This document shows positions 1-57,615 of a DNA stretch of 57,615 nt, one piece after another. The notes beneath the pieces are model-generated. The model saw only the letters and a program-made list of their open reading frames with translations, ran no database searches and was not told the origin of the DNA. This stretch comes from a virus. Numbering within the stretch: position 1 is the first letter of the stretch; each line of letters starts with the position of its first letter. The DNA is taken from IMG/VR virus record IMGVR_UViG_3300045988_146331, positions 1 through 57,615 of that record. The stretch is one strand, 5' to 3'. The position numbers were made by a program, and so were the translations under genes.

Positions 1-55
1 GTTTCTGTTATGTTATTTTCTTTTTTTGCCATATTAATTAAATCTCCTTTTTCTT
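1..55. repeat. Terminal overlap: nt 1-55 identical to nt 57561-57615 (circular contig closure; unit genome 57,560 bp)
   Basis: Both ends read GTTTCTGTTATGTTATTTTCTTTTTTTGCCATATTAATTAAATCTCCTTTTTCTT; sequence diverges immediately outside. Confidence 0.97.
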
Positions 56-1166
56 TTAATATTTCTATAATTTCTTTCTTTTTCATGTTCTTTGGGATAT
101 CTATATTATACTTATTCGCTAGTTCTAATAATTCATCTTTTTTATAATCTTCTAATCGTTTAATTCCCATAAAATCATTAAATTTTAATTCAGCATATTC
201 AATATACCATGTTTTATCAATATCGTCAATAGTTAGTTTGTTCGCGTTATCTACAATTGGATTCGGAGGACAATTTGCCAAACTATCTCGCCTCCCATTG
301 GGTTTTATTTTTATGATATTACCACTAGGAACAAGTCCAGCATATATACGATTGTTTTTTTGTAACTCAATATCTCCATTTGGTGATTCTTGTACACATT
401 TTTCATAGGTGGAACCTAAATGAGATATCATTTGAAAACGGAATATATCATTGCAATTATTTATCGTATCTTCAATTGGAATATCAAATAATAATTTCTT
501 TAATAATGCCTCACTTACAATACTTAAGGAATTACTTTTTAAACTCTTTTTGTATGTATATTCAAATACTTTCTTATCCTTATTCCATTTGAAATTATGT
601 TCACCTCGTGTCAATTCTCCACCTTTGTAATTGACTTTGTAATCATTATCTCCGGTTTGAATAATTTCTGCAAAATTGTTAACATCACGAGCAACACATT
701 TTACAACATTGTCTTCTTCTAATTCAAGTCCCGTTAATCGTTGCCAATTATCTAAAATTTTAATAGCATTTTGTTTATATTCTTCATCTATAAAAAATTT
801 GACAGCATCTGTATTAGCTTCGCACATTTCTAAAGTTGGAACACTTTGCAAATCATGTATTAATTGTAGTATTAATAACTGACCGGTTGTGCAAATACTA
901 AATCCTTGTAAATTATCATATAATGGATTGAATGGCGCTCGTAATGCTCCAGTATAAGCATTGATCGGCAACTTTAATCCTTTGTTTACATCGCCCATTG
1001 TAACATCATATTCTCTTAAAAAATCATTTGATAACTTGTTATGTTTCGCTTTTATACGAGTACGTTTTATGTTTATATAAGCATCTTTATCTTTCTGATT
1101 TCTACTAGAATACCCAAATATTTCTATCTCACTTGGATAAAGGGATCCGGAGTGATGCGACATCAT
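1..1166 (-). CDS. Family-B DNA polymerase, catalytic (palm/thumb) half. The ORF runs off the left edge and continues in frame at 57560.
   Basis: Manual minus-strand translation gives MMSHHSGSLYPSEIEIFGY...GLKLPINAYTGALRAP...MCEANTDAVKF...NYKGGE... This contains SLYPS (end of motif A), a KxxxNxYxG motif-B-like segment and an NTDA motif-C-like segment. No in-frame stop between 1166 and 1, which is why it is missing from the ORF track. Confidence 0.8.
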   Translation of the reverse strand, partial: MMSHHSGSLYPSEIEIFGYSSRNQKDKDAYINIKRTRIKAKHNKLSNDFLREYDVTMGDVNKGLKLPINAYTGALRAPFNPLYDNLQGFSICTTGQLLILQLIHDLQSVPTLEMCEANTDAVKFFIDEEYKQNAIKILDNWQRLTGLELEEDNVVKCVARDVNNFAEIIQTGDNDYKVNYKGGELTRGEHNFKWNKDKKVFEYTYKKSLKSNSLSIVSEALLKKLLFDIPIEDTINNCNDIFRFQMISHLGSTYEKCVQESPNGDIELQKNNRIYAGLVPSGNIIKIKPNGRRDSLANCPPNPIVDNANKLTIDDIDKTWYIEYAELKFNDFMGIKRLEDYKKDELLELANKYNIDIPKNMKKKEIIEILKEKGDLINMAKKENNITE

Positions 1167-1272
1167 AATTTAATAACAATCGCTTACCCATTTACATCAC
1201 CCCTCACCATAATATTGCCATTCATTATTCAACTTTAAATCTGTTGGAATTAAAATCACATCTTTCATAATT
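1143..1272 (-). other. Disrupted motif-A region of the polymerase gene (stop-filled coding gap, frame change, partial duplications)
   Basis: Frame A reads ...INYERCDFNSNRFKVE-TAA-TGA-MAILW-TGA-GVM-TAA-MGKRLLLNYDVASLRIPLSK-TGA. Frame +1 reads MMSHHSGSLYPS... The direct repeat AATTATGA occurs at 1272-1265 and 1170-1163. Confidence 0.85.
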
Positions 1273-2103
1273 TATAACACCTTCTTTTAAAAAAGCATGA
1301 CCTCCACCAAGTCCAACTTGAAATAATATCGAACCGAAATCAAGTAGAGGTGGCTCTGGTTTATAATTTAAATCATTGTGTTCGATTAAATCGTCAATAT
1401 AATCTAATACTTCTTTCGGTATTTTACTTTTATCAACTATGTCCGGATATACATATGCGAAATTATCGTCATGTTCAATTCTAGTAGCATTTAGTAATTT
1501 CGCTGTTAAATTCGCATCAGTCAACGACAATGCCTGGGCATAATCCATTTTACCAAGCTTGGCAATGATGAATTTTGATTTATATCTATTAATCAACATT
1601 TCAAATATTGGGAACAAGGCATCAACATCACATCGGCAATAATATAATACTTCTTGAAATTGTTCTTCTGTCCATTTTGTTTTTAAATCAAAAGGAATTG
1701 TTGTTTCTGTAATGTTTAGTCCTAAATTACCTTCTAATTCTTTTAATGATTTTCTAGGTACAATACATGGCATTAAATCCCAGATTATAGGAAGTTTTAC
1801 ATTTTCACATGGTATTTCCCAACCATTCCCACCACCTACAATATAATCACTCAATTCTCGTAATTCTTCTGGTGTAGCTCCGGCTAACCAAAATTTCAAG
1901 ATATATTTATCATATTCATTTGAATTATAACCACATAAAATAGGGTTATTTTTATCAATAAATTGTTGCAATTCATTTGCGCTACAATTATGTGCTACAT
2001 ATTCTTCTCGGGTTGTATATTTTTTAAATACGAATAAACTATCATGCGCAAATGATTCCGCATCGAAGAACCATAATGTATTTAGTAAATCATCAAATGT
2101 CAT
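1225..2103 (-). CDS. Family-B DNA polymerase, N-terminal 3'-5' exonuclease half
   Basis: ExoI FFDAES, ExoII NSNEYDKYIL, ExoIII YYCRCDVDAL. Ends ...GGGHAFLKEGVINYERCDFNSNRFKVE*, i.e. inside the pre-motif-A/motif-A segment. Confidence 0.8.
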   Translation of the reverse strand: MTFDDLLNTLWFFDAESFAHDSLFVFKKYTTREEYVAHNCSANELQQFIDKNNPILCGYNSNEYDKYILKFWLAGATPEELRELSDYIVGGGNGWEIPCENVKLPIIWDLMPCIVPRKSLKELEGNLGLNITETTIPFDLKTKWTEEQFQEVLYYCRCDVDALFPIFEMLINRYKSKFIIAKLGKMDYAQALSLTDANLTAKLLNATRIEHDDNFAYVYPDIVDKSKIPKEVLDYIDDLIEHNDLNYKPEPPLLDFGSILFQVGLGGGHAFLKEGVINYERCDFNSNRFKVE

Positions 2104-2105
2104 TA

Positions 2106-2315
2106 TTATTCCTTATGATTTTTCTCATCTTCTTGAGGTTTTTTTAATTCTTGTAGCGCTGTCAAATATAATTCTAATTCGCGTTCTGCATTACTTTCTT
2201 GTGACTTAAACCAGCTAAACCAGCTGCTAACAATACCAACTATAATAGCTATTAGAAACAATACAACAAATAACAAACCCAAAAATTTTATAGCAAATAT
2301 AAGAGACTCTATCAT
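2106..2315 (-). CDS. Small membrane protein
   Basis: ORF track; one long hydrophobic helix (FLGLLFVVLFLIAIIVGIV); tightly packed in the operon. Confidence 0.55.
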   Translation of the reverse strand: MIESLIFAIKFLGLLFVVLFLIAIIVGIVSSWFSWFKSQESNAERELELYLTALQELKKPQEDEKNHKE

Positions 2316-2316
2316 A

Positions 2317-2502
2317 CTACTTTACCTCACTTTCATCTTTAACATATGTTCTACCCTTTATTCTTTTTACAGAAACATATCTTCCTACCGCTTTATCATA
2401 TATTTTCGCAGGTTGCGGTTGAGCAAAAAAGATGCTCCCTCTATTTTTATATAATTCTTTATAATAGTTTTGTTTTTCTTTATAATTCTTGAATTCTTCC
2501 AT
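2317..2502 (-). CDS. Hypothetical protein
   Basis: ORF track; 1-4 nt spacing to neighbours. Confidence 0.5.
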   Translation of the reverse strand: MEEFKNYKEKQNYYKELYKNRGSIFFAQPQPAKIYDKAVGRYVSVKRIKGRTYVKDESEVK

Positions 2503-2505
2503 AAA

Positions 2506-3921
2506 CTATCCTCCCATTATTTCATAGTTTTGTTGTTTATATATTTTTTTACGTTCTCTTAGGAACTTGTCTAATTTCCCAACATCATCAACAATGTCAT
2601 AAACATTCGCATATTTTTTACCTTTATAAGGTCTTTGAACTCGACCAATACTTTGTATAACTATTCTTAAATCTTTTACAGGCGTTGCCATTACTAAATT
2701 TTCTAATATAGGGGCGTTAAAACCTTCACAAATCAATTTATAGGTAGCAAATAAGTACTTTATTTCACCTTTTCTAACTAGATCTAGTCCTCTTTCACGT
2801 TCTGCCTTTTTAGTAGAACTATCTACAAAAAACGCATTATCAAAATAACTAGCAAGTTCTTTCAATTGACTGGTTCTATCGCTTACAACAATTGTAGAAC
2901 CTTTTAAAGAGGACAATAAGTCCAATATCAGTTTATTTCTAGCTGTATCTTCCGCAATATCTGTTAATAATTTTGAAAACGATACAGTTTGATTATCATT
3001 CATGAATATGTCTTTACCCATTACACTATAATTAGTATAAATATAATATATTCGAGCTGGAATTTGGAAATCAGCTGCATTTACACTAACTATATTTTTA
3101 TTTTCATAGATGCCAATTAACTTATCGTCAACTTTTTTTAATTCATATATTATATTGCCAATTAAATATGGTATTACTTTGTGAAGACCATTGCTAGTAT
3201 GCAACGTAGCTGTCAAACCCAATTTATACCTACTTGCAAAGTAATTCATACATTTTTGAAATTGCATTACAGATTCACCACTTATAATACAATGCTGAAT
3301 TTCATCACCAATTACCATACCAAACGCATCCTGTGGAATTTCTTCTTTATCAATTACATTTGATAATGTTTGAATAGTTGCAAATACAATATCACCACTA
3401 TAATCACATTTGCCTTTAGTTATTGTGCTAGTTTTACATATCATGTTGCTTTCACATTCGGTTTTCGCTTGATTTAGCAAATCTTGCGTATGAGTGAGCC
3501 ATAATGTCTTTTGTTTTAATTCACCAAAACACGCTAATGCTGTCAAAGTCTTACCCGTCCCTGCAGGTAATATAAATAGCCCATTATAGTACTTTTTAAT
3601 GGCATCTAAGCAAGGAACTTGATAATCTCGTAATTTTATATTACTAACTACATTAACCGGCTTATCGTTGCTAAAATCAACCCAATCATCCGTAATAGGA
3701 TGAATTTTCCATAAATCATTGAATGAGCCTATTGGTAAATAATACATATCGTTATATTTTGAGTAAACTGTTATAAATCGAGAAATATTACCTACATAAA
3801 AACCCATTCGTTTTCGTTTTTCAAAATCTGGATTAGGAAAAGTCAAATTGTTTTTACAATATAACTCAATATCTTTTGTGTAATCAGTTATTGTAATAAC
3901 ATTACTTATATATAGTTTCAA
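2506..3921 (-). CDS. SF2 DEAD/DEAH-box DNA helicase (TTG start)
   Basis: Walker A LPAGTGKT, DExH box GDEIQH, C-terminal helicase domain (QSIGRVQR). The start overlaps the stop of the upstream gene. Confidence 0.85.
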   Translation of the reverse strand: MKLYISNVITITDYTKDIELYCKNNLTFPNPDFEKRKRMGFYVGNISRFITVYSKYNDMYYLPIGSFNDLWKIHPITDDWVDFSNDKPVNVVSNIKLRDYQVPCLDAIKKYYNGLFILPAGTGKTLTALACFGELKQKTLWLTHTQDLLNQAKTECESNMICKTSTITKGKCDYSGDIVFATIQTLSNVIDKEEIPQDAFGMVIGDEIQHCIISGESVMQFQKCMNYFASRYKLGLTATLHTSNGLHKVIPYLIGNIIYELKKVDDKLIGIYENKNIVSVNAADFQIPARIYYIYTNYSVMGKDIFMNDNQTVSFSKLLTDIAEDTARNKLILDLLSSLKGSTIVVSDRTSQLKELASYFDNAFFVDSSTKKAERERGLDLVRKGEIKYLFATYKLICEGFNAPILENLVMATPVKDLRIVIQSIGRVQRPYKGKKYANVYDIVDDVGKLDKFLRERKKIYKQQNYEIMGG

Positions 3922-4313
3922 TGTCGTTCGTTCCTTTTAATACATACACAATCTTTTTCCAAATCAAGATATCCTTTTGATTTAAATAAAAGCCTTGCTG
4001 AGTCCCATGTTATACAATATTGCCCCAAAACATCACTTTTAATGAAAATCAATATTTCATTATTACCTTTTGTTCTAAAATTATCAAGCTCATCTCTTTT
4101 ATGTCGTAAGCCACTATTTTCAAAGTACAACTTAGTGTTTTTAGTATGCTTTGCTTCAATGCAAATTGCTTTATTATTACGTATTGCAATAATATCAAAT
4201 ACTGTACCTGCAATGTCGGTCGATAATTTAAAAGTACAATATCCTTGTTTAGAATAGTTTTCCATTATCTCTTGTTCCCAAGATTTACCAATCTTATATT
4301 GTTGAAGTCCCAT
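3918..4313 (-). CDS. Hjc/archaeal-type Holliday-junction-resolvase-like PD-(D/E)XK nuclease
   Basis: GKSWEQEI...FDIIAI...IEAKHT pattern (D...E-x-K). Confidence 0.65.
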   Translation of the reverse strand: MGLQQYKIGKSWEQEIMENYSKQGYCTFKLSTDIAGTVFDIIAIRNNKAICIEAKHTKNTKLYFENSGLRHKRDELDNFRTKGNNEILIFIKSDVLGQYCITWDSARLLFKSKGYLDLEKDCVCIKRNERH

Positions 4314-4441
4314 TCTACCACACTTTCATTTGTGATATTATTTTGATATTCTTAGAATATTTGCATTTTCTTTGAAAAGCATCAAATTCATAACTAGGTA
4401 TATCTTTTTCAAATATCTTATTTGTTCTCAAATCTTTAATT

Positions 4442-4693
4442 CTACAATGATACATTTTTCTTCATCTCCAATACTTTTTTATTATAATCGTCCATTATAT
4501 CAAACGAAATTCCTAATGATTTGTTAAGCATTGATTTAGTCTTAACTTGTAATGGTCTAAATGGCTTTTTTTCATTTAGAAATTCAATTAACCAACCATG
4601 TGGTATACCTTTTGCTGTAGAAAAACCTCTAATACTTAAACCACTTTCATATAGTATACGTTTGATTTCTTTGTATAATTCAGTATCAATCAT
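4442..4693 (-). CDS. Small HTH-like DNA-binding protein; first gene after promoter 4716-4744
   Basis: ORF track; the LSIRGFSTAKGIPHGWL segment resembles a helix-turn-helix. Confidence 0.5.
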   Translation of the reverse strand: MIDTELYKEIKRILYESGLSIRGFSTAKGIPHGWLIEFLNEKKPFRPLQVKTKSMLNKSLGISFDIMDDYNKKVLEMKKNVSL

Positions 4694-4715
4694 ATCTTTC
4701 CTCCTATCTACTAAT

Positions 4716-4744
4716 ATAGTATCAAATTTTCACAAATAAGTCAA
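4716..4744 (-). promoter_or_regulatory. Sigma-A-type promoter TTGACT-17-TACTAT
   Basis: Minus strand reads TTGACTtatttgtgaaaatttgaTACTAT. Confidence 0.7.
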
Positions 4745-4752
4745 CCCTAAAT

Positions 4753-4781
4753 TTGACATATTTTAGAAATTATTGTAAAAT
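4753..4781 (+). promoter_or_regulatory. Sigma-A-type promoter TTGACA-17-TAAAAT, divergent from 4716-4744
   Basis: TTGACAtattttagaaattattgTAAAAT. Confidence 0.7.
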
Positions 4782-4787
4782 GTATAT

Positions 4788-4842
4788 GTGTTGTTATCGT
4801 TCGTTCCTTTCAACACATTAGGCACCGAAAGGTGCTTTTTAT
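4788..4842 (+). ncRNA. Candidate ~55-nt small RNA (hairpin with 17-nt loop plus intrinsic terminator)
   Basis: Starts after the 4753-4781 promoter. Stem TGTGTTG (4787-4793) / CAACACA (4811-4817) has loop TTATCGTTCGTTCCTTT. Then GGCACC-GAAA-GGTGCT + TTTTT follows. No ORF. Confidence 0.55.
4821..4842 (+). terminator. Intrinsic terminator (GAAA tetraloop hairpin + T-run)
   Basis: GGCACCgaaaGGTGCTTTTT. Confidence 0.7.
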
Positions 4843-4856
4843 TATGGAAAATAAAA

Positions 4857-4872
4857 ACACAGATATCTGTGT
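4857..4872. terminator. Perfect 16-bp palindrome flanked by an A-run and a T-run (bidirectional terminator; ends the minus-strand tRNA operon)
   Basis: aaaaACACAGATATCTGTGTttc. Confidence 0.6.
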
Positions 4873-4879
4873 TTCTTTG

Positions 4880-5197
4880 AAAGAAAATGAATGATATTAA
4901 TAGTATCTAAATTAATAGATACTGCACTAATGATATAAAGGTATTTAAATTAAACATTACGCTTAGTTTAATTCGTTGCGTTTTGCCAAGAACTCACTAC
5001 TAACCATGACTCGACATCCAAATATAGTTTTTATATATCATTAGTGCACTACCTATTAAGGTAGTTACAATGTTAAAGTTCATAGTTGAACTGACTTCCT
5101 TTGACAGTATAATTAAATGCTACCTTAATTATATCATAATTAATGATAAAAGATTGCAGAAAGCCGTTCATATATGATGGTACATAATAATATAAAA
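4880..5197 (-). ncRNA. ORF-free structured RNA region inside the tRNA operon (function unknown)
   Basis: 14-bp long-range helix 4924-4937/5034-5047. Hairpins at 5048-5065 and 5077-5092. Mutually exclusive pairing of 5056-5064 with 5120-5128. No ORF; lies between promoter 5478-5506 and terminator 4857-4872. Confidence 0.35.
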
Positions 5198-5292
5198 CAA
5201 ATATAGTACGAATCGAACGTACATTGGCTGTAATATTAAACATCATATTCCCAGCCTCACAATACAGGCTCTACCAATTAAGCTATATATTA
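5198..5292 (-). tRNA. Atypical 95-nt tRNA-like gene (canonical acceptor, D and T arms; expanded anticodon arm)
   Basis: Acceptor TAATATA/TATATTT, D arm GCTT-AATTGGTA-GAGC, T arm GTACG-TTCGATT-CGTAC. Between them are 44 nt, with helix CTGTA(5267-5263)/TACAG(5232-5228) enclosing 30 nt that begin TTGTGA. No encoded CCA. Confidence 0.45.
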
Positions 5293-5339
5293 ATTTTATA
5301 CTTATTAAGTACCATAGAATAGACATTCGTATCAATTAT

Positions 5340-5413
5340 TGGCACGTTCTTAAGGATTTGAACCCTAATTGATGGTTCTGGAGACCATAGTCCTACCATT
5401 GAACGAAGAACGC
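5340..5413 (-). tRNA. tRNA-Trp (anticodon CCA), CCA end encoded
   Basis: GCGTTCT-TC-GTTC-AATGGTA-GGAC-T-ATGGT-CTCCAGA-ACCAT-CAAT-TAGGG-TTCAAAT-CCTTA-AGAACGT-G-CCA folds as a cloverleaf. Confidence 0.85.
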
Positions 5414-5477
5414 ATTAAATGTCTACTCTATGCTACTTAATAATAGCACGATATACAACTTTGCTTGATATAATCAT

Positions 5478-5506
5478 ATTATATCATAACTTTTCTTTTT
5501 TGTCAT
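5478..5506 (-). promoter_or_regulatory. Promoter of the tRNA operon (ATGACA-17-TGaTATAAT)
   Basis: Minus strand reads ATGACAaaaaagaaaagttatgaTATAAT. Confidence 0.65.
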
Positions 5507-5588
5507 CTTTTTTTAAAACTTTCTTTAATTTTTCTTCATGTATTTTAAGCATATCTTAATCACCATACTTATTGCCATGTTCCTTAGA

Positions 5589-5837
5589 TCATTTAAAAGC
5601 TTGAAGATAGTTTTTATAAAAAGTAATATATTGTTTATTATTAAAATCAATACTCTTTATAATATCATTGAAACATTCGTCTCGTTCTTTTTGGTTTTCG
5701 AACTTAATACAAATGTCCTTCATATTTTTGAAAGTTATACTTATCCTACAATGGTCGCCTATCCCGAAACCGAATTTTTCTATATACAATACTTGTTCCA
5801 TATCCAATATAGTATCTTTCACCCTAATCATTTTCAT
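5589..5837 (-). CDS. Hypothetical protein
   Basis: ORF track; operon strand; 2-nt gap to the upstream gene. Confidence 0.55.
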   Translation of the reverse strand: MKMIRVKDTILDMEQVLYIEKFGFGIGDHCRISITFKNMKDICIKFENQKERDECFNDIIKSIDFNNKQYITFYKNYLQAFK

Positions 5838-5839
5838 AA

Positions 5840-6199
5840 TTATCCTCCTATTCTATAACTACTAGCTTTAAATTGCTCTCTAGTCAATACTTCTTCGATA
5901 TCATCACTACTACAATATTCTCCGTCATAACATGTTGTCCATATTCTATCATGTTCTTTATCAATCTTAGTTATTTGTCCACATAAATTATTGGTAACTA
6001 CTACATCACCTACTTCAAGTAAGTCAATTATGTTATAACTGGCTTTAACTACATCATCATCACCAATAAACATAACATCTTTTAAATAATTTGCTTCAAC
6101 TCCATATTTCATATTTGGTTCTCGATAATCATTAATATTTATTATCTTACATATATAACCACTTTTTAATCTAGCAAATTGTCCAACTTCTAATTTCAT
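5840..6199 (-). CDS. Hypothetical protein
   Basis: ORF track; ATG overlaps the stop of upstream reading frame 6196-6411 (ATGA). Confidence 0.6.
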   Translation of the reverse strand: MKLEVGQFARLKSGYICKIININDYREPNMKYGVEANYLKDVMFIGDDDVVKASYNIIDLLEVGDVVVTNNLCGQITKIDKEHDRIWTTCYDGEYCSSDDIEEVLTREQFKASSYRIGG

Positions 6200-6411
6200 T
6201 CTTTTCCTCCAAAATATCTAATTTCACCATTATTATCTTTAAACACGTGTCCTTTGTCTATTACATAATCGTGTTTACTATCAACTATATCCAAACAATT
6301 ATTTATAACTAAATTTACTATTTTTGTGTTTTCTTCATATGCAATAATGTCATAGCCAAATATAATTTTTATTGCTAATTTTAATCTTTATTTAAATTCG
6401 TGTAATTTCAT
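6196..6411 (-). pseudogene. 72-codon reading frame with an in-frame TAA at codon 8 (MKLHEFK*RLKLAIKIIFGYD...GGKE*)
   Basis: GGAGA RBS before ATG 6411. The terminal TGA overlaps the next ATG. There is no ATG/GTG/TTG early after the TAA, so it is absent from the ORF track. Confidence 0.4.
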
Positions 6412-6425
6412 TATTTAATTATCTC

Positions 6426-6716
6426 CTATTCAAATATTTCTTTAATTGGTATATATTCGCCATCATAAATATATTTGTATTCTTTCACTTGCTTAACTGT
6501 TCCATCTTCTAATTCACATACAGGACTACCCTGTCCACCGCTTCTATAAGTCTTAGATTCATAAGAACACTCTTTTGCAACACCACTATTGTTATCTAGG
6601 TCTATAAATTCATAATGATATTTATTTTGTGAGAAACACATATAAATTAATACAGATATTACGAAAACTATACATCCTAAAATTATTGTTCCTATCCATT
6701 TCAAAAAATCAATCAT
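6426..6716 (-). CDS. Membrane-anchored hypothetical protein
   Basis: ORF track; N-terminal TM helix IGTIILGCIVFVISVLIYMCF. Confidence 0.6.
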   Translation of the reverse strand: MIDFLKWIGTIILGCIVFVISVLIYMCFSQNKYHYEFIDLDNNSGVAKECSYESKTYRSGGQGSPVCELEDGTVKQVKEYKYIYDGEYIPIKEIFE

Positions 6717-6979
6717 TATTTATCATCTCCTAATTTATAGCATTTATTTATACTTAAACAACTCACCAGCCTTATTTTTTTTATGTGTGATTTCCTAAAC
6801 CTTAAACCATGGTCTCTTATATCATTGCCTACAAAATAATAATTTTTCATATCTAATATTTTTGTTTTATTCATATATTCATTAGTTGAATATAAATAAC
6901 CTTTAAAGGTATTATTATCAAACAATATAACTTCTACCATTTTGTTTAGATATTTTTGTTCAAATTCATATCTTGTCAT
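6716..6979 (-). CDS. Hypothetical protein
   Basis: ORF track; 1-nt overlap with the downstream gene. Confidence 0.55.
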   Translation of the reverse strand: MTRYEFEQKYLNKMVEVILFDNNTFKGYLYSTNEYMNKTKILDMKNYYFVGNDIRDHGLRFRKSHIKKIRLVSCLSINKCYKLGDDK

Positions 6980-6988
6980 CTATATCTC

Positions 6989-7114
6989 CTATAATAGCAG
7001 TGTATAACTTGTACTATCAAATTCATATTTTTTATAAGGATGTGTTTCTTTTTTGTGTTCTTCTATAAGTCTATTTAAATTTTCAAAATTATAATATTTT
7101 ATTTCTCTATTCAT
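6989..7114 (-). CDS. Small hypothetical protein (41 aa, MNREIKYYNFENLNRLIEEHKK...)
   Basis: Manual translation; TAATG overlap with the stop of 7114..7344; below the ORF-track size cut-off. Confidence 0.35.
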   Translation of the reverse strand: MNREIKYYNFENLNRLIEEHKKETHPYKKYEFDSTSYTLLL

Positions 7115-7323
7115 TATTCTTCACTCACTTTCTCTACTAAATCTAATTGAAATAAGAAATAATTAAATACATCACTCATTAAACTAAATGCTACATATCC
7201 TTTTGGAAATTCAAATATTCTTGTTTCTTTGTTGTAATAATCTGATAAATCAAAATCAAATTTCTTTATTGATTTTCTATTAATTAAATTAAAACTTACT
7301 TCATCTTTTAATTTATATTTCAT
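7114..7323 (-). CDS. Hypothetical protein (likely start MKYKLKDEV at 7323)
   Basis: ORF track 7114..7344; the internal ATG lies inside ...GSDSNEI* of the upstream gene. Confidence 0.55.
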   Translation of the reverse strand: MKYKLKDEVSFNLINRKSIKKFDFDLSDYYNKETRIFEFPKGYVAFSLMSDVFNYFLFQLDLVEKVSEE

Positions 7324-7699
7324 TACTATCACTTCCTTCTTCATATAATATCTCTAATATTCTTTGTTTTAACTCGCTTTTTAAAAATCTGCTATTATAC
7401 TTATAATAAATATCGCCAGTATCGCAATTATGGTTTATTATTAATGTTTCTATTTTAGATAGTTTATCTTTTAGTTGTTTATTTTCTTCAACATTTGATT
7501 TTAAAAGTATGTCATAAGTTTGTATAGCACCATTTAATTTTTTATTTTCTTGTTGTAATTTTGTTATTGTTGTGTCTATATATCTAGTAAACGTTTGAAC
7601 TTCTGTTTTATTAGACATAATCAGTTTTTTATCACATACTGATATTTGACAAACACCACTTTTATTATGTTCACAACTATATCCACAAATTTTATTCAT
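7313..7699 (-). CDS. Cys-rich N-terminus / coiled-coil protein
   Basis: ORF track; CxxC-like CGYSCEHNKSGVCQISVC followed by a heptad-like region; ends GSDSNEI. Confidence 0.55.
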   Translation of the reverse strand: MNKICGYSCEHNKSGVCQISVCDKKLIMSNKTEVQTFTRYIDTTITKLQQENKKLNGAIQTYDILLKSNVEENKQLKDKLSKIETLIINHNCDTGDIYYKYNSRFLKSELKQRILEILYEEGSDSNEI

Positions 7700-7996
7700 T
7701 TATTCTACCTCTTTTAAAATATCTAATAATTCTCTATAATCAAAACTATAATTATTTATTGTATAGTACTTTTTACCATCTAAAATACTTGATATTATTA
7801 AATTTTCATTTATATATTCTATTGCTTTATCAATTACTTCTTTGTATTTTTGGTTTTCTTGTTGTAACTCTCTTATAGCATGAGTAATTTTTGAATGAGG
7901 GAAATTATCTATACAATTTAATTCGTTACAATCACTACAATAACCTTTATCAATTAAATTTATGTATTTATTTAATATTTCTTCTTTATTAATCAT
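7700..7996 (-). CDS. Hypothetical protein
   Basis: ORF track; adjacent (0 nt gap) to 7313..7699. Confidence 0.55.
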   Translation of the reverse strand: MINKEEILNKYINLIDKGYCSDCNELNCIDNFPHSKITHAIRELQQENQKYKEVIDKAIEYINENLIISSILDGKKYYTINNYSFDYRELLDILKEVE

Positions 7997-8177
7997 TAGA
8001 TTCTCCTTTTAAAAATTTTCTTAAATAGTCAAATAAATCTTTATTTGTTGTATATCTTTTAGTTTCTTTAATGTTTCTAGATACAATTTCTTTTACACTC
8101 AAATTTATATCTAATATATCAAAAGGAATTAAATTTCCTTCTTGGTCAATAATTAACCATTTAACTTCTTTATTCAT
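7989..8177 (-). CDS. Hypothetical protein (likely start MNKEVKW at 8177)
   Basis: ORF track 7989..8186; same ...GSDSNE*/ATG junction as at 7323. Confidence 0.5.
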   Translation of the reverse strand: MNKEVKWLIIDQEGNLIPFDILDINLSVKEIVSRNIKETKRYTTNKDLFDYLRKFLKGESND

Positions 8178-8439
8178 TACTATCACTCCCTTGTTCTATT
8201 TCTCGCATTTTACCTAATAACGTTCCATAATCAACTACTAAATAATGTTGTTTAGTATTTTCATTATGTTTGTTATAAACAATCCATTCTCTTAACTTAT
8301 TCCAATTATCTTTTAGTTGTTTATTTTCTTTCTTTAAATCACAATACTTTTCAAAATAAAAATCATGTAATTCTTCCAATTTAGTATAAGAACAACCATA
8401 TTCTTCATCTAACCATTTATTTATTGCTTCTAAATTCAT
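8170..8439 (-). CDS. Hypothetical protein, paralog of 12172..12420
   Basis: Shared ENKQLKDNWNKL / ENQRLKNNWTKL and ...KMREIE... segments. Confidence 0.6.
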   Translation of the reverse strand: MNLEAINKWLDEEYGCSYTKLEELHDFYFEKYCDLKKENKQLKDNWNKLREWIVYNKHNENTKQHYLVVDYGTLLGKMREIEQGSDSNE

Positions 8440-8450
8440 TTTGATACCTC

Positions 8451-8615
8451 CTAAATTTCAAACCAATTTCCTTGACTATCTTGTAAACATTTAACTCCAC
8501 AATATTTGCATATTCCATAATTACTGCAACCATCATTACCTAATATTTCACAGTTATGCCATTTCAAATGTTTATCACACCAAAACGCTATTTTTAAAAT
8601 CAAATTTTTAATCAT
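8451..8615 (-). CDS. Small Cys-rich protein (54 aa, MIKNLILKIAFWCDKHLKWHNCEILGNDGCSNYGICKYCGVKC...)
   Basis: Manual translation; TAATG overlap with the upstream stop; 7 Cys. Confidence 0.4.
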   Translation of the reverse strand: MIKNLILKIAFWCDKHLKWHNCEILGNDGCSNYGICKYCGVKCLQDSQGNWFEI

Positions 8616-8806
8616 TATTCCACCTCTTTAAATAGCCTTACCCATCGATGATGTTTTTTATCTCTTTTCTTATCCACAATACCATTTCTCTGCCTGCTAA
8701 TATAACAATGTAAAACCTTTACACTTGTGTTGAAATATTCAGCACACTCTTTATAACTATCAAACGACCATATATAATTATCTTCCAAATCGTACATAAC
8801 TATCAT
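8615..8806 (-). CDS. NUMOD1-like HTH protein (stand-alone homing-endonuclease-type DNA-binding module)
   Basis: YDLEDNYIWSFDSYKECAEYFNTSVKVLHCYISR resembles the NUMOD1 pattern. Confidence 0.45.
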   Translation of the reverse strand: MIVMYDLEDNYIWSFDSYKECAEYFNTSVKVLHCYISRQRNGIVDKKRDKKHHRWVRLFKEVE

Positions 8807-9048
8807 TATTCCTCCACCTTTACAACTAAATTATCTTTTATTAAGTCATCAATTTTATATGTTGAATTTTTATAATATTTGTTTTTCAAAAAAGACCATT
8901 CATAGTCAACTTTTAATATTTCTCCTGTTTCTTTATCAACCATAGTTAAATAACCATTATTGTAATCCCTTGTATAAGTAGTATAGTGCTCTTCGAACCC
9001 ATATTTTTCCAACTCTTTCAAATCCACGTTATCTTTTATTTTAAGCAT
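8806..9048 (-). CDS. Hypothetical protein, paralog of 11759..11995
   Basis: Both start (M)LKIKDxxDLxxLxKYGF and end LIxxNLVxxVE(E). Confidence 0.55.
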   Translation of the reverse strand: MLKIKDNVDLKELEKYGFEEHYTTYTRDYNNGYLTMVDKETGEILKVDYEWSFLKNKYYKNSTYKIDDLIKDNLVVKVEE

Positions 9049-9052
9049 AATA

Positions 9053-9745
9053 TCAGTCCTTTCTAACTATATTATTTATTCTTTCTTTTGCAATATTGAA
9101 ATAATTTTCATCTAATTCAATTCCTATAAAATTTCTATTTAATTTTTTACAAGCAACTCCTGTTGTTCCTGAACCCATAAAACAATCTAGTATTGTATCA
9201 TTTTCTTGACTGCTATTTACAATTAAATTTTCTATTATGTCTAAAGGTTTTATTGTTGGATGCCCATATAATTGTTTTTCTTTTTTATTTACAGATGTTA
9301 TAAAATAACTTTTTTTAGTATGATAACTGCCAAAAACTTGCACTCCTTTTTCTCTCATAAAAACTATGTATTCAGTATCATTTAGATATTTGTTGTTACA
9401 AGTCGGTATAGGGTTAGTTTTATGCCAAGTCAACAAGTTCCAACTAAAATTATTTTTATTTGCATAATTTAATAAGGTCAACATTTGAGTTCTACTACAA
9501 AATATATACATATTAACTTTTTTCATTTTATTGCAAAGAATATCTAGTAGTTGTTCCGATATACCAGTCATCATACTTTCTATTTCATCTTGGTATTTTC
9601 TTCTTTTTTCGTTACTATTTCTAAAAAATCCTCCCCCTCTTTGATTTTCTAACTCATAAGGTGGGTCAATTACAACTAAATCTATACTTTTATCAGGAAT
9701 ATCTTTCATTAATTCTAAACAATCCCCTTGTCTTAAATCTATCAT
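9053..9745 (-). CDS. DNA methyltransferase (N6-adenine/N4-cytosine, DPPY class)
   Basis: VVIDPPY catalytic motif near the N-terminus; SAM-binding FMGSGTTGVA near the C-terminus. Confidence 0.85.
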   Translation of the reverse strand: MIDLRQGDCLELMKDIPDKSIDLVVIDPPYELENQRGGGFFRNSNEKRRKYQDEIESMMTGISEQLLDILCNKMKKVNMYIFCSRTQMLTLLNYANKNNFSWNLLTWHKTNPIPTCNNKYLNDTEYIVFMREKGVQVFGSYHTKKSYFITSVNKKEKQLYGHPTIKPLDIIENLIVNSSQENDTILDCFMGSGTTGVACKKLNRNFIGIELDENYFNIAKERINNIVRKD

Positions 9746-9763
9746 TATTTATCTGCACTTCCT

Positions 9764-10102
9764 TTAATCTTTTGGCATTTGATAAACTGCAATTTTTTCT
9801 ATTCTGTCTATTATTTCTTTAGCATCCTTTAGGTTGCTTTTGTTAACTAATGTTAATAGATTACTGCAGACATGTGAAAGTTCTTTATCTATGATGCATG
9901 TAGCTATTTCATCTAATACTTCAATAGCTCTTTCTTTTGTCGTATAAGTTGCTAACTTATGATTACATCCTGATACAGTTAATCCTAGTTTTTTATGGTT
10001 TTCATAAAAAGGAACTTCCATCCATATTTGATTATCCATTATCCATAAAGAATTAACTTTAACCAATTTTGTTTTATCTTGACTTCTAATCCATAATTCC
10101 AT
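9764..10102 (-). CDS. Hypothetical protein
   Basis: ORF track; operon context. Confidence 0.55.
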   Translation of the reverse strand: MELWIRSQDKTKLVKVNSLWIMDNQIWMEVPFYENHKKLGLTVSGCNHKLATYTTKERAIEVLDEIATCIIDKELSHVCSNLLTLVNKSNLKDAKEIIDRIEKIAVYQMPKD

Positions 10103-10116
10103 TTTATCAGTCCTTT

Positions 10117-10476
10117 CTAACTAATAATTCCATTTTTTCTTAATATTTTTAAATCTTTTTCTAACTCTTTTTGAAAATTTTCCATATCTTTTGTAAAATC
10201 TGCTATATTCCAACCATTACTCCACCAACTATCATAAGGCGTTTTTATTTTTACATAAGGATACATTTCGGTTCCACAAAAACAACATCTTTCTAAATTT
10301 ATAGCTAAATCAAAGCTTCCACCACAACAACTATAACTTTTATAAAATGCCTTAATATTTATATTATCAATTGGTCTATGTAAACTATCTTGATATTTAC
10401 TAAATCCCATATCGTTTAATAATTTCATTGTTTCTTCAGTTAAATGTGTTATTTTAGGTTTACTATTTCTTAACAT
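10117..10476 (-). CDS. Hypothetical Cys-rich protein
   Basis: ORF track; SYSCCGGS...CCFCGTE. Confidence 0.55.
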   Translation of the reverse strand: MLRNSKPKITHLTEETMKLLNDMGFSKYQDSLHRPIDNINIKAFYKSYSCCGGSFDLAINLERCCFCGTEMYPYVKIKTPYDSWWSNGWNIADFTKDMENFQKELEKDLKILRKNGIIS

Positions 10477-10492
10477 TACTATTACTTCCTTT

Positions 10493-10741
10493 CTATTTCC
10501 AACCTATCATTACTTTATATGTTTCTAAAACATATTTTAAATTAACTACTACTGTATCGTCAACTGTATCCATATGACATTGATAAAACATTTCGGCACG
10601 TTTTATGTTATCTTCCAACCATGTTATAAATTCTTTTTGCTGAGTTTCATATGTTTCTATCATTTGAAGTAGTTCCTGTGTTTCTGGTACTTTACCAAAT
10701 TTATTCAATTGTTTTATTATCAATCTATTTTCTTCATGCAT
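10493..10741 (-). CDS. Hypothetical protein
   Basis: ORF track; overlaps the upstream gene by 8 nt. Confidence 0.55.
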   Translation of the reverse strand: MHEENRLIIKQLNKFGKVPETQELLQMIETYETQQKEFITWLEDNIKRAEMFYQCHMDTVDDTVVVNLKYVLETYKVMIGWK

Positions 10742-10979
10742 TATTTATCCAACCCATTTCTTTTACTTGTTGCATTATGGCTGGAAGTTCTCTTACATAA
10801 ACATAACTAGGTTCACTATTAATAAAACAGCAAAAGGTTGGGTGTTGTCCTTGATCTAAAGGAAAATCAATAGCTTCAATATCACCTTTTGGTGTTACTC
10901 TTTCATACGAAATCCTATTTGAATATCTATTGACTTTTTGATATCCTATTTCTTTAAATAATTCTTCCGCGGATTTCAT
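10734..10979 (-). CDS. Hypothetical protein
   Basis: ORF track; 4-nt overlaps on both sides. Confidence 0.55.
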   Translation of the reverse strand: MKSAEELFKEIGYQKVNRYSNRISYERVTPKGDIEAIDFPLDQGQHPTFCCFINSEPSYVYVRELPAIMQQVKEMGWINNA

Positions 10980-11503
10980 AATTTCATCTCCTTTTCAACT
11001 TTTTCTAAATATTTATTAGCTTGCGTTTTTGATAGTCCACAATTATGTTCAAAATATGCCCATAAAAAAGCTTTAACTGGATCTACTGAGTCATCTTTAG
11101 CTCTCCTAACAACTGTTTTATCACGATTATTATCACTCCAAAATAAGACACATGCATCTTTATTAACAATATATTTCTTAGGTAATTTGTAATTTTCTAC
11201 TAGTGGTATTCTTATTGGAACTATATCATCAATACAAGATAAATCTTTTTTAATATGACAACCAGTTCGTACATCATCAATTTGTATTTCATAAGGTGGT
11301 AAATACCTATCAAGTTTAACGGTAATGCCGTGCAAAATTGGGTAGTAGGGATTCAAGCCAAAATATAACCAATTATTAACTCGAAGTCTTTCAAAAAGTT
11401 CCTTCCCTACTTTTATACGAATATATTCATTTGCTACGTCATTACTATAAATATGTTCTTTCATCTCATTTAATAATTTTTCAATCATTTCAAGTTCATT
11501 CAT
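10976..11503 (-). CDS. Hypothetical protein
   Basis: ORF track; 175 aa; operon context. Confidence 0.6.
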   Translation of the reverse strand: MNELEMIEKLLNEMKEHIYSNDVANEYIRIKVGKELFERLRVNNWLYFGLNPYYPILHGITVKLDRYLPPYEIQIDDVRTGCHIKKDLSCIDDIVPIRIPLVENYKLPKKYIVNKDACVLFWSDNNRDKTVVRRAKDDSVDPVKAFLWAYFEHNCGLSKTQANKYLEKVEKEMKL

Positions 11504-11511
11504 AATTTCAA

Positions 11512-11781
11512 TTAATCCTTCCTTTTCTTATTATTTTTAATTACTATTTCACGTAATTCACTAAGTCTATCTCTTTCTTCAATAAGTTGTTCTATTAAAG
11601 AATTTAATCCATCGAATCTTGTAGGTTTACCTGTGAAAAAATATACAAAATTGTTAAGATAAGCATCCCCTACTAAAGTATATATATTATCGACACCTTC
11701 TTTACATAGCTTATTCACATAATCAAAATGATAATCAATTAATACCTTTAATTCGTCATTACTCATATTCAACCACCTCAA
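11512..11781 (-). CDS. Hypothetical protein
   Basis: ORF track. Confidence 0.5.
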   Translation of the reverse strand: MRWLNMSNDELKVLIDYHFDYVNKLCKEGVDNIYTLVGDAYLNNFVYFFTGKPTRFDGLNSLIEQLIEERDRLSELREIVIKNNKKRKD

Positions 11782-11995
11782 CTAAATTATTTTCAATTAA
11801 ATTATATAGAATGGCTATATCATTTAAAGAATCAAAATCCCCTGAATAAACCATTATAATTTTCGTTACAGGTGATATCTCAATATAACCACCTTCGCAT
11901 TCATATATATACCATTCTCTATCATCAAGACAAAAACCATATTTATCTATCAATATATTTAAATCAATTTTATCTTTAATCTTTAATCTTTTCAT
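11759..11995 (-). CDS. Hypothetical protein, paralog of 8806..9048
   Basis: See 8806..9048. Confidence 0.55.
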   Translation of the reverse strand: MKRLKIKDKIDLNILIDKYGFCLDDREWYIYECEGGYIEISPVTKIIMVYSGDFDSLNDIAILYNLIENNLVEVVEYE

Positions 11996-12007
11996 ATTAT
12001 CCTCTTT

Positions 12008-12172
12008 CTAATATTCCTCATCTTGTTGTTCAAAATAGTAAGTTATCCAAAATGTTGCCTCTGCTAATTTTGTTAAAATGTTAGTTTTTTCTAATCCCTC
12101 ATCAAATTCATTTACCACCCAGTCTTCTGCGGTACCTAGTAAATCTAATAAGTATTCTTTTTTATCAATCAT
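12008..12172 (-). CDS. Small acidic protein (54 aa, MIDKKEYLLDLLGTAEDWVVNEFDEG...)
   Basis: Manual translation; TAATG overlap with the stop of 12172..12420. Confidence 0.4.
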   Translation of the reverse strand: MIDKKEYLLDLLGTAEDWVVNEFDEGLEKTNILTKLAEATFWITYYFEQQDEEY

Positions 12173-12420
12173 TATTTATCATCTTCCTTTTCTATTTCTC
12201 TCATTTTATTAATTATTTTTACAAACCATACGTCCTGAGTGTCTTTCCAATTTTCTTCTAGAAAGTCATTTAACTTAGTCCAATTATTCTTTAGTCTTTG
12301 ATTTTCTTGACGTAATTCTTCGATTATAACTTTATTCTTGTCAATTTCTTCACACCAACCATTGTTTAGGTTTTCGTAAACTTTAAGTTCTATGTTATGT
12401 ACACTATTATCGGGAATCAT
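12172..12420 (-). CDS. Hypothetical protein, paralog of 8170..8439
   Basis: See 8170..8439. Confidence 0.6.
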   Translation of the reverse strand: MIPDNSVHNIELKVYENLNNGWCEEIDKNKVIIEELRQENQRLKNNWTKLNDFLEENWKDTQDVWFVKIINKMREIEKEDDK

Positions 12421-12444
12421 TCAACACCTCTTTTATATTTTTCT

Positions 12445-13251
12445 TCATTCTTCCTCATCTTCGCCAACATAAATGTAAAAACATTTTGCCCTATCTTTTT
12501 TAAAGGCTTTATTTACTTTATATGTGACTGTTCTTTTTGGTAAGCTAGGATCACATATATTTTCATTAAAATCGTTTGCTAATAGTGTTATTTCTTCCTT
12601 AGATAATCTCGTTGTAAAATACAAATGATTTATATACGTAAATAACTCCGTATCTCTATTACCTTTTTCAACAACTTCCGGTTTAACATAAGCATCTTTT
12701 GATTTTGTTTTTATTAATTGTTTTTGCGATAATATAAATTCTTTTAATTTTGGTGGCATTTCCGCAATTTCACATTCACCATTTTTATATAGTTCATATT
12801 TTACGCCATTTATTTCACTAGGATATACACAAATATATCCATCTGTTCTAATATCAATTCCTGGATACCCAGGGAAAGAATTACTACTATTTGATACTTG
12901 CTTTAATTCGGCATCACTTTTATATATCAAGTGAATTCCATTACTAGGTGTTCTTTGAAACAAAGTTTGGTCAACATGATCTATTCCTAAATCAGTTAAT
13001 AATTTTTTCAAAGATTCCATACCATCAACACCATGGCGATCTATGTCTAATACAAATATATTATTTTCACTGCATGGCATACCCCAGTTGCAATCTTTGG
13101 CATGTTCAAGCCAATATGCTATTTGGGGGATGTCTATAGAACAATCTAATTGCCAAGCTTCTATTAATGGTGCTTTTCCATTTTTTACAATAGGAAATAT
13201 TTTCAACCCTTTATCAATATATAATCTTTTTAATTCTGTGAATCTTGACAT
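12445..13251 (-). CDS. Bifunctional DNA primase/polymerase (prim-pol) N-terminal-domain protein
   Basis: LKIFPIVKNGKAPLIEAWQ..., VLDIDRHG, GIHLIY, IDIRTDGGY-like segments typical of the prim-pol fold. Confidence 0.7.
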   Translation of the reverse strand: MSRFTELKRLYIDKGLKIFPIVKNGKAPLIEAWQLDCSIDIPQIAYWLEHAKDCNWGMPCSENNIFVLDIDRHGVDGMESLKKLLTDLGIDHVDQTLFQRTPSNGIHLIYKSDAELKQVSNSSNSFPGYPGIDIRTDGYICVYPSEINGVKYELYKNGECEIAEMPPKLKEFILSQKQLIKTKSKDAYVKPEVVEKGNRDTELFTYINHLYFTTRLSKEEITLLANDFNENICDPSLPKRTVTYKVNKAFKKDRAKCFYIYVGEDEEE

Positions 13252-13829
13252 TTAGCTTTACTCCTTACTGAATAAACTCGAGATATAGGAACTCCTAATT
13301 CAGTAGCTATATCTTTTACTTTATTTCCTTTGGCAAGTAAAGTTAATATTTCTTCACAATTTTCTATTGGCTTTCTACCACGAGTATTTTTAGTTGGTTT
13401 TTCTTCGTTTTCATCACAATCTAATAATAATTTCTTATCTTCTTCACTCATTACTCTAGAACGATAAGGTTTATCTAAATGGTCTAGCGTTTTCTTAATT
13501 TCACCCATTATTGTACCTCTACTTGCCAAATATCTCAATTTATCCGTATTTTTATTCCAAGTATTTTTTAACATTGAAATATTTTTTAATTCTCTTCTTT
13601 GATCATATAATGTTGATAGCTTATAAGTTATTTGTAGTCTTGCTTTGTCTTGTAGTTCATATTCTTCAATTAAATGATTATAATCGCTTATTAATTGGTC
13701 ATTAATTTGTTGCTCATTACCGATTGCTTCAAAACTTTGATCTATTTGATTTAATAATGCAATTGCGACTTCTATATTTTTTACAATACCATCTTGTTTA
13801 ACTCTATTTGCTTTATTACGTTCTGTCAT
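13230..13829 (-). CDS. DNA-binding protein with C-terminal HTH (likely start MTERNK at 13829)
   Basis: ORF track 13230..13961. GGAAGGTGGA RBS before the internal ATG. C-terminus KGNKVKDIATELGVPISRVYSVRSK is HTH-like. Confidence 0.55.
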   Translation of the reverse strand: MTERNKANRVKQDGIVKNIEVAIALLNQIDQSFEAIGNEQQINDQLISDYNHLIEEYELQDKARLQITYKLSTLYDQRRELKNISMLKNTWNKNTDKLRYLASRGTIMGEIKKTLDHLDKPYRSRVMSEEDKKLLLDCDENEEKPTKNTRGRKPIENCEEILTLLAKGNKVKDIATELGVPISRVYSVRSKAKCQDSQN

Positions 13830-14097
13830 AATATCCACCTTCCATTTCATAATCATGTTTTTTATCGAACGGATCAAATGATATTTCTTCTTCGTTTTCA
13901 CATTCTTTTTTACATTTTTCACATATTGTTTCTTCATTTTCTTCAACTCCCCAGAAATCAAATATTAAACAGCCACATCTTGCACATTCTGTAATATAAT
14001 TTTCACAAAAGTATCCAATATTATCTTTTGTTTTTGAAAATATATACCATTGTATTACTTGTTCTTTTTGTTTATTATTTAATTTATTATAAATCAT
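13816..14097 (-). CDS. Zinc-ribbon-like small protein
   Basis: CARCGC...CEKCKKEC. Confidence 0.5.
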   Translation of the reverse strand: MIYNKLNNKQKEQVIQWYIFSKTKDNIGYFCENYITECARCGCLIFDFWGVEENEETICEKCKKECENEEEISFDPFDKKHDYEMEGGYYDRT

Positions 14098-14101
14098 ACT
14101 T

Positions 14102-14287
14102 TTATCCCTCCAATTGATTTTTTACTTTTACAAAATTTTTAAAGAACTCTAATTTATTATAAATTTTGTCTTGTTCTTCTCTTATTTTTTCTGCTTGTTT
14201 AAAATTTACATCTTTGTTACCAGCTAATTCTCTCATTTGACGAGATTGTTCTGTTAACTTATTAATTTTTAAATATACTGTTTTCAT
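14102..14287 (-). CDS. Hypothetical protein (first gene after promoter 14317-14345)
   Basis: ORF track. Confidence 0.5.
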   Translation of the reverse strand: MKTVYLKINKLTEQSRQMRELAGNKDVNFKQAEKIREEQDKIYNKLEFFKNFVKVKNQLEG

Positions 14288-14316
14288 TTTCTTTCTTTTA
14301 TCTCCTTTCTAAACAT

Positions 14317-14345
14317 ATATTATCATATCTTATGAAATAAGTCAA
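14317..14345 (-). promoter_or_regulatory. Early-type promoter TTGACT-17-TAATAT (TG-extended)
   Basis: Minus strand reads TTGACTtatttcataagatatgaTAATAT. Confidence 0.7.
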
Positions 14346-14346
14346 C

Positions 14347-14374
14347 AAAAAACTTAGAATTTTTCATTCTAAGT
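14347..14374 (-). terminator. Intrinsic terminator (9-bp stem + T-run)
   Basis: Minus strand reads ACTTAGAATgaaaaATTCTAAGTttttt. Confidence 0.75.
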
Positions 14375-14546
14375 TTAAAATTAATTGGAGGTAGGCAATC
14401 TTGGTGTTACATAACACCCTAGCAGATAGATAATCGGTTGGGGGATATGAAATATCTACCCACTAGGCTACTATGTAGCCCAATGAAAAGTGAAAATTAC
14501 TGAAATCCAAAATATTACTTGGACAAGATAGCATATTATCTATCTC
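14347..14546 (-). ncRNA. Candidate ~200-nt structured ncRNA between its own promoter and terminator
   Basis: Promoter 14553-14581. 11-bp long-range helix 14535-14545/14424-14434. Hairpins GGCTAC-ata-GTAGCC and GGTGTTA-tg-TAACACC. CCUACCUCC near the 3' end. No ORF. Confidence 0.5.
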
Positions 14547-14552
14547 AATTAT

Positions 14553-14581
14553 AATATATCATAAATCTTTTTAAAATGCAA
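14553..14581 (-). promoter_or_regulatory. Promoter TTGCAT-17-TATATT (TG-extended)
   Basis: Minus strand reads TTGCATtttaaaaagatttatgaTATATT, directly after the stop of 14586..16001. Confidence 0.55.
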
Positions 14582-14585
14582 TACT

Positions 14586-16001
14586 TTATGTTAATTTTAC
14601 CCAATATTTTTGTTTTCCATAATTTTCAAAGCGAATTGTCTTATCCATTCTCTTCCAATCGTTCATCGTTCTCATGATCATTGATATTTCACGAGAACTT
14701 TGTCGATTAAATGATTTTTGTAAATTTCCAAAACAATTGGTATATATTTCCATTCCGCATACTGTATCTCCTGGATTTTTTTTATCAAGATATTCTTGAA
14801 TCATACCAACTTTAGGATCGTCATCTGTCGCTCTAGCTTGATGCATTGCTACAATATCATCATATTGTTTTGGAATAACCAAATATGTTTCATGGCGTTT
14901 CATAAGTTCTAATGCCTCTCGCCAACACTGTAAAATATATGCTTTTGTTTCCTTTTCTTTTAACCAAAGAGAACCTTTCGGTAATTTGATTTCAATAGGT
15001 AAATAACGTCTATTACCAGTTTTATCAACTAAAAATTCATAATCGTTGGTTGTACCAATAAAAATACAATGACGAGGATTGGATACTTCATGACGTCCAT
15101 AAGCTGGTCTAAATGTATCAACAGTTCTTGTAATATACCCTTTCAATGATTCTACTTCTCTAGCTCTAACCATAGCAAGTAATTCACTAAACTCACACAT
15201 CCAGCCACCACTTAATATTTCCATTCCGTCTTTACCTTCAATGGATAACACCTCACGATAATAATCATCTTTTAATGCTAACCAACTGACAATAGTACTT
15301 TTACAACTACCTTGTTTCCCCATTAAAATTGGCATATAATCAAATTTACAACCTGGTTTATATAAACGAGATATGCCTCCGTAAAATATCATGCGAGATA
15401 CTTCTCTAGAATAATCGTCAGCATCACATCCCATTATATCGGTAAGGAAATTATCAATGCGACTTATTCCATCCCATTTATCTGCTTCAATAATCTCTTT
15501 TATAGGATGGTATGACACACTTTTTGATAATAACGAAAATGCTTGACAATATTTTTGTAAATTATAAAATCCATAATTTTTTTCAATGTAACTTATAAAA
15601 TCAGCGTCATTCGTATCATTCCAATTATTTACAAAATGATTATCATTCCAGTATTCAAACTTTTGGGTAAATAAATTATATCGTACATGTTTCGTTATAT
15701 ACGGGTCATTTTCTAAAACTTGATTATAATTATCAATAGTACATTCAGGCAAACTATTAACGCCAATTTTCATCAATGATAATATTTCGCTTTTTGCCTC
15801 ATATATTGCGTTTTGTTCTTCACTATCAATAACCTTTTTAATAAGTCTCGTAACCCCTTCCTTACGTGCTACTACTAAAATTTCATTAATAACAGCTTCT
15901 CTTTCTTCCCCCTGGTAATTTTTATAAATACTTGGTATAAATTCTTTATCAAGCAATTCGTCTCTTGTTAAAGTATCTATACTCTTAAATACCGTTTCCA
16001 T
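14586..16001 (-). CDS. VirE/P4-type primase-helicase (P-loop NTPase)
   Basis: Walker A MGKQGSCKST, Walker B-like WMCEFSEL; size and layout match virulence-associated-protein-E family replicative helicases. Confidence 0.75.
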   Translation of the reverse strand: METVFKSIDTLTRDELLDKEFIPSIYKNYQGEEREAVINEILVVARKEGVTRLIKKVIDSEEQNAIYEAKSEILSLMKIGVNSLPECTIDNYNQVLENDPYITKHVRYNLFTQKFEYWNDNHFVNNWNDTNDADFISYIEKNYGFYNLQKYCQAFSLLSKSVSYHPIKEIIEADKWDGISRIDNFLTDIMGCDADDYSREVSRMIFYGGISRLYKPGCKFDYMPILMGKQGSCKSTIVSWLALKDDYYREVLSIEGKDGMEILSGGWMCEFSELLAMVRAREVESLKGYITRTVDTFRPAYGRHEVSNPRHCIFIGTTNDYEFLVDKTGNRRYLPIEIKLPKGSLWLKEKETKAYILQCWREALELMKRHETYLVIPKQYDDIVAMHQARATDDDPKVGMIQEYLDKKNPGDTVCGMEIYTNCFGNLQKSFNRQSSREISMIMRTMNDWKRMDKTIRFENYGKQKYWVKLT

Positions 16002-16036
16002 TCTATCACCTATTTTCGCAAAGTATATCTATTATA

Positions 16037-16267
16037 TCATAGATTTGAATATTTTAGGATATCATTCCTTGCTTTTTTGCAAATATCTTCTAAAACATCA
16101 CAATAAACATACAGCTTACTCATATCTCCGTTTAAAATAGAATCTAGCTCTTCTCGTATCACATTTGCGTCTAAGTCATTTCCTTTTTCTAGGGCATTTC
16201 GTCGATTCATTTCTAGCATTAATACCACTACCCTATGAAGAAGTTCAATATTATCCGTCATTTTCAT
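16037..16267 (-). CDS. Hypothetical protein
   Basis: ORF track; downstream of promoter 16289-16317. Confidence 0.5.
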   Translation of the reverse strand: MKMTDNIELLHRVVVLMLEMNRRNALEKGNDLDANVIREELDSILNGDMSKLYVYCDVLEDICKKARNDILKYSNL

Positions 16268-16288
16268 TACCTACCTTCCTATACCATA

Positions 16289-16317
16289 ATATTATCATAA
16301 CTATAAATATTAGTCAA
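16289..16317 (-). promoter_or_regulatory. Early-type promoter TTGACT-17-TAATAT
   Basis: Minus strand reads TTGACTaatatttatagttatgaTAATAT. Confidence 0.7.
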
Positions 16318-16349
16318 TAAAAAATATAGTATTTTGTGTAATACTATAT
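16318..16349 (-). terminator. Intrinsic terminator (10-bp stem + T-run)
   Basis: Minus strand reads ATATAGTATTacacaaAATACTATATttttt. Confidence 0.75.
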
Positions 16350-16369
16350 CCCAAAGTAATTCAGTCAAT

Positions 16370-16582
16370 TTAGCTAAGAATAACTGACATAAAGACTATA
16401 ATTATACCTATATACAATATGATCCAACTAAGCCCAGCAAGTATACTCAATGGCTCGCCATAATCAATGCCATCTTCAATCATATTCATACCAATCATAA
16501 TGACATACGGTCCAAGAAACAAGAAAGATATACCCCCAAGAAAAAATAATATAATAATGATCATATCGCCAAATGTTTCCAT
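16370..16582 (-). CDS. Small polytopic membrane protein
   Basis: ORF track; two or three hydrophobic helices. Confidence 0.55.
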   Translation of the reverse strand: METFGDMIIIILFFLGGISFLFLGPYVIMIGMNMIEDGIDYGEPLSILAGLSWIILYIGIIIVFMSVILS

Positions 16583-16585
16583 TTT

Positions 16586-17443
16586 TTATTTCCTTTCTAT
16601 GTCTATACCTAATATTTCATAGCTTTCCTTAAAGTATTCACAAACAAATTTTCTTTGATTATCATTTATAAGATTTAATTCTTTTTCAGTCTCATGTTTA
16701 AAACTTCCATATGGGCAACCCATACAACCAGTTCTAGTTACATGCTTATAAACTTCAGGAATCTCAATATCATATTTTAAGTATATTTTATCCAAAAGTT
16801 CATCTGTCAAATCATGTATTGGTACAAATTTTCCGTTACTAGTAAAACATGACTTATATTGTTGTTTTCTCAACGAACTTTCAGTTGAACGTATTCCTAA
16901 AATAGGTTTTAATCCGGACTTTTTTTCAAAATCATGAAATGGTTTTTTCTTTAAGTAGTAGCAACATAGATGCGTAATTTTATGAGCTTTTTCACTCTTT
17001 ACATATTCTCTAGCTTTCTTACTAATACCGCTGAAACCTTTATCATAAGTACCATCTATTTTTTGTTGTATTGTTTTACTTGGTTTTTTACCTTTTCTCA
17101 GTGCATTTTGATAATAATAAATATAAAAATCTTGTTCTTTACTAAAACATGGTATTCCATATTTCTCTTTAATCTCAAATGGTTTTAATATAGGATACAA
17201 CACAATATCACTATTCTCTAATATCCTTTTTAAAATTTCATGATGTTCCATATAAGTATTGCATCCTACAATTTTTATATCATCTCGTTTCAAATAAACT
17301 TTAATAAACCAATACAAGAAGTGGCTGTCTTTTCCACCAGAATATGATAAATAATATGTATTAGGTTTTATTTTATTAAATTTACTTTTCAAATCCATTA
17401 GATAAAAATCGACTTCATCGAGTTTTTTCACGTCAATCACCAT
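16586..17443 (-). CDS. PAPS-reductase / PP-loop ATPase family protein
   Basis: PP-loop motif YLSYSGGKDS; C-terminal Cys cluster TGCMGCPYG. Confidence 0.8.
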   Translation of the reverse strand: MVIDVKKLDEVDFYLMDLKSKFNKIKPNTYYLSYSGGKDSHFLYWFIKVYLKRDDIKIVGCNTYMEHHEILKRILENSDIVLYPILKPFEIKEKYGIPCFSKEQDFYIYYYQNALRKGKKPSKTIQQKIDGTYDKGFSGISKKAREYVKSEKAHKITHLCCYYLKKKPFHDFEKKSGLKPILGIRSTESSLRKQQYKSCFTSNGKFVPIHDLTDELLDKIYLKYDIEIPEVYKHVTRTGCMGCPYGSFKHETEKELNLINDNQRKFVCEYFKESYEILGIDIERK

Positions 17444-17445
17444 AC

Positions 17446-17688
17446 TTAATCTTCATCAATCATAATAGCAACCGCTACAGTAAATATGAATGGTATTGCA
17501 CTTAGTTCACAAAACGCAACTTTTATAATACCAAGTATAATGTCTATTGGTACGCTATTTTGAATACCATTAATAACCTGTATTGCCCCACCAAATAATA
17601 AATAACCCCCTAAATATAGTGATATAGCCAAACCAATAGCTAAAATAATAATTTCTATAACTTTTTTCATATAAATCGTTCCTTCCAA
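17446..17688 (-). CDS. Small membrane protein
   Basis: ORF track; hydrophobic throughout. Confidence 0.5.
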   Translation of the reverse strand: MEGTIYMKKVIEIIILAIGLAISLYLGGYLLFGGAIQVINGIQNSVPIDIILGIIKVAFCELSAIPFIFTVAVAIMIDED

Positions 17689-17697
17689 ATATTTAAT

Positions 17698-17778
17698 TCA
17701 TTCTCTTGTACTTAATCCTAGAAATATAATAAGTAAAGCGATAATAATCATACCTATTTTTAATGCTTCTTCAACCAT
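17698..17778 (-). CDS. 26-aa single-TM peptide (MVEEALKIGMIIIALLIIFLGLSTRE)
   Basis: Manual translation of the gap between two membrane-protein genes. Confidence 0.3.
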   Translation of the reverse strand: MVEEALKIGMIIIALLIIFLGLSTRE

Positions 17779-17779
17779 G

Positions 17780-17983
17780 TTATTTTTCCTTTCTTATTCT
17801 TAATTTTCTTATTGATTTTATATTACCATGAACCTTCCCTTTAATGTGATTGTTATCAGCTTCCGTTACTATCCAAGATAGAATAAATAATAACATGATA
17901 ATTCCAATCATTATTTTTACGTATATTTCAATATCAAACCATATGCGTTGACACGCACTTAACCATTCACATATCATAATCAT
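17780..17983 (-). CDS. Small membrane protein
   Basis: ORF track; TM helix IMIGIIMLLFILSWIV. Confidence 0.5.
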   Translation of the reverse strand: MIMICEWLSACQRIWFDIEIYVKIMIGIIMLLFILSWIVTEADNNHIKGKVHGNIKSIRKLRIRKEK

Positions 17984-17990
17984 TTTCCTT

Positions 17991-19052
17991 TTATTCTTTG
18001 TTTTCGTTATTTACCAAATGGGTAATTTCTTCTTCAGGATCTTCTAATGGTTCACCTAAGATATTTAATAGTACTTCCGCTCTTATACCAAATTCACTAT
18101 CTCGTCCTGTTTTCATATAGCTTTCACCTTTATAATCATACCCATTATAAATCATAGATTGTATAGCGGTTATTACTCTCTTAACCTTATATGTATCGTC
18201 ATCTTTTACTTCCACTGTAGATTTTACAATACCTAGTTGTAATTGAACTATAAATGAATACCTAATTAAGGATGCCACCCATGAATTTAACCAATCCAAT
18301 GTTTCTTTATCTGTTGTTTCAGGTTGATGTTCTTTTATATACTTATCCACAATATTACTAATTAGCGTAACACCTGCATTAGCCATTGTTCTTGCAGATA
18401 CTAAAGATAACACACCTTTTTTTATATCTATCAAATATTCACGTGTATATTCATCAAACACATAACATTCTTCTAAAGGCTTTCCCTCAATTAAATATTT
18501 GCCTGCAAACTCTGCTAATCGTAAGATATGATGTAATTGTTTTGGATCATATCCATATTTTTCAATTTTATCAACTATTGTTGGATAAGGATGTTCTAAG
18601 GCTTTTTCTTTTTCTAGTGCCATACCTTTTATACATCTTGCAAATTGATTTTTATTAATATTCGCAATCTTATCACGATTATTTATCAAAGCTTCTATAT
18701 AATCTTCATATTCTGGGTTAACAATTTTATATTTTGTATATAAAAGCTCAACATAAGATATATTTGATTTCAATAACGTTTCTTTCATAACTCTTATATC
18801 TTTTACGTCAATATGTTCATTATTATCCATTACAATTGTTGTTGATACAGCTTGTTTATTCAACACAACATCATCAATAGATGGTAACACAATGGCTTTT
18901 GCATCAATATCGCTTTTATAATCGTCATCATATATATCTAATTGATAATTTTGGCTGCCTTGTAAAAACAAGGCACACACATCATATCCTTTATTTACAA
19001 GATAATCATATTTCTCTTGTAAATTATCCATTATAAATTTATCTCTATCCAT
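17991..19052 (-). CDS. Pol-beta-superfamily nucleotidyltransferase-like protein, partner of the RNA-repair enzyme (likely start MDRDKF at 19052)
   Basis: ORF track 17991..19079. AAGGAGA RBS before ATG 19052. LFLQGSQNY...SDIDAKAIV resembles the G-S...D-x-D nucleotidyltransferase signature. Confidence 0.55.
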   Translation of the reverse strand: MDRDKFIMDNLQEKYDYLVNKGYDVCALFLQGSQNYQLDIYDDDYKSDIDAKAIVLPSIDDVVLNKQAVSTTIVMDNNEHIDVKDIRVMKETLLKSNISYVELLYTKYKIVNPEYEDYIEALINNRDKIANINKNQFARCIKGMALEKEKALEHPYPTIVDKIEKYGYDPKQLHHILRLAEFAGKYLIEGKPLEECYVFDEYTREYLIDIKKGVLSLVSARTMANAGVTLISNIVDKYIKEHQPETTDKETLDWLNSWVASLIRYSFIVQLQLGIVKSTVEVKDDDTYKVKRVITAIQSMIYNGYDYKGESYMKTGRDSEFGIRAEVLLNILGEPLEDPEEEITHLVNNENKE

Positions 19053-21225
19053 TTTCATTCTCCTTATAAAATTGTTCACGCAAAGTAATTATATCTTTGC
19101 TTAATGTTTCTTCACTTTGTTTTTTAGCCCACGCATAGAAATAATTTGCCGTAGCATTGTATAATCTTGCTAAATCAGGACGACTACCATGACGAACTTG
19201 TTCCTTTACTCTTCGCATTAATTTCCAGAAATTATAGTAAGGAAATTTTAATTTTGTCATTATTCCATTACATTCAATAACAACACCTTCAATATCCTCT
19301 TTTGATAAATCATTTTCATTCGTATTTTCTAGATACCATCTATGGAAATCTCTTACATTATTAAATGATTTATAAATATGTTTACATTCACAACCAATGC
19401 TTTTCGCAAGTTTTACAACTTCTTCATATGGTTCTCTTTCAAAATCATATTTGTTATGAATAATATCTAATAATACAATTTTTGGTTCCGTATATTTAAT
19501 AATATGTGGATCTCTTTCTGGGTCAATTACTTCAAACGTTAATGATACATTATTTGCTTGTAAATAATTAACTAATTTTTCTTTATCTATTTTACTATTC
19601 GTAAATATTTCCTTAAATATGTCTGCAAATGGTCCTGTATTCGTTGATTTACTTGCTAAGAACAATTCACTATTTACCATCGACATAATACCTAAGAACC
19701 CATTTTCTTTTTTATAACAAACTATATTCCCTTGGTCTTTAAATTTGACTAATAAATGCTCTAGTTCAACTTCACGACGTTCATTAACATTAAAGAATTT
19801 TTCATAACCTCTTGCAACTACTTCGTCTTTAATTGTATCTACAAATAACCCTCTTGCTTTACATGTATATTCATTCCAATGCTTATTATAGAACGCATGG
19901 TTTGTGAAATTGAATGAACTAATATTATTACCCAATTCCGTTTCTTTAATGTCTCTGCTACCCCTTAATGCCTCTAAAACAGGGATATTTAATTTGGTAC
20001 GGCATTCTTGATATTGATTTACTTCTTCAGGTGTATCGAAATAATCATTTTGTATTGTTACTACATGTAATGACTCATTTTTTGATAATTGAAGAACTTT
20101 TAATTTTCCACCAAATTCAACTTTACCTTCTAAATTAACTGATTTACTGTTTTTAGAAATACCAACATCAAATGTATTGCGATGTCCGTGAACTTGAATA
20201 ACATCCGTATCTTTCATATTTTCGTCAAATATTTCGTCAATATCAACATTATAATCACCAACGCCATTTATAAGTTGATCTGTTGCAACTAACTGTAATT
20301 CGGTTGGTAAATAACTTATACCACCATGTGAACAAATGTATCTGTGCCCATCATATGTAAAGTATGCGACTTGTCCTATTTTTCGATAGAATGAGCGAAT
20401 ATCACTTTTTTCAATATCCATTATTTCCATCATAGTTTTATGAAGGAAAGTTTTTGAATGAATATTTTCTAATTCGTCAATTGCATAATAATGTAACCAT
20501 TTCTCATGATTTCCCTCTAACATTAAAACATTACTTTTTTTAGCCATATCCATCAAGAATAACAATGTTTCTTTATTCTGCAAACCTCTATCTAAATAAT
20601 CACCACAGAAGATATAAAATTCATTTTCGCTATATGGGTATTCTTCAAAATATTTTTTCAAAGGATTATAACAACCATGAACATCTCCAAAAATATTGAT
20701 TCTATCGTATTTATTCATGTCGAACAATTTCATACCAATTTGTTCCCAAAACTTATCTCGATCAATTTTAACCCAACCACTCGTTTTATCTTGAGTTCTT
20801 AAACGAGAATACATTTTATCAATGACTTCTTCTGGTACTCTTTTATAATCTTCTCTTTGAGCATTTCTTTCTTTACAAACTTCAATTGGAATATCACTAA
20901 AATCAACATAATACCTACGATATCTATATCTTTCGCATAATTTATTATATCTACTAAAATCACTAGAACGACTATGAGTAGCGTCAATAACAACGAACTC
21001 TCCTCTTGCCATTCTTTTATCTAATAATTCAAATAACAATTGCCATACATAACTATCATTTTTTTGACTAATTGTTCTATACGTTTTATCCGGAACAATC
21101 ATAGGACTTTGTACTAAAAGTCTAATTGTATCTGCACATAACGTATATTGTTCTAACCCCATTTTTTTAATCCAAGTAGATTTTCCACTACCTGGACTTC
21201 CTCTTAAAATTACTAATGTTCTCAT
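19045..21225 (-). CDS. Trifunctional Pnkp-like RNA repair enzyme: polynucleotide kinase + metallophosphatase + ATP-dependent RNA ligase
   Basis: P-loop GSPGSGKST. Calcineurin-like motifs GDVHGC, GDYLDRG, GNHE. Ligase motif I KKENGFLG in the C-terminal third. Confidence 0.8.
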   Translation of the reverse strand: MRTLVILRGSPGSGKSTWIKKMGLEQYTLCADTIRLLVQSPMIVPDKTYRTISQKNDSYVWQLLFELLDKRMARGEFVVIDATHSRSSDFSRYNKLCERYRYRRYYVDFSDIPIEVCKERNAQREDYKRVPEEVIDKMYSRLRTQDKTSGWVKIDRDKFWEQIGMKLFDMNKYDRINIFGDVHGCYNPLKKYFEEYPYSENEFYIFCGDYLDRGLQNKETLLFLMDMAKKSNVLMLEGNHEKWLHYYAIDELENIHSKTFLHKTMMEIMDIEKSDIRSFYRKIGQVAYFTYDGHRYICSHGGISYLPTELQLVATDQLINGVGDYNVDIDEIFDENMKDTDVIQVHGHRNTFDVGISKNSKSVNLEGKVEFGGKLKVLQLSKNESLHVVTIQNDYFDTPEEVNQYQECRTKLNIPVLEALRGSRDIKETELGNNISSFNFTNHAFYNKHWNEYTCKARGLFVDTIKDEVVARGYEKFFNVNERREVELEHLLVKFKDQGNIVCYKKENGFLGIMSMVNSELFLASKSTNTGPFADIFKEIFTNSKIDKEKLVNYLQANNVSLTFEVIDPERDPHIIKYTEPKIVLLDIIHNKYDFEREPYEEVVKLAKSIGCECKHIYKSFNNVRDFHRWYLENTNENDLSKEDIEGVVIECNGIMTKLKFPYYNFWKLMRRVKEQVRHGSRPDLARLYNATANYFYAWAKKQSEETLSKDIITLREQFYKENENG

Positions 21226-21246
21226 AATTACCTACTTTCTAAAATA

Positions 21247-21825
21247 TCATTCATTTTCAAATAAACCTAATTCTTTTAATGTATAATTCTTCCCTTGCTC
21301 CATTCCTTTATACATTTTATTTGTTTCAAAGTTTGGCAAGTAAAAGGTATCGACTAGTGTTTTCATTTCGACTAATAAAAAACTTTTACAATAATCGAAT
21401 TCAAATTTTCCAATATATTCTATTCTACTTTTAAACGGTCTTAAAAGGTTTTCTAAATACTCTTTTTCAGCTTTATCTAAGATTTCTTTTTTATCTTCTT
21501 GTTTGATAACAAAACCATTTTCAATTTCTAATTTTCCACTGAAATTACTAGGTAATGACTTAAAATGTTCTTTATCTTCGATTTTTTCTAACATTGCACT
21601 AGACCAATACCATGCCAAACCATCAATATTGAGTTTATACCTATCCATAAAACTATAATTACTACAATGACTAGAATAACAAGAATAACCAGAACAATTT
21701 TCTATAATCGCAATTTTCCCTCTATATTTGTTCATTTCTTGGTTAAAATAACAACCATCATAATAATTACCAACTTTCAAATCTTTTTTTATTCTAACTT
21801 TATCTCCTACTTTAAATTTATCCAT
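21247..21825 (-). CDS. Hypothetical protein
   Basis: ORF track; 192 aa. Confidence 0.6.
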   Translation of the reverse strand: MDKFKVGDKVRIKKDLKVGNYYDGCYFNQEMNKYRGKIAIIENCSGYSCYSSHCSNYSFMDRYKLNIDGLAWYWSSAMLEKIEDKEHFKSLPSNFSGKLEIENGFVIKQEDKKEILDKAEKEYLENLLRPFKSRIEYIGKFEFDYCKSFLLVEMKTLVDTFYLPNFETNKMYKGMEQGKNYTLKELGLFENE

Positions 21826-21842
21826 TATTTATCACTCACTTT

Positions 21843-22259
21843 CTAATTCTCTGTTTCAGTCTTTATTGAAATAGGTATAATAGCTTCTGGCCTAAATACT
21901 ATTTCATAATCATATCTTGAAACATCACTATATTCTAATTGTTCTACTACATAGGTAGTTTCATTTGCAATGTAAAGCATATGCTTTTGATATTTGTCTT
22001 CACCAATTCTACATATGACTTCTAACTCACTATTACTACTGCTGGAGCCACCTTTAACTGAACAATTACCAGTTAATTGAAATAGGTATTCACCACTTCT
22101 TAAATTGATAAAGGTTATTCTTCTTTTAACTTTGAACTCGTCAGCTTCTTTACTAATGTTTTCTTTAACAGTATCAGCACTATTTCCAAATAATGCTGTA
22201 CACCCAGTTGTCATTAATAAAATCGGTATCAATAATATCAATAATAATTTCTTTTTCAT
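21843..22259 (-). CDS. Lipoprotein
   Basis: Signal peptide MKKKLLLILLIPILLMTTGC with lipobox-like MTTGC. Confidence 0.7.
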   Translation of the reverse strand: MKKKLLLILLIPILLMTTGCTALFGNSADTVKENISKEADEFKVKRRITFINLRSGEYLFQLTGNCSVKGGSSSSNSELEVICRIGEDKYQKHMLYIANETTYVVEQLEYSDVSRYDYEIVFRPEAIIPISIKTETEN

Positions 22260-22277
22260 TTAACATTATCCTCTTTT

Positions 22278-22637
22278 CTATTTATCATATATTATTTCAA
22301 AATTTGATTTTGTATCACCTTTTACATTATATGCAACTACTTCTTCGCCACAATCAGTCATTTCTTGGTCTAAATATCTTAACTCAATAACTTCTTCAAT
22401 TGCTAAATAACCAATTAAGCGTCCTTCATTCCAAAAGCTGTCTTCTCTAAATTCGTAAATGTTAGTTCCTAGTGTATAGTCATGATGCTCTCTAATGTTT
22501 AGAGTTGCTACTAATTTTTTGTTGATTTTGGCAAATACATCATTATCACAATAATGTTTCTCACGAACTGTGTCAAAATCGCCCAATTTTTCTTCACAAT
22601 AGCTATTTATCGCATTCTTTATATCATTTATATCCAT
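22278..22637 (-). CDS. Hypothetical protein
   Basis: ORF track. Confidence 0.6.
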   Translation of the reverse strand: MDINDIKNAINSYCEEKLGDFDTVREKHYCDNDVFAKINKKLVATLNIREHHDYTLGTNIYEFREDSFWNEGRLIGYLAIEEVIELRYLDQEMTDCGEEVVAYNVKGDTKSNFEIIYDK

Positions 22638-22800
22638 GATTAATCATTCTCCTCTCTATCTCCACATTAATATTATCATATCTTAATATATTAGTCAACA
22701 TTTTTTTATAATATTTTAATAATGGTTTTATTGCATAATCTGGAGTATACAAATCATCAAATTTCTCATTTTTAATATAATTAATCATTGCTTTTTTCAT
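22624..22800 (-). CDS. 58-aa ORF; its N-terminus (FDDLYTPDYAIKPLLKY) resembles the start of some SAM-dependent methyltransferases, so it may be a gene remnant
   Basis: Manual translation; abuts the stop of 22801..23376; contains promoter 22670-22698. Confidence 0.3.
   Translation of the reverse strand: MKKAMINYIKNEKFDDLYTPDYAIKPLLKYYKKMLTNILRYDNINVEIERRMINHGYK
22670..22698 (-). promoter_or_regulatory. Early-type promoter TTGACT-17-TAATAT
   Basis: Minus strand reads TTGACTaatatattaagatatgaTAATAT. Confidence 0.7.
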
Positions 22801-23376
22801 TTAATTTTCCTCTATTCTCTTGAAATATTCATATTTATCATCAAATTCTTTATCACAGATAACCAATAACTTTGCAACTGTTTCACCCATGACACAAACA
22901 TTACCATTAACCATCTGGGATACATAACTTCTTGACATATTCAGTTCTTTCGCAATCTCCACCACTGATTTTCCATCTAATAAACCTTCTTTATCCACAA
23001 TCATATATTTATCATATTGATTATTATGCATGTCTACCCACTTATTAAAGTCCGCAAACTTTGCATTTTCCCCTGGTTTTTCCACAAAAATATCATACGC
23101 TTCATCCAAAGGAACATCTTGATTATCTACTTTTATCGTCAAACCATGTTCTTTTGCATATAAATATATCAATTTATTACTATCTTGATCCGTAACTGCT
23201 CTAAATCCTAATAAACAATCTAATAATCCACAATATCCAATACCTAAATATTCCGCAAGCTCTTTTATTGTTCTTCCATTTAATAATTCATCCATGTATT
23301 CAACTTTAAAATAATTTGCATGAATTTTTTTGTGTGATATATTAACGAATATATCCATATATTTTTCTTTCTTCAT
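22801..23376 (-). CDS. Tandem-HTH transcriptional regulator (first early gene)
   Basis: Two XRE-like HTH segments: RTIKELAEYLGIGYCGLLDCLLG and KSVVEIAKELNMSRSYVSQMVNG. Confidence 0.7.
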   Translation of the reverse strand: MKKEKYMDIFVNISHKKIHANYFKVEYMDELLNGRTIKELAEYLGIGYCGLLDCLLGFRAVTDQDSNKLIYLYAKEHGLTIKVDNQDVPLDEAYDIFVEKPGENAKFADFNKWVDMHNNQYDKYMIVDKEGLLDGKSVVEIAKELNMSRSYVSQMVNGNVCVMGETVAKLLVICDKEFDDKYEYFKRIEEN

Positions 23377-23410
23377 AAATTAATCACCTCTCTTAAAATG
23401 TCATTTTTTA

Positions 23411-23785
23411 GTGTTAACTACTTAACACCTAACACTTCACTTAACATTTTAGCACTATTTTTTTACCTCGTCAAGCATAAATTTTTGAACATAAAATATT
23501 AATAAAATCTATATTTTTTTATAAATATAATTGATATTAATTTTTAAAAATCGCTCATCTAACACTTTATCTAACACTTTGAGTTTCCCGAGTTGCCTTT
23601 GGTTCCAGTTTGAGTTCCCATTTTTGAGGCATATATAAGCCAAAAGAAACTCAGGAAACTAAAAAATATATAAACTTTTCTATTTTATTAGTTAACAGTT
23701 AACTTAACACTTAACACTATTTTCTAATAGTCAACTGTTATTTATAATGTGGAGTGTGTGTTAACTGTGTTGTGTGTTAACTGGG
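23411..23785. repeat. Array of about 12 (T)TAACAC / GTGTTAA boxes in four clusters
   Basis: GTGTTAACTACTTAACACCTAACACTTCACTTAACA; TCTAACACTTTATCTAACACTTT; GTTAACAGTTAACTTAACACTTAACACT; GTGTGTGTTAACTGTGTTGTGTGTTAACTGG. Confidence 0.8.
23446..23474 (-). promoter_or_regulatory. Leftward early promoter TTGACG-17-TAAAAT
   Basis: Minus strand reads TTGACGaggtaaaaaaatagtgcTAAAAT, embedded in TTAACAC boxes. Confidence 0.6.
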
Positions 23786-23922
23786 TTTATAGAAAGTTAC
23801 GAATTTTTGGTTTCTTGAGTTTCCGTTTTTAATTTTTTCCCATACTTATGCCTTAAAATTGGGAACTCAAATTGAAAAAACGTACGCTAGTACGTGTATT
23901 TTTGAGTTTCTTGAGTTTCCGG
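23581..23922. repeat. At least 8 copies, in both orientations, of a GAGTT(T)CC-type motif (candidate terminase/packaging or origin-binding sites)
   Basis: GAGTTTCCCGAGTT, TTTGAGTTCCCA, GAAACTCAGGAAACT, GGTTTCTTGAGTTTCCG, GGGAACTCAAATTG, TTTGAGTTTCTTGAGTTTCCGG. Confidence 0.75.
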
Positions 23923-24181
23923 TTACTCTTTCTTTTAATTTTGCATTGGTTTTAAAATTGGGTAGGGGGTCATTTTTAAATCATTGGCCATTAGGCTGAT
24001 ATTTAATTACTTTGATTAATTATTCAATTAATTAAAGTTGTTTATTTATTAATATGGCTCTGTGAGATAAATAAATAGTCAAATTAGAAGAGTTTTATTG
24101 TTTTAGGTATAATTTATCGTTTTTTATTAATTGTTTGATAGTGAGCTTAAAAATAGTGTTTAAATTGATATGTTTTATTCG

Positions 24182-24210
24182 TTGACATTATTTTTGTTTT
24201 ATGCTATAAT
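24182..24210 (+). promoter_or_regulatory. Rightward promoter TTGACA-17-TATAAT in front of terS
   Basis: TTGACAttatttttgttttatgcTATAAT. Confidence 0.8.
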
Positions 24211-24234
24211 GAGGTAATAAAGGGTGATTGTTTA

Positions 24235-24933
24235 ATGGATAATAAATCAAATAGAAGTACAATTTGTTTTAATGTTCCTTCTGGTGGTGGTAGATTTACT
24301 AAAACTAAAGAAGAACGTAAAGAAGATAGTATTAATGCGTTATTAAAAAATGAACCTACTAGAAAAGAACTCGATAACGCTAATAAGTCTTCTATCAAAC
24401 AAGTAAATGCAACGGGTTTTTTTGCTGAACCTAATGCGAAAAATTGGTCTAATAAAATGGTTACCCATGCTCTTAATAATATGTCTAAAAAACAAAAGGG
24501 TAGGGGGGTATTTGATAGTGTTGAAGAACTTGCTACTGAATTTGAAGAATATGTTCATATTGCTCAAGATACAGGTTTAGCTCCAACTGTAGCTTCTTTA
24601 GCTTTTTATCTAGGAGTTTCTAGAGATACCATTTATTCTCATGCTAGAAATTCAATGTCTCCTTTTCATGATATTTGTATGTTAATGATTGATTATTGTC
24701 ATGCAATGTTAGAAACAGGAGCAACTATGAATAAACTTAATTCGGTATCTTATATCTTTCAAGCTAAGAATTATTTTGGTATGAAAGATCAAACTGATGT
24801 TGTTGTTGGTGCTCAAGAGAGAACTAATATTAATAATTCACAAAGTATTCAAGCACTAAAAGACCAGATATCTAAAGAAGATAAAATTATTGATGCTAAA
24901 GATTTTAAATTAGTTGATAAGGACGAGGGCTAG
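24235..24933 (+). CDS. terS: Terminase small subunit
   Basis: The segment ...TGLAPTVASLAFYLGVSRDTIYSHARNS... (HTH) is typical of Terminase_2-type small subunits; lies upstream of terL. Confidence 0.75.
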   Translation: MDNKSNRSTICFNVPSGGGRFTKTKEERKEDSINALLKNEPTRKELDNANKSSIKQVNATGFFAEPNAKNWSNKMVTHALNNMSKKQKGRGVFDSVEELATEFEEYVHIAQDTGLAPTVASLAFYLGVSRDTIYSHARNSMSPFHDICMLMIDYCHAMLETGATMNKLNSVSYIFQAKNYFGMKDQTDVVVGAQERTNINNSQSIQALKDQISKEDKIIDAKDFKLVDKDEG

Positions 24934-25098
24934 AGATATAAAGTTGTAAAATGGTGGTAGAATGAGAGAAAAAAGAATGTGTAAATTAAATGTAAAGTTG
25001 ATAGGGTAGAGTAGTTATATGCACTCCTCCCCTCGCCGACTAGCGAACAAAAATTTGCCATTTTGTAAACTTTACGTAAACACGTTATAACCTCAATA

Positions 25099-25121
25099 AC
25101 TAGCCTTCAGCTAGTCTTTTT
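25099..25121 (+). terminator. Intrinsic terminator after terS
   Basis: ACTAGCcttcaGCTAGTcttttt. Confidence 0.7.
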
Positions 25122-25258
25122 CGTTACCTTATAAACTCCCTTATCTTTCTATAAAACCCCTTAGAACGCCAAAAAACACCCTATTTTTAAGGTGTTACTG
25201 TGTGCGTTGTGCTTTGTGATGTTGTGTTAATGCATAAAAAGACATAAAAAAAAATACA

Positions 25259-25756
25259 CTACTTTAACAAGTAGCATATCCAAATTATTATTAAGTAAAA
25301 TAGCATTAAGCATATAATAATTTTTGGAATGAATAGCCAATCAATCGGCTTGTTATTCGCTTTGGTGATTTCTTTAATTTCTTCTATTTCTTCATTTTCT
25401 GATATCTTATCATCTCGTTTTCTAAATTTAACCCACTTTTCAAAATTTGAATAGAATGACATGTTAACATCATATTCTATGTTGAAATCTTGAAAATGTT
25501 GTACTGTAAATCCCCCGTCAAGTATTTCTAGCCCGTCATCGTATACTAGTTTTATGATTCGATCCATGTAATTTATTCTGTCATGATATAATTTGTCATA
25601 ATTACTATATTTATCCGCTAAACTATCTAATATCGAAAAAGTACAACTAGTTATTGATCTAGTGTATTTCTCTTTTAATTTGCTTTGTGTTATTTTTTGA
25701 TTTTGAGAAGACGCAAGCTGCCTGCTTACGTTCTCAACGCTATTAATTAAGCCCAT
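25259..25756 (-). CDS. C-terminally membrane-anchored hypothetical protein (island gene)
   Basis: ORF track; C-terminal TM helix IPKIIICLMLFYLIIIWICYLL. Confidence 0.6.
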   Translation of the reverse strand: MGLINSVENVSRQLASSQNQKITQSKLKEKYTRSITSCTFSILDSLADKYSNYDKLYHDRINYMDRIIKLVYDDGLEILDGGFTVQHFQDFNIEYDVNMSFYSNFEKWVKFRKRDDKISENEEIEEIKEITKANNKPIDWLFIPKIIICLMLFYLIIIWICYLLK

Positions 25757-25995
25757 TATTTAACGACACTTTCTAAAACTTCAAGATAAGCGGACATAAT
25801 AACTTCTAAATATTTTGGCGTGTAGTCTTCAAGATTAAATATACTATCTTCTAAAACGTCATCATTTTCAAACCTCCAGCCGTATATCTCATCGTTTTGA
25901 TTTAGTTTTTTAAGATCTTGATATTTTGCCATGTAATTTTTATTTGATTTAACTTTTTTTCTTAAAGCTTGTAATTTTTGGTATTTTTCGCGCAT
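25756..25995 (-). CDS. Hypothetical protein (island gene)
   Basis: ORF track; 1-nt overlap. Confidence 0.55.
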   Translation of the reverse strand: MREKYQKLQALRKKVKSNKNYMAKYQDLKKLNQNDEIYGWRFENDDVLEDSIFNLEDYTPKYLEVIMSAYLEVLESVVK

Positions 25996-25996
25996 A

Positions 25997-26392
25997 TTAT
26001 AGAACCCCCTTATCTACTAAATACTTTTTATATTCTTTTAGTCCTTTGATCGTGTTTGTTTTGAAATCATGCTTTATTTCAAAGAATCTAGATTTTTTAT
26101 ATTTGTTTAGCTCTTCTAAATAATTGGCAATTTTTTTGTCACTTGCATTGTAGAGCGTTTCCGTTTCTTCTACTTCTTGAAAATAACCTTTTAGCCCTCT
26201 ATGTAGACAACGTCTTGTAAAGATAGTTACTCTTCGATAACCTTCTATTTCTTTCTTTTTGTTTTCGATTTGTTGCAATTTTCTTTGGGTTTCTTCAAGT
26301 TGTTTATTTAGCTTATTTAGAGCTTTAAGCTCAACCCATCTTTTGTTGTCTTTTAATTCATTTTTTAAATTTTCTATAGTTTCGTTTTTCAT
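25997..26392 (-). CDS. Coiled-coil hypothetical protein (island gene)
   Basis: ORF track; Lys/Glu-rich heptads. Confidence 0.6.
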   Translation of the reverse strand: MKNETIENLKNELKDNKRWVELKALNKLNKQLEETQRKLQQIENKKKEIEGYRRVTIFTRRCLHRGLKGYFQEVEETETLYNASDKKIANYLEELNKYKKSRFFEIKHDFKTNTIKGLKEYKKYLVDKGVL

Positions 26393-26415
26393 TTTCTTTC
26401 TTCTTTCTTCTTTCT

Positions 26416-26433
26416 ATTTTTTTTTTTTTTTTT
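26416..26433. repeat. T18 homopolymer (A18 on the coding strand), starting inside the TAA stop of 26432..26698
   Basis: Counted directly: t at 26416-26433. Confidence 0.9.
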
Positions 26434-26698
26434 AATTTTCGTTATCAATCAATTGATCTAAGCTTCGATATCCAGTCCTAGCATAGATTACATCGTTTAA
26501 GGTTTCGACTGAATAACCATTAATACATGTTATTAATTCTAATTCCTCTTCAGTTGCAATCTCGCTTTCTACTAGATAATCCCAAATTTTTTCAATTTCA
26601 TTTTCTTTCATTTTTTCTTTTCCTCTTTCCTTATTTTCTAAATATATTTTATCATATATTGTCACATTTATCAACACTTTTTTGTTATTTTTCATCAT
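26432..26698 (-). CDS. Acidic hypothetical protein (island gene)
   Basis: ORF track. Confidence 0.55.
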   Translation of the reverse strand: MMKNNKKVLINVTIYDKIYLENKERGKEKMKENEIEKIWDYLVESEIATEEELELITCINGYSVETLNDVIYARTGYRSLDQLIDNEN

Positions 26699-26867
26699 CT
26701 TTTGTAATATTTGTATAGTTTAATATAATATAACTATTGATTGTTATTAGTACCATTAGACCAATCATGATCGCTAAGTTCTCTGTCGATGCAAATAGTA
26801 CGATGCTGATTGCTAAGATTATTTCTAATAACCTTTCAACCCATTTCTTTAATATCATTTTTATCAT
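26685..26867 (-). CDS. Small membrane protein (first island gene)
   Basis: ORF track; two hydrophobic helices; downstream of promoter 26890-26918. Confidence 0.5.
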   Translation of the reverse strand: MIKMILKKWVERLLEIILAISIVLFASTENLAIMIGLMVLITINSYIILNYTNITKDDEK

Positions 26868-26889
26868 TCCTTTCTTACTTTACAAATAT

Positions 26890-26918
26890 ATTATATCAAA
26901 TCATTATATATTTGTCAA
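26890..26918 (-). promoter_or_regulatory. Consensus promoter TTGACA-17-TATAAT driving the island genes
   Basis: Minus strand reads TTGACAaatatataatgatttgaTATAAT. Confidence 0.8.
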
Positions 26919-26981
26919 CAATTTTTTATTATTTTTATTAAAAATTTAATGCAAATTTTTTACAGTTATTTTGGTAGTTTC

Positions 26982-27053
26982 CCTACTCCAAAACTTCAAA
27001 GGGTGCCCTCTGGGGGTGCACGGGATCCGCCCCCCAGTCGCCAAAGGAGTAGG
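26982..27053. other. GC-rich nested hairpin element in an otherwise AT-rich intergenic region
   Basis: CCTACTCC (26982-26989) pairs with GGAGTAGG (27046-27053); the inner stem is CTGGGGG (27010-27016) / CCCCCAG (27031-27037). Confidence 0.6.
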
Positions 27054-27090
27054 TCTAGCAAAATTTTTATAAAAAATACCTTTTTTCAAC

Positions 27091-27119
27091 TTGACAATCA
27101 CTATCATCTATGTTATACT
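27091..27119 (+). promoter_or_regulatory. Promoter TTGACA-17-TATACT of the large ncRNA/tRNA transcript
   Basis: TTGACAatcactatcatctatgtTATACT. Confidence 0.8.
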
Positions 27120-27125
27120 TATCAA

Positions 27126-27690
27126 GAACCAGTTGACAAATATCAATACAATGATAGCTGGATTTATCATTACCTCTGTAATTAGAGTGCAGATTTTAAT
27201 GGTTAGAGGTGTTACTTTGTGTAAACTAGTAATATAGTATGGAGTGATACGAAAATGATAAAGTGGTGCAATAATAGAGATTAAAAACATCTACAGATCC
27301 GCATGAACTATGAAAGCTAATGTTTTCAGCCTAGAAATAGTAAAGGCATTATGTGAGTAATCTAGTCTTTATACTTCCCTGACAAGAAGAGTAATGGCTA
27401 GACGTCAAGGAAATGTTATGTCGTTGAACCTAGTAATAGGGTATAAGGAGTATGTAGAGTACAAGTAGCGGAAATCGACGTTTTAAGTTTTCAAAAAGGC
27501 AAATGATTTTAAATAATCAAATAAATGTATAAATAATAGGTTCTTATGTCCGTGAAAGTTTGTAGTCATCGTGCTATGCCACAAAAAATCGGCAAGGTAT
27601 ATCCAAGGTCGCTCCTTGGGGAAGAACCTTGTTAGTGGTGGTTGAATATAATTGTTATTATTGCATTAGGGAGAAATCCCCAATTTTATT
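27126..27690 (+). ncRNA. Candidate large (~565 nt) structured non-coding RNA co-transcribed with a tRNA (ROOL/GOLLD-like context)
   Basis: No plausible ORF on the transcribed strand; locally higher GC. Helices: 27172-27177/27205-27210, 27538-27545/27622-27629, 27603-27608/27614-27619. GNRA hairpin GGGA-GAAA-TCCC at 27669-27680. No terminator before the tRNA. Confidence 0.6.
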
Positions 27691-27765
27691 GGCTACATGA
27701 TCCAAAGGTTACGATGCTGGACTGTCTATCCAGAAATTAGAGTTCGATTCTCTATGTGGCCGCCA
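27691..27765 (+). tRNA. tRNA-Asp (anticodon GTC), CCA encoded; unusual U at position 37
   Basis: GGCTACA-TG-ATC..GAT-G-CTGGA-CTGTCTA-TCCAG-AAAT-TAGAG-TTCGATT-CTCTA-TGTGGCC-G-CCA. Confidence 0.75.
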
Positions 27766-27774
27766 TTTTTAAAT

Positions 27775-27803
27775 TTGACAATAATAGGATATTGTGATAT
27801 AAT
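27775..27803 (+). promoter_or_regulatory. Consensus promoter TTGACA-17-TATAAT
   Basis: TTGACAataataggatattgtgaTATAAT. Confidence 0.75.
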
Positions 27804-27809
27804 AATTGG

Positions 27810-27876
27810 GTATATGAAGTATCATATATAACCCATACACATATCCCATTCCCAGGCGAGAAATCGCCTTTTTTTG
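27810..27876 (+). ncRNA. Candidate ~65-nt small RNA (hairpin + terminator)
   Basis: Lies between promoter 27775-27803 and terminator 27854-27876; GGGTATAT...ATATAACCC hairpin; no ORF. Confidence 0.4.
27854..27876 (+). terminator. Intrinsic terminator (GAAA tetraloop)
   Basis: AGGCGAgaaaTCGCCTttttttt. Confidence 0.8.
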
Positions 27877-27899
27877 TTGGTTATATATTTTACATTTTA

Positions 27900-27928
27900 T
27901 TGACATTTGTTTATAGATATGGTACAAT
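27900..27928 (+). promoter_or_regulatory. Promoter TTGACA-17-TACAAT in front of the terL operon
   Basis: TTGACAtttgtttatagatatggTACAAT. The ORF-track start of 27900..28229 is actually the -35 box. Confidence 0.75.
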
Positions 27929-27959
27929 GAGTATAGGTAGGATAACGATAGGAGAAAAT

Positions 27960-28229
27960 ATGTTAGATAAAATAGATTTATTTGGAGAAGATATGTTGTT
28001 TGCGACATTTGATGAATTTTATCAAATGAGAACACATATAAGAGAAAAATTAAACACTGCTACATATGATTATAAACGTGTATATCGTATGTATGTACAT
28101 TCAAGACCATTTATACCTGGCAAGTATATTGGATTTATCTGGGACTATTTAAATGGCTATATGGACGACCCTGGACTTGGACGAGAATTTAGATTGTATC
28201 GTGAGAGTAAGGAGAAAAAGAGAAAATGA
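27960..28229 (+). CDS. Hypothetical protein upstream of terL (start MLDKIDLF)
   Basis: In-frame ATG at 27960 preceded by GGAGAAAAT; 4-nt overlap with terL. Confidence 0.6.
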   Translation: MLDKIDLFGEDMLFATFDEFYQMRTHIREKLNTATYDYKRVYRMYVHSRPFIPGKYIGFIWDYLNGYMDDPGLGREFRLYRESKEKKRK

Positions 28230-29995
28230 TAAATGACACATTACCAGAAGAAACATTAAGATTAATGCAAAAACGTATTGAAGAAGAGCTTGAATTAATT
28301 AAGCAAGCCAAGAATAAATCAACAAAAGCGTATATCTCGGTAATGGACAGTTTAAAATACCATTATGAATATATTGGTGATATTGAAAATGCGAATAAAA
28401 TCGCAATAGAGTTGTTGAATATTCTAGAAAATGGGAAAACCGAGTTAAAAGATAATGAATTAGGTAGTTATTTAGTTAGTTGTTATGATACTAGGGCGAG
28501 AGCTGGGGATTTTGAATCTTTCATGATTGCCTTGGAATGGAATAGGCCAATTGAAAAACAATTTTATTTACCAAGAAGAAAGATATTAAAGAAATTCGGT
28601 GTCGTGCAAGCATTCCAAGATGTTGCAGACGGAAAAGTTGATTTTTTGTGTGTAAATATGCCACCTAGAACTGGAAAATCAACATTAGGATTATTTTTCT
28701 TATTGTTCATGGCTTGTTTATATCCAGAACGTTCAATATTGGGAAATGGTCATAGTGCAAGTTTAACACAATCGTTCTATAATGAGATTTTAAATATGTT
28801 AACGAATGACGAGTATCGTATTTCGGCAATATTCCCTAAAATCAATATTGTTAATAAAAGTAGTGAATATTCATATATTGATTTGAATACTGTCAAGAGA
28901 TTCCATACGTTAATGTTTAAAAGTGTAGATGGTGGTACAACTGGTCTTGCAGAAGCAAGTAACATATTATACTGCGATGACCTTGTAAAAGACGTTGAGA
29001 CAGCGAATAACATAGATAGATTGGATAAACTATTCTATACCTATACAAGTACCATCCAAGATAGAAAAGTTCAAAGAAAGGGCAAAGATGGAGTTTATAG
29101 ACCATGCCCAGAGATACACATTAATACGCCTTGGAGTATCCATGACGTTACAAGTAGATTAATCCAAATTTATGGTGATGACGGGAATAACCCAAGAGTT
29201 AGAATAATTTCAGTGCCTTGCTATGATGAAAATGGGGAAAGCAATTTCATGTATGACTATGGTAAGGGGTTCAGTAAAGAATATTATCATCAGTTGGAAA
29301 TGAGTGAAGATCCTGTTATATTCAGTGCCAAGTATTTAATGAAACCAATTGAACGTGATGGTAGGCCGTTTACGCAAGATCAACTTAGTTTTTATTATGA
29401 AAAACCGGATACTGAACCAGATTGTGTTTGTGCGTATGCGGATGTTGCGCATGGTGGGGAAGATTATTTTTCAATGCCTATTGCGTATGTTTATGGTCAA
29501 GAAGTATACATCGAAGATGTTGTATTCGTTAATAAAATGGGTGATGACGAAACTCGTCCTTTAGTACGTGATAAGATAATCCAGCATCGTGTTACAAGAG
29601 CAGGGTTTGAAGAAAACAATGGTGGTAAACCTTATGCGGATTTGGTTAATATCGACTTGAAAATGAAAAATTATCATGCGAATATTACGACACATAAAGC
29701 ACGTAGTAATCGTAGTAAGCTAGATAGAATAATGTCTCGTCAAAATGACATTAAAGGCGTTGCAACAGAATACGGAACATTTAAAATATATTTTAAAGCG
29801 GAAAGTGTTAGAAAAGATAATAAGCAATATAATGATTTTATGCGTAATCTTTATAATTGGTCGAGTAAGCAAGGAGCGGTTCAAAGAACTCAACATGATG
29901 ATGCACCGGATAGTCTTGCAGGATTACTTACGAATGTGTTAGATAATTATGGTGTCGGTAAGGCAAAAACAATAAATGCAAGCAAATATTTGTAA
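28226..29995 (+). CDS. terL: Terminase large subunit
   Basis: Walker A NMPPRTGKST, Walker B LYCDDL, C-terminal nuclease domain with DDAPDS. Confidence 0.9.
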   Translation: MINDTLPEETLRLMQKRIEEELELIKQAKNKSTKAYISVMDSLKYHYEYIGDIENANKIAIELLNILENGKTELKDNELGSYLVSCYDTRARAGDFESFMIALEWNRPIEKQFYLPRRKILKKFGVVQAFQDVADGKVDFLCVNMPPRTGKSTLGLFFLLFMACLYPERSILGNGHSASLTQSFYNEILNMLTNDEYRISAIFPKINIVNKSSEYSYIDLNTVKRFHTLMFKSVDGGTTGLAEASNILYCDDLVKDVETANNIDRLDKLFYTYTSTIQDRKVQRKGKDGVYRPCPEIHINTPWSIHDVTSRLIQIYGDDGNNPRVRIISVPCYDENGESNFMYDYGKGFSKEYYHQLEMSEDPVIFSAKYLMKPIERDGRPFTQDQLSFYYEKPDTEPDCVCAYADVAHGGEDYFSMPIAYVYGQEVYIEDVVFVNKMGDDETRPLVRDKIIQHRVTRAGFEENNGGKPYADLVNIDLKMKNYHANITTHKARSNRSKLDRIMSRQNDIKGVATEYGTFKIYFKAESVRKDNKQYNDFMRNLYNWSSKQGAVQRTQHDDAPDSLAGLLTNVLDNYGVGKAKTINASKYL

Positions 29996-30007
29996 ATTTA
30001 CATGAAT

Positions 30008-30036
30008 TTGACAACATTCATATTTCATGATATAAT
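30008..30036 (+). promoter_or_regulatory. Consensus promoter TTGACA-17-TGaTATAAT
   Basis: TTGACAacattcatatttcatgaTATAAT. Confidence 0.75.
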
Positions 30037-30059
30037 ATTCGTCGTAAATATGTGTAAAG

Positions 30060-31592
30060 ATGGTGATGAGATTGAACGATGCAAACAAGATTGTATCTAT
30101 GTTAGAACCCGAATTACATCGTGGTCGACAAAAGATAATTCTAGATTATGATTACGTAGATAAGTCTAATGTTTTAGAAGTCTTAAGTAAAGCATTACCA
30201 TATCATGGAAAAAACGCTCAAGATTGTCAGTATTTGATTGATTATTATCTTGGGAAGCAAACCATATTAAATCGTCCAGAGCCAGAGACATCACATATAA
30301 ACAATAAAACAGTTGTGAATCATGCATTCCCTACAACAAGACAAATCACAGGATATACATTAGGCAATCCTGTTGAATTAGTGCAAAAGAATGTTGATAA
30401 AGCGCAAGATGTATCAACCATTGGGGATATTTATGACAATGTTGGGGCGTTTGCTACCGATACCAATACGTTAACATATATGAGTATATGTGGCATAGCA
30501 TATCAAATCACTTTGCCGAGTGAAGATATATCGAAAGATAATATTCCAGATATGCCAATTACTTATAAAGAGTTAGATCCACGTGATACGTTCTGCGTTT
30601 ATTCGTCAAAAATGAATAACAAGAAAATCATGTCATGTAACATTATTCATACTGAGAATGATGGCAAAATTTATATTGTTTATACAGATGATTATGTATT
30701 CACAATAAATGGCACGGATAAGACAATTGACGAAGTAGTTGATAACGTAATAGGTGTGAACCCAATTTCTATGTTTGAAAATTCATTATTTATGACAGGA
30801 GATTGGGAACCAGCAATTAGTGTAATGGACGCTATAAATATTGTAGCTAGTGATTCGTTAAATGACATTGAAAACACTATACGAAGTCTGTTGGTATTAG
30901 TTGGTACGGAACTTGAAGATGACGAAACAAGCTTAAAGACAATCAAGCAAAATAGATTGTTGACTGTGGTAGGTAATCAAGGTGCTAATGCGGATGCAAA
31001 ATTTATCTCGCCAAGTGTTGATAGTGCTAGTTTAGAAGCTATTAGAGAATGGTTGGAAGATAAATTAAGAATTATCACAGGTATTCCAGATAGGCAAACT
31101 GCAAGTGGTGGAGATACTGGTACTGCCGTTTTAAATAGAAATGGCTGGACAGATATTGAAATAGTTGCCAAACTAAAAGAATTATTCTTTAAAAAAGGCA
31201 AAAGAGAACAATTAGATGTTGCGATAAGAATATTAAAATTATTGAATTTAATCAGTCAAGATACAAAAGCAATGGATATTAATATTACAATTGGTAGACA
31301 TACAACAGACAACTTACAATCGAAAGCACAGGCGTTTAGTACATTAGTTGGTACTGGTGAGTTGGCAACAATAGATTGTTTAGAAATGAGTGGGTTAACT
31401 ACTCGTATAAATGAAGTAATTGCGCGTGGTGAACAAGCTAAGGCTGAAAAAGAAGCCCAAGCACTTGTTGAAGCTAGTGTAGAAGCTAGTATGAATAATG
31501 CTAGTGAGAATACGGATACAAACGTTAAGAATGATGGCATGAACGAATACAATAAAAATAAGCAAAAAGTAGATGAAAATGCCACCGCTTAA
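30060..31592 (+). CDS. Portal protein (SPP1 gp6-like)
   Basis: 510 aa directly after terL; acidic/Ala-rich C-terminal tail. Confidence 0.8.
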   Translation: MVMRLNDANKIVSMLEPELHRGRQKIILDYDYVDKSNVLEVLSKALPYHGKNAQDCQYLIDYYLGKQTILNRPEPETSHINNKTVVNHAFPTTRQITGYTLGNPVELVQKNVDKAQDVSTIGDIYDNVGAFATDTNTLTYMSICGIAYQITLPSEDISKDNIPDMPITYKELDPRDTFCVYSSKMNNKKIMSCNIIHTENDGKIYIVYTDDYVFTINGTDKTIDEVVDNVIGVNPISMFENSLFMTGDWEPAISVMDAINIVASDSLNDIENTIRSLLVLVGTELEDDETSLKTIKQNRLLTVVGNQGANADAKFISPSVDSASLEAIREWLEDKLRIITGIPDRQTASGGDTGTAVLNRNGWTDIEIVAKLKELFFKKGKREQLDVAIRILKLLNLISQDTKAMDINITIGRHTTDNLQSKAQAFSTLVGTGELATIDCLEMSGLTTRINEVIARGEQAKAEKEAQALVEASVEASMNNASENTDTNVKNDGMNEYNKNKQKVDENATA

Positions 31593-31687
31593 TGGTGTAT
31601 ATAAATTGGTCTTTTCGAGTTAGACCTTTAAAGAAAGTAGTTGTGTAGGTGAGAGAACACCTTTAAAACGCCACAAAGGAGGATTTT

Positions 31688-32302
31688 ATGAATTTACAAG
31701 AACTTTTAGGAGATTCTTACACAGAAGGTATGACAATCGAACAAATTAATAGTGCATTGCGCACAAAAAAGTTAGTCGATTTAAATCAAGGTGGTTATGT
31801 TGATAAAAATAAATATAACACTGACATTAATAAGCTAAATGCATCATTACATGAAAAAGACGTTGCATTGCAAAACAAATTGACAGATGATGAAAAAAAG
31901 CAAGAAGCTGAACAAGCTAAAGACCAAAGGATACAAGAATTAGAAAATCTTGTAAAGCAACAAGAAACCGAAAACAATAAAAACAAATCTATTGCTACAA
32001 TCAGTGAGGCAAAAACTATTTTAGAGATAAAAGATGGCGATAATGAATATGACGAATTTTTAAATAGTATTGCAAGCACTGGTAGCGAAGATGCAAATAC
32101 AATTGCCCAATATTTCGCCAAAGCTGTAAAGAATGCTTACCAAAAAGGTAAGAACGATGCAACTAAAGATAAACTAGGCGAAATGGGAAAAGTTAAAGGT
32201 AACACTTCTTCTGGAAAAGGAGAAGAAGAAAATTTAGGAACTAAATTAGCGAAGATGAGTATGGTAACACCGACAACTTCCTATTTTGGTAAAATGAAAT
32301 AA
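31688..32302 (+). CDS. Scaffolding protein
   Basis: Highly charged coiled-coil, 204 aa, between the portal and capsid genes. Confidence 0.7.
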   Translation: MNLQELLGDSYTEGMTIEQINSALRTKKLVDLNQGGYVDKNKYNTDINKLNASLHEKDVALQNKLTDDEKKQEAEQAKDQRIQELENLVKQQETENNKNKSIATISEAKTILEIKDGDNEYDEFLNSIASTGSEDANTIAQYFAKAVKNAYQKGKNDATKDKLGEMGKVKGNTSSGKGEEENLGTKLAKMSMVTPTTSYFGKMK

Positions 32303-32322
32303 CATTAGAAAGAGGAGAGTTT

Positions 32323-32712
32323 ATGATCGAAAAGACAAATGTCTACGAAACAAGAAATACCATTTTAATCGGTCAAGAATCGTATTATATTGCATTACCA
32401 GCAAGAGTAACTAATACGGACGTAACTGCTGTAAATGGTAAAAAAATCTTAAAAGCTGGGACACCATTATCCGGTGATATTACTGCTAGAGGAACTGCAA
32501 TGGCAAAAGCTAAAACAACATCTGGTTCATCAAATGCTGTAGCTATACTATTACATGACGTTGATGTAACTGCTGGAGCAAATAATGCTACAATTCTATT
32601 AGCTGGTTGTGTAGATCTATTAAAATTAGATTCATCAGTTGTAACATTAATTGACGATGCAGCAAAAACTGCATTAAAGAATATTATATTCGTGAAGGGA
32701 AGTGCAATCTAG
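32323..32712 (+). CDS. Head decoration protein-like
   Basis: Position just upstream of the gpE-like capsid gene; AILLHDVDVTAG...ATILLAGCV pattern. Confidence 0.55.
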   Translation: MIEKTNVYETRNTILIGQESYYIALPARVTNTDVTAVNGKKILKAGTPLSGDITARGTAMAKAKTTSGSSNAVAILLHDVDVTAGANNATILLAGCVDLLKLDSSVVTLIDDAAKTALKNIIFVKGSAI

Positions 32713-32715
32713 TAT

Positions 32716-33759
32716 ATGAAAACATCTTTATTTGATTTTTTATCCGCAAGTAATATAGTTGCTTATTGGATTGAAAAAAATGTAAACACTCAACCATATC
32801 TTGGTGAAACTTTATTCCCTAACAAAAAGGAAATAGGTATCAACATTGAGTGGATCAAGGGCGCATACGATCAACCAATTGAATTAAAACTAAGTGCATA
32901 CGATAGTAAATCTACTCGTAGAAATAGACCAGGCTTAGAGAAATTCATTACAGAAATGCCATTTTTCAAAGAATCAATGTATGTTGATGAAAAAATGCGT
33001 CAACAATTGAATACATTAATGCAAACTAACAACCAAGCATTAATTAATCAAATACTTAGTAAAATATTTGATGACCAAATTACTTTAATTAACGCTGCTA
33101 GAATTTCATTAGAAAGAATGAGAATGGAAGTGTTAACTACTGGTAAACTAGAACTAGAAAGCAATGGTCAAAAGTATTCATATGATTATGGTCTAGAAGA
33201 AAATCAAATTAAGACAGTTACTACTGACTGGGGAAATCCAACAACTGACATCATTAATGATTTAATAGAGTTCAAAGAACTTATGAAATCAAAAGGTGTT
33301 ACAATTACAAGAGGTGTTTGTAATAGTTCTGTAGCTAAAGACATAAGAAAGAACGAAGGTATTAAAAATTCTATTTATGTATTAGCAGGTGGATCTATTA
33401 AGAGTATTTCAACTGAAAGAGCATTACAATACATTTATGACGAAACTGGTATTGAAATTTATGTTTACGATAATGTTTACGTAAATGATGAAAATAAAGC
33501 CGTTAAATATATTGCTGATGACACATTAGTATTGTTACCAGATGGTGTATTAGGTGCTACACATTTAGGTACGACACCAGAAGAAAGTGATTTAATTAGT
33601 TCTAATTATGCAAATGTTGCAATAGTAGACACAGGTATTGCTGTAACAACTTATGGTACAACGGATCCTGTAAATGTAGAGGAGAAAGTATCAATGGTTG
33701 GTTTACCATCATTTGAACGTGCTAACGAGATAATGATTATTGATACTAACGGCGTATAA
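32716..33759 (+). CDS. Major capsid protein (lambda gpE-like family)
   Basis: 347 aa; the N-terminus (SLFDFLSASNIVAYW...PYLGETLFP) is typical of capsid protein E-family members; module position. Confidence 0.75.
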   Translation: MKTSLFDFLSASNIVAYWIEKNVNTQPYLGETLFPNKKEIGINIEWIKGAYDQPIELKLSAYDSKSTRRNRPGLEKFITEMPFFKESMYVDEKMRQQLNTLMQTNNQALINQILSKIFDDQITLINAARISLERMRMEVLTTGKLELESNGQKYSYDYGLEENQIKTVTTDWGNPTTDIINDLIEFKELMKSKGVTITRGVCNSSVAKDIRKNEGIKNSIYVLAGGSIKSISTERALQYIYDETGIEIYVYDNVYVNDENKAVKYIADDTLVLLPDGVLGATHLGTTPEESDLISSNYANVAIVDTGIAVTTYGTTDPVNVEEKVSMVGLPSFERANEIMIIDTNGV

Positions 33760-33761
33760 TA

Positions 33762-33947
33762 ATGCGTATAACAGACCCAAAAAAAACAAAAGAAATAGTT
33801 GTAACAAGAGGTGTCTATGAAAATCTATATAAGGATAGAGGGTATACAATTGTATCGCCCTCTAAACCTAAAGTAGATTTCCAAGAAGCTACTATTATAA
33901 CCGATACGATAAAAAAGGAACAAATTAAATCAGATTTAAAAAAGTAG
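33762..33947 (+). CDS. Hypothetical head-module protein
   Basis: ORF track. Confidence 0.5.
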   Translation: MRITDPKKTKEIVVTRGVYENLYKDRGYTIVSPSKPKVDFQEATIITDTIKKEQIKSDLKK

Positions 33948-33955
33948 GTGAAAGT

Positions 33956-34198
33956 ATGATATATAAAATTGATAATAAATATTTTGTACGAGTTCAAGGA
34001 TATTTCAAAGAAATTGAAATAGAATTTGATGCGTATGATAACCCAAGCATTAAGATTAAACCAAATGGGAAAAAATTAGAAGTTAATAATGTCAATACTT
34101 GGCTTACTGTTAATTTAGAATATATTAAAGCTAATAAAAAAAGTGAAACAATATCAAACGACGACAAAAAGACTTATAGAAATTATACAAATAGATAG
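33956..34198 (+). CDS. Hypothetical head-module protein
   Basis: ORF track. Confidence 0.5.
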   Translation: MIYKIDNKYFVRVQGYFKEIEIEFDAYDNPSIKIKPNGKKLEVNNVNTWLTVNLEYIKANKKSETISNDDKKTYRNYTNR

Positions 34199-34209
34199 TA
34201 GGTGAGGTT

Positions 34210-34533
34210 ATGACAAATACAACTTTAGTGGCAAAACTAAAAGACCAACTAACATTTAGAGAAATTGTAATGCCACCAGATTCTGTATTAGAACAAGAAA
34301 TCGACAAAGCTATTGGCGTAATAAACGATAGAAGAAACTTCAAGCCCACTACTGATAAACCTTATGATAAAAAATATGAGCATTTAATCGTCCCATTATG
34401 CGTATTTGCCTTATCAAAAGTTGGTGTTGAAGGCGAAACATCACATAGTGAAAATGGTGTTCAAAGAATATATGCTGGGGATGGCGATTATCCCCAAGAT
34501 ATTCTAAATGGTATTATACCTTTAGCGAGGTAA
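34210..34533 (+). CDS. Head-tail connector/adaptor (positional call)
   Basis: Size and position between the capsid and tail genes. Confidence 0.5.
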   Translation: MTNTTLVAKLKDQLTFREIVMPPDSVLEQEIDKAIGVINDRRNFKPTTDKPYDKKYEHLIVPLCVFALSKVGVEGETSHSENGVQRIYAGDGDYPQDILNGIIPLAR

Positions 34534-34535
34534 AC

Positions 34536-34913
34536 ATGAGAACACAACGTAGAAATAAAAAATTAATTTATGTATGCCAAAAGTATCCCGCTGGAAATAT
34601 TACAAAATACAAACCACCTATTCCAATATATGAAAATTATGCCCCAACAAATAGTGAGAGTGATTTATTGGCGATGGGTATGGATTACCCTAAAAGATTA
34701 AGAATAAAGACTGACAATAAAATTCTATTGGCTGGTAAATGGATAGATAGAATGGAAGTATATCATGAAGGTGATCGTGTATATGTTTATGTTACACCAC
34801 CTAAAGAGCATGATATCTTATGCAAAGATGCGGATTATGAAGTAGAAACCAAGCCCATAGAAACAATTAATCAATTAGAAGTAATGTTATTCAACCGAAA
34901 TGGTAAAAATTAA
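34536..34913 (+). CDS. Head-closure / head-tail joining protein (positional call)
   Basis: Size and position. Confidence 0.45.
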   Translation: MRTQRRNKKLIYVCQKYPAGNITKYKPPIPIYENYAPTNSESDLLAMGMDYPKRLRIKTDNKILLAGKWIDRMEVYHEGDRVYVYVTPPKEHDILCKDADYEVETKPIETINQLEVMLFNRNGKN

Positions 34914-35385
34914 TATAACGTTAAATCAGTCTAGTATTAATAATGCCATTAAGCAATTAAAAGAAATAAAACAACAAATAGAAACTAAAAAAGATATAAT
35001 TGCTAAAGAAGTTGCGGAACAAGGTAAAGATTATATTGTTACTCGATATAATCAATTGCCATTTCAAAAAACTAACCCTGATCCAAAATTTTATGTAGAA
35101 AAAACATCTGCAGGTTATAGAATAGTTGGTGAAGGAAAAGGTATAGCTTTCGACGAATATGGCACAGGTGTAAATGCAACCAAGCCACATATTGGAACTA
35201 GTTCAACTTTTATCAAAAGTGGATATAATTATTGGTATTTACCTAAAGACGTTGCTAACCAATACAATAATGGAAAACGTGGTACGAGTGGACATCCAAG
35301 TGGACATTTTATGTATGACGGAAGCGTTTGGATAAAGAATAATTATAAGCGAATAGCAAAAGAAAATATGGTGAATAATAAATGA
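34900..35385 (+). CDS. Head-tail joining protein, HK97 gp10-like (positional call)
   Basis: Size and position; overlapping starts and stops. Confidence 0.45.
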   Translation: MVKINITLNQSSINNAIKQLKEIKQQIETKKDIIAKEVAEQGKDYIVTRYNQLPFQKTNPDPKFYVEKTSAGYRIVGEGKGIAFDEYGTGVNATKPHIGTSSTFIKSGYNYWYLPKDVANQYNNGKRGTSGHPSGHFMYDGSVWIKNNYKRIAKENMVNNK

Positions 35386-35858
35386 CGACATTAGTATACC
35401 AAATTAGAGATGATTTGCGTGCATTGTTTGCGGATAGTTCAGCAATGAAGAAAATATATAGTGAATATAATGATGAATATGCAGATATATTGATTAAAGA
35501 AATTTATGAAATATATCCAGATATACGATATCCAAGTATTACAATTGAAGAAATTGAAAATGTTGAAGCAGAAGAATATAATGAATACGATAGAGAAAAT
35601 AGTGAATTTGCAACTGATTTAGGTTATAGAATAGCAATTAGCTGTGAACAAACCGAGGATAAAAGTGCAAATGAAAATGTAAGAATTATCGCAAATATAA
35701 TCGATACTTATTTCAAAGGAAATCGTTATAAAGCATTGCGTCGTATTGGGAATATTCCAATCATTGCTAACGAAAGTGATACAAATATAAAAACAGGCTA
35801 CATAACATATAATTGTCGAGTTGACAATGTTAATCATACAATATATAGGAGGAAATAA
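35382..35858 (+). CDS. Tail completion/terminator protein (positional call)
   Basis: Size and position directly before the tail tube gene. Confidence 0.45.
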   Translation: MTTLVYQIRDDLRALFADSSAMKKIYSEYNDEYADILIKEIYEIYPDIRYPSITIEEIENVEAEEYNEYDRENSEFATDLGYRIAISCEQTEDKSANENVRIIANIIDTYFKGNRYKALRRIGNIPIIANESDTNIKTGYITYNCRVDNVNHTIYRRK

Positions 35859-35859
35859 T

Positions 35860-36342
35860 ATGAATAATACTATTATAAACTTATCAACTGCTGGTATTCA
35901 TTTAAGATATGCTGTAGAAGAAACGGCTGGGACTAGACCTACTGCAAAATATATTGATATTCCTGGAGTAAAATCTACACCTAGTTTAAACCCTGCTCCA
36001 GAAACAATCGAAGTAACAACTTTAAATGAAACAGAATATAAAACATACGTAGAAGGTTTAAAAGACCTAGGTGGTTCACTAGAATTTACATTCAATTTAA
36101 CTCAAGCATTAGTTGATACTTGGGATACATTATGTGAAGCGTATGAAACTGGCATAGCAGCTAAAAAGAGAACATGGTTTATGATTGATATCCCTGGTCT
36201 TACAGAAGCAATGTATTTTGTAGGGAAACCAAGTGCAATGGGCTTACCAGAAACATCTGTAAGTTCTGCATTAGAAACTACAAATTACATTACACCTATG
36301 AATGAACCCGCATTTTATGCTAAACCAACTGATGGGAAATAA
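35860..36342 (+). CDS. Major tail (tube) protein, start MNNTIINLSTAG
   Basis: GGAGGAAATAAT-ATG at 35860, in frame within ORF-track entry 35821..36342; lies before the chaperone pair. Confidence 0.65.
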   Translation: MNNTIINLSTAGIHLRYAVEETAGTRPTAKYIDIPGVKSTPSLNPAPETIEVTTLNETEYKTYVEGLKDLGGSLEFTFNLTQALVDTWDTLCEAYETGIAAKKRTWFMIDIPGLTEAMYFVGKPSAMGLPETSVSSALETTNYITPMNEPAFYAKPTDGK

Positions 36343-36361
36343 TTAAGGAAGGAAGAACGAA

Positions 36362-36688
36362 ATGAACACAAAATTACAATTTACTTATAAGGATGTACCT
36401 TATGTTTTAGAGTATAATAGAATGGCAATTAAGATATTAGAAAATCAAGGATTTTCATTATCGCAATTCTCAACTCAACCTATGACAATGGTTGAACTAG
36501 CATTCTCTGGAGCTTTTCACAAGAACCATGGAAAAACTAGTGATGCATTACGTAAAGAAATTTACGATCATATGAAAAACAAAGACGCACTTGTTAATAA
36601 ATTAATTGAAATGATTAGTGAATGTTACAATTCATTATTAGATGACGATGAGGGAAACATCGATTGGAGCGTAGCGAGCGGGAAATAG
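36362..36688 (+). CDS. Tail assembly chaperone (G-like)
   Basis: Position before the tape measure gene; slippery heptamer near its end. Confidence 0.75.
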   Translation: MNTKLQFTYKDVPYVLEYNRMAIKILENQGFSLSQFSTQPMTMVELAFSGAFHKNHGKTSDALRKEIYDHMKNKDALVNKLIEMISECYNSLLDDDEGNIDWSVASGK

Positions 36689-37098
36689 ATAATACCCAAT
36701 CGCAAGAAGAGGTTACGCTCTTAGGGCAGATTTTTGATAAATGGTGTCCTATATATATGTCGTATGGTATGACTTATGACGAATATTGGTATGATGATTG
36801 CTACAAAGCGTATTATTATGCTAAAGCATATAAAGAAAAACTAAAGTCGCAAGACGAATTTATGTGGGAACAAGGGATGTATGTATACGAAGCTATTTTA
36901 CAATGCGCTCCTATACTACATCCTTTTTCAAAATCTTCAAAACCTCTACCATATACAGATAAGCCACATTTACATAAAGTTTTTATGACAGAAGAAGAAC
37001 ACAAAAAAAATATTGAACAAGAAACGGAAAACGAAAGATTAAAGGCTTATATGTGGGCAAAAAGTTTACAAAGAATATATAAACAAAAAGATAAATAA
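36362..37098 (+). CDS. Tail assembly chaperone frameshift fusion (G-T-like)
   Basis: Overlapping -1 ORF 36664..37098 with no independent RBS; canonical siphovirus arrangement. Confidence 0.65.
36652..36658 (+). promoter_or_regulatory. -1 programmed frameshift slippery site G_GGA_AAC
   Basis: In the zero frame it reads GAG GGA AAC. After a -1 slip it reads GGG AAA CAT CGA TTG GAG CGT..., which is the frame of ORF 36664..37098. Confidence 0.7.
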
Positions 37099-37107
37099 TG
37101 GAGGTGA

Positions 37108-39843
37108 TTGATTATAGCAACTGAAACAATAGATAAATTAACAATTGATATTGATACTCAAGCTAATCAAGACACTGCAAATATAGACAATCTTATTTCA
37201 AAATTGGAAAAATTAAATGACGTTTTAAGTAGTACTAATGTAAGTAGTGTATTAGAAGCGTTGAATAATATATCTACAAAAGCTAATGAAGTAACTACAA
37301 ATCTTAATAAAATCAATAATGTTAACTTTACAATCGTGCGAACTAACATGACTACTATATTAGATAAATTGACTGCAATATCCGCGAAAGCGAATGATGC
37401 TAATACAAGTATAAGTAATTTAGGTAGTGGTACTAAACCTAAAACAAGTGGAAAGACTGAAACAAAAATAACCACTACTATAGAACAACCATTGTTTGAT
37501 GAAATGTGGAAAAATGCAGATAATGCCGCAAAGAAAGTACAAGCCATATTTAAAAACTTAGGAATAGGTATCGCTAATGCGTTAAAAGGTGCTATGGGTG
37601 GTGTTAAAAATGCTATTGGCGGAGGAATAAAAGCCGGAGCATCCACTGCCAAAATTGGTTTAACAAGTTTAGTCAGTGCTGGAGGTAAAGGTTTAAAATC
37701 CATGACTTCTAGCGCGATGGGCTTTGCTGGAAAATTATTACATATCCAAAAAAGTGCTGCGACTACAGGAGGAACATTATTAAAAAGTTTCAATAAGAAT
37801 GTTGTCAATCGTGTTAAGTTATTTAGTTTAGCATTATTGGGTGCAAGATCCGCATTTACTGCAATACGAAAAGCTGCTAGTGAATATATGAATTATGACA
37901 CTGCATTAAGCGACACCCTACAGAACAACTGGGCTGTATTAGGTAGTATAATGGCACCGGTTTTAGAAAAATTGATATCGTTATTTAGTACTGCCGTTGC
38001 ATATATTGTAAATTTCATAAAAGTATTGACTGGGATAGATGTCGTTGCTAGAGCCAATGCGAAAGCATTAGATTCACAATCTAAATCCGCAAAAAACGCA
38101 TTAGGGAATCTTGCTAAGTTCGACGATTTAAATGTAGTTGATTTTGATAAAGGTAGTGATACATTATCACCATTAACAATTGATACTATTGATACCAAAC
38201 CATTAGATGACTTCATGGCAAAAATAAAAGATAACGATTGGTATGGACTTGGTATGGAAATATCAAGAAAATTCAATGAAGGTTTGGCATTAATTAATTT
38301 TGACGAAGTTATCGAAAAAGCGGCTCAATTTGGAACAAATTTTAGTGATTTATTAAATGGGCTAATCGATGGCATGGATTGGGAACAACTAGGCTCAAAA
38401 TTTGGGCAAGGGTTACAAGCTATTGTTAGTGCGTTATATAATTTCATTTATGGTACAAATTGGGGAACATTTGGTAATGGTATCGGAACAGCATTAGTTA
38501 ATGCAATGGATAACATTGATTTTACACAATTGGGAGCCGTTTTAACAGGAAAGTTTAATGGTGTAGTAGAATTTTTAGCTGGATTCGTTAGCACACCAGA
38601 TTTATGGTCAAATTTAGGTATAAGTCTTGCCGATGGATTTAACGGGGCTTGGGATAGTATTGATTGGAATGCATTAGCTACTTTAATAAATGATGGAATA
38701 AAAGGCGTATTAGATTCTGCTCTTGTTTTCTTACAAAATGTCAATTGGGAACAAGTTGGATTGGATATTTGGAATTTCATTGCATCCATAGATTGGGCAG
38801 GAATTGTATCTAAACTGGCTGAATTGTTAGGTGCGTCTATTGCTGGCATGGGGCAATTATTATGGGGATTTATTGAAACTGCGGTATCAGACATTGGGAA
38901 TTATTTCAGTGAAAAAATGGATGAATGCGGTGGCGACATCATCGGTGGATTATTCAAAGGTATCATAGATGCTATTGCTGGAATTGGTCAATGGCTATAT
39001 GACAACGTATTTTCACCATTTATAGATGGGTTTAAAGAGATGTTTGGCATTCATTCACCAAGTACTGTAATGGCGGAAATGGGTACTTATTTAGTCGAAG
39101 GGCTTAAAAATGGTTTACTTGGAATTTGGGATAGTGTTAAGAGTATTTTCACAGACTTAGGTAATAATATTAGTGAGAAATTTACTAATATCATGGGTAA
39201 TATTAAAGAAATATTTAGCATTGATAATATTAAGCGCCACTTTACAGAAGTTGTTAATGCAATTAAAAATGTATTTAGTAATATTCCAAATTGGTTTAAA
39301 GATAAATTTAGTGAAGCATGGACAAAAGTTAAGAACGTATTCTCAACTGGTGGGAAAATATTTACCGGTATCACAGATGGTATTGGAAACTTATTTAAAA
39401 CCGTGGTAAATGGCATTATTGGTGGTCTAAACAAAATTATCGCTGTACCATTTAACTCTATTAATGGAATTTTAAACAAGATTAAAAATATTAGTTTCCT
39501 TGGCATTTCCCCATTTAAAGGTTTATGGAAAGAAAACTTATTATCTGTACCACAAATACCTAAATTAGCAACAGGTACAAATAAAATCGAATATGAAGGT
39601 TTATATCACTTGCATAAAGACGAGGCTGTTGTACCAAAGAAATATAACCCTGCTGTTAACAATAAAGTATACGATGATAATAATGAAAAAATTATTACAA
39701 AAATAGGAGAATTGATCGATACAATTAAAAATCAAGAAACAACTAATATCATTAATGTTGGTGGTAAAACAATGTATAAGCAATCACTAACTTATGCTAA
39801 TAGGCAAGCCAACATTACTGGTGAAAATATGATAAATGTATAG
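37108..39843 (+). CDS. Tape measure protein (TTG start)
   Basis: 911 aa, Gly/Ala/Ile-rich helical repeats, GGAGGTGA RBS. Confidence 0.85.
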   Translation: MIIATETIDKLTIDIDTQANQDTANIDNLISKLEKLNDVLSSTNVSSVLEALNNISTKANEVTTNLNKINNVNFTIVRTNMTTILDKLTAISAKANDANTSISNLGSGTKPKTSGKTETKITTTIEQPLFDEMWKNADNAAKKVQAIFKNLGIGIANALKGAMGGVKNAIGGGIKAGASTAKIGLTSLVSAGGKGLKSMTSSAMGFAGKLLHIQKSAATTGGTLLKSFNKNVVNRVKLFSLALLGARSAFTAIRKAASEYMNYDTALSDTLQNNWAVLGSIMAPVLEKLISLFSTAVAYIVNFIKVLTGIDVVARANAKALDSQSKSAKNALGNLAKFDDLNVVDFDKGSDTLSPLTIDTIDTKPLDDFMAKIKDNDWYGLGMEISRKFNEGLALINFDEVIEKAAQFGTNFSDLLNGLIDGMDWEQLGSKFGQGLQAIVSALYNFIYGTNWGTFGNGIGTALVNAMDNIDFTQLGAVLTGKFNGVVEFLAGFVSTPDLWSNLGISLADGFNGAWDSIDWNALATLINDGIKGVLDSALVFLQNVNWEQVGLDIWNFIASIDWAGIVSKLAELLGASIAGMGQLLWGFIETAVSDIGNYFSEKMDECGGDIIGGLFKGIIDAIAGIGQWLYDNVFSPFIDGFKEMFGIHSPSTVMAEMGTYLVEGLKNGLLGIWDSVKSIFTDLGNNISEKFTNIMGNIKEIFSIDNIKRHFTEVVNAIKNVFSNIPNWFKDKFSEAWTKVKNVFSTGGKIFTGITDGIGNLFKTVVNGIIGGLNKIIAVPFNSINGILNKIKNISFLGISPFKGLWKENLLSVPQIPKLATGTNKIEYEGLYHLHKDEAVVPKKYNPAVNNKVYDDNNEKIITKIGELIDTIKNQETTNIINVGGKTMYKQSLTYANRQANITGENMINV

Positions 39844-39851
39844 GAGGAATC

Positions 39852-40253
39852 ATGAGTAATTTTAAAGGATATTATATGAAGTGTAATGGGTGTACTTTCC
39901 AAGATCCTGCTATATCTAGGGAAGGATATGAATTCTTCCCCTATCTTATTCAGGTTGCAGATTCGGGACAAGTCGCAAGTGGGAAATTGACAATAAAAGT
40001 ATTACCACATATTAGACGAAAAATAAACTTAACTTTCCCACCTATGACACCTGAACAATTTAGAGTATATTCCAATGCGTTAAGATTTAAAGAAAAAGGA
40101 AAAGGTATGTATTTAACAATAGAAGCATATGACGATGATAGTGATACTTATATTACAGATACGTATTATCATAATGATATTGGATATAAACCTGTATTTT
40201 TAAATGGCAAACGTATGCTACAAATAAATAGTTTTAGCCTTATTGGGCATTAG
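39852..40253 (+). CDS. Distal-tail/baseplate protein (positional call)
   Basis: First gene after the tape measure. Confidence 0.45.
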   Translation: MSNFKGYYMKCNGCTFQDPAISREGYEFFPYLIQVADSGQVASGKLTIKVLPHIRRKINLTFPPMTPEQFRVYSNALRFKEKGKGMYLTIEAYDDDSDTYITDTYYHNDIGYKPVFLNGKRMLQINSFSLIGH

Positions 40254-42418
40254 TGGGTGAATATATGAACGAAAGAGATATCCAAAACTTTTTAGACCAA
40301 GGGTCTATTGTTGAAACAAAAATGGTTATATATGATAAAGCTGATAAAGATAATAGTATTACAATTACGGGATACGATAGTGTAAAATCATGGGAACACA
40401 ATGAAACGAGATACTTGGAAAAATATGGAATAATTGGACGATTTGTCGCAAGAGAATTAACATGCGAATTGCAAAATATCACAGACGATTTTTCCGTTCA
40501 AGACAAATATATTGATTTGTATATAGGTTCTAAACAAGTTAGTAGAGGTTTACAATTATATGATTTTGAAAACGTGCGGGAAATTACTAAAGGTATAACT
40601 GTAGATAATAATGGTTGGATAACAATAGATTATGATAATACAAATGGCACAAGTACAAAATATTTTAATTACTATACTCATAATTTAGATTTAAAACCGA
40701 ATACTAATTATGCAATTGTTACAGAAATAAAAGATGTGTTTGGTACGGGAAGTGTGTTACCTATATCATTACTACCAAATAACAATCCTGTACAATTTTC
40801 ACGAGGCATTGACTATCGTTTCGCTGATTTGTTACCAAATGAAACTCATATAGAAACTCGTTCTACTATAGAAACATTTGCAACTGCTGATTTAGGTTTA
40901 AGAACTTTTATAGCATTTGGTGTAGGACAAAAAGGTTCAATTACATTTAGACTTTCTGTTAGAGAAAATACAAACCTAACACCAGAACAATTCGTATATG
41001 ATCCATATCCAAAAGATACTACATTCTATTCGATGGGAACATTCATTGTTGAAAAACCAGATGACGACGAAGTAGTAGATGCTACAAAGTTTACAGCAAG
41101 TGATTTTACAACATTATTTAATGCTGAATTTGATAGCTCTTATACGGACGAACAATATGAAGATTCGTTTGACGAATTACTAGAAAACGGCGAACCAATT
41201 ACTGCCTTATGGCTAGCTCAATATACATGTAAACAAGTTGGTGTAGAACTCGCAACAACTGATTTTACCAATAATAGTTTCATTATCACTAGCAATCAAT
41301 TCACAAATGGTGATAGTTGCCGAGATGTCATGAAAGCAATTGGTATGTTAGCATTTTCGTGGGTTCGTATTGGATGGGACAACAAATGTTATATTGATTT
41401 TAGTGTAAAAAATTCTGTAACAAATAATTATGATGTAATTGACAACGATAATTATTATTCATTAGTTACACAAAATAAACAATATGGCGCAATAAATAAA
41501 GTAACTGTTGGACTAAGTAATGTTGAAGGTGAATCATTTTCAGTACAAGATAGTGCTGATATTTTGGAACATGGTGTTCATGAACTAAGAATAATGGATA
41601 ATCCATTATTATATACAAGTGAACTTAGAAGTTTGGGTATTGCTGGTGGAGAACGCTTATTTGGTTTAAAATACGTTCCTTTTGAAGCTGAGACAATTGG
41701 ACATGTATGGTTGAGTGGGGATGAGTTAATAAAACTTGTTAATATGGAAAACGAAGAGTATTTGACATATCCTCTTAATCGTATAATATCGTATAGTGGA
41801 TATATTAAAACAACATTAAGCGCCGATGCTGAGACAGATGTTGAAAGTGATTATGATTATAATGGTACTGGTAAGCTGTCGAAAAACGTTTCTAATGCAA
41901 CATTGGCAATCGATAGAGCTAATTCGAGAATAACAGGTACAATAACAAGCATTAATGCTATAAATACAAATTTAAATAACAACTATTACACAAAAAGCGA
42001 AAATGACGCAACAACTAAAGCTAATCAAGATAGTATAAATCATATTCAAGAAGTACAAAATAGCTTTAGTTTAGATTTAGAAGGTTTCAAAGTTCAATTA
42101 AATAATAATACCGACAAGATAACAAACATGGGATATAACTTTCAAACAGACGGATTACACATTTTAACAAATACCGATAAAAATAATGCAACATTGGATA
42201 ATAATGGGTTACAAGTGCGAAACTATGATACTTTACTAGCTATTTATAATAATAATGGGTCTGGTGTTGCGAAATTAATTGTAACAGGTGATAGCCAAAT
42301 AGGTTATATGAAAACAATGAAAAGAACTATTACTAGAAATGGAAAGAGTGAAAAAGTTACTAGTGAATTCTATTTACGAGATTTAATAGAAGATTTAGAA
42401 GATTTAGAAAACAATTAA
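40253..42418 (+). CDS. Tail-associated/baseplate hub protein (ATG at 40265 is the more likely start)
   Basis: 721 aa after the distal-tail-position gene. Confidence 0.6.
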   Translation: MGEYMNERDIQNFLDQGSIVETKMVIYDKADKDNSITITGYDSVKSWEHNETRYLEKYGIIGRFVARELTCELQNITDDFSVQDKYIDLYIGSKQVSRGLQLYDFENVREITKGITVDNNGWITIDYDNTNGTSTKYFNYYTHNLDLKPNTNYAIVTEIKDVFGTGSVLPISLLPNNNPVQFSRGIDYRFADLLPNETHIETRSTIETFATADLGLRTFIAFGVGQKGSITFRLSVRENTNLTPEQFVYDPYPKDTTFYSMGTFIVEKPDDDEVVDATKFTASDFTTLFNAEFDSSYTDEQYEDSFDELLENGEPITALWLAQYTCKQVGVELATTDFTNNSFIITSNQFTNGDSCRDVMKAIGMLAFSWVRIGWDNKCYIDFSVKNSVTNNYDVIDNDNYYSLVTQNKQYGAINKVTVGLSNVEGESFSVQDSADILEHGVHELRIMDNPLLYTSELRSLGIAGGERLFGLKYVPFEAETIGHVWLSGDELIKLVNMENEEYLTYPLNRIISYSGYIKTTLSADAETDVESDYDYNGTGKLSKNVSNATLAIDRANSRITGTITSINAINTNLNNNYYTKSENDATTKANQDSINHIQEVQNSFSLDLEGFKVQLNNNTDKITNMGYNFQTDGLHILTNTDKNNATLDNNGLQVRNYDTLLAIYNNNGSGVAKLIVTGDSQIGYMKTMKRTITRNGKSEKVTSEFYLRDLIEDLEDLENN

Positions 42419-42431
42419 AGAGGTGTAAACA

Positions 42432-44186
42432 ATGGCTGCAAATAATACAAAATTATATCCACCTGCATCCAGAAAATATGGATATACATTATCAATAGAG
42501 GGATATGAGGTAGGTGATTCTTGGAATATAGCAAATAATACAAGTAATATTTACATTAATGGCACAATAAGTGCCCCTGGAACAGCGTCATTTTCTACAA
42601 ACTCAAATCATACTTTACAAATCTATTATTATGATAATAACACATATCCAAATGGTATGTTGGTTAATGAAACAGTTGTAAAATCATTAAATAAAAATCA
42701 GTCTGTAAATGTAAGTGCTACAATACAAGTTGGGCATCAAGTAGATGGTAGTCTAAATGCAAAATTAGAAGCAAGATGGATAAAATCAGGAACAAATCAA
42801 TATGTACCAGTTAGTGGTAGTGTTGAAACATCTTGGTTCTCTTGTTATACAATACCTCGTGCAAGTACATTATCTATTTATGACTTTTATGTTGAAGATG
42901 GTTTGACAATACGTGTCAGTAGAGCTAGTAATACATTTGTTCATAATTTGTATTATCAATATCAAGGACAAGCGAAAAAACTATTAGCAACTGGTATCGG
43001 TACTGAATACAATTGGCAACCAAATGTCGAAGAGTTCTATGGATACATTACATCATCAAGTTTAAGTGGTTCGCTTACAATTTTTTGCGAAACATATAAT
43101 AATGGAACCAAGATAGGTGATTCACAGCAAACATGTATCGTTAAAATGAAAGAGTATACACCAACATTAAGTTTGAAATCAATTAAAGATATAAACCCTA
43201 CAACTACAGCATTAACTGGTAATGAAAATAAAATGATACTCGGCAATAGTAACGTTCAAATTGAAACGGAATATTCTACTAAAACTGGGGCAAGTATCAA
43301 TATCTATACTGTACAAAATGGCAATGATACCATTACGGATAACCCTGGAATTTTTGAAAAGCCGAGTAGTTCTAAATTTATAGTTACAGTTATTGATACA
43401 AGAAATAGATCGAGATCTATTGAAGTAAATATGAGTGTCCAAGAATATACAGATTTAATATTTAAAAAATGGTCGATAGATAGAAAAGAAGCTACATCAA
43501 ATACTATTCACGTAAATTTCACATTATCGTATTTTAATGGAAACTTTGGAGTAGCAAATAACACATTAGGTGGTAATACTACGGCAAATAAAGGAACAAT
43601 TAAATTACAATATATGGAAGGTACTACGGGAAATTGGCAAGACTTAGACGATATTATTGTGGATATTCCAAGTAACTCAAATGAAATTACTTATGACGGA
43701 GATATAGCACATACATTTAATTATAACAAAGCTTTCCAAATAAGATTAAGTACATTCGATAAACTCAAATCCACGTATATAAGTAGCTATGTTACCCAAG
43801 GTATCCCATTGATTGATAAAGGTGATGGTTTTGTAGACATCCATGGAGAACTTACGACTACTACGTTTAAAATGGCATTGGACGAAAGCTATAAATATAA
43901 AGCGGAGTTTTCTGCACCTATGTTTATTCCTAATGAGCAATATAGTGGAGATTTAAATGATTTACAAGTGATTGGTTTTTATAATATCACATGGGGAGCA
44001 ACAAATACACCTTATGACGAAAATATAGTCGGTTTATGTATTGTATTAGGCGCAACTCCTGTATATACATATAATACAGCATTCTATCAAATATTTTTTG
44101 CAAAAGATGGGGATATATATTATCGTACGTCAAATTCTTCAACCCAATGGACAGACTGGAAAACAATTAGAGCAATTATAGGTTAA
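42432..44186 (+). CDS. Baseplate/tail-tip structural protein
   Basis: 584 aa, Asn/Thr/Ser-rich beta-type composition. Confidence 0.55.
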   Translation: MAANNTKLYPPASRKYGYTLSIEGYEVGDSWNIANNTSNIYINGTISAPGTASFSTNSNHTLQIYYYDNNTYPNGMLVNETVVKSLNKNQSVNVSATIQVGHQVDGSLNAKLEARWIKSGTNQYVPVSGSVETSWFSCYTIPRASTLSIYDFYVEDGLTIRVSRASNTFVHNLYYQYQGQAKKLLATGIGTEYNWQPNVEEFYGYITSSSLSGSLTIFCETYNNGTKIGDSQQTCIVKMKEYTPTLSLKSIKDINPTTTALTGNENKMILGNSNVQIETEYSTKTGASINIYTVQNGNDTITDNPGIFEKPSSSKFIVTVIDTRNRSRSIEVNMSVQEYTDLIFKKWSIDRKEATSNTIHVNFTLSYFNGNFGVANNTLGGNTTANKGTIKLQYMEGTTGNWQDLDDIIVDIPSNSNEITYDGDIAHTFNYNKAFQIRLSTFDKLKSTYISSYVTQGIPLIDKGDGFVDIHGELTTTTFKMALDESYKYKAEFSAPMFIPNEQYSGDLNDLQVIGFYNITWGATNTPYDENIVGLCIVLGATPVYTYNTAFYQIFFAKDGDIYYRTSNSSTQWTDWKTIRAIIG

Positions 44187-44194
44187 CTATTAAT

Positions 44195-44223
44195 TTGCTA
44201 AAAATAAAAATATATTGTATAAT
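44195..44223 (+). promoter_or_regulatory. Promoter TTGCTA-17-TATAAT
   Basis: TTGCTAaaaataaaaatatattgTATAAT. Confidence 0.6.
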
Positions 44224-44243
44224 ATAATAGAAAGGATTTTACT

Positions 44244-45038
44244 ATGAGAAAAGATATTTTAATACAACTTGACAATTTTGGTAACGCTTGCGATTATAAT
44301 AAAGTTATTGGAATCAATGGGGAAAATTTACAAGGTAAACTTTCTTTCATATTAGATACACCAATTAAAGGTGTAGGCTATATTGAAGTATTACATGATG
44401 AAGTTGCAGAATTAATTCCTGCTGAAACAGATGATTATCGTACATATTATATAAATATCAAGAATAATCTTTTAAAATATTCTAAATTCTATTTTCAATT
44501 ACGTATAAATGAAGATAGTGAAACAACTTATCCTGTTTTCAAAAGTGTAATGTTAACTGGATATGTAGGCGACGCAATAAATGCTAGTGAAATTATTCCT
44601 GACCCATATCCAGATTGGGTATCAAAAGCGGATGCACAACTTGAAAAATATAAAAAACAAGAAGAAAAAAGAGAAGCAAACGAAAAACAACGAAATGAAA
44701 ATGAAAATATAAGAAAAGAAAACGAAAATACCCGTATTACCAACGAAAAAGCAAGAGAGACATATATAAATAATTTAAAGCAAAGCGTTGATAGTGGGGC
44801 ATTTAATGGTGCTGATTTTAATTATAAATGGGACGGCACAAAATTAGGTGTTAAAAATTCTAAAGAGACTGAGTATGAATATACTGATTTAAAAGGTGAG
44901 CAAGGAGAAAAAGGCGATTGTAATTTTGCAACATTTACGATCGAATATGCTTCTGGACTATTAATTATGAATAAAATGGAAGGCTTGCTTTTAGATTTTC
45001 AATTAAATACTAATGGAGAAATAGAGGTGTTAATTTAA
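44244..45038 (+). CDS. Tail fibre/baseplate accessory protein
   Basis: Central charged coiled segment EKREANEKQRNENENIRKENENTRITNEKARE. Confidence 0.5.
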   Translation: MRKDILIQLDNFGNACDYNKVIGINGENLQGKLSFILDTPIKGVGYIEVLHDEVAELIPAETDDYRTYYINIKNNLLKYSKFYFQLRINEDSETTYPVFKSVMLTGYVGDAINASEIIPDPYPDWVSKADAQLEKYKKQEEKREANEKQRNENENIRKENENTRITNEKARETYINNLKQSVDSGAFNGADFNYKWDGTKLGVKNSKETEYEYTDLKGEQGEKGDCNFATFTIEYASGLLIMNKMEGLLLDFQLNTNGEIEVLI

Positions 45039-47452
45039 TGAATAATACAGTAACAAGACAAGTACTTGGAAAAGTAACAATAACTAGCAAAGGCGAATAC
45101 GATTCATTAAAATCTTATGAAATATTAGATGTCGTAACTTATCAAGGTAGTTCTTACCTTTCTAAAAAATACAATAACAATAGTCTACCTACAAATGGTG
45201 ATGACTGGCAATTATTAGCACAAAAAGGCGATACTTACGAATTAAGTGAAGAAGATTTACAAAGAATTGCAGAACAAATAACAAGCAATGCTAATAGTGC
45301 ATTTAATCAAAATGTTAAAGAAAAAACCGATAGCTTTAATACAAACGCTAATTCAAAAACAGAGGCATATAATACAAATGCTACTGAAAAATCAAATACA
45401 TATAACTCAAACCATACAGCAAAGGTAAAAGAATACAATGGCAACGCTAGTAGCAAACTAAGTGCTTACAACGCAAATGCCGTAACAAAAAATACTGAAT
45501 ATAACAGTAATCATACAAATAAAATAAATGATTACAATACTAATGCTTCAAATAAGGTTACTGCATACAATACTAATGCGGATGCAAGGTTTGAAGAATA
45601 TAATACAAATGCCGATAATAAGATTGCAGAATATGACGAACATAGCGAGGAATTAAACAATAAAATAGTATCTACAAGGAATGAACTCGAAAGATTAAAA
45701 AGTAATGTATTAAATACTGGCGAAGATACTGACACATTCATTCATGTAGAAGATAGTGCTATGGCTGAATTGCAAGAATTAGAAATTGAGGGTGTAACTA
45801 AGCAAACGACTACGACTGGTAAAAATTTATTTGCTGACAATTCATATTATAATGTTCCAAAAAATGGTATAACCATTTCACATGACAATAATATAGTAAC
45901 ATTAACTGGAATAGCAACCGAACAATATGCTAATATGACATCAAACATGGCTATTGAAAAAGCAGATACATACACTTTTTCAATAGATAAAGCATTATCT
46001 TATCGTGTAAACTTTCGTACTCTAGATACAGATGGTTCGGTTATAAATACTTATTCGATTACAATCGGAACAAAAAGTGTTACATTCACGCTAACCGACA
46101 CAGAAGTTCAAGCATATGTATACATATTTGCAGAAAATCTTAAAAATAAAACTATTAATGATACATTTAAAATACAATTAGAACAAGGTTCTACAGCTAC
46201 ATCTTATGAACCCTACACAGGAGGCCAACCAAGTCCCAGTCCTGATTATCCACAAGAAATAAAGGTACAAACAGGGGACATAAAGCTGACGAGTTGTAAT
46301 AAGAATATGACGTATTTAAAGGAAGGCACATATACTCACGCTCCAAGTGGTTCGACTTGGACAATTGAAGGAGACACTATAACATTCAGTAAAACTAATG
46401 GTGCTTACGAAGGTGGAAGTTTAATTCTAGACACAGGCACAACTATGCAATTTAATAATAGACATGTGATTAGCGGAATGTATCCCAAAATTTCAGGAAA
46501 TTATAGGATATCTTTAATCGTTGATGGGAATATTGTGGCTGGTACCGGAGGAGTAGGTGCTTTGACATTATATATAAATACGGACAATAACGTTTACTAT
46601 GTAAAAGCAGCAACCGGTTCTAAATCAATTACAATACCGGAAGGCGAGTATATTACCAATATGACATTGTATTCACAATTTATAACAGCAGATAAGATAA
46701 AGATAAAGATACAACTAAAACGAGGCACCGCCGCCACTTCCTACGTCGACCATCTTTATTCTCAAATCACAGCCAAGTTACCAGAAGGAGAGTTCATTGG
46801 TAAATTTAGCGATACTAATAAAGACTATGTAAGCTTAGATTACAACAAGGAAGAAGGACAGTATCATGCAATAGTGAATAAGTATATTGGAAAATTTGTA
46901 TCAAATGGTACGGAAAATTGGATTGAACTATACCCACATGGTTATTATACTAATATTCCAAATATGAAAATTAATACAAATTCCAATGTTGTTTCAAATA
47001 TAATGAGCAATTATTATACTACATACTCACAAAATAATTTGTTCACATTATACGATTATGGTATGGCATCTCGTTCAAATCAAAGCCAAATTATAATTAA
47101 AAATAGTGATATCCCCACACCAGCAGATTTTAAATCTTGGCTATCAACACATCCAACTGAAACGTATTATTTATTACAAAATCCATACAAAATAGACCTC
47201 GGTCCAATAGACATGCCACTATCTTATAACGAGATAACTAACATCTTTACTGACAGCGAACTATTGCCTAAAATCAATGCAAAATACTATCGTGTATTTG
47301 AAAAAACTATTCAAAATGCACAAATAAATGAAAAAACACTAAAGCAAGAGATAACGGACTTAAATGCTACTATAAGTGATTTAGATACCAGACTAAAAGC
47401 ACTAGCAACTAAAACAATAGAAGAACCAACCGAAAGTGAGGAAACAGTATGA
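45038..47452 (+). CDS. Tail fibre / receptor-binding protein
   Basis: 804 aa; 9 tandem 11-residue xYNxNAxxKxx repeats followed by a large beta-rich C-terminal region and a terminal coiled coil. Confidence 0.65.
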   Translation: MNNTVTRQVLGKVTITSKGEYDSLKSYEILDVVTYQGSSYLSKKYNNNSLPTNGDDWQLLAQKGDTYELSEEDLQRIAEQITSNANSAFNQNVKEKTDSFNTNANSKTEAYNTNATEKSNTYNSNHTAKVKEYNGNASSKLSAYNANAVTKNTEYNSNHTNKINDYNTNASNKVTAYNTNADARFEEYNTNADNKIAEYDEHSEELNNKIVSTRNELERLKSNVLNTGEDTDTFIHVEDSAMAELQELEIEGVTKQTTTTGKNLFADNSYYNVPKNGITISHDNNIVTLTGIATEQYANMTSNMAIEKADTYTFSIDKALSYRVNFRTLDTDGSVINTYSITIGTKSVTFTLTDTEVQAYVYIFAENLKNKTINDTFKIQLEQGSTATSYEPYTGGQPSPSPDYPQEIKVQTGDIKLTSCNKNMTYLKEGTYTHAPSGSTWTIEGDTITFSKTNGAYEGGSLILDTGTTMQFNNRHVISGMYPKISGNYRISLIVDGNIVAGTGGVGALTLYINTDNNVYYVKAATGSKSITIPEGEYITNMTLYSQFITADKIKIKIQLKRGTAATSYVDHLYSQITAKLPEGEFIGKFSDTNKDYVSLDYNKEEGQYHAIVNKYIGKFVSNGTENWIELYPHGYYTNIPNMKINTNSNVVSNIMSNYYTTYSQNNLFTLYDYGMASRSNQSQIIIKNSDIPTPADFKSWLSTHPTETYYLLQNPYKIDLGPIDMPLSYNEITNIFTDSELLPKINAKYYRVFEKTIQNAQINEKTLKQEITDLNATISDLDTRLKALATKTIEEPTESEETV
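45332..45634 (+). repeat. Nine tandem 33-nt (11-aa) repeats inside the fibre gene
   Basis: SFNTNANSKTE AYNTNATEKSN TYNSNHTAKVK EYNGNASSKLS AYNANAVTKNT EYNSNHTNKIN DYNTNASNKVT AYNTNADARFE EYNTNADNKIA. Confidence 0.85.
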
Positions 47453-47649
47453 TATACGAAAAAGATGGAATAGTGTACTTCAAAAACGGAAGCCAGTACG
47501 AGATAGCCAATATTTCAACTCCTTATAGCGAAACGTTAGGGAGATATAAGTTGATGCTTACTGGCTCTGGTACTTTTGTACCTTTTAAAGAGGGCGAAGA
47601 GCCTAAAGAAATTTCATTTAAAGAGTTAGAGAAAAAACTAACGAAATAG
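47449..47649 (+). CDS. Hypothetical protein
   Basis: ORF track; 4-nt overlap with the fibre gene. Confidence 0.5.
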   Translation: MIYEKDGIVYFKNGSQYEIANISTPYSETLGRYKLMLTGSGTFVPFKEGEEPKEISFKELEKKLTK

Positions 47650-47661
47650 GAGGATGATGTT

Positions 47662-47994
47662 GTGGAAATATTAAAGACTATTGCTGGATATATAACCGCT
47701 ATAATAACTATATGTTCTGCCATGGCACTTATCCTAAAGACAATGCTAAAAGACTTGCAAAATCAAAATCGTATGCAATATCGTTACAATATTGTTAGTT
47801 TTGCGAGTGATTTACGAAAAGGTTGCTTAAAGACTAGAGACGAATATTTATCAATTTTCGAGCAGATTGACGAATATTTAAGAATTTGCAAGAAGTTTAA
47901 TATACAAAATCATTTATTTGAAGAGGAAGTAAAATATATAAATAAAGCATATGAAGCTCAAGATATTCTAAAGAAAGGAAAAAACATTGACTAA
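47662..47994 (+). CDS. N-terminally membrane-anchored protein
   Basis: TM helix IAGYITAIITICSAMALIL. Confidence 0.5.
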   Translation: MEILKTIAGYITAIITICSAMALILKTMLKDLQNQNRMQYRYNIVSFASDLRKGCLKTRDEYLSIFEQIDEYLRICKKFNIQNHLFEEEVKYINKAYEAQDILKKGKNID

Positions 47995-48037
47995 TATATT
48001 ATGTTATGGTATAATCTAGTAAAAGGAGAGATTAAAT

Positions 48038-48277
48038 ATGAATGATGCGATAAAAGAAGTGCCTATGGCAACTGAAATGCTAAAGACGCAGAAGTTTATA
48101 ATCAAATTACTAGGTATCATAATCATTACAGTCTTGGTATTATGGTTTACAACAATTGGTATCTTCGTTTGGTATTTGAACCAATATGATTTTACAACTA
48201 CTACCGATGCCAACCTTACCCAAGATATTAGTGATAATGACAATACATATATTAGTCAAAGTGGTAATATTGATTAA
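48038..48277 (+). CDS. Single-pass membrane protein
   Basis: TM helix LLGIIIITVLVLWFTTIGIFVWY. Confidence 0.5.
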   Translation: MNDAIKEVPMATEMLKTQKFIIKLLGIIIITVLVLWFTTIGIFVWYLNQYDFTTTTDANLTQDISDNDNTYISQSGNID

Positions 48278-48399
48278 TGAGAATTAGACAAACATTTAGT
48301 AGTAGACGTACTACAACAAGAACACATAAAACATCAAGTTCTTCATCATCACGTAGACGCAATGGAACTAAAAAAATAGCTAGAAGAAAAAAGAAATGA
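48277..48399 (+). CDS. 40-aa extremely basic Arg/Ser/Thr/Lys peptide (MRIRQTFSSRRTTTRTHKTSSSSSSRRRNGTKKIARRKKK)
   Basis: Manual translation; the ATG overlaps the upstream TAA and the TGA overlaps the next ATG (translational coupling on both sides). Confidence 0.45.
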   Translation: MRIRQTFSSRRTTTRTHKTSSSSSSRRRNGTKKIARRKKK

Positions 48400-48593
48400 A
48401 AATTGATTTTACTAAAGACGAGGTAGAGTATTTCAAAACCAATTGTTACTTTAGTGATGAAGAAGAAATTATTTTAGAAAAACGTTTAAAGAATGAAAGT
48501 ATAACAAAAATTGCATTAGAACTTCATTATAGCGAACGTACTATAAAGAGAAGAATTAATTCGATAAAGCGTAAAATATTAAAAGTAATTTAA
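48396..48593 (+). CDS. Sigma-70 region-4 / LuxR-type HTH mini-protein
   Basis: EEEIILEKRLKNESITKIALELHYSERTIKRRINSIKRKI. Confidence 0.6.
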   Translation: MKIDFTKDEVEYFKTNCYFSDEEEIILEKRLKNESITKIALELHYSERTIKRRINSIKRKILKVI

Positions 48594-48652
48594 TGATTTA
48601 CGTAAATAATATTTATACTTTACATTTTATTTACGTTTTTTGGCACATATTT

Positions 48653-48675
48653 GACACGTTTCGGTGTCTTTTTTA
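48653..48675 (+). terminator. Intrinsic terminator
   Basis: GACACgtttcgGTGTCttttttt. Confidence 0.7.
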
Positions 48676-48700
48676 TTATATACTTAATATAGGTGGAATA

Positions 48701-48955
48701 ATGATGACAACGAAAGAATTAAAACTAATGAAGACTAAGATAGCTAGTCTTAGCTATCCACAGTTAATGGCAATCATAAAAGATATGCACTTAACTGATG
48801 ATGAGACAAAGTTATTAATGACAATTTATAACTGTGATTCAATGACTAAAAGTTGCATGGAAAACTATATTTCTCCACCTGTATATTACAAACATATACG
48901 AAAACTACTTATCAAGATTGACAACTATTGTAAGTATAAAAACTTAAATCTATAA
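48701..48955 (+). CDS. Second region-4-like HTH mini-protein (start MMTTKELK)
   Basis: AGGTGGAATA-ATG at 48701, in frame within ORF-track entry 48593..48955; LTDDETKLLMTIY...ISPPVYYKHIRKLLIKI. Confidence 0.5.
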   Translation: MMTTKELKLMKTKIASLSYPQLMAIIKDMHLTDDETKLLMTIYNCDSMTKSCMENYISPPVYYKHIRKLLIKIDNYCKYKNLNL

Positions 48956-48967
48956 TATTTTTGCAAA

Positions 48968-48989
48968 GAAAAAAGCCTATTACTAGGCT
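48968..48989 (-). terminator. Convergent-operon terminator (efficient T-run on the minus strand)
   Basis: Minus strand reads AGCCTAgtaaTAGGCTtttttt. Confidence 0.7.
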
Positions 48990-48999
48990 TAAATGTGTA

Positions 49000-49386
49000 T
49001 TAAGAGTGTCTGTTTAGATACTCTTTTCTTATTAATGTTTTACCTTTGTTGTTTAAATCATTTTTGTGATAATATTCAAACTCTAAAAATATCTCATTTA
49101 TTATTTTTCGTTCTTCATTAGTTGGGTTATATCCTCTCATATTTATCAATTTAAGGATATTATTCAATACAAGATATAATTTGTATTCTCTAGTTTCAAT
49201 TATATGTAAATACCTATGAGAATAATTTGTAAGCAATCCCCCATTGCTTATAACTCTTTTTCCTCCATCGCAATCTTTTTGAATATGATGGAATGATATA
49301 GGATTATCTCTAGTTATTTTATAATTCAACCAATCTACGTCAGGATTTCCATATAATCTTACTAACTCTAATGAGACTCTATCCAT
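49000..49386 (-). CDS. HNH endonuclease-like protein
   Basis: ISFHHIQKDCDGGKRVISNGGLLTNYSHRYLH (H-N-H spacing). Confidence 0.6.
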   Translation of the reverse strand: MDRVSLELVRLYGNPDVDWLNYKITRDNPISFHHIQKDCDGGKRVISNGGLLTNYSHRYLHIIETREYKLYLVLNNILKLINMRGYNPTNEERKIINEIFLEFEYYHKNDLNNKGKTLIRKEYLNRHS

Positions 49387-49389
49387 AGG

Positions 49390-50007
49390 CTACTTCACAA
49401 ATCTATTACTACAATAATAGCCACGAACATTATCTACAATATTCCAACCATTTTTTGTACCATAAGTTTCGACTTCTTCGCCATACTTAGCTATCTTTAC
49501 TAATTTACCTTTAGTATTAGGTGCTGTTCTAATATTTAATCCGTCTTTTGCAATACAATGTTTGGTATGTTTAATTAGGTTTTTATCCTTGTCTTTTATT
49601 ACTTGATCGTCATACATGTTAATATATGCTAGTGGGTCTAGATAGTTTTTCTTATTCCATGTTACTTTTGACCCTTTAGATAAAGCAAAATGTAAATGAT
49701 AACCGGTAACGATACCAGATCTGCCCATTTTAGCGATTTGTTGCCCTTTTTTAACTTTATCACCTTCGTGGACTCTTTGACTATCCTTTAAAAGGTGCCC
49801 ATAATATGAAACTAGCCCATTGTCATGCGCTATAGCTATCACATAACCACCGGTTATTTGTCTACGATTATAGATTACTTTTCCATCATCGCATGCATAA
49901 ATTGGTTGATTATAACCACATACATTGCCATACCATCCAAGATCGCACCCACCATGTTTATAAGTATATTTTTGTGTTACTGAAATATAATTTACTGGAC
50001 ATCTCAT
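49390..50007 (-). CDS. Endolysin: M23 peptidase + C-terminal SH3-like wall-binding domain
   Basis: M23 motifs HGGCDLG and GYHLHFAL; C-terminus GLNIRTAPNTKGKLVKIAKYGEEV...NGWNIV. Confidence 0.85.
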   Translation of the reverse strand: MRCPVNYISVTQKYTYKHGGCDLGWYGNVCGYNQPIYACDDGKVIYNRRQITGGYVIAIAHDNGLVSYYGHLLKDSQRVHEGDKVKKGQQIAKMGRSGIVTGYHLHFALSKGSKVTWNKKNYLDPLAYINMYDDQVIKDKDKNLIKHTKHCIAKDGLNIRTAPNTKGKLVKIAKYGEEVETYGTKNGWNIVDNVRGYYCSNRFVK

Positions 50008-50024
50008 AATCTATTCCTCTTTTC

Positions 50025-50327
50025 TTATTTATTTCCATCTATTTTTCCGTCTTTTGCCAAATCTCTTAATTTGTCATATAAATGTTGCACAATTATTCTA
50101 AATGAACTATAACTAATAAATACTTTGAAAGACGAAGGAACATACTCATACGCATTACTACATACGTATTCAAATTTAGTCATACCATCTTCGTCCGTTT
50201 TTTCGGCGTCTAAAAGCAACGCATAAATCTTCTCTCTTATTTTCGTTTGGCAAATAAAATAGAACGATATTATAGCTACTAAAATTATACCTACAATTAC
50301 TAACATTTCTTTTATATCCATTGTCAA
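50025..50327 (-). CDS. Holin-like protein
   Basis: N-terminal TM helix LVIVGIILVAIISFYFI; immediately upstream of the endolysin. Confidence 0.55.
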   Translation of the reverse strand: MTMDIKEMLVIVGIILVAIISFYFICQTKIREKIYALLLDAEKTDEDGMTKFEYVCSNAYEYVPSSFKVFISYSSFRIIVQHLYDKLRDLAKDGKIDGNK

Positions 50328-50343
50328 TCACTCTCCTACATAT

Positions 50344-50372
50344 ATTATATCATTTTTTCATTATTTAGTCAA
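50344..50372 (-). promoter_or_regulatory. Promoter TTGACT-17-TATAAT before the lysis genes
   Basis: Minus strand reads TTGACTaaataatgaaaaaatgaTATAAT. Confidence 0.7.
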
Positions 50373-50376
50373 AATT

Positions 50377-50402
50377 AAAAAAGTGCAAGGCTTGCACTTT
50401 TA
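50377..50402. terminator. Bidirectional hairpin terminator after tRNA-Cys
   Basis: aaaaaaGTGCAAGgCTTGCACtttta. Confidence 0.65.
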
Positions 50403-50410
50403 TTTTTAAT

Positions 50411-50486
50411 TGGACGATAGAGTGAGATTTGAACTCACGTATAATGGTGTTGCAGACCATTCCCTTAACCACTTGGGTATCTACCG
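50411..50486 (-). tRNA. tRNA-Cys (anticodon GCA), CCA encoded
   Basis: CGGTAGA-TA-CCC..GGG-A-ATGGT-CTGCAAC-ACCAT-TATAC-GTGAG-TTCAAAT-CTCAC-TCTATCG-T-CCA. Confidence 0.8.
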
Positions 50487-50514
50487 TATAAAGAAAGATA
50501 AATCTTTCCTTTTA

Positions 50515-50543
50515 ATTATAAAATACAATTGGTTATTTGTCAA
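50515..50543 (-). promoter_or_regulatory. Consensus promoter TTGACA-17-TATAAT upstream of tRNA-Cys
   Basis: Minus strand reads TTGACAaataaccaattgtatttTATAAT. Confidence 0.75.
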
Positions 50544-50548
50544 CATTC

Positions 50549-50905
50549 CTACATTATTTGCCAACAGCAATATAAATCTCTATTAGAACAATCGAATGTA
50601 TCGACTATTACATTGTCTATAATAGCAGTTATATGTCCTTGCGTAGTAGCTACAAAATGACCTTTAGGACATATTTTTGCAAATTGTCCTATTGTCATAT
50701 TATCGTAACATTTCCGTGGATATAATCTGTCCAGGTAGTCCTCTACAAATTCAACATCATTCAATAGCAAACCTTTCTTGCCAGATAAATAACTTAGTTT
50801 TCTTTGACACTCTTCCCAACTTATTCCTTCCGCTACGCTTATACTTCTAAGTACGCAATCATCGGTTAACAAGCCTTTAGGATTAGCATTGTAATAATGA
50901 TACAT
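50549..50905 (-). CDS. Hypothetical protein; possible Cys/His (papain-like) hydrolase fold
   Basis: LTDDCVLRSISVA near the N-terminus and TQGHITAIIDN later; weak. Confidence 0.5.
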   Translation of the reverse strand: MYHYYNANPKGLLTDDCVLRSISVAEGISWEECQRKLSYLSGKKGLLLNDVEFVEDYLDRLYPRKCYDNMTIGQFAKICPKGHFVATTQGHITAIIDNVIVDTFDCSNRDLYCCWQIM

Positions 50906-51375
50906 TACATTTCACTAATTTTTCTTGAATATCTTCTAATAATATCCATTTCTTCTTGGGAATCAACTTCATCTTGTAACATTGATATAAAATCAACAAT
51001 TGATTGCATCATATATTCTAAACTTTGCGTGGTATTACCTGAATATGTATCTTTGCCGTAGTTATAATTTCTATAATCGTCGTGAACTCTATCTATCATA
51101 TCTTCTCCACGATATCTACGTCCTCTATCAACATATCTACCTTGGGCGTCTCTCGAACGTCCACCCGCATAAGAATTATCATTATAATATCTCATATTTT
51201 CCTCCTTAATTTTCCAATAACATTCGTTTTCGATATCCTTATGAATATCGATCAATTTATATAGTAAATCAACATCTTCAATTTGTAGACCATTGTTTAC
51301 TATGTTTCCCATTATTTTTTCAACTTCTTTTCTAGTCTTTGGGATAAGTCCATTGTTCTTATTTTCCTCTTCCAT
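50905..51375 (-). CDS. Hypothetical protein (Arg/Tyr/Gly-rich centre)
   Basis: ORF track. Confidence 0.55.
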   Translation of the reverse strand: MEEENKNNGLIPKTRKEVEKIMGNIVNNGLQIEDVDLLYKLIDIHKDIENECYWKIKEENMRYYNDNSYAGGRSRDAQGRYVDRGRRYRGEDMIDRVHDDYRNYNYGKDTYSGNTTQSLEYMMQSIVDFISMLQDEVDSQEEMDIIRRYSRKISEM

Positions 51376-51383
51376 AGTGCCTC

Positions 51384-51836
51384 CTATCGTGCAACACTAA
51401 TATTTAGCGTACCATTAATAATTATAGGTATTTGCGTATTTGTTGCAATTGGCGTAGCACCAGCGAAAACACTAGGTACTGAAGCAATTGTTAAAGTGGA
51501 ATCTGCATTGCAACATATTCTTATTTTTTTGTTACTAGAAACACTTGCTAAATCTCCGGCTGCAGTTAAAGTTTGTGCTGAAACAGAATTAGGAATCAAT
51601 ATACCATCTTGATAAATACCTAACGCTACAATACCTGCCGTAGCACTAGTTAATACGGCGTCTAAATCTATTTCGTAAATACCACCTTTTAAAATTTTAT
51701 AAAGTGGCGAACCTTCTACGTGCTGTAACCAACCGCAACAATTAGCACTTCTTGTTCTTAAATCGTCTTTTGTAAAAGTTACAACACTAGAATTACTTGA
51801 TAAAGCAATTGGACTATTAATTACACTTTCTATCAT
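51384..51836 (-). CDS. BclA-C-terminal-domain-like (C1q/TNF-like jelly-roll) protein
   Basis: Alternating hydrophobic beta-strand pattern ...GGIYEIDLDAVLTSATAGIVALGIYQDGILIPNS...TLTIASV...IIINGTLNISVAR resembles exosporium BclA C-terminal domains; similarity judged by eye. Confidence 0.4.
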   Translation of the reverse strand: MIESVINSPIALSSNSSVVTFTKDDLRTRSANCCGWLQHVEGSPLYKILKGGIYEIDLDAVLTSATAGIVALGIYQDGILIPNSVSAQTLTAAGDLASVSSNKKIRICCNADSTLTIASVPSVFAGATPIATNTQIPIIINGTLNISVAR

Positions 51837-51859
51837 TTTTATTTTCCTTTCTTTATTTT

Positions 51860-51968
51860 ACACATTATTTGCATTTCTAATGTGTGTTTTTGCACATTTT
51901 TACACATTATTTGCATTTCTAATGTGTATATTTAACATTTTTTATACATCATTTACATTTTAATGTGT
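51860..51968. repeat. Three 42-bp-spaced units, each with inverted repeat ACACATTA-N10-TAATGTGT (third unit degenerate)
   Basis: Units at 51860-51885, 51902-51927 and 51944-51968; each is followed by TTTTTRMACATTTT. Confidence 0.85.
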
Positions 51969-51987
51969 ATTTTTAACATTTTAATAA

Positions 51988-52014
51988 AAAAGATAGGTTT
52001 TTAGCCTACCTTTT
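51988..52014 (-). terminator. Hairpin terminator downstream of 52080..52364
   Basis: AAAAGATAGGtttttagCCTACCTTTT (one mismatch). Confidence 0.55.
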
Positions 52015-52017
52015 GTT

Positions 52018-52035
52018 AAGGACATAAATGTCCTT
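52018..52035. other. Perfect palindrome AAGGACAT-AA-ATGTCCTT
   Basis: Read directly. Confidence 0.8.
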
Positions 52036-52079
52036 ATCTTGCAAGTTCCCGTCATCGGGCTACCTTATAGGCATTTGCA

Positions 52080-52364
52080 TTAAATTATAGTTGTACCAGT
52101 GCAGCAACCATTTGTTACTTGATAGTTTAAGCAACAATTAGGGTTTACAACCGGATATGATGGAACAGGTTGTGGTTTTAATTGGTTAACTAAATAGTTG
52201 TTTTGTGCATTTTGTGATGCAGCTAAACGTAACGCATTGATTTCATTTTGTTGTGATGCAATTTGAGCATTCTTATCTTCAATTCGGTTAGCGATAAGTT
52301 CATCATGTAAAGCACGATAATTACTATTAATACTGTCTACAATATCTCTAGTATTCATATTCAT
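52080..52364 (-). CDS. C-terminal portion of the Gly/Asn-rich protein gene (downstream of the intron). The frame stays open upstream to 52443 without a start codon.
   Basis: Upstream extension HNGCKTQNAIQGVNYNLATNTCALQNT-MNMN... is homologous to the end of 53462..53941 (NGYETRNAIQGVSSQLADC). Cys-rich C-terminus NPNCCLNYQVTNGCCTGTTII. Confidence 0.55.
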   Translation of the reverse strand: MNMNTRDIVDSINSNYRALHDELIANRIEDKNAQIASQQNEINALRLAASQNAQNNYLVNQLKPQPVPSYPVVNPNCCLNYQVTNGCCTGTTII

Positions 52365-52449
52365 TGTGTTTTGTAAAGCACAAGTGTTAGTTGCTAAGTT
52401 ATAGTTAACTCCTTGAATAGCATTTTGAGTTTTGCAGCCATTGTGTTAT

Positions 52450-53530
52450 CATATAGATGTTTATTCTATATTTCAATATGTTTCCATATTGTTCAGACTA
52501 TATCTTCACCTTTCTCATTTTGAGTTAAGGGACAGGCACTCTTGGGTATATTATATTCTCTTTTGAGTTTCAATACCTAGTCGTTGAGCCTTTACAAATC
52601 ATTTAAATTTGTACTTGGTTGCTGATTGCCTCGGCTAATATTTTTTTTAAATTGTCTTTTGATAAATCATCATTATATTTTAATTTTATTAGTGTTATAT
52701 TATTATTTTTACAAAATTCTTCCTTTATTTTATCTTTGTATCTTTGATATTCCAAAGTGTTTTTACCTTTATGGAAATAAGGTATATATTTATAATGTTG
52801 GATTCCATTATATTCTATTGCTAAATTATATTTTTCAAAATAACAATCTACTCTTAACTTTCTATTTGTTTGTGGATTTTTTAAATCATTAAATTCTTTC
52901 TCCAATTGATAATCACTTTTTAAAATTTCTTTAATAGTATCAAAGCACTTTATAGCACTTAATGAAGTATCACTTCTACTTTTTTCGATATATACACCAT
53001 TTACTAAACCAATAAATTCTTTATAAGAGTTTATCCCTTGTTCTTCTAATAAATAATATATTTTTCTAGCGGATATATTAAATTTTTTTTCTATCTCACC
53101 AATTGAAACTTGATTGTCATTTATATAATTACTTAAATCATCTATTGTTATTTTTTCTCTATTTTTATTTCTATACCATTGAGTTGCACATTTTTTTGAA
53201 CAACATTCTAAATCTTTTCTATAAGATAAAAAGTTTTTTTTACAATTTTTACATATAATATTATATTTCTTCATATTATGATATTTATATTTGCTATAAC
53301 ATTTATCACTACAAAATTGTTTTTTTTGTTTGCTTTCAAACTCTGTGTTACAAATTTTACAAATGTTTTTCATTTAAATCACCTAATAAAATTATACTAC
53401 AATTTAATAAATATTGCAAGGGGTTTCCAGCAGTTCACCTGTTTTTATAAGTAGTATATTTCTATACTAGACTACCTACTGTATTTACTTTTGTAAATTT
53501 ATTCTTTACGGCTATAAAGAATTTCTTTAA
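52450..53530 (-). mobile_element. Group I intron (boundaries approximate) carrying a homing-endonuclease ORF
   Basis: J8/7-P7 core AAGATATAGTC (52506-52496) with partner GACTA (52582-52578). GAAA-capped helices at 53469-53452 and 52490-52475. Terminal G at 52450. The endonuclease ORF sits in a peripheral loop. Confidence 0.7.
52603..53373 (-). CDS. Intron-encoded homing endonuclease: N-terminal CxxC zinc fingers + HTH + C-terminal Vsr/PD-(D/E)XK-like nuclease
   Basis: CKICN...CSDKC, CKNCK...CSKKC; HTH NISARKIYYLLEEQG; nuclease-like LRVDCYF...LAIEYNGIQHY. Confidence 0.65.
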   Translation of the reverse strand: MKNICKICNTEFESKQKKQFCSDKCYSKYKYHNMKKYNIICKNCKKNFLSYRKDLECCSKKCATQWYRNKNREKITIDDLSNYINDNQVSIGEIEKKFNISARKIYYLLEEQGINSYKEFIGLVNGVYIEKSRSDTSLSAIKCFDTIKEILKSDYQLEKEFNDLKNPQTNRKLRVDCYFEKYNLAIEYNGIQHYKYIPYFHKGKNTLEYQRYKDKIKEEFCKNNNITLIKLKYNDDLSKDNLKKILAEAISNQVQI

Positions 53531-53941
53531 GCAGTCTGCTAATTGACTTGAAACACCTTGAATAGCATTTCTAGTTTCGTAACCATTAGTCATAATAGCA
53601 TTGTTAACTCCAGCAAAACCATTTAATAAACTTGTATTCATAGCATAGAAACCATCACATAATCCATTTTGAATGTATCTACTTTGTGCTGTTAAATCAC
53701 CGAAGCCATCACTAAGCTGTCTTTGAATTGTGGCAAAATCACTTGCAAGTATATAGTTATCACTAGCACCGCTGCCATTACCACCGAATAAACCATTACC
53801 ATTTCTTCCCCAACCAGTGAATGCAAAGATTAAGAAAATAATTATCCACCATGCACCGGTTCCGTCGCCAAAACCAGCGTTGTCTCTATTATTTCCAGTT
53901 ATCAGTGCTACATCAGCTGGGCTTAATGAATTGTCTCTCAT
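53462..53941 (-). CDS. Gly/Asn-rich membrane protein, upstream exon (the ORF reads through into the intron to a TAG inside an intron hairpin)
   Basis: TM helix GAWWIIIFLIFAFTGW flanked by GNG repeats; repeated NG-x4-NAI units. Confidence 0.6.
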   Translation of the reverse strand: MRDNSLSPADVALITGNNRDNAGFGDGTGAWWIIIFLIFAFTGWGRNGNGLFGGNGSGASDNYILASDFATIQRQLSDGFGDLTAQSRYIQNGLCDGFYAMNTSLLNGFAGVNNAIMTNGYETRNAIQGVSSQLADCLKKFFIAVKNKFTKVNTVGSLV

Positions 53942-54001
53942 AATTCCTCCTTATAAAAATAATTAGGGCTTGCAAATTATATTAAAAACCAATTATTCTT
54001 A

Positions 54002-54223
54002 TTATTTGAAATTATTCATAAAATTAGAAAATTCTTCATCAAAATTTAAACCTTTTTCTTTAAATAGATTTTTTGCGAACTCTTCAATGCCTTTTGTATC
54101 GCCTTGATTAGCCATGTTTATTAGATTATTTATCATTGGATTAGCATTATTACCAATCATTTTCATTACCACATTCTTTGGATTCCCTGCGATAGTTTTT
54201 AAAAAATTCATAGGATTATTCAT
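54002..54223 (-). CDS. Hypothetical protein
   Basis: ORF track. Confidence 0.5.
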   Translation of the reverse strand: MNNPMNFLKTIAGNPKNVVMKMIGNNANPMINNLINMANQGDTKGIEEFAKNLFKEKGLNFDEEFSNFMNNFK

Positions 54224-54225
54224 AA

Positions 54226-54681
54226 TTACTCCTTAGTTTTAGATTTTAATCTAGATCTAATATCTTTCATTTCTTTTTTGATATTATCTAAATCTACTTT
54301 TAAATCGTCGATATCACTAAAATCAATATCTTCTAATTTTTTATTCAAATCGTCAAAAGTAACATATTTTGGCGTTTCTTTATTTTGCATTGGTTTGTAA
54401 ACAATTATTCTACTTGTACCATCTTGTTGTAATTGTTTTGTTACAATAGCGCTACCATCTGCAATTGGAAAATAACTAATAGAACCATCCAAAGGTATAT
54501 CTATAGCTTTAACTACTTCTATATTGTCAACGGATTTACCTAATAGCCCGTTTTGCCTATTTAATTGCATTGTAGGGATATTTTGTTGTGGGATAGACAT
54601 TTCTACCGGCTGTGGTCTATTTATTGGCTGTTGACCATAAAAACCATTATTAAATGGAACAAATTGATTGCCGTACATCAT
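54226..54681 (-). CDS. Hypothetical protein with Gln/Pro/Asn-rich N-terminus
   Basis: ORF track. Confidence 0.55.
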   Translation of the reverse strand: MMYGNQFVPFNNGFYGQQPINRPQPVEMSIPQQNIPTMQLNRQNGLLGKSVDNIEVVKAIDIPLDGSISYFPIADGSAIVTKQLQQDGTSRIIVYKPMQNKETPKYVTFDDLNKKLEDIDFSDIDDLKVDLDNIKKEMKDIRSRLKSKTKE

Positions 54682-54787
54682 ATCACCTACCTACGTAACC
54701 CTGAAAACCCAGATCTCATTAAATATAGTTTATCCAAGTTAGTAGTTATTGCATGAGTTATCATATATTTAAAAATGTAATCCATAG

Positions 54788-55012
54788 TTACCTTTTAATA
54801 ATATCTAGTAATGTTGCCATATCATTTTTCCAACGTTCATCGCTATCTTTTTGTTCTAATTTATATAGCATATTATCTAATCGCATGATATCCTCATTTG
54901 TTAGTTCATCTTTCGCTAAAATCTTTTCTAAATGTTCTTCTAATTTCTTTTCGATTCTTTCTTTTAAATCTTCCATGTCATTATCTCCTCGTTTTTGTTG
55001 ACTTTTCAACAC
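54788..55012 (-). CDS. Hypothetical acidic coiled-coil protein
   Basis: ORF track. Confidence 0.5.
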   Translation of the reverse strand: MLKSQQKRGDNDMEDLKERIEKKLEEHLEKILAKDELTNEDIMRLDNMLYKLEQKDSDERWKNDMATLLDIIKR

Positions 55013-55187
55013 ACTCTGCTAAATATGTATTTATTTCTTTTGTCATATCAAGTAGTTTGTGCATATCAACATCAATATCTTTTTCATAAAAAATAGAGAG
55101 TTTTAATATATATTCTTTCATGATACTATCTAAATCATTTTCAATTTGATTAGAAATATCTATATACATTAAAATCTCTCCTTTCAA
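54981..55187 (-). CDS. Hypothetical protein
   Basis: ORF track. Confidence 0.5.
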   Translation of the reverse strand: MKGEILMYIDISNQIENDLDSIMKEYILKLSIFYEKDIDVDMHKLLDMTKEINTYLAECVEKSTKTRR

Positions 55188-55242
55188 AAAGCCTTTTATT
55201 CGCTTTCTGGTTAAATTTTATCATGAGAAAAAGGATAAAAAA

Positions 55243-55270
55243 TTAACGATTTATTAACGATTTATTAACA
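55243..55270. repeat. Tandem 11-bp repeat TTAACGATTTA x2.5
   Basis: Read directly; lies between terminator 55270-55290 and the next gene. Confidence 0.85.
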
Positions 55271-55290
55271 AAAAAAGACACAACGTGTCT
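55270..55290 (-). terminator. Intrinsic terminator after the SSB-like gene
   Basis: Minus strand reads AGACACgttGTGTCTttttttt. Confidence 0.7.
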
Positions 55291-55730
55291 TATAGATCAT
55301 TTCCAAGTATTGCGTCTCTAGGATTTATTGACGTTTCTGCGGAAGTATTGTTTACTAAACGAATAACTTTTTTAACGTTAGCAAATACTGGGAATTCTCC
55401 ATTAGCATTTGGGTTAGTTCCTTTAGTATGCTTTACTTCACATTCTAACTTTTTACCGATTAGCTCCATACTTCTAGATACATCAAATAATTCTCCATCT
55501 TTTATGTTAAGCGCTTTCTCACACATTAATCCAAATGCCCAAATACTTGTTTCATTTTTAAGATTAACGTTATACATCAATTGTCCTTTTTCACTATCTT
55601 TCATTGTAATAGAAATCTTTTCTGGGTTACCACTAGGGGTAATCTTTACATCAATTACCTCCAAAATTCTATTACCTTCCGGTACTACTTCAAACCCACC
55701 TTTTAAATTAAATTGAATAACTTTTGACAT
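55290..55730 (-). CDS. OB-fold single-stranded-DNA-binding protein (phage DUF669-like)
   Basis: Size; position after the recombinase/exonuclease pair; beta-rich N-terminal region with a flexible Asn/Ser tail ending ...GNDL. Confidence 0.5.
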   Translation of the reverse strand: MSKVIQFNLKGGFEVVPEGNRILEVIDVKITPSGNPEKISITMKDSEKGQLMYNVNLKNETSIWAFGLMCEKALNIKDGELFDVSRSMELIGKKLECEVKHTKGTNPNANGEFPVFANVKKVIRLVNNTSAETSINPRDAILGNDL

Positions 55731-56788
55731 TATTTTTCCTCCTTTTTCTTTCCTACTGTCAATTTATATGTTATTGTTGTTTCGCAACAATCATCATATA
55801 TTTTTTCATATTTACTTTTCAATAATTTTTCATTTAACTTTGTTGTAACTGATCTATTTAATTTCATTCTACCTATTCCAGATAAATCTTGTTCAATCAT
55901 TGTATCTCGAATAGCCTGTTTCAATATCTTTAATCTGTCGGCTTTTTCTTTTATGTATTGTTTTTCTAAATCGTCAACTTCATCTTGCAATGCTTCGCAT
56001 TCCGTTACCATATCCTCTAGTAACATATCTTCTCCAGGTTGTAAACGACGAATCATATCCAAATATACTTTATCCTTAACCTCATCAAATTCAGGACTAA
56101 TTCCTGTTTCAATGTATTCATTCCACCAATCGACACCCATTTTCATTATGTCTTGAATATTATATAATTGGCCATCAATTGGTATTAATATATCTTTTAA
56201 ACTCTTTACAATTAATTTTGTGTTTTTATCATTTACTTCAAACTTTTCTGGGTGAGCATAATCTTCTTCTTGTAAAAACGAACATGCAAATAATACTGTA
56301 TCTAAGCCTTTTAAATATGAATATAATGCACCTTGTAATAAATAAGTAACCGGTATTTGATTATTCGCCCATTCTTGTGGTTTACTAGTTGTTTTACATT
56401 CACAAATCATGAATATCGTTTTTCCATCATTCCCAGTACTAACAACATCTATTACTCCACCGAATATATCACTATCGTCTTTGAAATTATTATATTGATA
56501 ATCTTTAAAGTTATTTCCATAATAATCTTCAATCGACTGCACATTTGGAAAATATTTTCCTATATATTCGATTAATTTCGGTTCAATTGCTTTTCCGGCA
56601 ATTGTATATTTTGATTCTTCAAAAGGTGCTTTTAATATCTTTGTTATTTCACACCAACATTGAAAAGGTGTCTTATACTTGTCTAACCCTAATATCGCAG
56701 CGATTCTATGCCCTGTAATACGAAGTCTTTGCTTTGGAGGGGAATCCAATACAATCGTCTTTCTATCTTTCCCATACGTCCATTCCAT
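55730..56788 (-). CDS. YqaJ-type (lambda-exonuclease-like) recombination exonuclease
   Basis: N-terminus ...ITGHRIAAILGLDKYKTPFQCWCEI...; PD-(D/E)XK-like ...DVVS...ICECKT. Confidence 0.75.
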   Translation of the reverse strand: MEWTYGKDRKTIVLDSPPKQRLRITGHRIAAILGLDKYKTPFQCWCEITKILKAPFEESKYTIAGKAIEPKLIEYIGKYFPNVQSIEDYYGNNFKDYQYNNFKDDSDIFGGVIDVVSTGNDGKTIFMICECKTTSKPQEWANNQIPVTYLLQGALYSYLKGLDTVLFACSFLQEEDYAHPEKFEVNDKNTKLIVKSLKDILIPIDGQLYNIQDIMKMGVDWWNEYIETGISPEFDEVKDKVYLDMIRRLQPGEDMLLEDMVTECEALQDEVDDLEKQYIKEKADRLKILKQAIRDTMIEQDLSGIGRMKLNRSVTTKLNEKLLKSKYEKIYDDCCETTITYKLTVGKKKEEK

Positions 56789-56791
56789 ATA

Positions 56792-57592
56792 TTATTCTAC
56801 ACCTTTTTCTTTCAATTCAATACCATTTTCTTGTAGTTTTATTTGTATCTTAATTTTTAATGCTAATAATTCAGAGGTCGTATGTTCATTTTCGACAACA
56901 TCTATCATAGTTGCCTTTCCATAATCATCACCAAGCTTATCTCTCAACGCCCATATTCCTTCGATAATATACTTTTTAAATTCCTCGTTTGTTTTTTCGT
57001 CGTATTGAACGTCATTTACGACTTTTTCAATTACATCTTTTTTAGTATCCTTTGGAATATATGCTGGAACTTTTGGTTCAGCACTAGCCGCTGTTTCTAC
57101 AGCATTTTGATTATCATCCCAGTCAAATCTATTTTTTGGTGAAAAATTAAATTTGAACCAGTTTCTAAACGCCAATGTACATGCACTACTTACACTTTTA
57201 TCCATTGTATCGCTTCCACTTGCAATCATCATATAATGTTTTTCATAACCAGTATCAATATCAGTAAGTGTTGCACGACAACGAACTGTTGATAAATGCT
57301 TTGGTGCGCCAACGGATGGTGTTAAGATATTCTTTTCAAATCTAAGTTCTTCAATTGGTTGAAAATCAAAATCTAGCCCACATTCAATACATAATTCTTG
57401 AACAGCATTATAATATTGACCAATTGAATGATACTCTTCACCACCTAAATTTGAAGTCATTGCTTTATCTAATACGAATTGTTTTTCTTGGATTAGTCGT
57501 CTAAGTTTATCTATTTTATGTAATAATTTTACTTTATCGTTATTAGTTTCTACTATTTTAGTTTCTGTTATGTTATTTTCTTTTTTTGCCAT
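56792..57592 (-). CDS. ERF-family single-strand annealing protein (own SD AAGGAGA + ATG 57592)
   Basis: YHSIGQYYNAVQELCIECGL... and ...GSDTMDKSVSSACTLAFRNWFKFNF resemble the ERF core; paired with the YqaJ exonuclease. Confidence 0.65.
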   Translation of the reverse strand: MAKKENNITETKIVETNNDKVKLLHKIDKLRRLIQEKQFVLDKAMTSNLGGEEYHSIGQYYNAVQELCIECGLDFDFQPIEELRFEKNILTPSVGAPKHLSTVRCRATLTDIDTGYEKHYMMIASGSDTMDKSVSSACTLAFRNWFKFNFSPKNRFDWDDNQNAVETAASAEPKVPAYIPKDTKKDVIEKVVNDVQYDEKTNEEFKKYIIEGIWALRDKLGDDYGKATMIDVVENEHTTSELLALKIKIQIKLQENGIELKEKGVE

Positions 57593-57615
57593 ATTAATTA
57601 AATCTCCTTTTTCTT
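57561..57615. repeat. Second copy of the 55-bp terminal overlap
   Basis: Identical to nt 1-55. Confidence 0.97.

What the first reader, a model, noticed from the sequence alone, without database searches (positions are those of the whole stretch)
1143..1272. Family-B DNA polymerase is broken exactly inside catalytic motif A by a ~100-nt stop-filled gap flanked by partial duplications
The exonuclease-half ORF ends ...GGGHAFLKEGVINYERCDFNS-NRFKVE-TAA-TGA. The same frame resumes 11 codons later, after four stops, as MGKRLLLNYDVASL... and then dies. The long downstream ORF is in the +1 frame and begins MMSHHSGSLYPSEIEIF. Three partial versions of the DxxSLYPS motif are therefore present: DFNS, DVAS and GSLYPS.

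Two simple edits would restore an intact gene:
- Deleting the 102 nt between the direct repeats AATTATGA (1272-1265 and 1170-1163) plus the 10 nt ACTCCGGATC (1153-1144) gives ...KEGVINYDVASLYPSEIEIF.
- Joining the first TCC (1248-1246) to the TCC at 1145-1143, skipping 100 nt, gives ...ERCDFNSLYPSEIEIF.

Possible explanations are:
1. Programmed translational bypass with matched take-off and landing codons, as in T4 gene 60, but about twice as long.
2. A genuinely split two-subunit polymerase.
3. The scar of an excised intron, intein or homing element, leaving a pseudogene.
4. An assembly artefact.

The similar duplication next to the group I intron at about 52.4 kb suggests that mobile-element traffic shaped both sites.
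Basis: seen in the sequence. Interest (0 to 1): 0.75.

Follow-up and report, generated by a model that had tools for sequence, protein, structure and literature searches.

The report
Ten-base hop inside split phage polymerase
A phage DNA polymerase gene was cut in two by a since-decayed homing-endonuclease gene, and its second half carries a 10-base untranslatable insert in the catalytic motif that ribosomes most likely skip, a short-range analogue of the famous T4 gene 60 bypass.

Summary
The sequence features are real and recur identically in independent assemblies, so this is not an artefact.

The proposed 100-nt bypass is wrong, because two separate things were merged.

1. **Split gene.** The polymerase is split into ORF A (2103-1225, minus strand) and ORF B, which has its own Shine-Dalgarno sequence and an ATG at 1191. 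This split is shared by hundreds of related about 57-kb phages, and unsplit homologues also exist. The "stop-filled gap" is the scar of an HNH homing endonuclease gene. A pig-gut relative (L119) still carries the gene intact, and the window has a clean 486-nt internal deletion of it.

2. **Frame break.** Fourteen codons into ORF B, inside DVAS|LYPS, lies a 10-nt insert: CUC CGG AUC C CUU.
   - A Leu codon is followed by CGG, the rarest sense codon in this genome.
   - A second Leu codon lies exactly where reading must resume.
   - Relatives carry other inserts at the same spot, of 3, 4, 5, 7, 10 or 12 nt. Most have matched Leu or Tyr codons and CGG or a stop codon after the first. Two are in frame but contain stop codons.
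   - The leader and the body are each under coding constraint in their own frame.

Best reading (about 0.65, inferred and not demonstrated) is programmed short-range translational bypassing, linked to a homing endonuclease as in T4 gene 60/MobA.

The parts
1225..2103 (-). ORF A, 292 aa: the exonuclease half plus the start of the palm of a family-B-like DNA polymerase. It ends TAA 1227-1225 and is followed by TGA 1224-1222.
   Evidence: It matches phrog_1252 'DNA polymerase' at profile positions 52-342 of 663 with E 4.6e-43. The exact protein is found on at least 20 contigs.
1228..1260 (-). C-terminal extension of ORF A (CDFNSNRFKVE), added by the insertion.
   Evidence: Unsplit homologues continue ...YDRSKSRKVLCNWDFTS after the Y-[DE]-R. 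Relatives have other tails after YDR: GNDLKCEF, NDELHCA, GVEFKCV. In L119 this stretch overlaps the endonuclease ORF start out of frame.
1197..1268 (-). Remnant of an HNH homing endonuclease gene, a 23-codon ORFlet MKDVILIPTDLKLNNEW|QYYGEG*. The N-terminal 17 codons are fused to the last 6 codons, with the deletion junction at about 1218/1217.
   Evidence: The alignment to L119 shows a clean 486-nt deletion with flanks about 92% identical. The intact L119 ORF of 185 aa hits HNH_3 at 28.2 bits (cut-off 24.8), plus NUMOD4 and I-HmuI NUMOD-like.
1196..1205 (-). Shine-Dalgarno sequence GAGGGGTGAT for ORF B. It is formed by the last codons and the stop codon of the endonuclease ORF.
   Evidence: The same SD-plus-start arrangement occurs in every split relative.
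1150..1191 (-). ORF B leader in frame 0: ATG then MGKRLLLNYDVASL. It holds the catalytic Asp strand of motif A (D at 1164-1162).
   Evidence: Across 14 insert-bearing alleles the leader has 407 synonymous and 407 non-synonymous codon differences in its own frame. The other two frames give 28/739 and 69/682. Within-type comparisons are mostly synonymous.
1150..1152 (-). Proposed take-off codon CUC (Leu).
   Evidence: It is conserved in the L119 variant, while the inner gap bases differ.
1147..1149 (-). CGG, a slow-to-decode ('hungry') codon that sits in the A site at take-off.
   Evidence: CGG is the rarest sense codon: 2 of 13,059 codons in ORFs of at least 120 aa. The same position holds CGG in the 5-, 7-, 10- and 12-nt insert types, or UGA in L114.
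1140..1149 (-). 10-nt coding gap CGGAUCCCUU that is absent from relatives. It includes the proposed landing codon CUU (1142-1140).
   Evidence: Alignment with L001 and L002 shows the 10-nt insertion. The L119 variant is CGGAUGUCUU. CUU is the first CUN triplet 3' of the take-off codon (read from the sequence).
1..1139 (-). ORF B body in the +1 frame, resuming at UAU 1139-1137 as YPSEIEIFGYSSRNQ.... It carries motif B (KLPINAYTG) and motif C (ANTDAV).
   Evidence: It matches phrog_1252 positions 357-658 with E 4.2e-62. Own-frame codon differences are 917 synonymous and 1655 non-synonymous, against 245/2457 and 183/2494 in the other frames. Foldseek top hits are family B polymerases.
56792..57560 (-). 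Continuation of ORF B across the circular junction: a Rho_N/SAP-like motif and a C-terminal domain of about 260 aa. The stop codon is at 56794-56792.
   Evidence: There is a weak Foldseek match of the C-terminal domain to the RAD52 ring.
1129..1131 (-). Frame-0 stop TGA. It would end a 20-aa peptide if no recoding occurs.
250..1640 (-). About 1.4-kb tract, centred on the junction, that is only 57-88% identical to the otherwise 96-100% identical phage L001. This marks an allele replacement or co-conversion tract.

Best explanation
**What it is.** The gene is a family-B-like phage DNA polymerase. A free-standing HNH homing endonuclease gene (HEG) split it just upstream of motif A.

**What the element did.**
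- It gave ORF A a short new C-terminal tail.
- Its 3' end supplies the Shine-Dalgarno sequence and start codon of ORF B.
- ORF B therefore begins with the strand that carries the catalytic Asp (MGKRLLLNYDVASL).
- In this genome the endonuclease gene has since lost 486 nt, which leaves the 'stop-filled gap'.
- ORF A and ORF B are made as two polypeptides that assemble into the enzyme.

**The 10-nt insert.** Within ORF B, 10 nt (CGGAUCCCUU) sit between the Leu and Tyr codons of DVASLYPS and break the frame.

**Proposed mechanism (inferred).**
1. Ribosomes start at AUG 1191 and read 14 codons.
2. They stall with peptidyl-tRNA-Leu on CUC (1152-1150) and the very rare CGG in the A site.
3. The tRNA un-pairs, the mRNA slips 10 nt, and the tRNA re-pairs with CUU (1142-1140).
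4. Decoding resumes at UAU and produces an intact DVASLYPS motif.

**Why the insert exists (inferred by analogy with T4 gene 60/MobA).** It interrupts the conserved DNA that the endonuclease recognises. This protects carrier genomes from self-cleavage, and the insert persists after the endonuclease gene decays.

**Shown versus inferred.**
- Shown: the split, the HEG scar, the insert, its recurrence in independent assemblies, the codon rules, and the frame-specific constraint.
- Inferred: the hop itself, its efficiency, and the immunity role.
For: 1. **Not an artefact.** The junction is identical in independent assemblies and occurs on about 40 contigs.

2. **Split and endonuclease.**
   - Unsplit homologues, split relatives, and relatives with an HNH_3/NUMOD4 gene between the halves all exist.
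   - The window aligns to L119 with a clean 486-nt deletion.
   - A 1.4-kb divergent tract centred on the site sits in an otherwise 96-100% identical genome.

3. **A recurring class of inserts at the same two codons.**
   - 56 of the 120 nearest ORF B clusters have a disrupted motif A.
   - DNA shows inserts of 3, 4, 5, 7, 10 and 12 nt.

4. **Matched codons.**
   - Leu to Leu: CUC..CUU (+10) in the window and L119; CUU..CUA (+12) in L034 and L126; CUG..CUU (+7) in L086 and L112; CUG..CUA (+7) in L114; CUC..CUA (+4) in L009 and L039.
   - Tyr to Tyr: UAU..UAU (+7) in L117.
   - In each case the landing triplet is the first cognate triplet downstream.
   - The Ser-to-Ser alternative fails in L119 and L118.

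5. **Poor A-site codon.**
   - CGG follows the take-off codon in five insert types, and UGA or UAA in four.
   - CGG is the rarest codon here, 2 of 13,059.
   - Within one lineage the position toggles between CGG (L086/L112) and UGA (L114) on an identical leader.

6. **In-frame inserts with stops.** Two types are in frame but contain a stop (L091 UAU UAA CCA; L034 CUU CGG UGA GGA CUA) and have no nearby start codon. The unifying property is therefore 'not decoded', not 'frameshifted'.

7. **Frame-specific purifying selection.** The constraint switches frame exactly at the insert. The gap interior varies freely: AUCC versus AUGU changes the residue that would be the invariant Ser if the +1 frame were read there.

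8. **Take-off hairpin in the 12-nt type.** It forms CCUCAC-UUCG-GUGAGG at -18.1 kcal/mol, z -4.4, as at the gene 60 take-off site.

9. **Link to the endonuclease.** Inserts are enriched in genomes with the endonuclease: 9 of 14 against 7 of 43 unique architectures, Fisher p 0.0012, not corrected for phylogeny.

10. **Architecture matches the MobA/gene 60 element.** It shares the C-terminal and N-terminal extensions, the homologous replacement segment, the bypass cassette, and the stepwise loss of the endonuclease.
Against: - There is no experimental evidence for the protein product. Everything rests on comparative sequence.
- The window-type gap has no significant RNA structure (-8.6 kcal/mol, z -1.2).
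- Only 14 codons precede take-off, so a gene-60-like nascent-peptide signal cannot operate.
- The commonest relative type (5 nt, CUY CGG UA|UAY) has GUA rather than CUN as its landing triplet. The UAA and UAAC types also have no cognate landing triplet. The rule is therefore not universal, and other mechanisms may act there.
- Some endonuclease-bearing alleles have no insert, which weakens the self-immunity rationale.
- The host and its tRNA-Arg(CCG) supply are unknown.
- Matched codons could partly be a by-product of how small insertions arise, through local duplication.
Confidence: 0.65

Rival explanations
1. Simple +1 ribosomal frameshifting of the Ty1 or prfB type at CUC-CGG. Part of the insert is decoded, which gives DVASL-GS-LYPS with three extra residues in motif A.
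For: The insert is 10 nt, a net +1 shift. A rare CGG in the A site after a Leu codon is a classic +1 stimulator. The 4- and 7-nt types are also net +1.
Against: It would place 1-3 variable extra residues between the catalytic Asp and the steric-gate Tyr, with a different number in each lineage. It cannot explain the in-frame 3-nt and 12-nt inserts that contain stop codons, nor the 5-nt (+2) type. CUC to UCC re-pairing is poor. It does not explain why a second Leu codon always sits exactly before UAU.
Confidence: 0.12
2. No recoding takes place. ORF B is made from the internal AUG (1166) without the motif A Asp. The 20-aa leader peptide is then either a separate third piece or irrelevant.
For: Gene callers annotate it this way (P0001). 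GAUG of the D-V codons always gives an AUG in the +1 frame.
Against: There is no Shine-Dalgarno sequence before AUG 1166, while a strong one precedes AUG 1191. The 5-nt, 3-nt and 12-nt types have no usable in-frame start codon after the insert. The leader is under amino-acid-level constraint in its own frame. It is homologous to the strand that carries the catalytic Asp in unsplit enzymes.
Confidence: 0.08
3. The polymerase is inactivated (a frameshift pseudogene) in these phages, and they replicate by other means.
For: On face value this is a frame-breaking indel in a catalytic motif. No experiment shows activity.
Against: An ORF B of about 640 aa stays open and under purifying selection downstream of the insert in every lineage. 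About 47% of the nearest clusters carry such inserts, and they are found on near-complete 55-59 kb contigs from many samples. The leader has not decayed.
Confidence: 0.08
4. The insert is removed from the transcript by a micro-intron, editing, or nuclease-plus-ligase repair before translation.
For: It would also explain the in-frame stop-containing inserts. The 12-nt type is a tight hairpin.
Against: No mechanism is known for excising 3-12 nt from bacterial or phage mRNA. No Rfam family matches the region. It does not explain the matched codons or the CGG/stop rule.
Confidence: 0.04
5. One reading: one 100-nt bypass from TCC 1248-1246 to TCC 1145-1143 joins ORF A directly to the long ORF as ...CDFNSLYPS.
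For: The codons match and the net shift is +1.
Against: The codon after the take-off codon is an ordinary AAC. ORF A's tail is a variable extension found in all split relatives, including those whose ORF B is intact. ORF B has its own Shine-Dalgarno sequence and start codon, and a conserved leader. In L119 the two TCCs are about 590 nt apart, the second one is not conserved (TGT), and an endonuclease gene lies between them.
Confidence: 0.01

Closest known systems
Phage T4 gene 60 translational bypass as part of the MobA (HNH) mobile element in topoisomerase Topo2L. Sources: Manning & Atkins, bioRxiv 10.1101/2022.08.31.505936; Bonocora et al. 2011, as cited there.
   Same: - An HNH homing endonuclease gene splits an essential, conserved replication gene at a catalytic metal-binding motif.
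- It adds a C-terminal tail to ORF 1.
- It adds an N-terminal segment plus a homologous replacement segment to ORF 2.
[quoted passage not shown]
- One variant (L034) has a UUCG-tetraloop hairpin over the take-off codon.
- The endonuclease decays while the cassette stays, and elsewhere the cassette is lost while the split stays.
   Different: - The target gene is PolB rather than Topo2L.
- The phage group is different: about 57-kb, 29.5% GC gut and rumen phages, not Myoviridae.
- The gap is 3-12 nt, against 20-50 nt.
- Take-off is on Leu or Tyr, not Gly or Asp.
- Take-off occurs only 13-15 codons after the start, so there is no long nascent-peptide signal.
- The window type has no clear hairpin.
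- Homology between the endonucleases or the cassettes was not tested.
- Bypass has not been demonstrated experimentally.
Short-range 'stop-hops' and hungry-codon hops seen with synthetic or over-expressed genes in E. coli. Sources: Weiss et al. 1987 and later work, summarised in Atkins et al. 2016, PMC5009743.
   Same: Peptidyl-tRNA un-pairs at a codon that is followed by a stop or slow codon. It then re-pairs with a matching codon a few nucleotides downstream. The distances are comparable.
   Different: Those events are low-efficiency, non-programmed events in artificial constructs. The review states that no natural in-frame stop-hop is known. Here the sites are natural, conserved, and sit in an essential gene.
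'byp' elements in mitochondrial genes of the yeast Magnusiomyces capitatus (Lang et al. 2014, as summarised in PMC5009743).
   Same: They are short GC-rich inserts in AT-rich genes that are rendered harmless by bypassing. An unused codon sits in the A site, and the take-off and landing match is sometimes imperfect.
   Different: They are 27-55 nt long, occur at many sites across many genes, are mitochondrial, and are not linked to a homing endonuclease.
Genes-in-pieces created by free-standing homing endonucleases, for example Aeromonas phage Aeh1 nrdA split by mobE (cited).
   Same: The endonuclease inserts inside an ORF, and the two halves carry added tails and reassemble into an active enzyme. 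This matches the ORF A/ORF B split here.
   Different: Those cases have no frame-breaking cassette in the downstream half.

Membership tests
T4 gene 60 / MobA-type programmed translational bypass | The coding sequence is interrupted by a short segment that cannot be decoded (a stop and/or frameshift), while both flanks stay under coding constraint. | tested here: met
   There is a 10-nt insert relative to L001 and L002. The leader and the body are each constrained in their own frame.
T4 gene 60 / MobA-type programmed translational bypass | [quoted passage not shown] The landing site is the first cognate triplet in the gap. | tested here: met
   The window has CUC to CUU at +10, conserved in L119 although the gap interior differs. 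The rule holds in 8 of 11 insert types and does not hold in the 5-nt, UAA and UAAC types.
T4 gene 60 / MobA-type programmed translational bypass | [quoted passage not shown] | tested here: met
   CGG follows the take-off codon. CGG accounts for 2 of 13,059 codons and is the rarest sense codon. Relatives have CGG, UGA or UAA at this position.
T4 gene 60 / MobA-type programmed translational bypass | A take-off stem-loop includes the take-off codon. | tested here: inconclusive
   The window type folds weakly, at -8.6 kcal/mol with z -1.2. The 12-nt type (L034) folds strongly, at -18.1 kcal/mol with z -4.4 and a UUCG loop.
T4 gene 60 / MobA-type programmed translational bypass | A nascent-peptide signal lies about 14-30 residues upstream of take-off. 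| tested here: not met
   Only 14 codons lie between the start codon and the take-off codon, so no such signal is possible.
T4 gene 60 / MobA-type programmed translational bypass | The cassette belongs to an HNH homing-endonuclease element that splits the host gene and adds C-terminal and N-terminal extensions. | tested here: met
   The window holds the endonuclease remnant, and L119 holds the intact HNH_3/NUMOD4 gene at the same place. The extensions are seen by comparison with unsplit homologues.
T4 gene 60 / MobA-type programmed translational bypass | The element is inserted in topoisomerase Topo2L of Myoviridae and shows sequence homology to MobA and the gene 60 cassette. | tested here: not met
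   The target is a PolB-like gene in unrelated phages. Homology of the endonuclease to MobA was not tested.
T4 gene 60 / MobA-type programmed translational bypass | A single polypeptide spanning the gap has been demonstrated. | not testable with these tools
   This needs mass spectrometry, reporter assays or ribosome profiling.
Family B DNA polymerase | Motif A is DxxSLYPS, motif B is KxxxNSxYG, and motif C is DTD. | tested here: met
   After the hop the sequence reads DVASLYPS. Motif B is KLPINAYTG and motif C is ANTDAV. K68, N72, Y74, G76, N121, T122 and D123 are invariant in alignment A3. Motif C is NTD rather than DTD.
Family B DNA polymerase | The fold or a profile matches known PolB enzymes. 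| tested here: inconclusive
   The Foldseek top 27 hits are archaeal family B polymerases, with E from 6.6e-5 and probability 1.0. However, the model is weak (pLDDT 61) and TM is about 0.15. PHROG 1252 'DNA polymerase' matches strongly. There are no Pfam hits and no PDB sequence hits.
Family B DNA polymerase | The N-terminal half carries the 3'-5' exonuclease motifs Exo I (DxE), Exo II (NxxxFD) and Exo III (YxxxD). | tested here: met
   ORF A contains FFDAESF, GYNSNEYDKYIL and YYCRCDVDAL, read from the translation. This is a motif-level reading only.
Group I intron or intein interrupting a polymerase gene | A ribozyme core or intein splicing blocks lie between the exons or exteins. | tested here: not met
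   No Rfam match better than E 0.3 was found in 900-1500. The gap is about 100 nt. The intervening ORF in relatives is a free-standing HNH gene with no intein blocks.
Gene split by a free-standing homing endonuclease (genes in pieces) | There are two separately initiated ORFs, unsplit homologues exist, and an endonuclease gene sits at the split point in some genomes. | tested here: met

The most novel reading that the evidence does not exclude
A second, independent family of homing-endonuclease-linked translational bypass cassettes exists in nature, in the PolB gene of a large clade of gut and rumen phages.

- The coding gaps are only 3-12 nt.
- The family includes natural in-frame 'stop-hops', such as UAU UAA CCA and CUU CGG UGA GGA CUA.
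- The cassettes work within the first 15 codons of the ORF, so they do not need the long nascent-peptide signal of gene 60.
- The many natural variants (Leu or Tyr take-off; CGG or stop; with or without a UUCG hairpin) would define the minimal requirements for ribosome hopping.
- They would also show that bypass cassettes are a general way for mobile endonucleases to immunise essential genes without altering the protein.
Probability: 0.55. Interest if true: 0.88.

Novelty: new variant of a known kind. Interest (0 to 1): 0.8.

Why it matters
**The gap in the field.** Efficient programmed bypassing has essentially one studied bacterial or phage example, T4 gene 60. Its 2022 comparative study found homologues only in topoisomerase genes and called the cassette unique. 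The 2016 review notes that shorter natural counterparts had long been expected but not found, and that no natural in-frame stop-hop is known.

**What this locus and its relatives offer.**
- About a dozen natural variants are available.
- About half of the 120 nearest protein clusters carry a disrupted motif A.
- This makes a ready comparative series for testing what a ribosome needs in order to hop: the codon pair, the A-site codon, the hairpin and the distance.
- It also allows a test of whether such inserts protect against homing endonucleases.

**Practical consequence.** Gene callers mis-annotate the polymerase of these phages as starting at MMSHH..., MGCRLTS..., MYLAFIN... or MCHPS.... All of these lack the catalytic Asp.

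Tried and rejected
- **Megablast of the locus against 50,697 phage records:** no match. The nearest annotated relatives are Enterococcus phage polymerases at about 30% amino-acid identity. There is no cultured representative to consult.
- **Exact search for the insert in IMG/VR:** none found. It was found instead through exact-protein look-ups.
- **Family assignment by sequence:** Pfam gave nothing for either half or for an unsplit homologue. PDB phmmer and hmmsearch also gave nothing.
- **Host identification via genome contigs:** the scan returned only whole-phage contigs binned into MAGs of different phyla. The host and its tRNA set therefore remain unknown.
- **tRNAs in the window:** they are Trp, Asp and Cys. 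There is no Leu or Arg tRNA and no tRNA with an odd anticodon loop.
- **RNA structure for the window-type gap:** not significant.
- **Ser-to-Ser hop (UCA to UCC):** considered and rejected, because the second Ser triplet is absent in L119 and L118.
- **DFNS as a relic half of motif A, and AATTATGA as an insertion-site duplication:** both rejected.
- **The '29-nt insert' rows:** these are false positives of my regular expression in a different part of a more distant subfamily and were ignored.
- **Literature searches:** no description of this PolB system turned up in the held library. The library is incomplete.
Full report
**Observation**

The gene lies on the minus strand.
- ORF A (2103..1225, 292 aa) ends ...GGGHAFLKEGVINYERCDFNSNRFKVE, followed by TAA and TGA.
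- The same frame restarts at ATG 1191 as MGKRLLLNYDVASLRIPLSK*.
- The +1 frame is open from ATGATG 1166 (MMSHHSGSLYPSEIEIF...) to window position 1.
- The window ends in a 55-nt direct repeat of its start, so it is a circular assembly. ORF B runs on to a stop at 56794-56792.

The 201 nt around the site are identical in assemblies from two other samples. The exact ORF A is on at least 20 contigs. ORF B clusters beginning MMSHHSG[SC]LYPS stand for about 40 contigs. An assembly artefact is therefore excluded.

**What the gene is**

- ORF A matches PHROG 1252 'DNA polymerase' at positions 52-342. The long ORF matches positions 357-658, so the two are co-linear.
- Pfam and PDB sequence searches find nothing.
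- ORF A shows Exo I, II and III-like motifs.
- ORF B has invariant KLPxNAYTG and NTDA motifs.
- A modest AlphaFold model of an ORF B relative has archaeal family B polymerases as its top 27 Foldseek hits.

Calling it a divergent family-B-like polymerase, with DxxSLYPS as motif A, is reasonable.

**The split is ancestral and shared**

- A closely related 57-kb phage (L001) is also split. Its ORF A ends ...KYDRGNDLKCEF*. Its ORF B starts MRVLENWDVSSLYPS, overlaps the ORF A stop, and has an intact motif A.
- All 120 best ORF B homologues are 627-680 aa (apart from one 355-aa entry, P0067), which is ORF B size and not full-length polymerase size.
- Unsplit polymerases also exist in the clade, reading ...GVYYYDRSKSRKVLCNWDFTSLYPN (L013, L018, L023, L031 and others).

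The window's ...NYER and KRLLLNYDVASL are therefore consecutive segments of the ancestral protein. AATTATGA is an ordinary frequent word.

**The gap is a homing-endonuclease scar**

- In many relatives an HNH_3/NUMOD4 (I-HmuI-like) endonuclease gene of 170-204 aa sits between ORF A and ORF B.
- Other relatives have a GIY-YIG gene, a C5 methylase, or a PAPS-reductase-like gene there.
- L119 and L120 are pig-gut contigs whose ORF B is 87% identical to the window's. They carry a 185-aa HNH gene that starts inside the ORF A tail and ends ...RWRYYGEG*, just before the ORF B start.
- The window aligns to L119 with one clean 486-nt deletion. This leaves MKDVILIPTDLKLNNEW|QYYGEG* at 1268-1197.
- The last codons of the endonuclease gene are the Shine-Dalgarno sequence of ORF B (GAGGGGTGAT, 1205-1196).
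- The window and L001 are 96-100% identical over about 9 kb, except for a 1.4-kb tract (about 1640-250) centred on this site at 57-88% identity. That pattern is what endonuclease-driven co-conversion, or allele replacement, produces.

**The real anomaly: a 10-nt insert in motif A**

Relative to L001 and L002 the window has 10 extra nucleotides inside DVAS|LYPS. The reading is GAU GUC GCA UCA CUC CGG AUC C|CUU UAU CCA.

This is not a private lesion. Among the 120 nearest ORF B clusters, 56 have a called N-terminus that lacks the motif A Asp (MMSHHSG.., MGC..VYPN, M[YF]LAFINPN, MCHPSLYPN).

The DNA of representatives shows the following:
- ORF B always starts at a strong Shine-Dalgarno sequence with M(A)R[VI]LENWDVxSL in frame 0.
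- A short insert follows at the Leu/Tyr codons.
- The rest of the polymerase continues in the frame dictated by the insert.

| Insert length | Sequence | Loci |
|---|---|---|
| 3 nt | UAU UAA\|CCA | L091 |
| 4 nt | CUC R\|CUA | L009, L039 |
| 4 nt | UAU UAA C\|CCA | L007 |
| 5 nt | CUY CGG UA\|UAY | L005, L118, L121, L124, L127 |
| 7 nt | CUG CGG A\|CUU | L086, L112 |
| 7 nt | CUG UGA A\|CUA | L114 |
| 7 nt | UAU UGA G\|UAU | L117 |
| 10 nt | CUC CGG AUC C\|CUU | window |
| 10 nt | CUC CGG AUG U\|CUU | L119 |
| 12 nt | CUU CGG UGA GGA\|CUA | L034, L089 |
| 12 nt | ...UGA GAU\|CUA | L126 |

**Why bypassing is the best reading**

1. **Matched codons.** In 8 of 11 types, the last frame-0 codon before the insert and the triplet just before the resume codon are the same amino-acid codon family (CUN/CUN or UAU/UAU). 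That triplet is also the first such triplet downstream. When take-off moves from Leu to Tyr (L117), the landing triplet moves with it.
2. **Poor A-site codon.** The codon after the take-off codon is CGG or a stop in nine types. CGG is the rarest sense codon in this genome, at 2 of 13,059. Within one lineage with an identical leader it alternates between CGG and UGA.
3. **In-frame inserts with stops.** Two types are in frame yet contain stop codons and have no downstream start codon. The common property is therefore that the insert is not decoded.
4. **Free variation inside the gap.** The window and L119 differ inside the gap (AUCC versus AUGU) while the take-off codon, CGG and the landing codon are kept. 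In the +1 frame this change would replace the invariant motif A Ser with Cys.
5. **Coding constraint switches frame at the insert.**
   - Leader: 407 synonymous and 407 non-synonymous codon differences in frame 0, against 28/739 and 69/682 in the other frames.
   - Body: 917/1655 in its own frame, against 245/2457 and 183/2494.
   - Within single insert types the leader differences are mostly synonymous, for example 5:0 for L007 against L117.
6. **Hairpin in the 12-nt type.** It forms a perfect hairpin with a UUCG tetraloop over the take-off codon, at -18.1 kcal/mol and z -4.4.

**Comparison with the known system**

Manning and Atkins (bioRxiv 10.1101/2022.08.31.505936) describe the gene 60 cassette as part of the MobA HNH element. 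They report that the element:
- splits Topo2L at a metal-binding site;
- adds C- and N-terminal extensions and a homologous replacement segment;
- protects the carrier from MobA nicking;
- decays stepwise: first the endonuclease is lost, then the bypass, while the split is retained, and occasionally the halves re-fuse.

Every one of these architectural points has a counterpart here. Inserts are also enriched in endonuclease-bearing architectures: 9 of 14 against 7 of 43, p = 0.0012, not corrected for phylogeny.

The differences are substantial:
- The gene and the phage group are different.
- The gaps are 3-12 nt rather than 20-50 nt.
- Take-off uses Leu or Tyr codons.
- Take-off happens only about 14 codons after initiation, so no long nascent-peptide signal can act.
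- The window type has no significant structure.

This is therefore an analogue and not a member of the gene 60 family. Mechanistically it is closer to the short 'stop-hops' and hungry-codon hops known from artificial constructs in E. coli. The 2016 review says natural in-frame examples of those are unknown.

**Weak points**

- Nothing here shows the protein.
- The commonest relative type (5 nt) has GUA, not CUN, before the resume codon. The UAA and UAAC types also lack a cognate landing triplet.
- Some endonuclease-bearing alleles have no insert.
- The host is unknown.
- The rivals are +1 frameshifting with extra residues, internal initiation without the Asp, a pseudogene, and RNA-level removal. 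Each explains less of the comparative pattern, but together they keep about a third of the probability.

**Verdict**

It is wrong on the mechanism's geometry, which is 10 nt within ORF B and not 100 nt between the ORFs. The locus is most likely a new short-range variant of endonuclease-linked translational bypassing, and it is well worth experimental testing.

Noticed in passing
window 27105-27700 (+), 27691-27765 (+): A full-length ROOL RNA (Rfam RF03087, 125 bits against a cut-off of 99) is immediately followed by tRNA-Asp(GTC) and slightly overlaps it. Two further tRNAs are present: Trp(CCA) at 5340-5413 (-) and Cys(GCA) at 50411-50486 (-).
   Followed up: no
window 52476-52537 (-) and 52603-53373 (-): There is a partial, sub-threshold match to the 3' part of the group I intron model: 26 bits, E 6e-4, gathering score 50. 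Next to it lies a 256-aa ORF whose C-terminus (...VDCYFEKYNLAIEYNGIQHY...) looks endonuclease-like. The exons and the splice sites were not worked out.
   Followed up: partly
window 56792-57560 (-) continuing from 1-150 (-): ORF B does not stop at the end of the polymerase. It continues in frame through a Rho_N/SAP-like motif into a domain of about 260 aa. In the model of a relative this domain gives weak Foldseek matches to the RAD52 ring (8rj3, E 9e-3, TM 0.44 on the target). The next gene is YqaJ-like exonuclease. This may be a polymerase fused to a Rad52-like annealase.
   Followed up: partly
window 1-55 and 57561-57615: A 55-nt exact terminal direct repeat is present. The window is a circularly closed assembly of about 57,560 bp.
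   Followed up: yes
related loci L078, L021, L011, L056, L061, L111, L034, L035, L024 (between ORF A and ORF B): The split point is a general insertion hot-spot. Different relatives carry different genes there:
- a C5 cytosine methylase (L078, L021);
- a PAPS-reductase-like gene (L011, L111, L061);
- a GIY-YIG endonuclease (L111);
- a Cys-rich ORF of about 220 aa with no Pfam match (L034, L035, L024).
   Followed up: partly
window about 250-1640 against L001: The window and IMG/VR contig UViG_3300045988_155113 are 96-100% identical across about 9 kb, except for a 1.4-kb tract centred on the polymerase junction at 57-88% identity. This is a sharply bounded allele replacement.
   Followed up: yes
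L121 1084-2372: One relative carries two different HNH endonuclease genes in tandem between ORF A and ORF B, together with the 5-nt insert.
   Followed up: no

Follow-up and report, generated by a model that had tools for sequence, protein, structure and literature searches.

The plus strand between positions 27126 and 27690 of the window (the whole 57,615-nt stretch of phage DNA analyzed here) constitutes a gene for a ROOL RNA, belonging as a new member to a class of large noncoding phage RNAs that is already known (Rfam RF03087; Weinberg et al. 2017, PMC5737381). The RNA retains the entire ROOL core, that is, the multi-stem domains, the pseudoknot, the variable linker and the invariant GGUCGCUCC loop, as established by homology and covariation. 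It represents a minor architectural variant of the family, being devoid of the closing helix P1 and directly followed by a tRNA-Asp gene. We place high confidence in the reading laid out below as a whole, which comprises a P1-less ROOL gene, its expression, its structure and its predicted self-assembly into a cage.

Identification of the ROOL gene

The Rfam covariance model RF03087 aligned from end to end with the plus strand at 27105-27700 (untruncated; model positions 1-574 of 574; E value of 1.8e-25). The match scored 125.4 bits, the gathering score being 99.1, and rescanning a 1.1-kb slice (26850-27950) against Rfam returned the identical ROOL score of 125.4 bits. A previous sequence-only reading of this locus had suspected a large RNA of the ROOL or GOLLD class, or else of a new one. 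The model settles the class as ROOL, at full length and above threshold, and as this class is already known, the option of a new class falls away. GOLLD, OLE, HEARO and raiA yielded no match at gathering score in the window and none at an E value of ≤1 on 26850-27950, where the Rfam scan revealed ROOL and tRNA only. GOLLD resembles the present RNA in that it is a large, ornate RNA of phages and prophages found near tRNA genes and forms an RNA-only cage, and some of its members carry a tRNA inside the RNA (PMC12990946); however, its sequence and fold are unrelated.

The ROOL RNA proper would extend over approximately 565 nt, from the predicted transcription start at 27126 to the predicted RNase P cut at 27690, compared with a family mean of 581 nt; the Rfam span is wider because the model forces the P1 helix onto the flanks. 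The folding of the single sequence gave a z score of −3.6. The score of 125 bits is low for the phage group, being the second lowest among its ROOLs, whereas canonical relatives reach 133-196 bits. This is due partly to P1 and partly to the deletion of one small hairpin of the 3′ domain (model positions ~446-462) and a 39-nt insert in the central domain, all three of which set this RNA apart from the family. Among the related copies, L001, which is nearly identical to the RNA of the window, scored 127.9 bits and the more diverged L002 scored 110.7 bits. The elements of the locus are as follows.

27091-27119, plus strand: sigma-70-type promoter with an extended −10 region (TTGACA at 27091-27096, 17-nt spacer, TATACT at 27114-27119; 11/12 matches)
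27129-27161, plus strand: first 5′ hairpin, P2 of the model (stems 27129-27133/27157-27161 and 27141-27145/27152-27156; 10/10 pairs canonical)
27163-27262, plus strand: 5′ three-hairpin domain, closed by 27163-27168/27257-27262 (33/37 model pairs canonical)
27173-27188/27193-27209, 27210-27220/27225-27234 and 27237-27241/27246-27250, plus strand: hairpins inside the 5′ domain
27268-27288, plus strand: 5′ strand of the long-range helix, pairing with 27642-27663 and 27681 (13/16 model pairs canonical)
27290-27458, plus strand: central domain (helices 27290-27300/27447-27458 and 27301-27306/27413-27416)
27474-27540, plus strand: variable AU-rich linker, closed by the stem 27468-27473/27548-27553 and aligned to the unstructured loop/insert of the model
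27541-27545 (UUCUU) with 27622-27626 (AAGAA), plus strand: pseudoknot, its 3′ strand located in the internal loop that separates the last two stacked helices
27553-27562, plus strand: conserved CGUGAAAGUU motif opening the 3′ domain (GTGAAA invariant in the alignment of relatives)
27590-27635, plus strand: stacked hairpin (27590-27599/27626-27635 plus 27602-27608/27614-27620; 15/18 model pairs canonical)
27669-27680, plus strand: last hairpin, GGGA-GAAA-UCCC with a GNRA tetraloop (4/4 pairs canonical)
27691-27765, plus strand: tRNA-Asp (GUC) with encoded CCA (ARAGORN; Rfam tRNA, 55 bits; cloverleaf fold)
27854-27877, plus strand: first downstream intrinsic terminator (AGGCGA-GAAA-TCGCCT followed by T7)

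A search of 27091-27770 by blastn ('distant' mode) against 50,697 GenBank phage records gave no match, indicating that this phage is not among the deposited phages and that its relatives are found only in IMG/VR. In that collection, a two-motif pattern scan anchored on CGUGAAAGUU located more than 120 ROOL-like sites. It should be noted that the default Infernal filters dropped the ROOL of L002 in large searches ('gathering' mode, 11 loci) whereas a slice search finds it, and since this RNA lies above the threshold, P1-less ROOLs are probably undercounted. A scan in 'evalue' mode of the window together with L003 omitted even the 125-bit match of the window, a false negative of the filter.

The predicted ROOL-tRNA transcription unit

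The consensus promoter reported upon first reading of the sequence is indeed present, and a TG at 27111-27112 makes it an extended −10 promoter (TGtTATACT). Sites with at least 11 of 12 promoter matches were more frequent in the genome than in shuffled sequences (16 versus 5.2 ± 2.0). TG-extended sites with a 17-nt spacer precede terS, the ROOL gene, an 89-amino-acid open reading frame (ORF) with terL, and the portal gene; on the minus strand, TG-extended sites lie upstream of the leftward operon and of tRNA-Trp, while tRNA-Cys has a 12/12 site without TG. The ROOL promoter is conserved in L001, and L002 carries TTGACA-18-TGtTATAAT approximately 15 nt before the first ROOL helix.

The tRNA seen at 27691-27765 proved to be tRNA-Asp, and it begins 10 nt past the last ROOL hairpin. 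Between 27119 and 27854 we found no terminator-like site, which bears out the absence of a terminator ahead of the tRNA; the primary ROOL-tRNA transcript probably ends at the terminator at 27854-27877. Judging by these sequence signals, the host sigma-70-type machinery would start a transcript at around 27126 (±2), 1 nt ahead of the first helix of ROOL, and this transcript would span the ~565-nt ROOL and the abutting tRNA-Asp up to approximately 27877. Since no terminator precedes 27854-27877, the 3′ end of ROOL would be cut out by RNase P, and a single cleavage at 27690/27691 would generate both ends at once, the 3′ end of ROOL and the 5′ end of the tRNA. A candidate small RNA after the tRNA was also considered, and the complementarity search gave a single AT-rich 14-mer.

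The longest plus-strand ORF lying wholly within 27126-27690 encodes 29 amino acids, two TTG-start ORFs of 32 and 48 amino acids overlap the ends of the RNA, and the minus strand carries an ORF of 60 amino acids. In the alignment with the L002 homologue, the gap lengths are not multiples of three. A protein-coding reading was rejected because the ORFs are short and the gaps break the frame; the description of the region as free of credible ORFs thus holds, and there was no sign of a conserved small protein encoded here, the alternative that had been named. The claim of noticeably higher GC content held in part: the RNA is enriched (33.8% versus 29.5% for the genome, with a standard deviation of 3.1% over 565-nt windows) and ranks in the top 5% of windows, but the enrichment is modest.

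Conservation of the core

In the core of the RNA, 117 of the 129 model pairs (91%) are canonical, and the conserved motifs GUGAAAGUU, GGUCGCUCC, GUAUAAG, GUACAAGUAGC and UGAAUA are all present, the first four being invariant features of the family. The RNA also has in common with the family its multi-stem domains, pseudoknot, variable linker and GNRA-capped last hairpin, as well as its phage context beside a tRNA. Covariation was strong. Of the cells in an alignment of 15 related phage ROOLs, 72.8% were paired, compared with 42-46% when the partners were slid, and 98 pairs exhibited changes on both sides, compared with 49-67 in the slid controls; none of 500 shuffles reached the observed values. 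Between the window and L002, whose terL is 70% identical, 28 pairs were kept through changes on both sides. All seven substitutions that distinguish the RNA from that of L001 fall at unpaired positions, six of them within the linker at 27474-27540. Homologues with compensatory changes, which the sequence-only reading had proposed to look for, therefore exist.

The same 15 sequences supported the individual helices. The P2 hairpin (helices 2-4) was paired in 96-100% of cells with changes on both sides. In the 5′ domain, compensatory changes relative to L002 were found at 27175/27207, 27176/27206 and other pairs, and the ACCTCT/AGAGGT helix spotted by eye corresponds to the model helix 27173-27188/27193-27209. 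The long-range helix starting at 27268-27288 (helix 11; 94% of cells paired) closes the central and 3′ domains and, P1 being absent, is the outermost helix here. The central domain (helices 15 and 19, paired in 81% and 97% of cells, with changes on both sides) encloses the 39-nt variable insert at 27317-27355, a hairpin at 27361-27377/27386-27402 and a GUAA-capped hairpin at 27429-27440, and the conserved GUAUAAG follows directly after it. In the solved ROOL structures, the counterpart of the linker is disordered and sits inside the cage (PMC12286853).

Within the stacked hairpin, the conserved loop in GGUCGCUCC (27607-27615) is invariant, while all 7 of 7 stem pairs covary; the CCAAGG-tcgct-CCTTGG hairpin recognized previously is this model hairpin. 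From a mapping of the helix numbers, we infer that it equals L18 of Kretsch et al., which forms a symmetric kissing loop between chains; the conservation and role of L18 have been described for ROOL (PMC12286853). The GNRA-capped GGGA-GAAA-TCCC hairpin is likewise the last hairpin of the ROOL model, and its equivalent in L002, UUUG-GAAA-CAAG, carries compensatory changes.

The pseudoknot sites covary across dozens of ROOLs (UCUGA/UCAGA, GCUGA/UCAGC, GUGA/UCAC, GACG/CGUC, UCGCA/UGCGA and GCCU/AGGC), and in L002 the two strands read UCCU/AGGA, one U-A pair having become C-G through a double change. A pseudoknot joining the linker flank to J17/18 has been mentioned for ROOL (PMC12286853). The 8-bp helix AGGTTCTT/AAGAACCT proposed earlier lies outside the nested Rfam structure and stood only in its inner 5 bp, which are the family pseudoknot; the outer 3 bp overlap the helix 27590-27599/27626-27635 and are gone in the 97%-identical L001.

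Loss of P1, the attached tRNA and the genomic setting

In contrast to the core, the P1 pairing of this RNA is at about the level of chance, 7 of the 16 model pairs being canonical. With L001 and L002 included, the count is 7-8 of 16, compared with 13-16 in 12 relatives. A gap-free stem search recovered, as the best stem between the flanks of the RNA, a 10-bp helix in the wrong place, whereas the same search detected a P1 of 19-31 bp in at least approximately 78 of 93 ROOL regions from IMG/VR, a lower bound given that it missed P1 of L103 and L154 (332 bits). RNAduplex applied to long flanks produced sprawling, uninterpretable duplexes, and the gap-free search was used instead. The places of the two P1 strands are taken by the promoter on the 5′ side and by tRNA-Asp on the 3′ side. 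Since the model threshold was passed without P1, we treat this helix as a variable peripheral feature, whose absence does not disqualify the RNA from the class.

The canonical ROOLs of the group (L007, L008, L012, L047, L030, L112, L100 and others) belong to phages of the same terL family (55-63% identity), lie beside terL as in the window, and either have their own promoter or directly follow a tRNA. Their core helices align and covary with those of the window, but they possess a P1 of 16-30 bp (5′ UUCUUUGACAA... / ...UUGUCAAAGAA 3′), which the clade of the window lacks. The P1-less layout abutting a tRNA was also found in L002, with tRNA-Met, and in a separate group comprising L094, L099 and L114, with tRNA-Gln. 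A search for further members of the sub-clade by GTTGAACCTAGTNATAGGGTATAAG in viral and metagenome contigs returned only contigs already known, plus the canonical, P1-bearing L177. None of the solved ROOLs that we checked is without P1.

Few natural RNAs have been shown to assemble into a closed cage without protein, and ROOL is one of them. Cryo-EM structures have been reported for the env-120, Efa, Firm and Lsa RNAs (PMC12286853, PMC12515178, PMC12990946), which form octamers in the case of Efa and env-120 and hexamers in the case of Lsa (PMC12286853, PMC12990946, PMC12515178). By analogy with these relatives, the present RNA would self-assemble, protein-free, as a closed homo-oligomeric cage. 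The stoichiometry can shift with minor differences in secondary structure (PMC12990946), a caution for the predicted cage of a P1-less variant. An engineered ROOL with a 3′-fused tRNA precursor (Ling et al., as summarized in PMC12515178) is reported still to form octamers, with radial display of the cargo. As P1 is not named among the listed bridges between chains and 3′-fused cargo is reportedly displayed radially, the loss of P1 should be tolerated. Like the present locus, the construct of Ling et al. places ROOL and a tRNA precursor in one transcript; however, it is artificial and, judging by that summary, apparently keeps the native ROOL ends, whereas the junction in the window is natural and P1 is missing.

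Speculatively, the cage could serve as an abundant phage-made RNA compartment or sponge tied to tRNA and translation supply, being co-expressed with tRNA-Asp. ROOLs are common in viral contigs, as the single motif scan illustrates, and this copy in itself adds little to the catalogue. It is nevertheless a convenient specimen, with a complete small phage genome, a clean near-consensus promoter, a predicted 5′ end only 1 nt from the first helix, a 3′ end set by a tRNA, and no P1. As a natural minimal construct, it lends itself to asking if cages can assemble without P1 and if the tRNA linkage is functional.

A stronger reading, which we regard as unlikely, takes the P1-less form abutting a tRNA to be a natural ROOL architecture in its own right, with a biologically meaningful tRNA link and with ends set by transcription and tRNA processing instead of a closing helix: by the promoter start and RNase P in the window or, in the L094 group, by tRNA 3′ processing and RNase P. 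If so, each cage might, for example, present or release eight tRNA precursors, coupling assembly to the tRNA supply of the phage. Such an RNA would be the natural counterpart of the engineered ROOL-3′-tRNA fusions and would offer a first experimental handle on ROOL function.

It is less probable still that ROOL acts here mainly as a long structured 5′ leader of tRNA-Asp, controlling its maturation or supply and holding the tRNA on or in the assembly until release, instead of being an RNA in its own right that only happens to be transcribed together with the tRNA. The 10-nt distance to the first tRNA nucleotide, the lack of a P1 that would insulate the ends, and the recurrence of tRNA abutment in L002 and the L094 group are all consistent with this view, as are the 'inhibited storage' proposed for the GOLLD-embedded tRNA (PMC12990946) and the octamers with radially displayed cargo reported for the engineered tRNA-precursor fusions (PMC12515178). 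However, approximately 81 of the 93 IMG/VR ROOL regions have no tRNA on the same strand within ~60 nt of the 3′ end, and most of these have an intact P1. Moreover, the attached tRNA varies among relatives (Asp, Met and Gln), so that no specific tRNA is coupled to ROOL; neither of the two remaining phage tRNAs is joined to a ROOL, each being served by a promoter of its own; and RNase P would treat a tRNA that is displayed radially and has a free leader as an ordinary substrate.

We consider it very improbable that the RNA is a decaying, no longer functional ROOL remnant that lost P1 to the insertion of a promoter at one end and a tRNA at the other. The chance-level P1 pairing, the last-but-one score in the phage group and the deleted small hairpin would fit such decay. 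Nevertheless, the core pairs and every invariant motif are kept, the both-side changes relative to L002 and the confinement of all L001 differences to unpaired positions fit the pattern of purifying selection on the structure, and the near-consensus promoter is retained in both this phage and L002. Furthermore, these two phages, though diverged, have the P1-less layout in common, and it is seen again in an unrelated group of tRNA-flanked ROOLs.

The phage genome is complete and circularly assembled (~57.6 kb, with a 55-bp terminal overlap), and downstream of ROOL come terL and the genes for the portal and the major capsid. The 3.3-kb gap between the GP3_package/terS-like gene (24235-24933) and terL (28226-29995) also holds five small minus-strand ORFs, the 89-amino-acid ORF, and a GC-rich element (26976-27060) that had no Rfam match and no copies beyond the phage pair of the window and L001. 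The earlier statement that the locus splits terS from terL thus holds only in a loose sense. In relatives, the slot beside terL is occupied by ROOLs and/or tRNA arrays; it is a place upstream of terL where this phage group generally hosts tRNA or noncoding RNA genes, and no terminase operon is specifically broken up by it.

It is hardly credible that the RNA serves in DNA packaging, as its place between the terS-like gene and terL might suggest, acting as a multimer with the terminase or portal like the phi29 pRNA, the textbook case of a multimeric RNA in phages (cited in PMC12286853). At least seven diverged members of the phage group do carry ROOL within ~0.5-1.4 kb of terL (upstream in the window/L001, L002, L007, L008, L012 and L047, immediately downstream in L030). 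In L019, L020 and L021, however, which share the terL family, the slot is filled by plain tRNA arrays and no ROOL, so that packaging can do without it. ROOL has also been found on bacterial chromosomes and megaplasmids, and L. salivarius can dispense with it (PMC12286853, PMC12990946); its ~28-nm closed cage of D4 or D3 symmetry mismatches a 12-fold portal ring, and the slice matched no Rfam pRNA family.

The source is probably an uncultured gut or rumen phage infecting Firmicutes. When terL was searched against bacterial genomes, the only matches were contigs of 54-59 kb from metagenome-assembled genomes, which are phage genomes binned with Clostridia, Bacilli and Erysipelotrichaceae.

An Rfam match in a packaging-gene locus

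When the full window was scanned with every one of the 4,227 Rfam families, four matches exceeded their gathering scores, namely ROOL (RF03087) and three tRNAs. The ROOL match spanned 27105-27700 (+) and the entire model (positions 1-574 of 574), scoring 125.4 bits (threshold 99.1) with E = 1.8e-25. A repeat search of a 1.1-kb slice under permissive filtering recovered it again and gave no match to GOLLD, OLE, HEARO, raiA or pRNA at E <= 1. ROOL RNAs were described by Weinberg et al. in 2017 as approximately 581 nt long, with six multistem junctions and pseudoknots; they occur in phages and prophages, among other settings, and frequently adjoin tRNAs (PMC5737381). The window RNA, proposed from the sequence alone to be of the ROOL or GOLLD class, belongs to an already known class, ROOL. 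Its sequence had no match among GenBank phages, and its sole near-twin is metagenomic.

The window has an exact 55-bp terminal direct repeat (1-55 = 57561-57615), indicating a circular assembly and thus one complete phage genome of ~57.56 kb; its GC content is 29.5%. The locus is arranged as follows.

Features around the ROOL RNA
24235-24933, terS-like gene (Pfam GP3_package)
25259-26867 (-), five small ORFs, transcribed from a consensus promoter at 26918-26890 (-)
26976-27060, GC-rich element of 85 bp, between the five-ORF group and ROOL
27091-27119, ROOL promoter
27126-27690 (+), ROOL RNA
27691-27765, tRNA-Asp, directly after ROOL and followed by a short promoter-terminator unit
27900-27928, third promoter, then an 89-aa ORF at 27960-28229 (+)
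28226-29995, terL
30060-31592, portal gene
32716-33759, major capsid gene

The ROOL promoter was exactly as the sequence-only reading had given it and additionally carries an extended -10 TG. Sites of equal quality number 16 genome-wide versus 5.2 ± 2.0 in shuffles, a threefold excess, and most are intergenic, closely preceding genes, the remaining two tRNAs among them. The same reading had correctly noted that the plus strand lacks a credible ORF (the longest wholly within the RNA has 29 aa) and that no terminator precedes the tRNA, the first terminator-like site being at 27854. The RNA is also richer in GC than its surroundings (33.8%, within the top 5% of windows), although this enrichment is modest.

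Conservation of the fold among related phages

A terL search yielded 49 related viral loci. The closest, L001, is 97% identical over 9.4 kb that span ROOL together with the packaging genes; leftward of this, identity is 88-96%. ROOL scored 127.9 bits in L001, 156 in L007, 193 in L008, 196 in L012, 190 in L047 and 136 in L030. In L002, the ROOL (3990-4565; also in L003) scored 110.7 bits when searched on a slice, which is above the gathering score; it went unreported in a 140-kb gathering-mode search and in a 70-kb evalue-mode search, and the latter also lost the window's own 125-bit match. A negative ROOL result from a large cmscan run therefore cannot be relied on. In related phages (L019, L020, L021, L008 and L002), 4-10 tRNA genes, with or without ROOL, lie 0.3-2.5 kb upstream of terL; L030 is an exception, with ROOL immediately downstream of terL. 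Since in L019, L020 and L021 the slot is occupied by arrays of 6-10 tRNAs without ROOL, it represents a general non-coding RNA island beside terL.

We scored a MAFFT alignment of 15 sequences against the Rfam structure mapped via the window row; this route artificially raises the pairing percentage of the window itself but leaves the counts of covariation unaffected. Paired cells amounted to 72.8%, compared with 42-46% when partners were slid; because the alignment is sequence based and several helices are partly misaligned, the relatives' pairing percentages are underestimated. Changes on both sides occurred at 98 pairs versus 49-67, the covariation score was 0.428 versus 0.11-0.17, and none of 500 shuffles matched the observed values. 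Between the window and L002, both-sided changes preserve pairing at 28 pairs. Between the window and L001, the seven substitutions in the RNA affect 0 of 258 paired and 7 of 307 unpaired nucleotides, with six of the seven in the linker. The single-sequence fold was better than shuffles (z = -3.6). Collectively, these data establish that the window RNA is a family member whose fold is conserved and under selection.

When the Rfam structure was projected onto the window, three of the four helices seen by eye coincided with model helices, while the fourth, AGGTTCTT / AAGAACCT, fell outside the nested structure. The five inner pairs of this helix (27541-27545 with 27622-27626) connect the 3′ linker flank with the internal loop in the last stacked hairpin and constitute the pseudoknot that Kretsch et al. 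mention (PMC12286853); our mapping to the cryo-EM numbers (L18, J17/18, P19) is inferred from order along the sequence. Complementarity between the two sites is maintained family-wide by covariation (UCUGA/UCAGA, GCUGA/UCAGC, GUGA/UCAC, GACG/CGUC, UCGCA/UGCGA, GCCU/AGGC and, in L002, UCCU/AGGA). The three outermost pairs are in competition with a model helix, and even L001 lacks them.

A ROOL form without P1 that abuts a tRNA

P1, the helix normally joining the ROOL ends, had 13-16 of 16 model pairs canonical in 12 canonical relatives and 7-8 of 16, roughly chance, in the window, L001 and L002. A motif scan of IMG/VR (GTGAAAGTT-N35-65-GGTCGCTCC) found at least 120 sites; among the matches listed, about 78 of 93 unique regions with enough flank had an obvious P1 of 19-31 bp, with its 3′ strand starting 66-76 nt past the motif. 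In the window, tRNA-Asp starts at +75, the site of the P1 3′ strand, while the -10 box fills the site of the 5′ strand and the predicted start lies 1 nt ahead of the first inner helix, exactly where homology to L002 begins. L002 has its own promoter (TTGACA-18-TGtTATAAT) just upstream of ROOL and a tRNA-Met at +83. In a different ROOL group of ~160 bits (L094, L099 and L114), tRNAs flank the RNA on both sides, 22 and 9 nt away, and P1 has at most 5 bp; the P1-less arrangement is thus recurrent, yet a minority.

Lacking P1 and abutting a tRNA, this form is a minor architectural variant of ROOL; we found no description of it in the ROOL papers examined, and it may already be reported. The inter-chain bridges listed in the published descriptions do not include P1 (PMC12286853, PMC12990946). 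According to the summary in PMC12515178, Ling et al. found that 3′-fused cargo, including a tRNA precursor, left the octamer intact and pointed outward, which is consistent with P1 being dispensable.

Predicted expression and neighboring elements

Judging from sequence, transcription from the 27091-27119 promoter would start at ~27126, read through into tRNA-Asp and end at the terminator (27854-27877); RNase P cleavage at 27690/27691 would part ROOL from the tRNA. By homology, the RNA would assemble without protein into a cage of six or eight subunits that encloses the AU-rich linker (PMC12286853, PMC12990946); roles put forward in the literature are encapsulation of tRNAs, ribosomes or other macromolecules (PMC12990946). 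We ranked below this cage explanation, in order, a tRNA leader or storage device, a decayed remnant and a packaging RNA.

Ten nt past tRNA-Asp, the region 27775-27878 carries a perfect extended -10 promoter (TTGACA-17-TGaTATAAT, 27775-27803) and two hairpins, the second an intrinsic terminator (27854-27869 plus T7). The region (fold z = -2.8) had no Rfam match and no convincing antisense target, and either encodes a candidate small RNA of ~68 nt or simply terminates the ROOL-tRNA transcript. The 89-aa ORF, which overlaps the terL start codon (ATGA) and had no Pfam or PHROG match, may encode either a small accessory protein for packaging or the actual small terminase partner. The GC-rich element, flanked by the divergent promoters 26918-26890 (-) and 27091-27119 (+), is the genome's GC peak (up to 68% in 60-nt windows versus 29.5% overall) and contains an imperfect hairpin (CCTACTCC...GGAGTAGG flanking GGGGGTGCACGGGATCCGCCCCCC). 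It had no Rfam match and is present solely in this phage and L001, the 97% twin; it may serve as a cos/pac site or bind protein.

Near-consensus promoters also lie directly upstream of tRNA-Trp (region 5340-5506 (-), promoter 5506-5478) and tRNA-Cys (region 50411-50543 (-), promoter 50543-50515), so the three phage tRNAs form separate, scattered transcription units. An RNA-repair cassette (17991-21225 (-)) comprises a 726-aa fusion of polynucleotide kinase, phosphatase and T4-type RNA ligase (19045-21225 (-); phrog_8238, E = 1.5e-216; Pfam AAA_33, Metallophos and RNA_lig_T4_1) and an adjoining 362-aa nucleotidyltransferase (17991-19079 (-)). Together with the three tRNAs and ROOL, the cassette suggests that the phage invests heavily in supplying and repairing tRNAs. 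On another viral contig, of 183 kb and bearing a 332-bit ROOL (L103), an array of more than 25 tRNA genes contains a skipping-rope RNA (RF02924, 43.8 bits) at 5993-6103 (-).

Follow-up and report, generated by a model that had tools for sequence, protein, structure and literature searches.

Organization of the locus

The window, that is, the whole 57,615-nt stretch of viral DNA analyzed here, carries on its minus strand a gene of the phrog_16490 family, whose product is a conserved membrane protein of gut phages with unknown function, and this gene is interrupted by a group I intron of 1,091 nt (53529..52439). A profile search matched both ORFs flanking the intron to phrog_16490, at consecutive profile positions (6 to 138 and 164 to 261), and at least 7,779 full-length homologues of 251 to 263 aa, free of any interruption, cover their conceptual fusion. 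The main elements of the locus are as follows.

53530..53941, minus strand: exon 1, codons 1 to 137 and the first base of Cys138; phrog_16490 positions 6 to 138; homology to the uninterrupted homologues stops at ...QLADCC
53464-53462, minus strand: TAG closing the exon 1 ORF as delimited by the ORF caller, which runs 22 codons into the intron
52439..53529, minus strand: group I intron, 1,091 nt, from UAAAGAAAUU... to ...GAUAACACAAUG, terminal G at 52439; core supported by covariation; excision restores in frame the GCAGACTGCT/GCTGCAAAACT of the homologues
53379..53384, minus strand: Shine-Dalgarno-like AGGUGA, 5 nt before the endonuclease ATG
52603..53373, minus strand: homing endonuclease ORF of 256 aa in the P5 loop; phrog_9084 ("homing endonuclease"), E value of 2.9e-17
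52080..52438, minus strand: exon 2, beginning with bases 2 and 3 of Cys138 and running to the stop codon, including 52438-52362; phrog_16490 positions 164 to 261; colinear with the intron-less homologues

Conceptual splicing yields 771 nt, corresponding to 256 aa and a stop codon, and intron removal brings the conserved ...SSQLAD-CCC-KTQNAIQGV... back in frame. In the intron-less relatives, the sequence is continuous across the junction in both protein (ADCCCKTQ) and DNA (GCAGA[CT]TG[TC]T/G[CT]TGCAAAACTCAA); two of them, L001 and L005, share an identical gene order with the window, and their alleles read GCAGA[CT]TG[CT]TG[CT]TGCAAAAC around the insertion site. The comparison with intron-less homologues suggested by the initial annotation hence returned one gene, as that annotation had proposed when it placed a group I intron with a 256-aa ORF (found at 53373-52603) between its halves. 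The insertion point falls between bases 1 and 2 of the third Cys codon in the conserved CCC motif. The final 22 aa of the 159-aa ORF reported by the ORF caller have no homology, and the truncated exon 1 product has exact matches on 12 contigs from several sources. When 22 kb of the window was compared with known phages by megablast, nothing matched.

Splice sites and guide pairings

An exon 1 end at 53530 together with an exon 2 start at 52438 is the only pair of sites that reproduces the sequence of the homologues. The elements that define the two splice sites are listed below.

53530..53536, minus strand: P1 exon strand GACUGCU, with U53530 as the 5' splice-site U; 7 bp with GGUAGUC, U·G pair at the cleavage site
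53470..53476, minus strand: internal guide sequence GGUAGUC (P1 3' strand), 54 nt past the splice site
53478..53481, minus strand: P10 guide strand CAGU, 4 bp with the first exon 2 bases GCUG (52438-52435)
52439..52450, minus strand: 3' tail GAUAACACAAUG, ending in the terminal G52439; family-conserved end GAUAACA(N3-4)UG; the frame is restored only with 52439 as the end

The P1 loop (53529-53477) is unusually long, with 53 nt, and forms two small hairpins in the minimum free energy (MFE) fold. The guide covaries with the exon in the related introns L008 and L011 and in that of the Clostridium phage CPQ4 (L006), where different exon sequences at the same codon are accompanied by matching changes of the guide; P10 also forms in these three introns, with other sequences. 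A convincing P1 had escaped the initial annotation, which had moreover set the terminal G at 52450 and observed that simple splicing would not join the two reading frames. This frame problem arose because the 3' splice site had been put at 52450: with U53530 and G52439, the frames join, while an intron end at 52450 leaves stop codons in all three frames, and G52450 opens the conserved GAUAAC motif that follows P9.1. A 5' splice site after T53533 was likewise discarded, since it would give ADCCKTQ where the homologues have three Cys residues, and P1 would lose its U·G pair.

The ribozyme core

The ORF insertion defeats the Rfam model, and the core was accordingly analyzed in ORF-deleted alignments; the intron subfamily supported by covariation comprises at least 120 viral loci. 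Tested against 39 related introns, a P3-P9 core with the P3/P7 pseudoknot topology had 90.9% of cells paired, compared to 33 to 45% in slid controls, with compensatory changes in 37 of the 52 core pairs; none of 500 shuffles reached the observed values. The helices and conserved elements in the window are the following.

53452..53469, minus strand: P2 hairpin UAGUAUA-GAAA-UAUACUA, from the sequence and the MFE fold
53438..53442, minus strand: P3 5' strand ACAGG, pairing with CCUGU at 52536-52532; 5/5 pairs covary, 100% of cells paired in 39 introns
53427..53437, minus strand: J3/4 and P4 5' strand UGAAC-UGCUGG ("P" element), family invariant; pairs with UCAGCA at 52625-52620
53409..53421, minus strand: P5/P5a 5' strand CCUUGCAAUAUUU, in the stem closing the ORF-bearing loop; cofolds with 52643-52629; compensatory changes in L010 and L011
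52620..52643, minus strand: P5a/P5 3' strand, J5/4, and P4 3' strand AAAUAUU-A-GCCGAGG-CAA-UCAGCA ("Q" element), wholly within the last endonuclease codons
52589..52618, minus strand: P6 (CC/GG) and P6a hairpin UACAAAU...AUUUGUA; P6 100% and P6a 92% paired, every pair covarying; the ORF stop codon lies in the P6a loop
52578..52588, minus strand: J6/7 and P7 5' strand CUCA-ACGACUA ("R" element), invariant; pairs with 52500-52495
52545..52577, minus strand: P7.1-like extra helix between P7 and P3', GGUAU...AUACC with an inner CUC/GAG stem; 86% of cells paired, 4/5 pairs covary
52532..52536, minus strand: P3 3' strand CCUGU, from covariation in 39 introns
52509..52530, minus strand: P8 hairpin CCUU/AAGG and CUCA/UGAG, from the Rfam alignment; 61% paired (loop length varies and the alignment is imperfect)
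52495..52508, minus strand: J8/7 and P7 3' strand UGAAGAUA-UAGUCU ("S" element, guanosine-binding-site region), within the Rfam match; family invariant
52475..52490, minus strand: P9 hairpin AAUAUG-GAAA-CAUAUU, covarying; Rfam alignment
52451..52471, minus strand: P9.1-like hairpin AUAUAGA...UCUAUAU, called a terminal helix in the initial annotation; 95% paired, 7/7 pairs covary

The P, Q, R, and S elements, invariant in the family, are all present in the window (GAACUGCUGGAAA, AAUCAGCAA, UCAACGACUA, and GAAGAUAUAGUCU, respectively). The motifs from which a group I core had originally been recognized were found at the same minus-strand positions, namely AAGATATAGTC at 52506-52496, GACTA at 52582-52578, TAGTATA-gaaa-TATACTA at 53469-53452, and AATATG-gaaa-CATATT at 52490-52475, together with the 7-bp helix ATATAGA/TCTATAT at 52471-52451. 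An early P6 pairing of CCUUGCAA with UUGUAAAGG, which would have placed the ORF in L6, was rejected on the basis of the family alignment, where CCUUG is P5 and P4' with the Q element lies inside the ORF tail. Judging from the extra helix with its inner stem between P7 and P3' (52577-52545), the predicted intron is of the subgroup IA type.

A decayed intron that has lost splicing, with the host gene reduced to a pseudogene, seems very unlikely to us. Such decay could be read into the Rfam search of a 2.2-kb segment, since the scan proposed in the initial annotation did find Intron_gpI (RF00028), but as a partial match of the 3' half alone (52537-52476, 26.2 bits, E value of 4.7e-4), so that no intron is called at the gathering score of 50. 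Two core pairs, terminal in P4 and P5, are C-A mismatches in the window, which would likewise fit decay. However, the low score is accounted for by the 775-nt ORF insertion in L5, which the model cannot bridge. The ORF-less introns of the same alignment reach 80 to 101 bits over the full model, and the search gave nothing at an E value of ≤0.01 for the CPQ4 and phiCP13O loci. Furthermore, 50 of the 52 core pairs form in the window's own sequence, every position that is invariant in the family is present, the reading frame of the endonuclease is unbroken, the 12 contigs mentioned above carry the same allele, and the gene is, apart from this interruption, conserved very widely among these phages, all of which speaks against decay.

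The intron-encoded endonuclease

Besides phrog_9084, the product of the ORF in the P5 loop matches phrog_7140 in the profile search. Family alignments define two zinc ribbons (C5, C8, C21, and C25; C41, C44, C58, and C62), which fall below Pfam thresholds in the window protein and are followed by a helical domain (residues 77 to 125 approximately) and a Vsr-like nuclease domain (137 to 256). The initial annotation had described two CxxC...CxxC fingers, a helix-turn-helix (HTH), and a PD-(D/E)XK-like C terminus: the fingers are confirmed as CxxC...CxxxC ribbons and the C terminus at the level of the superfamily, while the HTH is here a helical domain that may be an HTH.

The conserved residues are D176, E187, N189, Q192, H193, and D214; D176, N189, H193, and D214 are kept across 46 relatives, and E158 in the close family only. 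When a D...(D/E)-x-K motif was sought, the sequence read D176...E187-Y-N189, with no lysine; compared to canonical PD-(D/E)XK homing endonucleases of the I-Ssp6803I type, the enzyme therefore lacks the lysine motif and shares a fold similarity only at the superfamily level. The AF2 models had a pLDDT of 84, and of 94.8 for the nuclease domain, which Foldseek matched to 1vsr (probability of 0.98), 1cw0 (0.89), and 3r3p, i.e., I-Bth0305I (0.85), with E values of about 1e-2. A search of the endonuclease profile against PDB sequences gave no meaningful match, with neither I-Bth0305I nor Vsr at an E value of ≤1. The candidates for the composite motif, E158, D176, N189, H193, and D214, were matched by order and spacing to E25, D51, H64, H69, and D97 of Vsr. 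On the evidence of these models, the nuclease domain is predicted to be Vsr-like, of the EDxHD type within the PD-(D/E)XK superfamily.

The 3' end of the ORF doubles as ribozyme core, the last 15 or so codons encoding P5a', P5', P4' (Q element), and P6, and relatives read the same RNA segment in another frame (AEAISNQ versus RANQQPSQ). A 95%-identical endonuclease occupies the same site in a different phage lineage; in the loci of five relatives with 47 to 48% identity (L014 to L018), the R and S signature was searched for and not found. In distant relatives, the same nuclease domain is joined to zinc-finger domains of the DUF4379, DUF723, or CapR type, which fits a modular architecture of homing endonucleases.

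Repeats around the insertion site

The last part of exon 1 resembles the first part of exon 2, with 30 of 36 nt identical (83%; 53587-53552 versus 52442-52407), and both contain the following element.

53556..53570 (exon 1) and 52425-52411 (exon 2), minus strand: 15-nt direct repeat AAATGCTATTCAAGG, a perfect 15-mer, codons for RNAIQG

This similarity is real, although it is smaller than the initial annotation had estimated (about 75% over 60 to 70 nt), and it had been read as two target copies in tandem, the first containing the intron and the second, of 77 nt, lacking it. Such a duplicate might have been left behind by homing or repair. The 9-mer AACACAATG, which does occur at 52447-52439 and again 77 nt downstream at 52370-52362, also speaks for a duplication, as the window holds five copies of it where about 0.8 would be expected. 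However, the first of the two is the family-conserved intron tail AACA(N)AAUG, and the second consists of the conserved exon 2 codons Q-N-T-M. Moreover, the segment KTQNAIQGVNYNLATNTCALQ is present in intron-less homologues, where ...CCCKTQ[S/N]AIQGVNYNLATNTCALQNTMNMN... follows directly at both the DNA and the protein level, and the 77 nt are needed to complete the 256-aa protein. Intron-less homologues have both ETRNAIQGVSSQLA and KTQ[S/N]AIQGVNYNLA in the same order and with the same spacing, and the repeat must therefore be older than the intron. We consider a tandem target copy highly improbable: as judged by sequence comparison, the 77 nt (52438-52362) are the normal 5' end of exon 2, which takes part in an internal protein repeat, and involve no duplication.

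The direct repeats of 15 to 16 nt that flank the insertion site bound, in relatives, natural in-frame 54-nt deletion alleles (P0019; L003 and L004), which are devoid of the presumed homing site. These alleles could be homing resistant or could have been left by a loss of the intron together with its site. A search for co-conversion tracts between the window and L008 showed similar flanks, but every homologue has this motif conserved, and the comparison is hence uninformative.

Proposed mechanism and significance

Another reading has no intron and instead places a free-standing endonuclease gene between two small, independent genes (159 and 94 aa). Gene callers annotate the locus in this way, and in CPQ4 the corresponding pieces appear as separate hypothetical proteins, but this reading can be set aside with near certainty in view of the thousands of uninterrupted homologues, the lack of homology in the last 22 aa of the 159-aa ORF, the covarying group I core on both sides of the endonuclease ORF, and the fit of P1 and P10 to the exon ends.

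The reading that we favor, with high confidence, is a putatively mobile group IA-type intron (53529..52439) in the phrog_16490 gene, bearing a Vsr-like endonuclease in L5; from the sequence we infer that it splices and that its endonuclease cleaves DNA. The transcript would fold into a P1-P10 group I architecture, and an external guanosine would attack after U53530, held in P1 by the guide GGUAGUC. Once freed, the 3'-OH of exon 1 would attack just past the terminal G52439, while P10 keeps exon 2 aligned, and ligation (...GCAGACUGCU/GCUGCAAAACU...) would give the 256-aa host protein. The endonuclease would be translated separately from the P5 loop and presumably cut intron-less alleles near ...CAGACTGCT/GCTGCAAA..., after which repair would copy the intron in (homing). 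The same insertion site is occupied in four divergent host genes.

More tentatively, and as a reading that we regard as possible rather than probable, the combination of two zinc ribbons, a helical domain, and a Vsr-like nuclease may represent an uncharacterized architecture of an EDxHD-type enzyme, with a GIY-YIG enzyme in the CPQ4 intron representing a natural endonuclease swap in one intron loop and the 54-nt deletion alleles being either resistant to homing or products of intron-plus-site loss.

The intron is an ordinary kind of mobile element and leaves the current understanding of group I introns unchanged. The gain concerns the annotation, since what had been predicted as three "genes" amounts to one 256-aa host protein and a mobile intron that carries its endonuclease; the Clostridium phage CPQ4 and several metagenomic phages call for the same correction. 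Furthermore, the locus offers a usable natural system for the association of introns with homing endonucleases and for target escape, because it combines a covariation-supported subfamily of at least 120 loci, an ORF whose 3' end doubles as ribozyme core, and two unrelated endonuclease families in the same loop and site.

Comparison with known systems

The td, nrdB, and sunY introns of phage T4, with I-TevI, I-TevII, and I-TevIII, have been reviewed (PMC3984707). There too, an intron of the group IA type splits a protein-coding gene of the phage, and, as here, the endonuclease ORF lies in a loop extending from a peripheral helix and is preceded by a ribosome-binding site of its own. The T4 introns and that of the window have in common the R element ..CAACGACUA.., the S element ..GAUAUAGUC.., and the ..AACA(N)AAUG 3' end. 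Different from T4, the ORF of the window lies in L5 and encodes P5a', P5', P4', and P6 in its last codons, the nuclease is predicted to be Vsr-like instead of GIY-YIG or HNH, and the host gene is that of a late membrane protein of unknown function instead of a nucleotide metabolism gene.

I-Bth0305I, from a group I intron in recA of Bacillus phage 0305phi8-36, is the prototype of the EDxHD (Vsr-like) homing endonucleases (PMC3239194). Like the enzyme of the window, it is intron encoded, has a Vsr-like catalytic domain at the C terminus and a DNA-binding region at the N terminus, and the fold match between the two (3r3p) has a probability of 0.85 and a TM score of 0.47. However, the window enzyme has no sequence-level match to 3r3p or Vsr, its N terminus consists of two Cys4 zinc ribbons and a helical domain instead of NUMOD2 motifs, its N-to-H spacing is 4 and not 5, and the host gene is a different one. 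CapR, DUF723, and DUF4379 are zinc-finger modules of phage homing endonucleases, described on T5orf172 nuclease domains (PMC10448857), whereas the partner in the window protein is a Vsr-like domain.

A further counterpart is an unannotated intron in CPQ4, a Clostridium perfringens phage (MZ401006.1), with a homologous ribozyme (75% identity over 165 nt) in which 49 of the 52 core pairs form. Like the intron of the window, it lies inside the CCC codons of a homologous gene and carries its ORF in L5, but this ORF encodes an unrelated endonuclease of the GIY-YIG/NUMOD1 type. It follows from this comparison that one intron lineage, at one site, carries two different endonuclease families.

Host gene and intron boundaries

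ORF A and ORF C, which flank the endonuclease gene ORF B, hold the two halves of one host gene. Along the 286 positions of the phrog_16490 profile they occupy consecutive stretches (6 to 138 and 164 to 261, respectively), and their conceptual fusion has at least 7,779 database matches, of which the top 120 are 245 to 263 aa long and mostly cover 96 to 100% of the query. The features of the locus are as follows.

Features of the interrupted locus
53941-53462, minus strand: ORF A, 159 aa
53373-52603, minus strand: ORF B, 256 aa, in the P5 loop
52364-52080, minus strand: ORF C, 94 aa
53529-52439, minus strand: group I intron, 1,091 nt
53536-53530 with 53476-53470, minus strand: P1, exon GACUGCU with GGUAGUC, including a U·G pair at the 5' splice site
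Exon 2 GCUG with 53481-53478, minus strand: P10, pairing with CAGU
53469-53452, minus strand: P2, GAAA-capped hairpin
53421-53409 with 52643-52629, minus strand: extended P5 stem closing the ORF loop, CCUUGCAAUAUUU with AAAUAUU-A-GCCGAGG, with compensatory changes in the related introns L010 and L011

In the intron-less homologues one continuous gene crosses the junction, in agreement with the initial annotation, which had read the two ORFs as parts of a single gene, and the neighbours are the same (150 aa, 73 aa, host gene, then 150, 156, and 118 aa). The homologue alignment reads ...NGYETRNAI[QN]GVSSQLAD-CCC-KTQ[SN]AIQGVNYNLATNTCALQNTMNMNTRD...; the homologues come from gut-phage records, Clostridium perfringens phages, and a Butyrivibrio phage, and almost all are labelled hypothetical. 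Genes for Erf-like and RecE-like recombination proteins lie upstream of the locus and an M23 peptidase (endolysin-like) gene downstream. The exact interrupted allele occurs in 12 contigs, the longest of 57,649 bp, and a megablast search of 22 kb of the window against known phages gave no match.

The DNA of two intron-less relatives is uninterrupted over the junction, with GCAGACTGTT directly followed by GCTGCAAAACTCAA in L005 and GCTGATTGTT by GTTGCAAAACTCAA in L001, and the sole boundary pair giving the intron-less sequence ends exon 1 at T53530 and starts exon 2 at G52438. The first base of the intron thus defined is U, preceded by an exon U, and its last base is G. The 3' splice site had been placed at G52450, but that base opens a GAUAACA(N3-4)UG tail conserved in the family; since the intron ends at 52439, the frame obstacle to joining the ORFs disappears, and the spliced ORF of 771 nt (256 aa) reads ...QLADCCCKTQNAIQGV....

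A P1 helix, which had previously escaped detection, is present. Divergent homologues carry three more introns at this codon position, namely, those of L008/L009, L011, and Clostridium perfringens phage CPQ4 (L006), with the spliced products ADCCCEN, AECCCNL, and SSCCCETN, respectively (the L008 and L006 readings were obtained by translation and that of L011 by hand from the sequence). Their differing exons are met by matching guides (GUUGCU with GGCAAC and GCUGUU with GACAGC), and P10 is formed again, with other sequences, in introns at this site.

Similarity between the exons

The initial annotation correctly noticed that the exons resemble each other and explained this by an intron-less target copy in tandem, within a 77-nt duplication. 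The similarity extends over 36 nt (30 of 36 identical, including a perfect 15-mer) and translates into a repeat within the protein, ETRNAIQGVSSQLA and KTQNAIQGVNYNLA, which predates the intron, because intron-less homologues have it at the same spacing. Furthermore, the upstream AACACAATG belongs to the conserved intron tail and the downstream copy to codons for Q-N-T-M. Thus, the tandem-target model was rejected.

A natural allele, P0019 (L003:1952-2689 and L004:483-1220), is 99% identical to the intron-less L001:3001-3792 but has lost, in frame, the 54 nt that separate a perfect pair of 16-nt direct repeats (AAATGCTATTCAAGGT). The deletion removes the CCC codons, i.e., the intron insertion site, and the allele, found in two samples, may be homing resistant.

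Catalytic core

At the Rfam gathering threshold no intron was detected in the window, and the matches there were limited to a ROOL RNA and three tRNAs, all away from the locus. The covariance scan proposed earlier gave support only in permissive form: over 51900-54100 it returned a partial Intron_gpI match at 52537-52476 (26.2 bits, E 4.7e-4), covering model positions 159-251 (P8, J8/7, P7', and P9). The ROOL RNA (RF03087; 27105-27700, plus strand; 125 bits) is full length and overlaps the first 10 nt of a tRNA gene (27691-27762, plus strand); the other tRNAs lie at 50414-50486 and 5343-5413, both on the minus strand.

Relatives of ORF B were used as a route to introns in other phages, and a pattern based on the R and S elements matched at least 120 viral loci, of which many are compact and ORF-less. 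Six ORF-deleted and 33 compact introns were aligned and scored for P3, P4, P5, P6, P6a, P7 (pseudoknot), a P7.1-like helix, P8, P9, and P9.1. This structure was derived from the window, one of the aligned sequences, which introduces some bias in its favor, but the margin is large: 90.9% of cells are paired versus 33 to 45% with partners slid by 1 to 3 columns, 37 of 52 pairs changed on both sides, and none of 500 shuffles attained the observed values. Pairing is complete (100%) in P3 and P6, where all pairs covary, and the window forms 50 of the 52 pairs. The ORF-less members L100, L136, L153, and L201 gave full-length Rfam Intron_gpI matches (80 to 101 bits). The helix between P7 and P3' assigns the intron to the subgroup IA type.

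A 2.2-kb viral contig piece (L201:1-2229) contains seven tandem Intron_gpI matches (61 to 101 bits), six full length and one cut at the contig 5' end, with spacers of only ~17 to 110 nt; it looks like an extreme multi-intron gene, and L200 and L205 look similar.

Placement of the endonuclease ORF

The ATG of ORF B is preceded, 5 nt upstream, by AGGUGA. Its last ~15 codons double as P5a', P5', J5/4, P4' (the Q element, AAUCAGCAA), and P6, and its stop codon falls inside the P6a loop. Across the family, the C-terminal peptides are of two types, AEAISNQ... or RANQQPSQ..., which are one conserved ribozyme segment (GAGGCAAUCAGCA[AG]CCAAG; 52620-52643, minus strand, in the window) read in two frames, so that conservation here acts at the RNA level.

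Related introns in other phage genes

The ORF B family also resides within related introns in other genes. In L010 the intron lies inside a tape-measure-like gene (...FEAAMS/KVQALTGAT..., with the slash at the insertion). In L012 and L013 (around 359-4062; one contig is 137 kb), a gene is interrupted by a relative of this intron and endonuclease (54% identity), leaving parts of 511 and 367 aa, the longer of which has weak Pfam RdRP (PF05183) matches; we read this gene as a YonO-like RNA polymerase. In Clostridium phage phiCP13O (L007, JF767208.1), a related 3' core lies between gp23 and gp24, "phage-related minor tail protein" coding sequences ~1 kb apart. The phiCP13O and L010 cores are probably further unannotated introns.

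Endonuclease and comparison with known systems

ORF B matched phrog_9084 "homing endonuclease" (E 2.9e-17) and phrog_7140 "intron encoded nuclease." Sixteen close relatives keep two Cys4 ribbons (C5, C8, C21, C25 and C41, C44, C58, C62) as well as D176, E187, Q192, and H193; among 46 broader relatives, E187, G190, Q192, and H193 are invariant and D176, N189, and D214 nearly so. In predicted models (pLDDT 84 at full length, 94.8 for the C-terminal domain), Foldseek matched the C-terminal domain to Vsr (1vsr, prob 0.98; 1cw0, prob 0.89) and I-Bth0305I (3r3p, prob 0.85, TM 0.47), with E values of only ~1e-2; a PDB search at the sequence level gave no match. Further structural matches were other PD-(D/E)XK enzymes, protist mitoribosome proteins, and the FASTKD4 RAP module, the last two of which we take to be RAP domains.

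All motifs named in the initial annotation were recovered on the minus strand at the positions given there, and the split phrog_16490 gene, the covarying core, and the phrog_9084 match bear out its main call of a group I intron with a homing endonuclease. Judged from its sequence, the locus holds a well-formed and probably active group I intron of the mobile kind, encoding a predicted Vsr-like homing endonuclease.

The intron and its endonuclease belong to an already known kind of element. The CPQ4 intron shares its site and ribozyme lineage but encodes an unrelated GIY-YIG/NUMOD1-type endonuclease; in the published record (MZ401006.1, 2092-3463 region) it is unannotated, and the homologous gene is broken up into "hypothetical proteins." The Vsr-like "EDxHD" homing family has I-Bth0305I as its defining member (PMC3239194). 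In ORF B, E158, D176, N189, H193, and D214 are putative counterparts of the composite motif of that family, agreeing with it in order and approximate spacing; the N-terminal domain of ORF B differs from that of I-Bth0305I. In distant relatives the same nuclease domain is joined to DUF4379, DUF723, or CapR zinc-finger modules, known as DNA-binding modules in phage homing endonucleases (PMC10448857).
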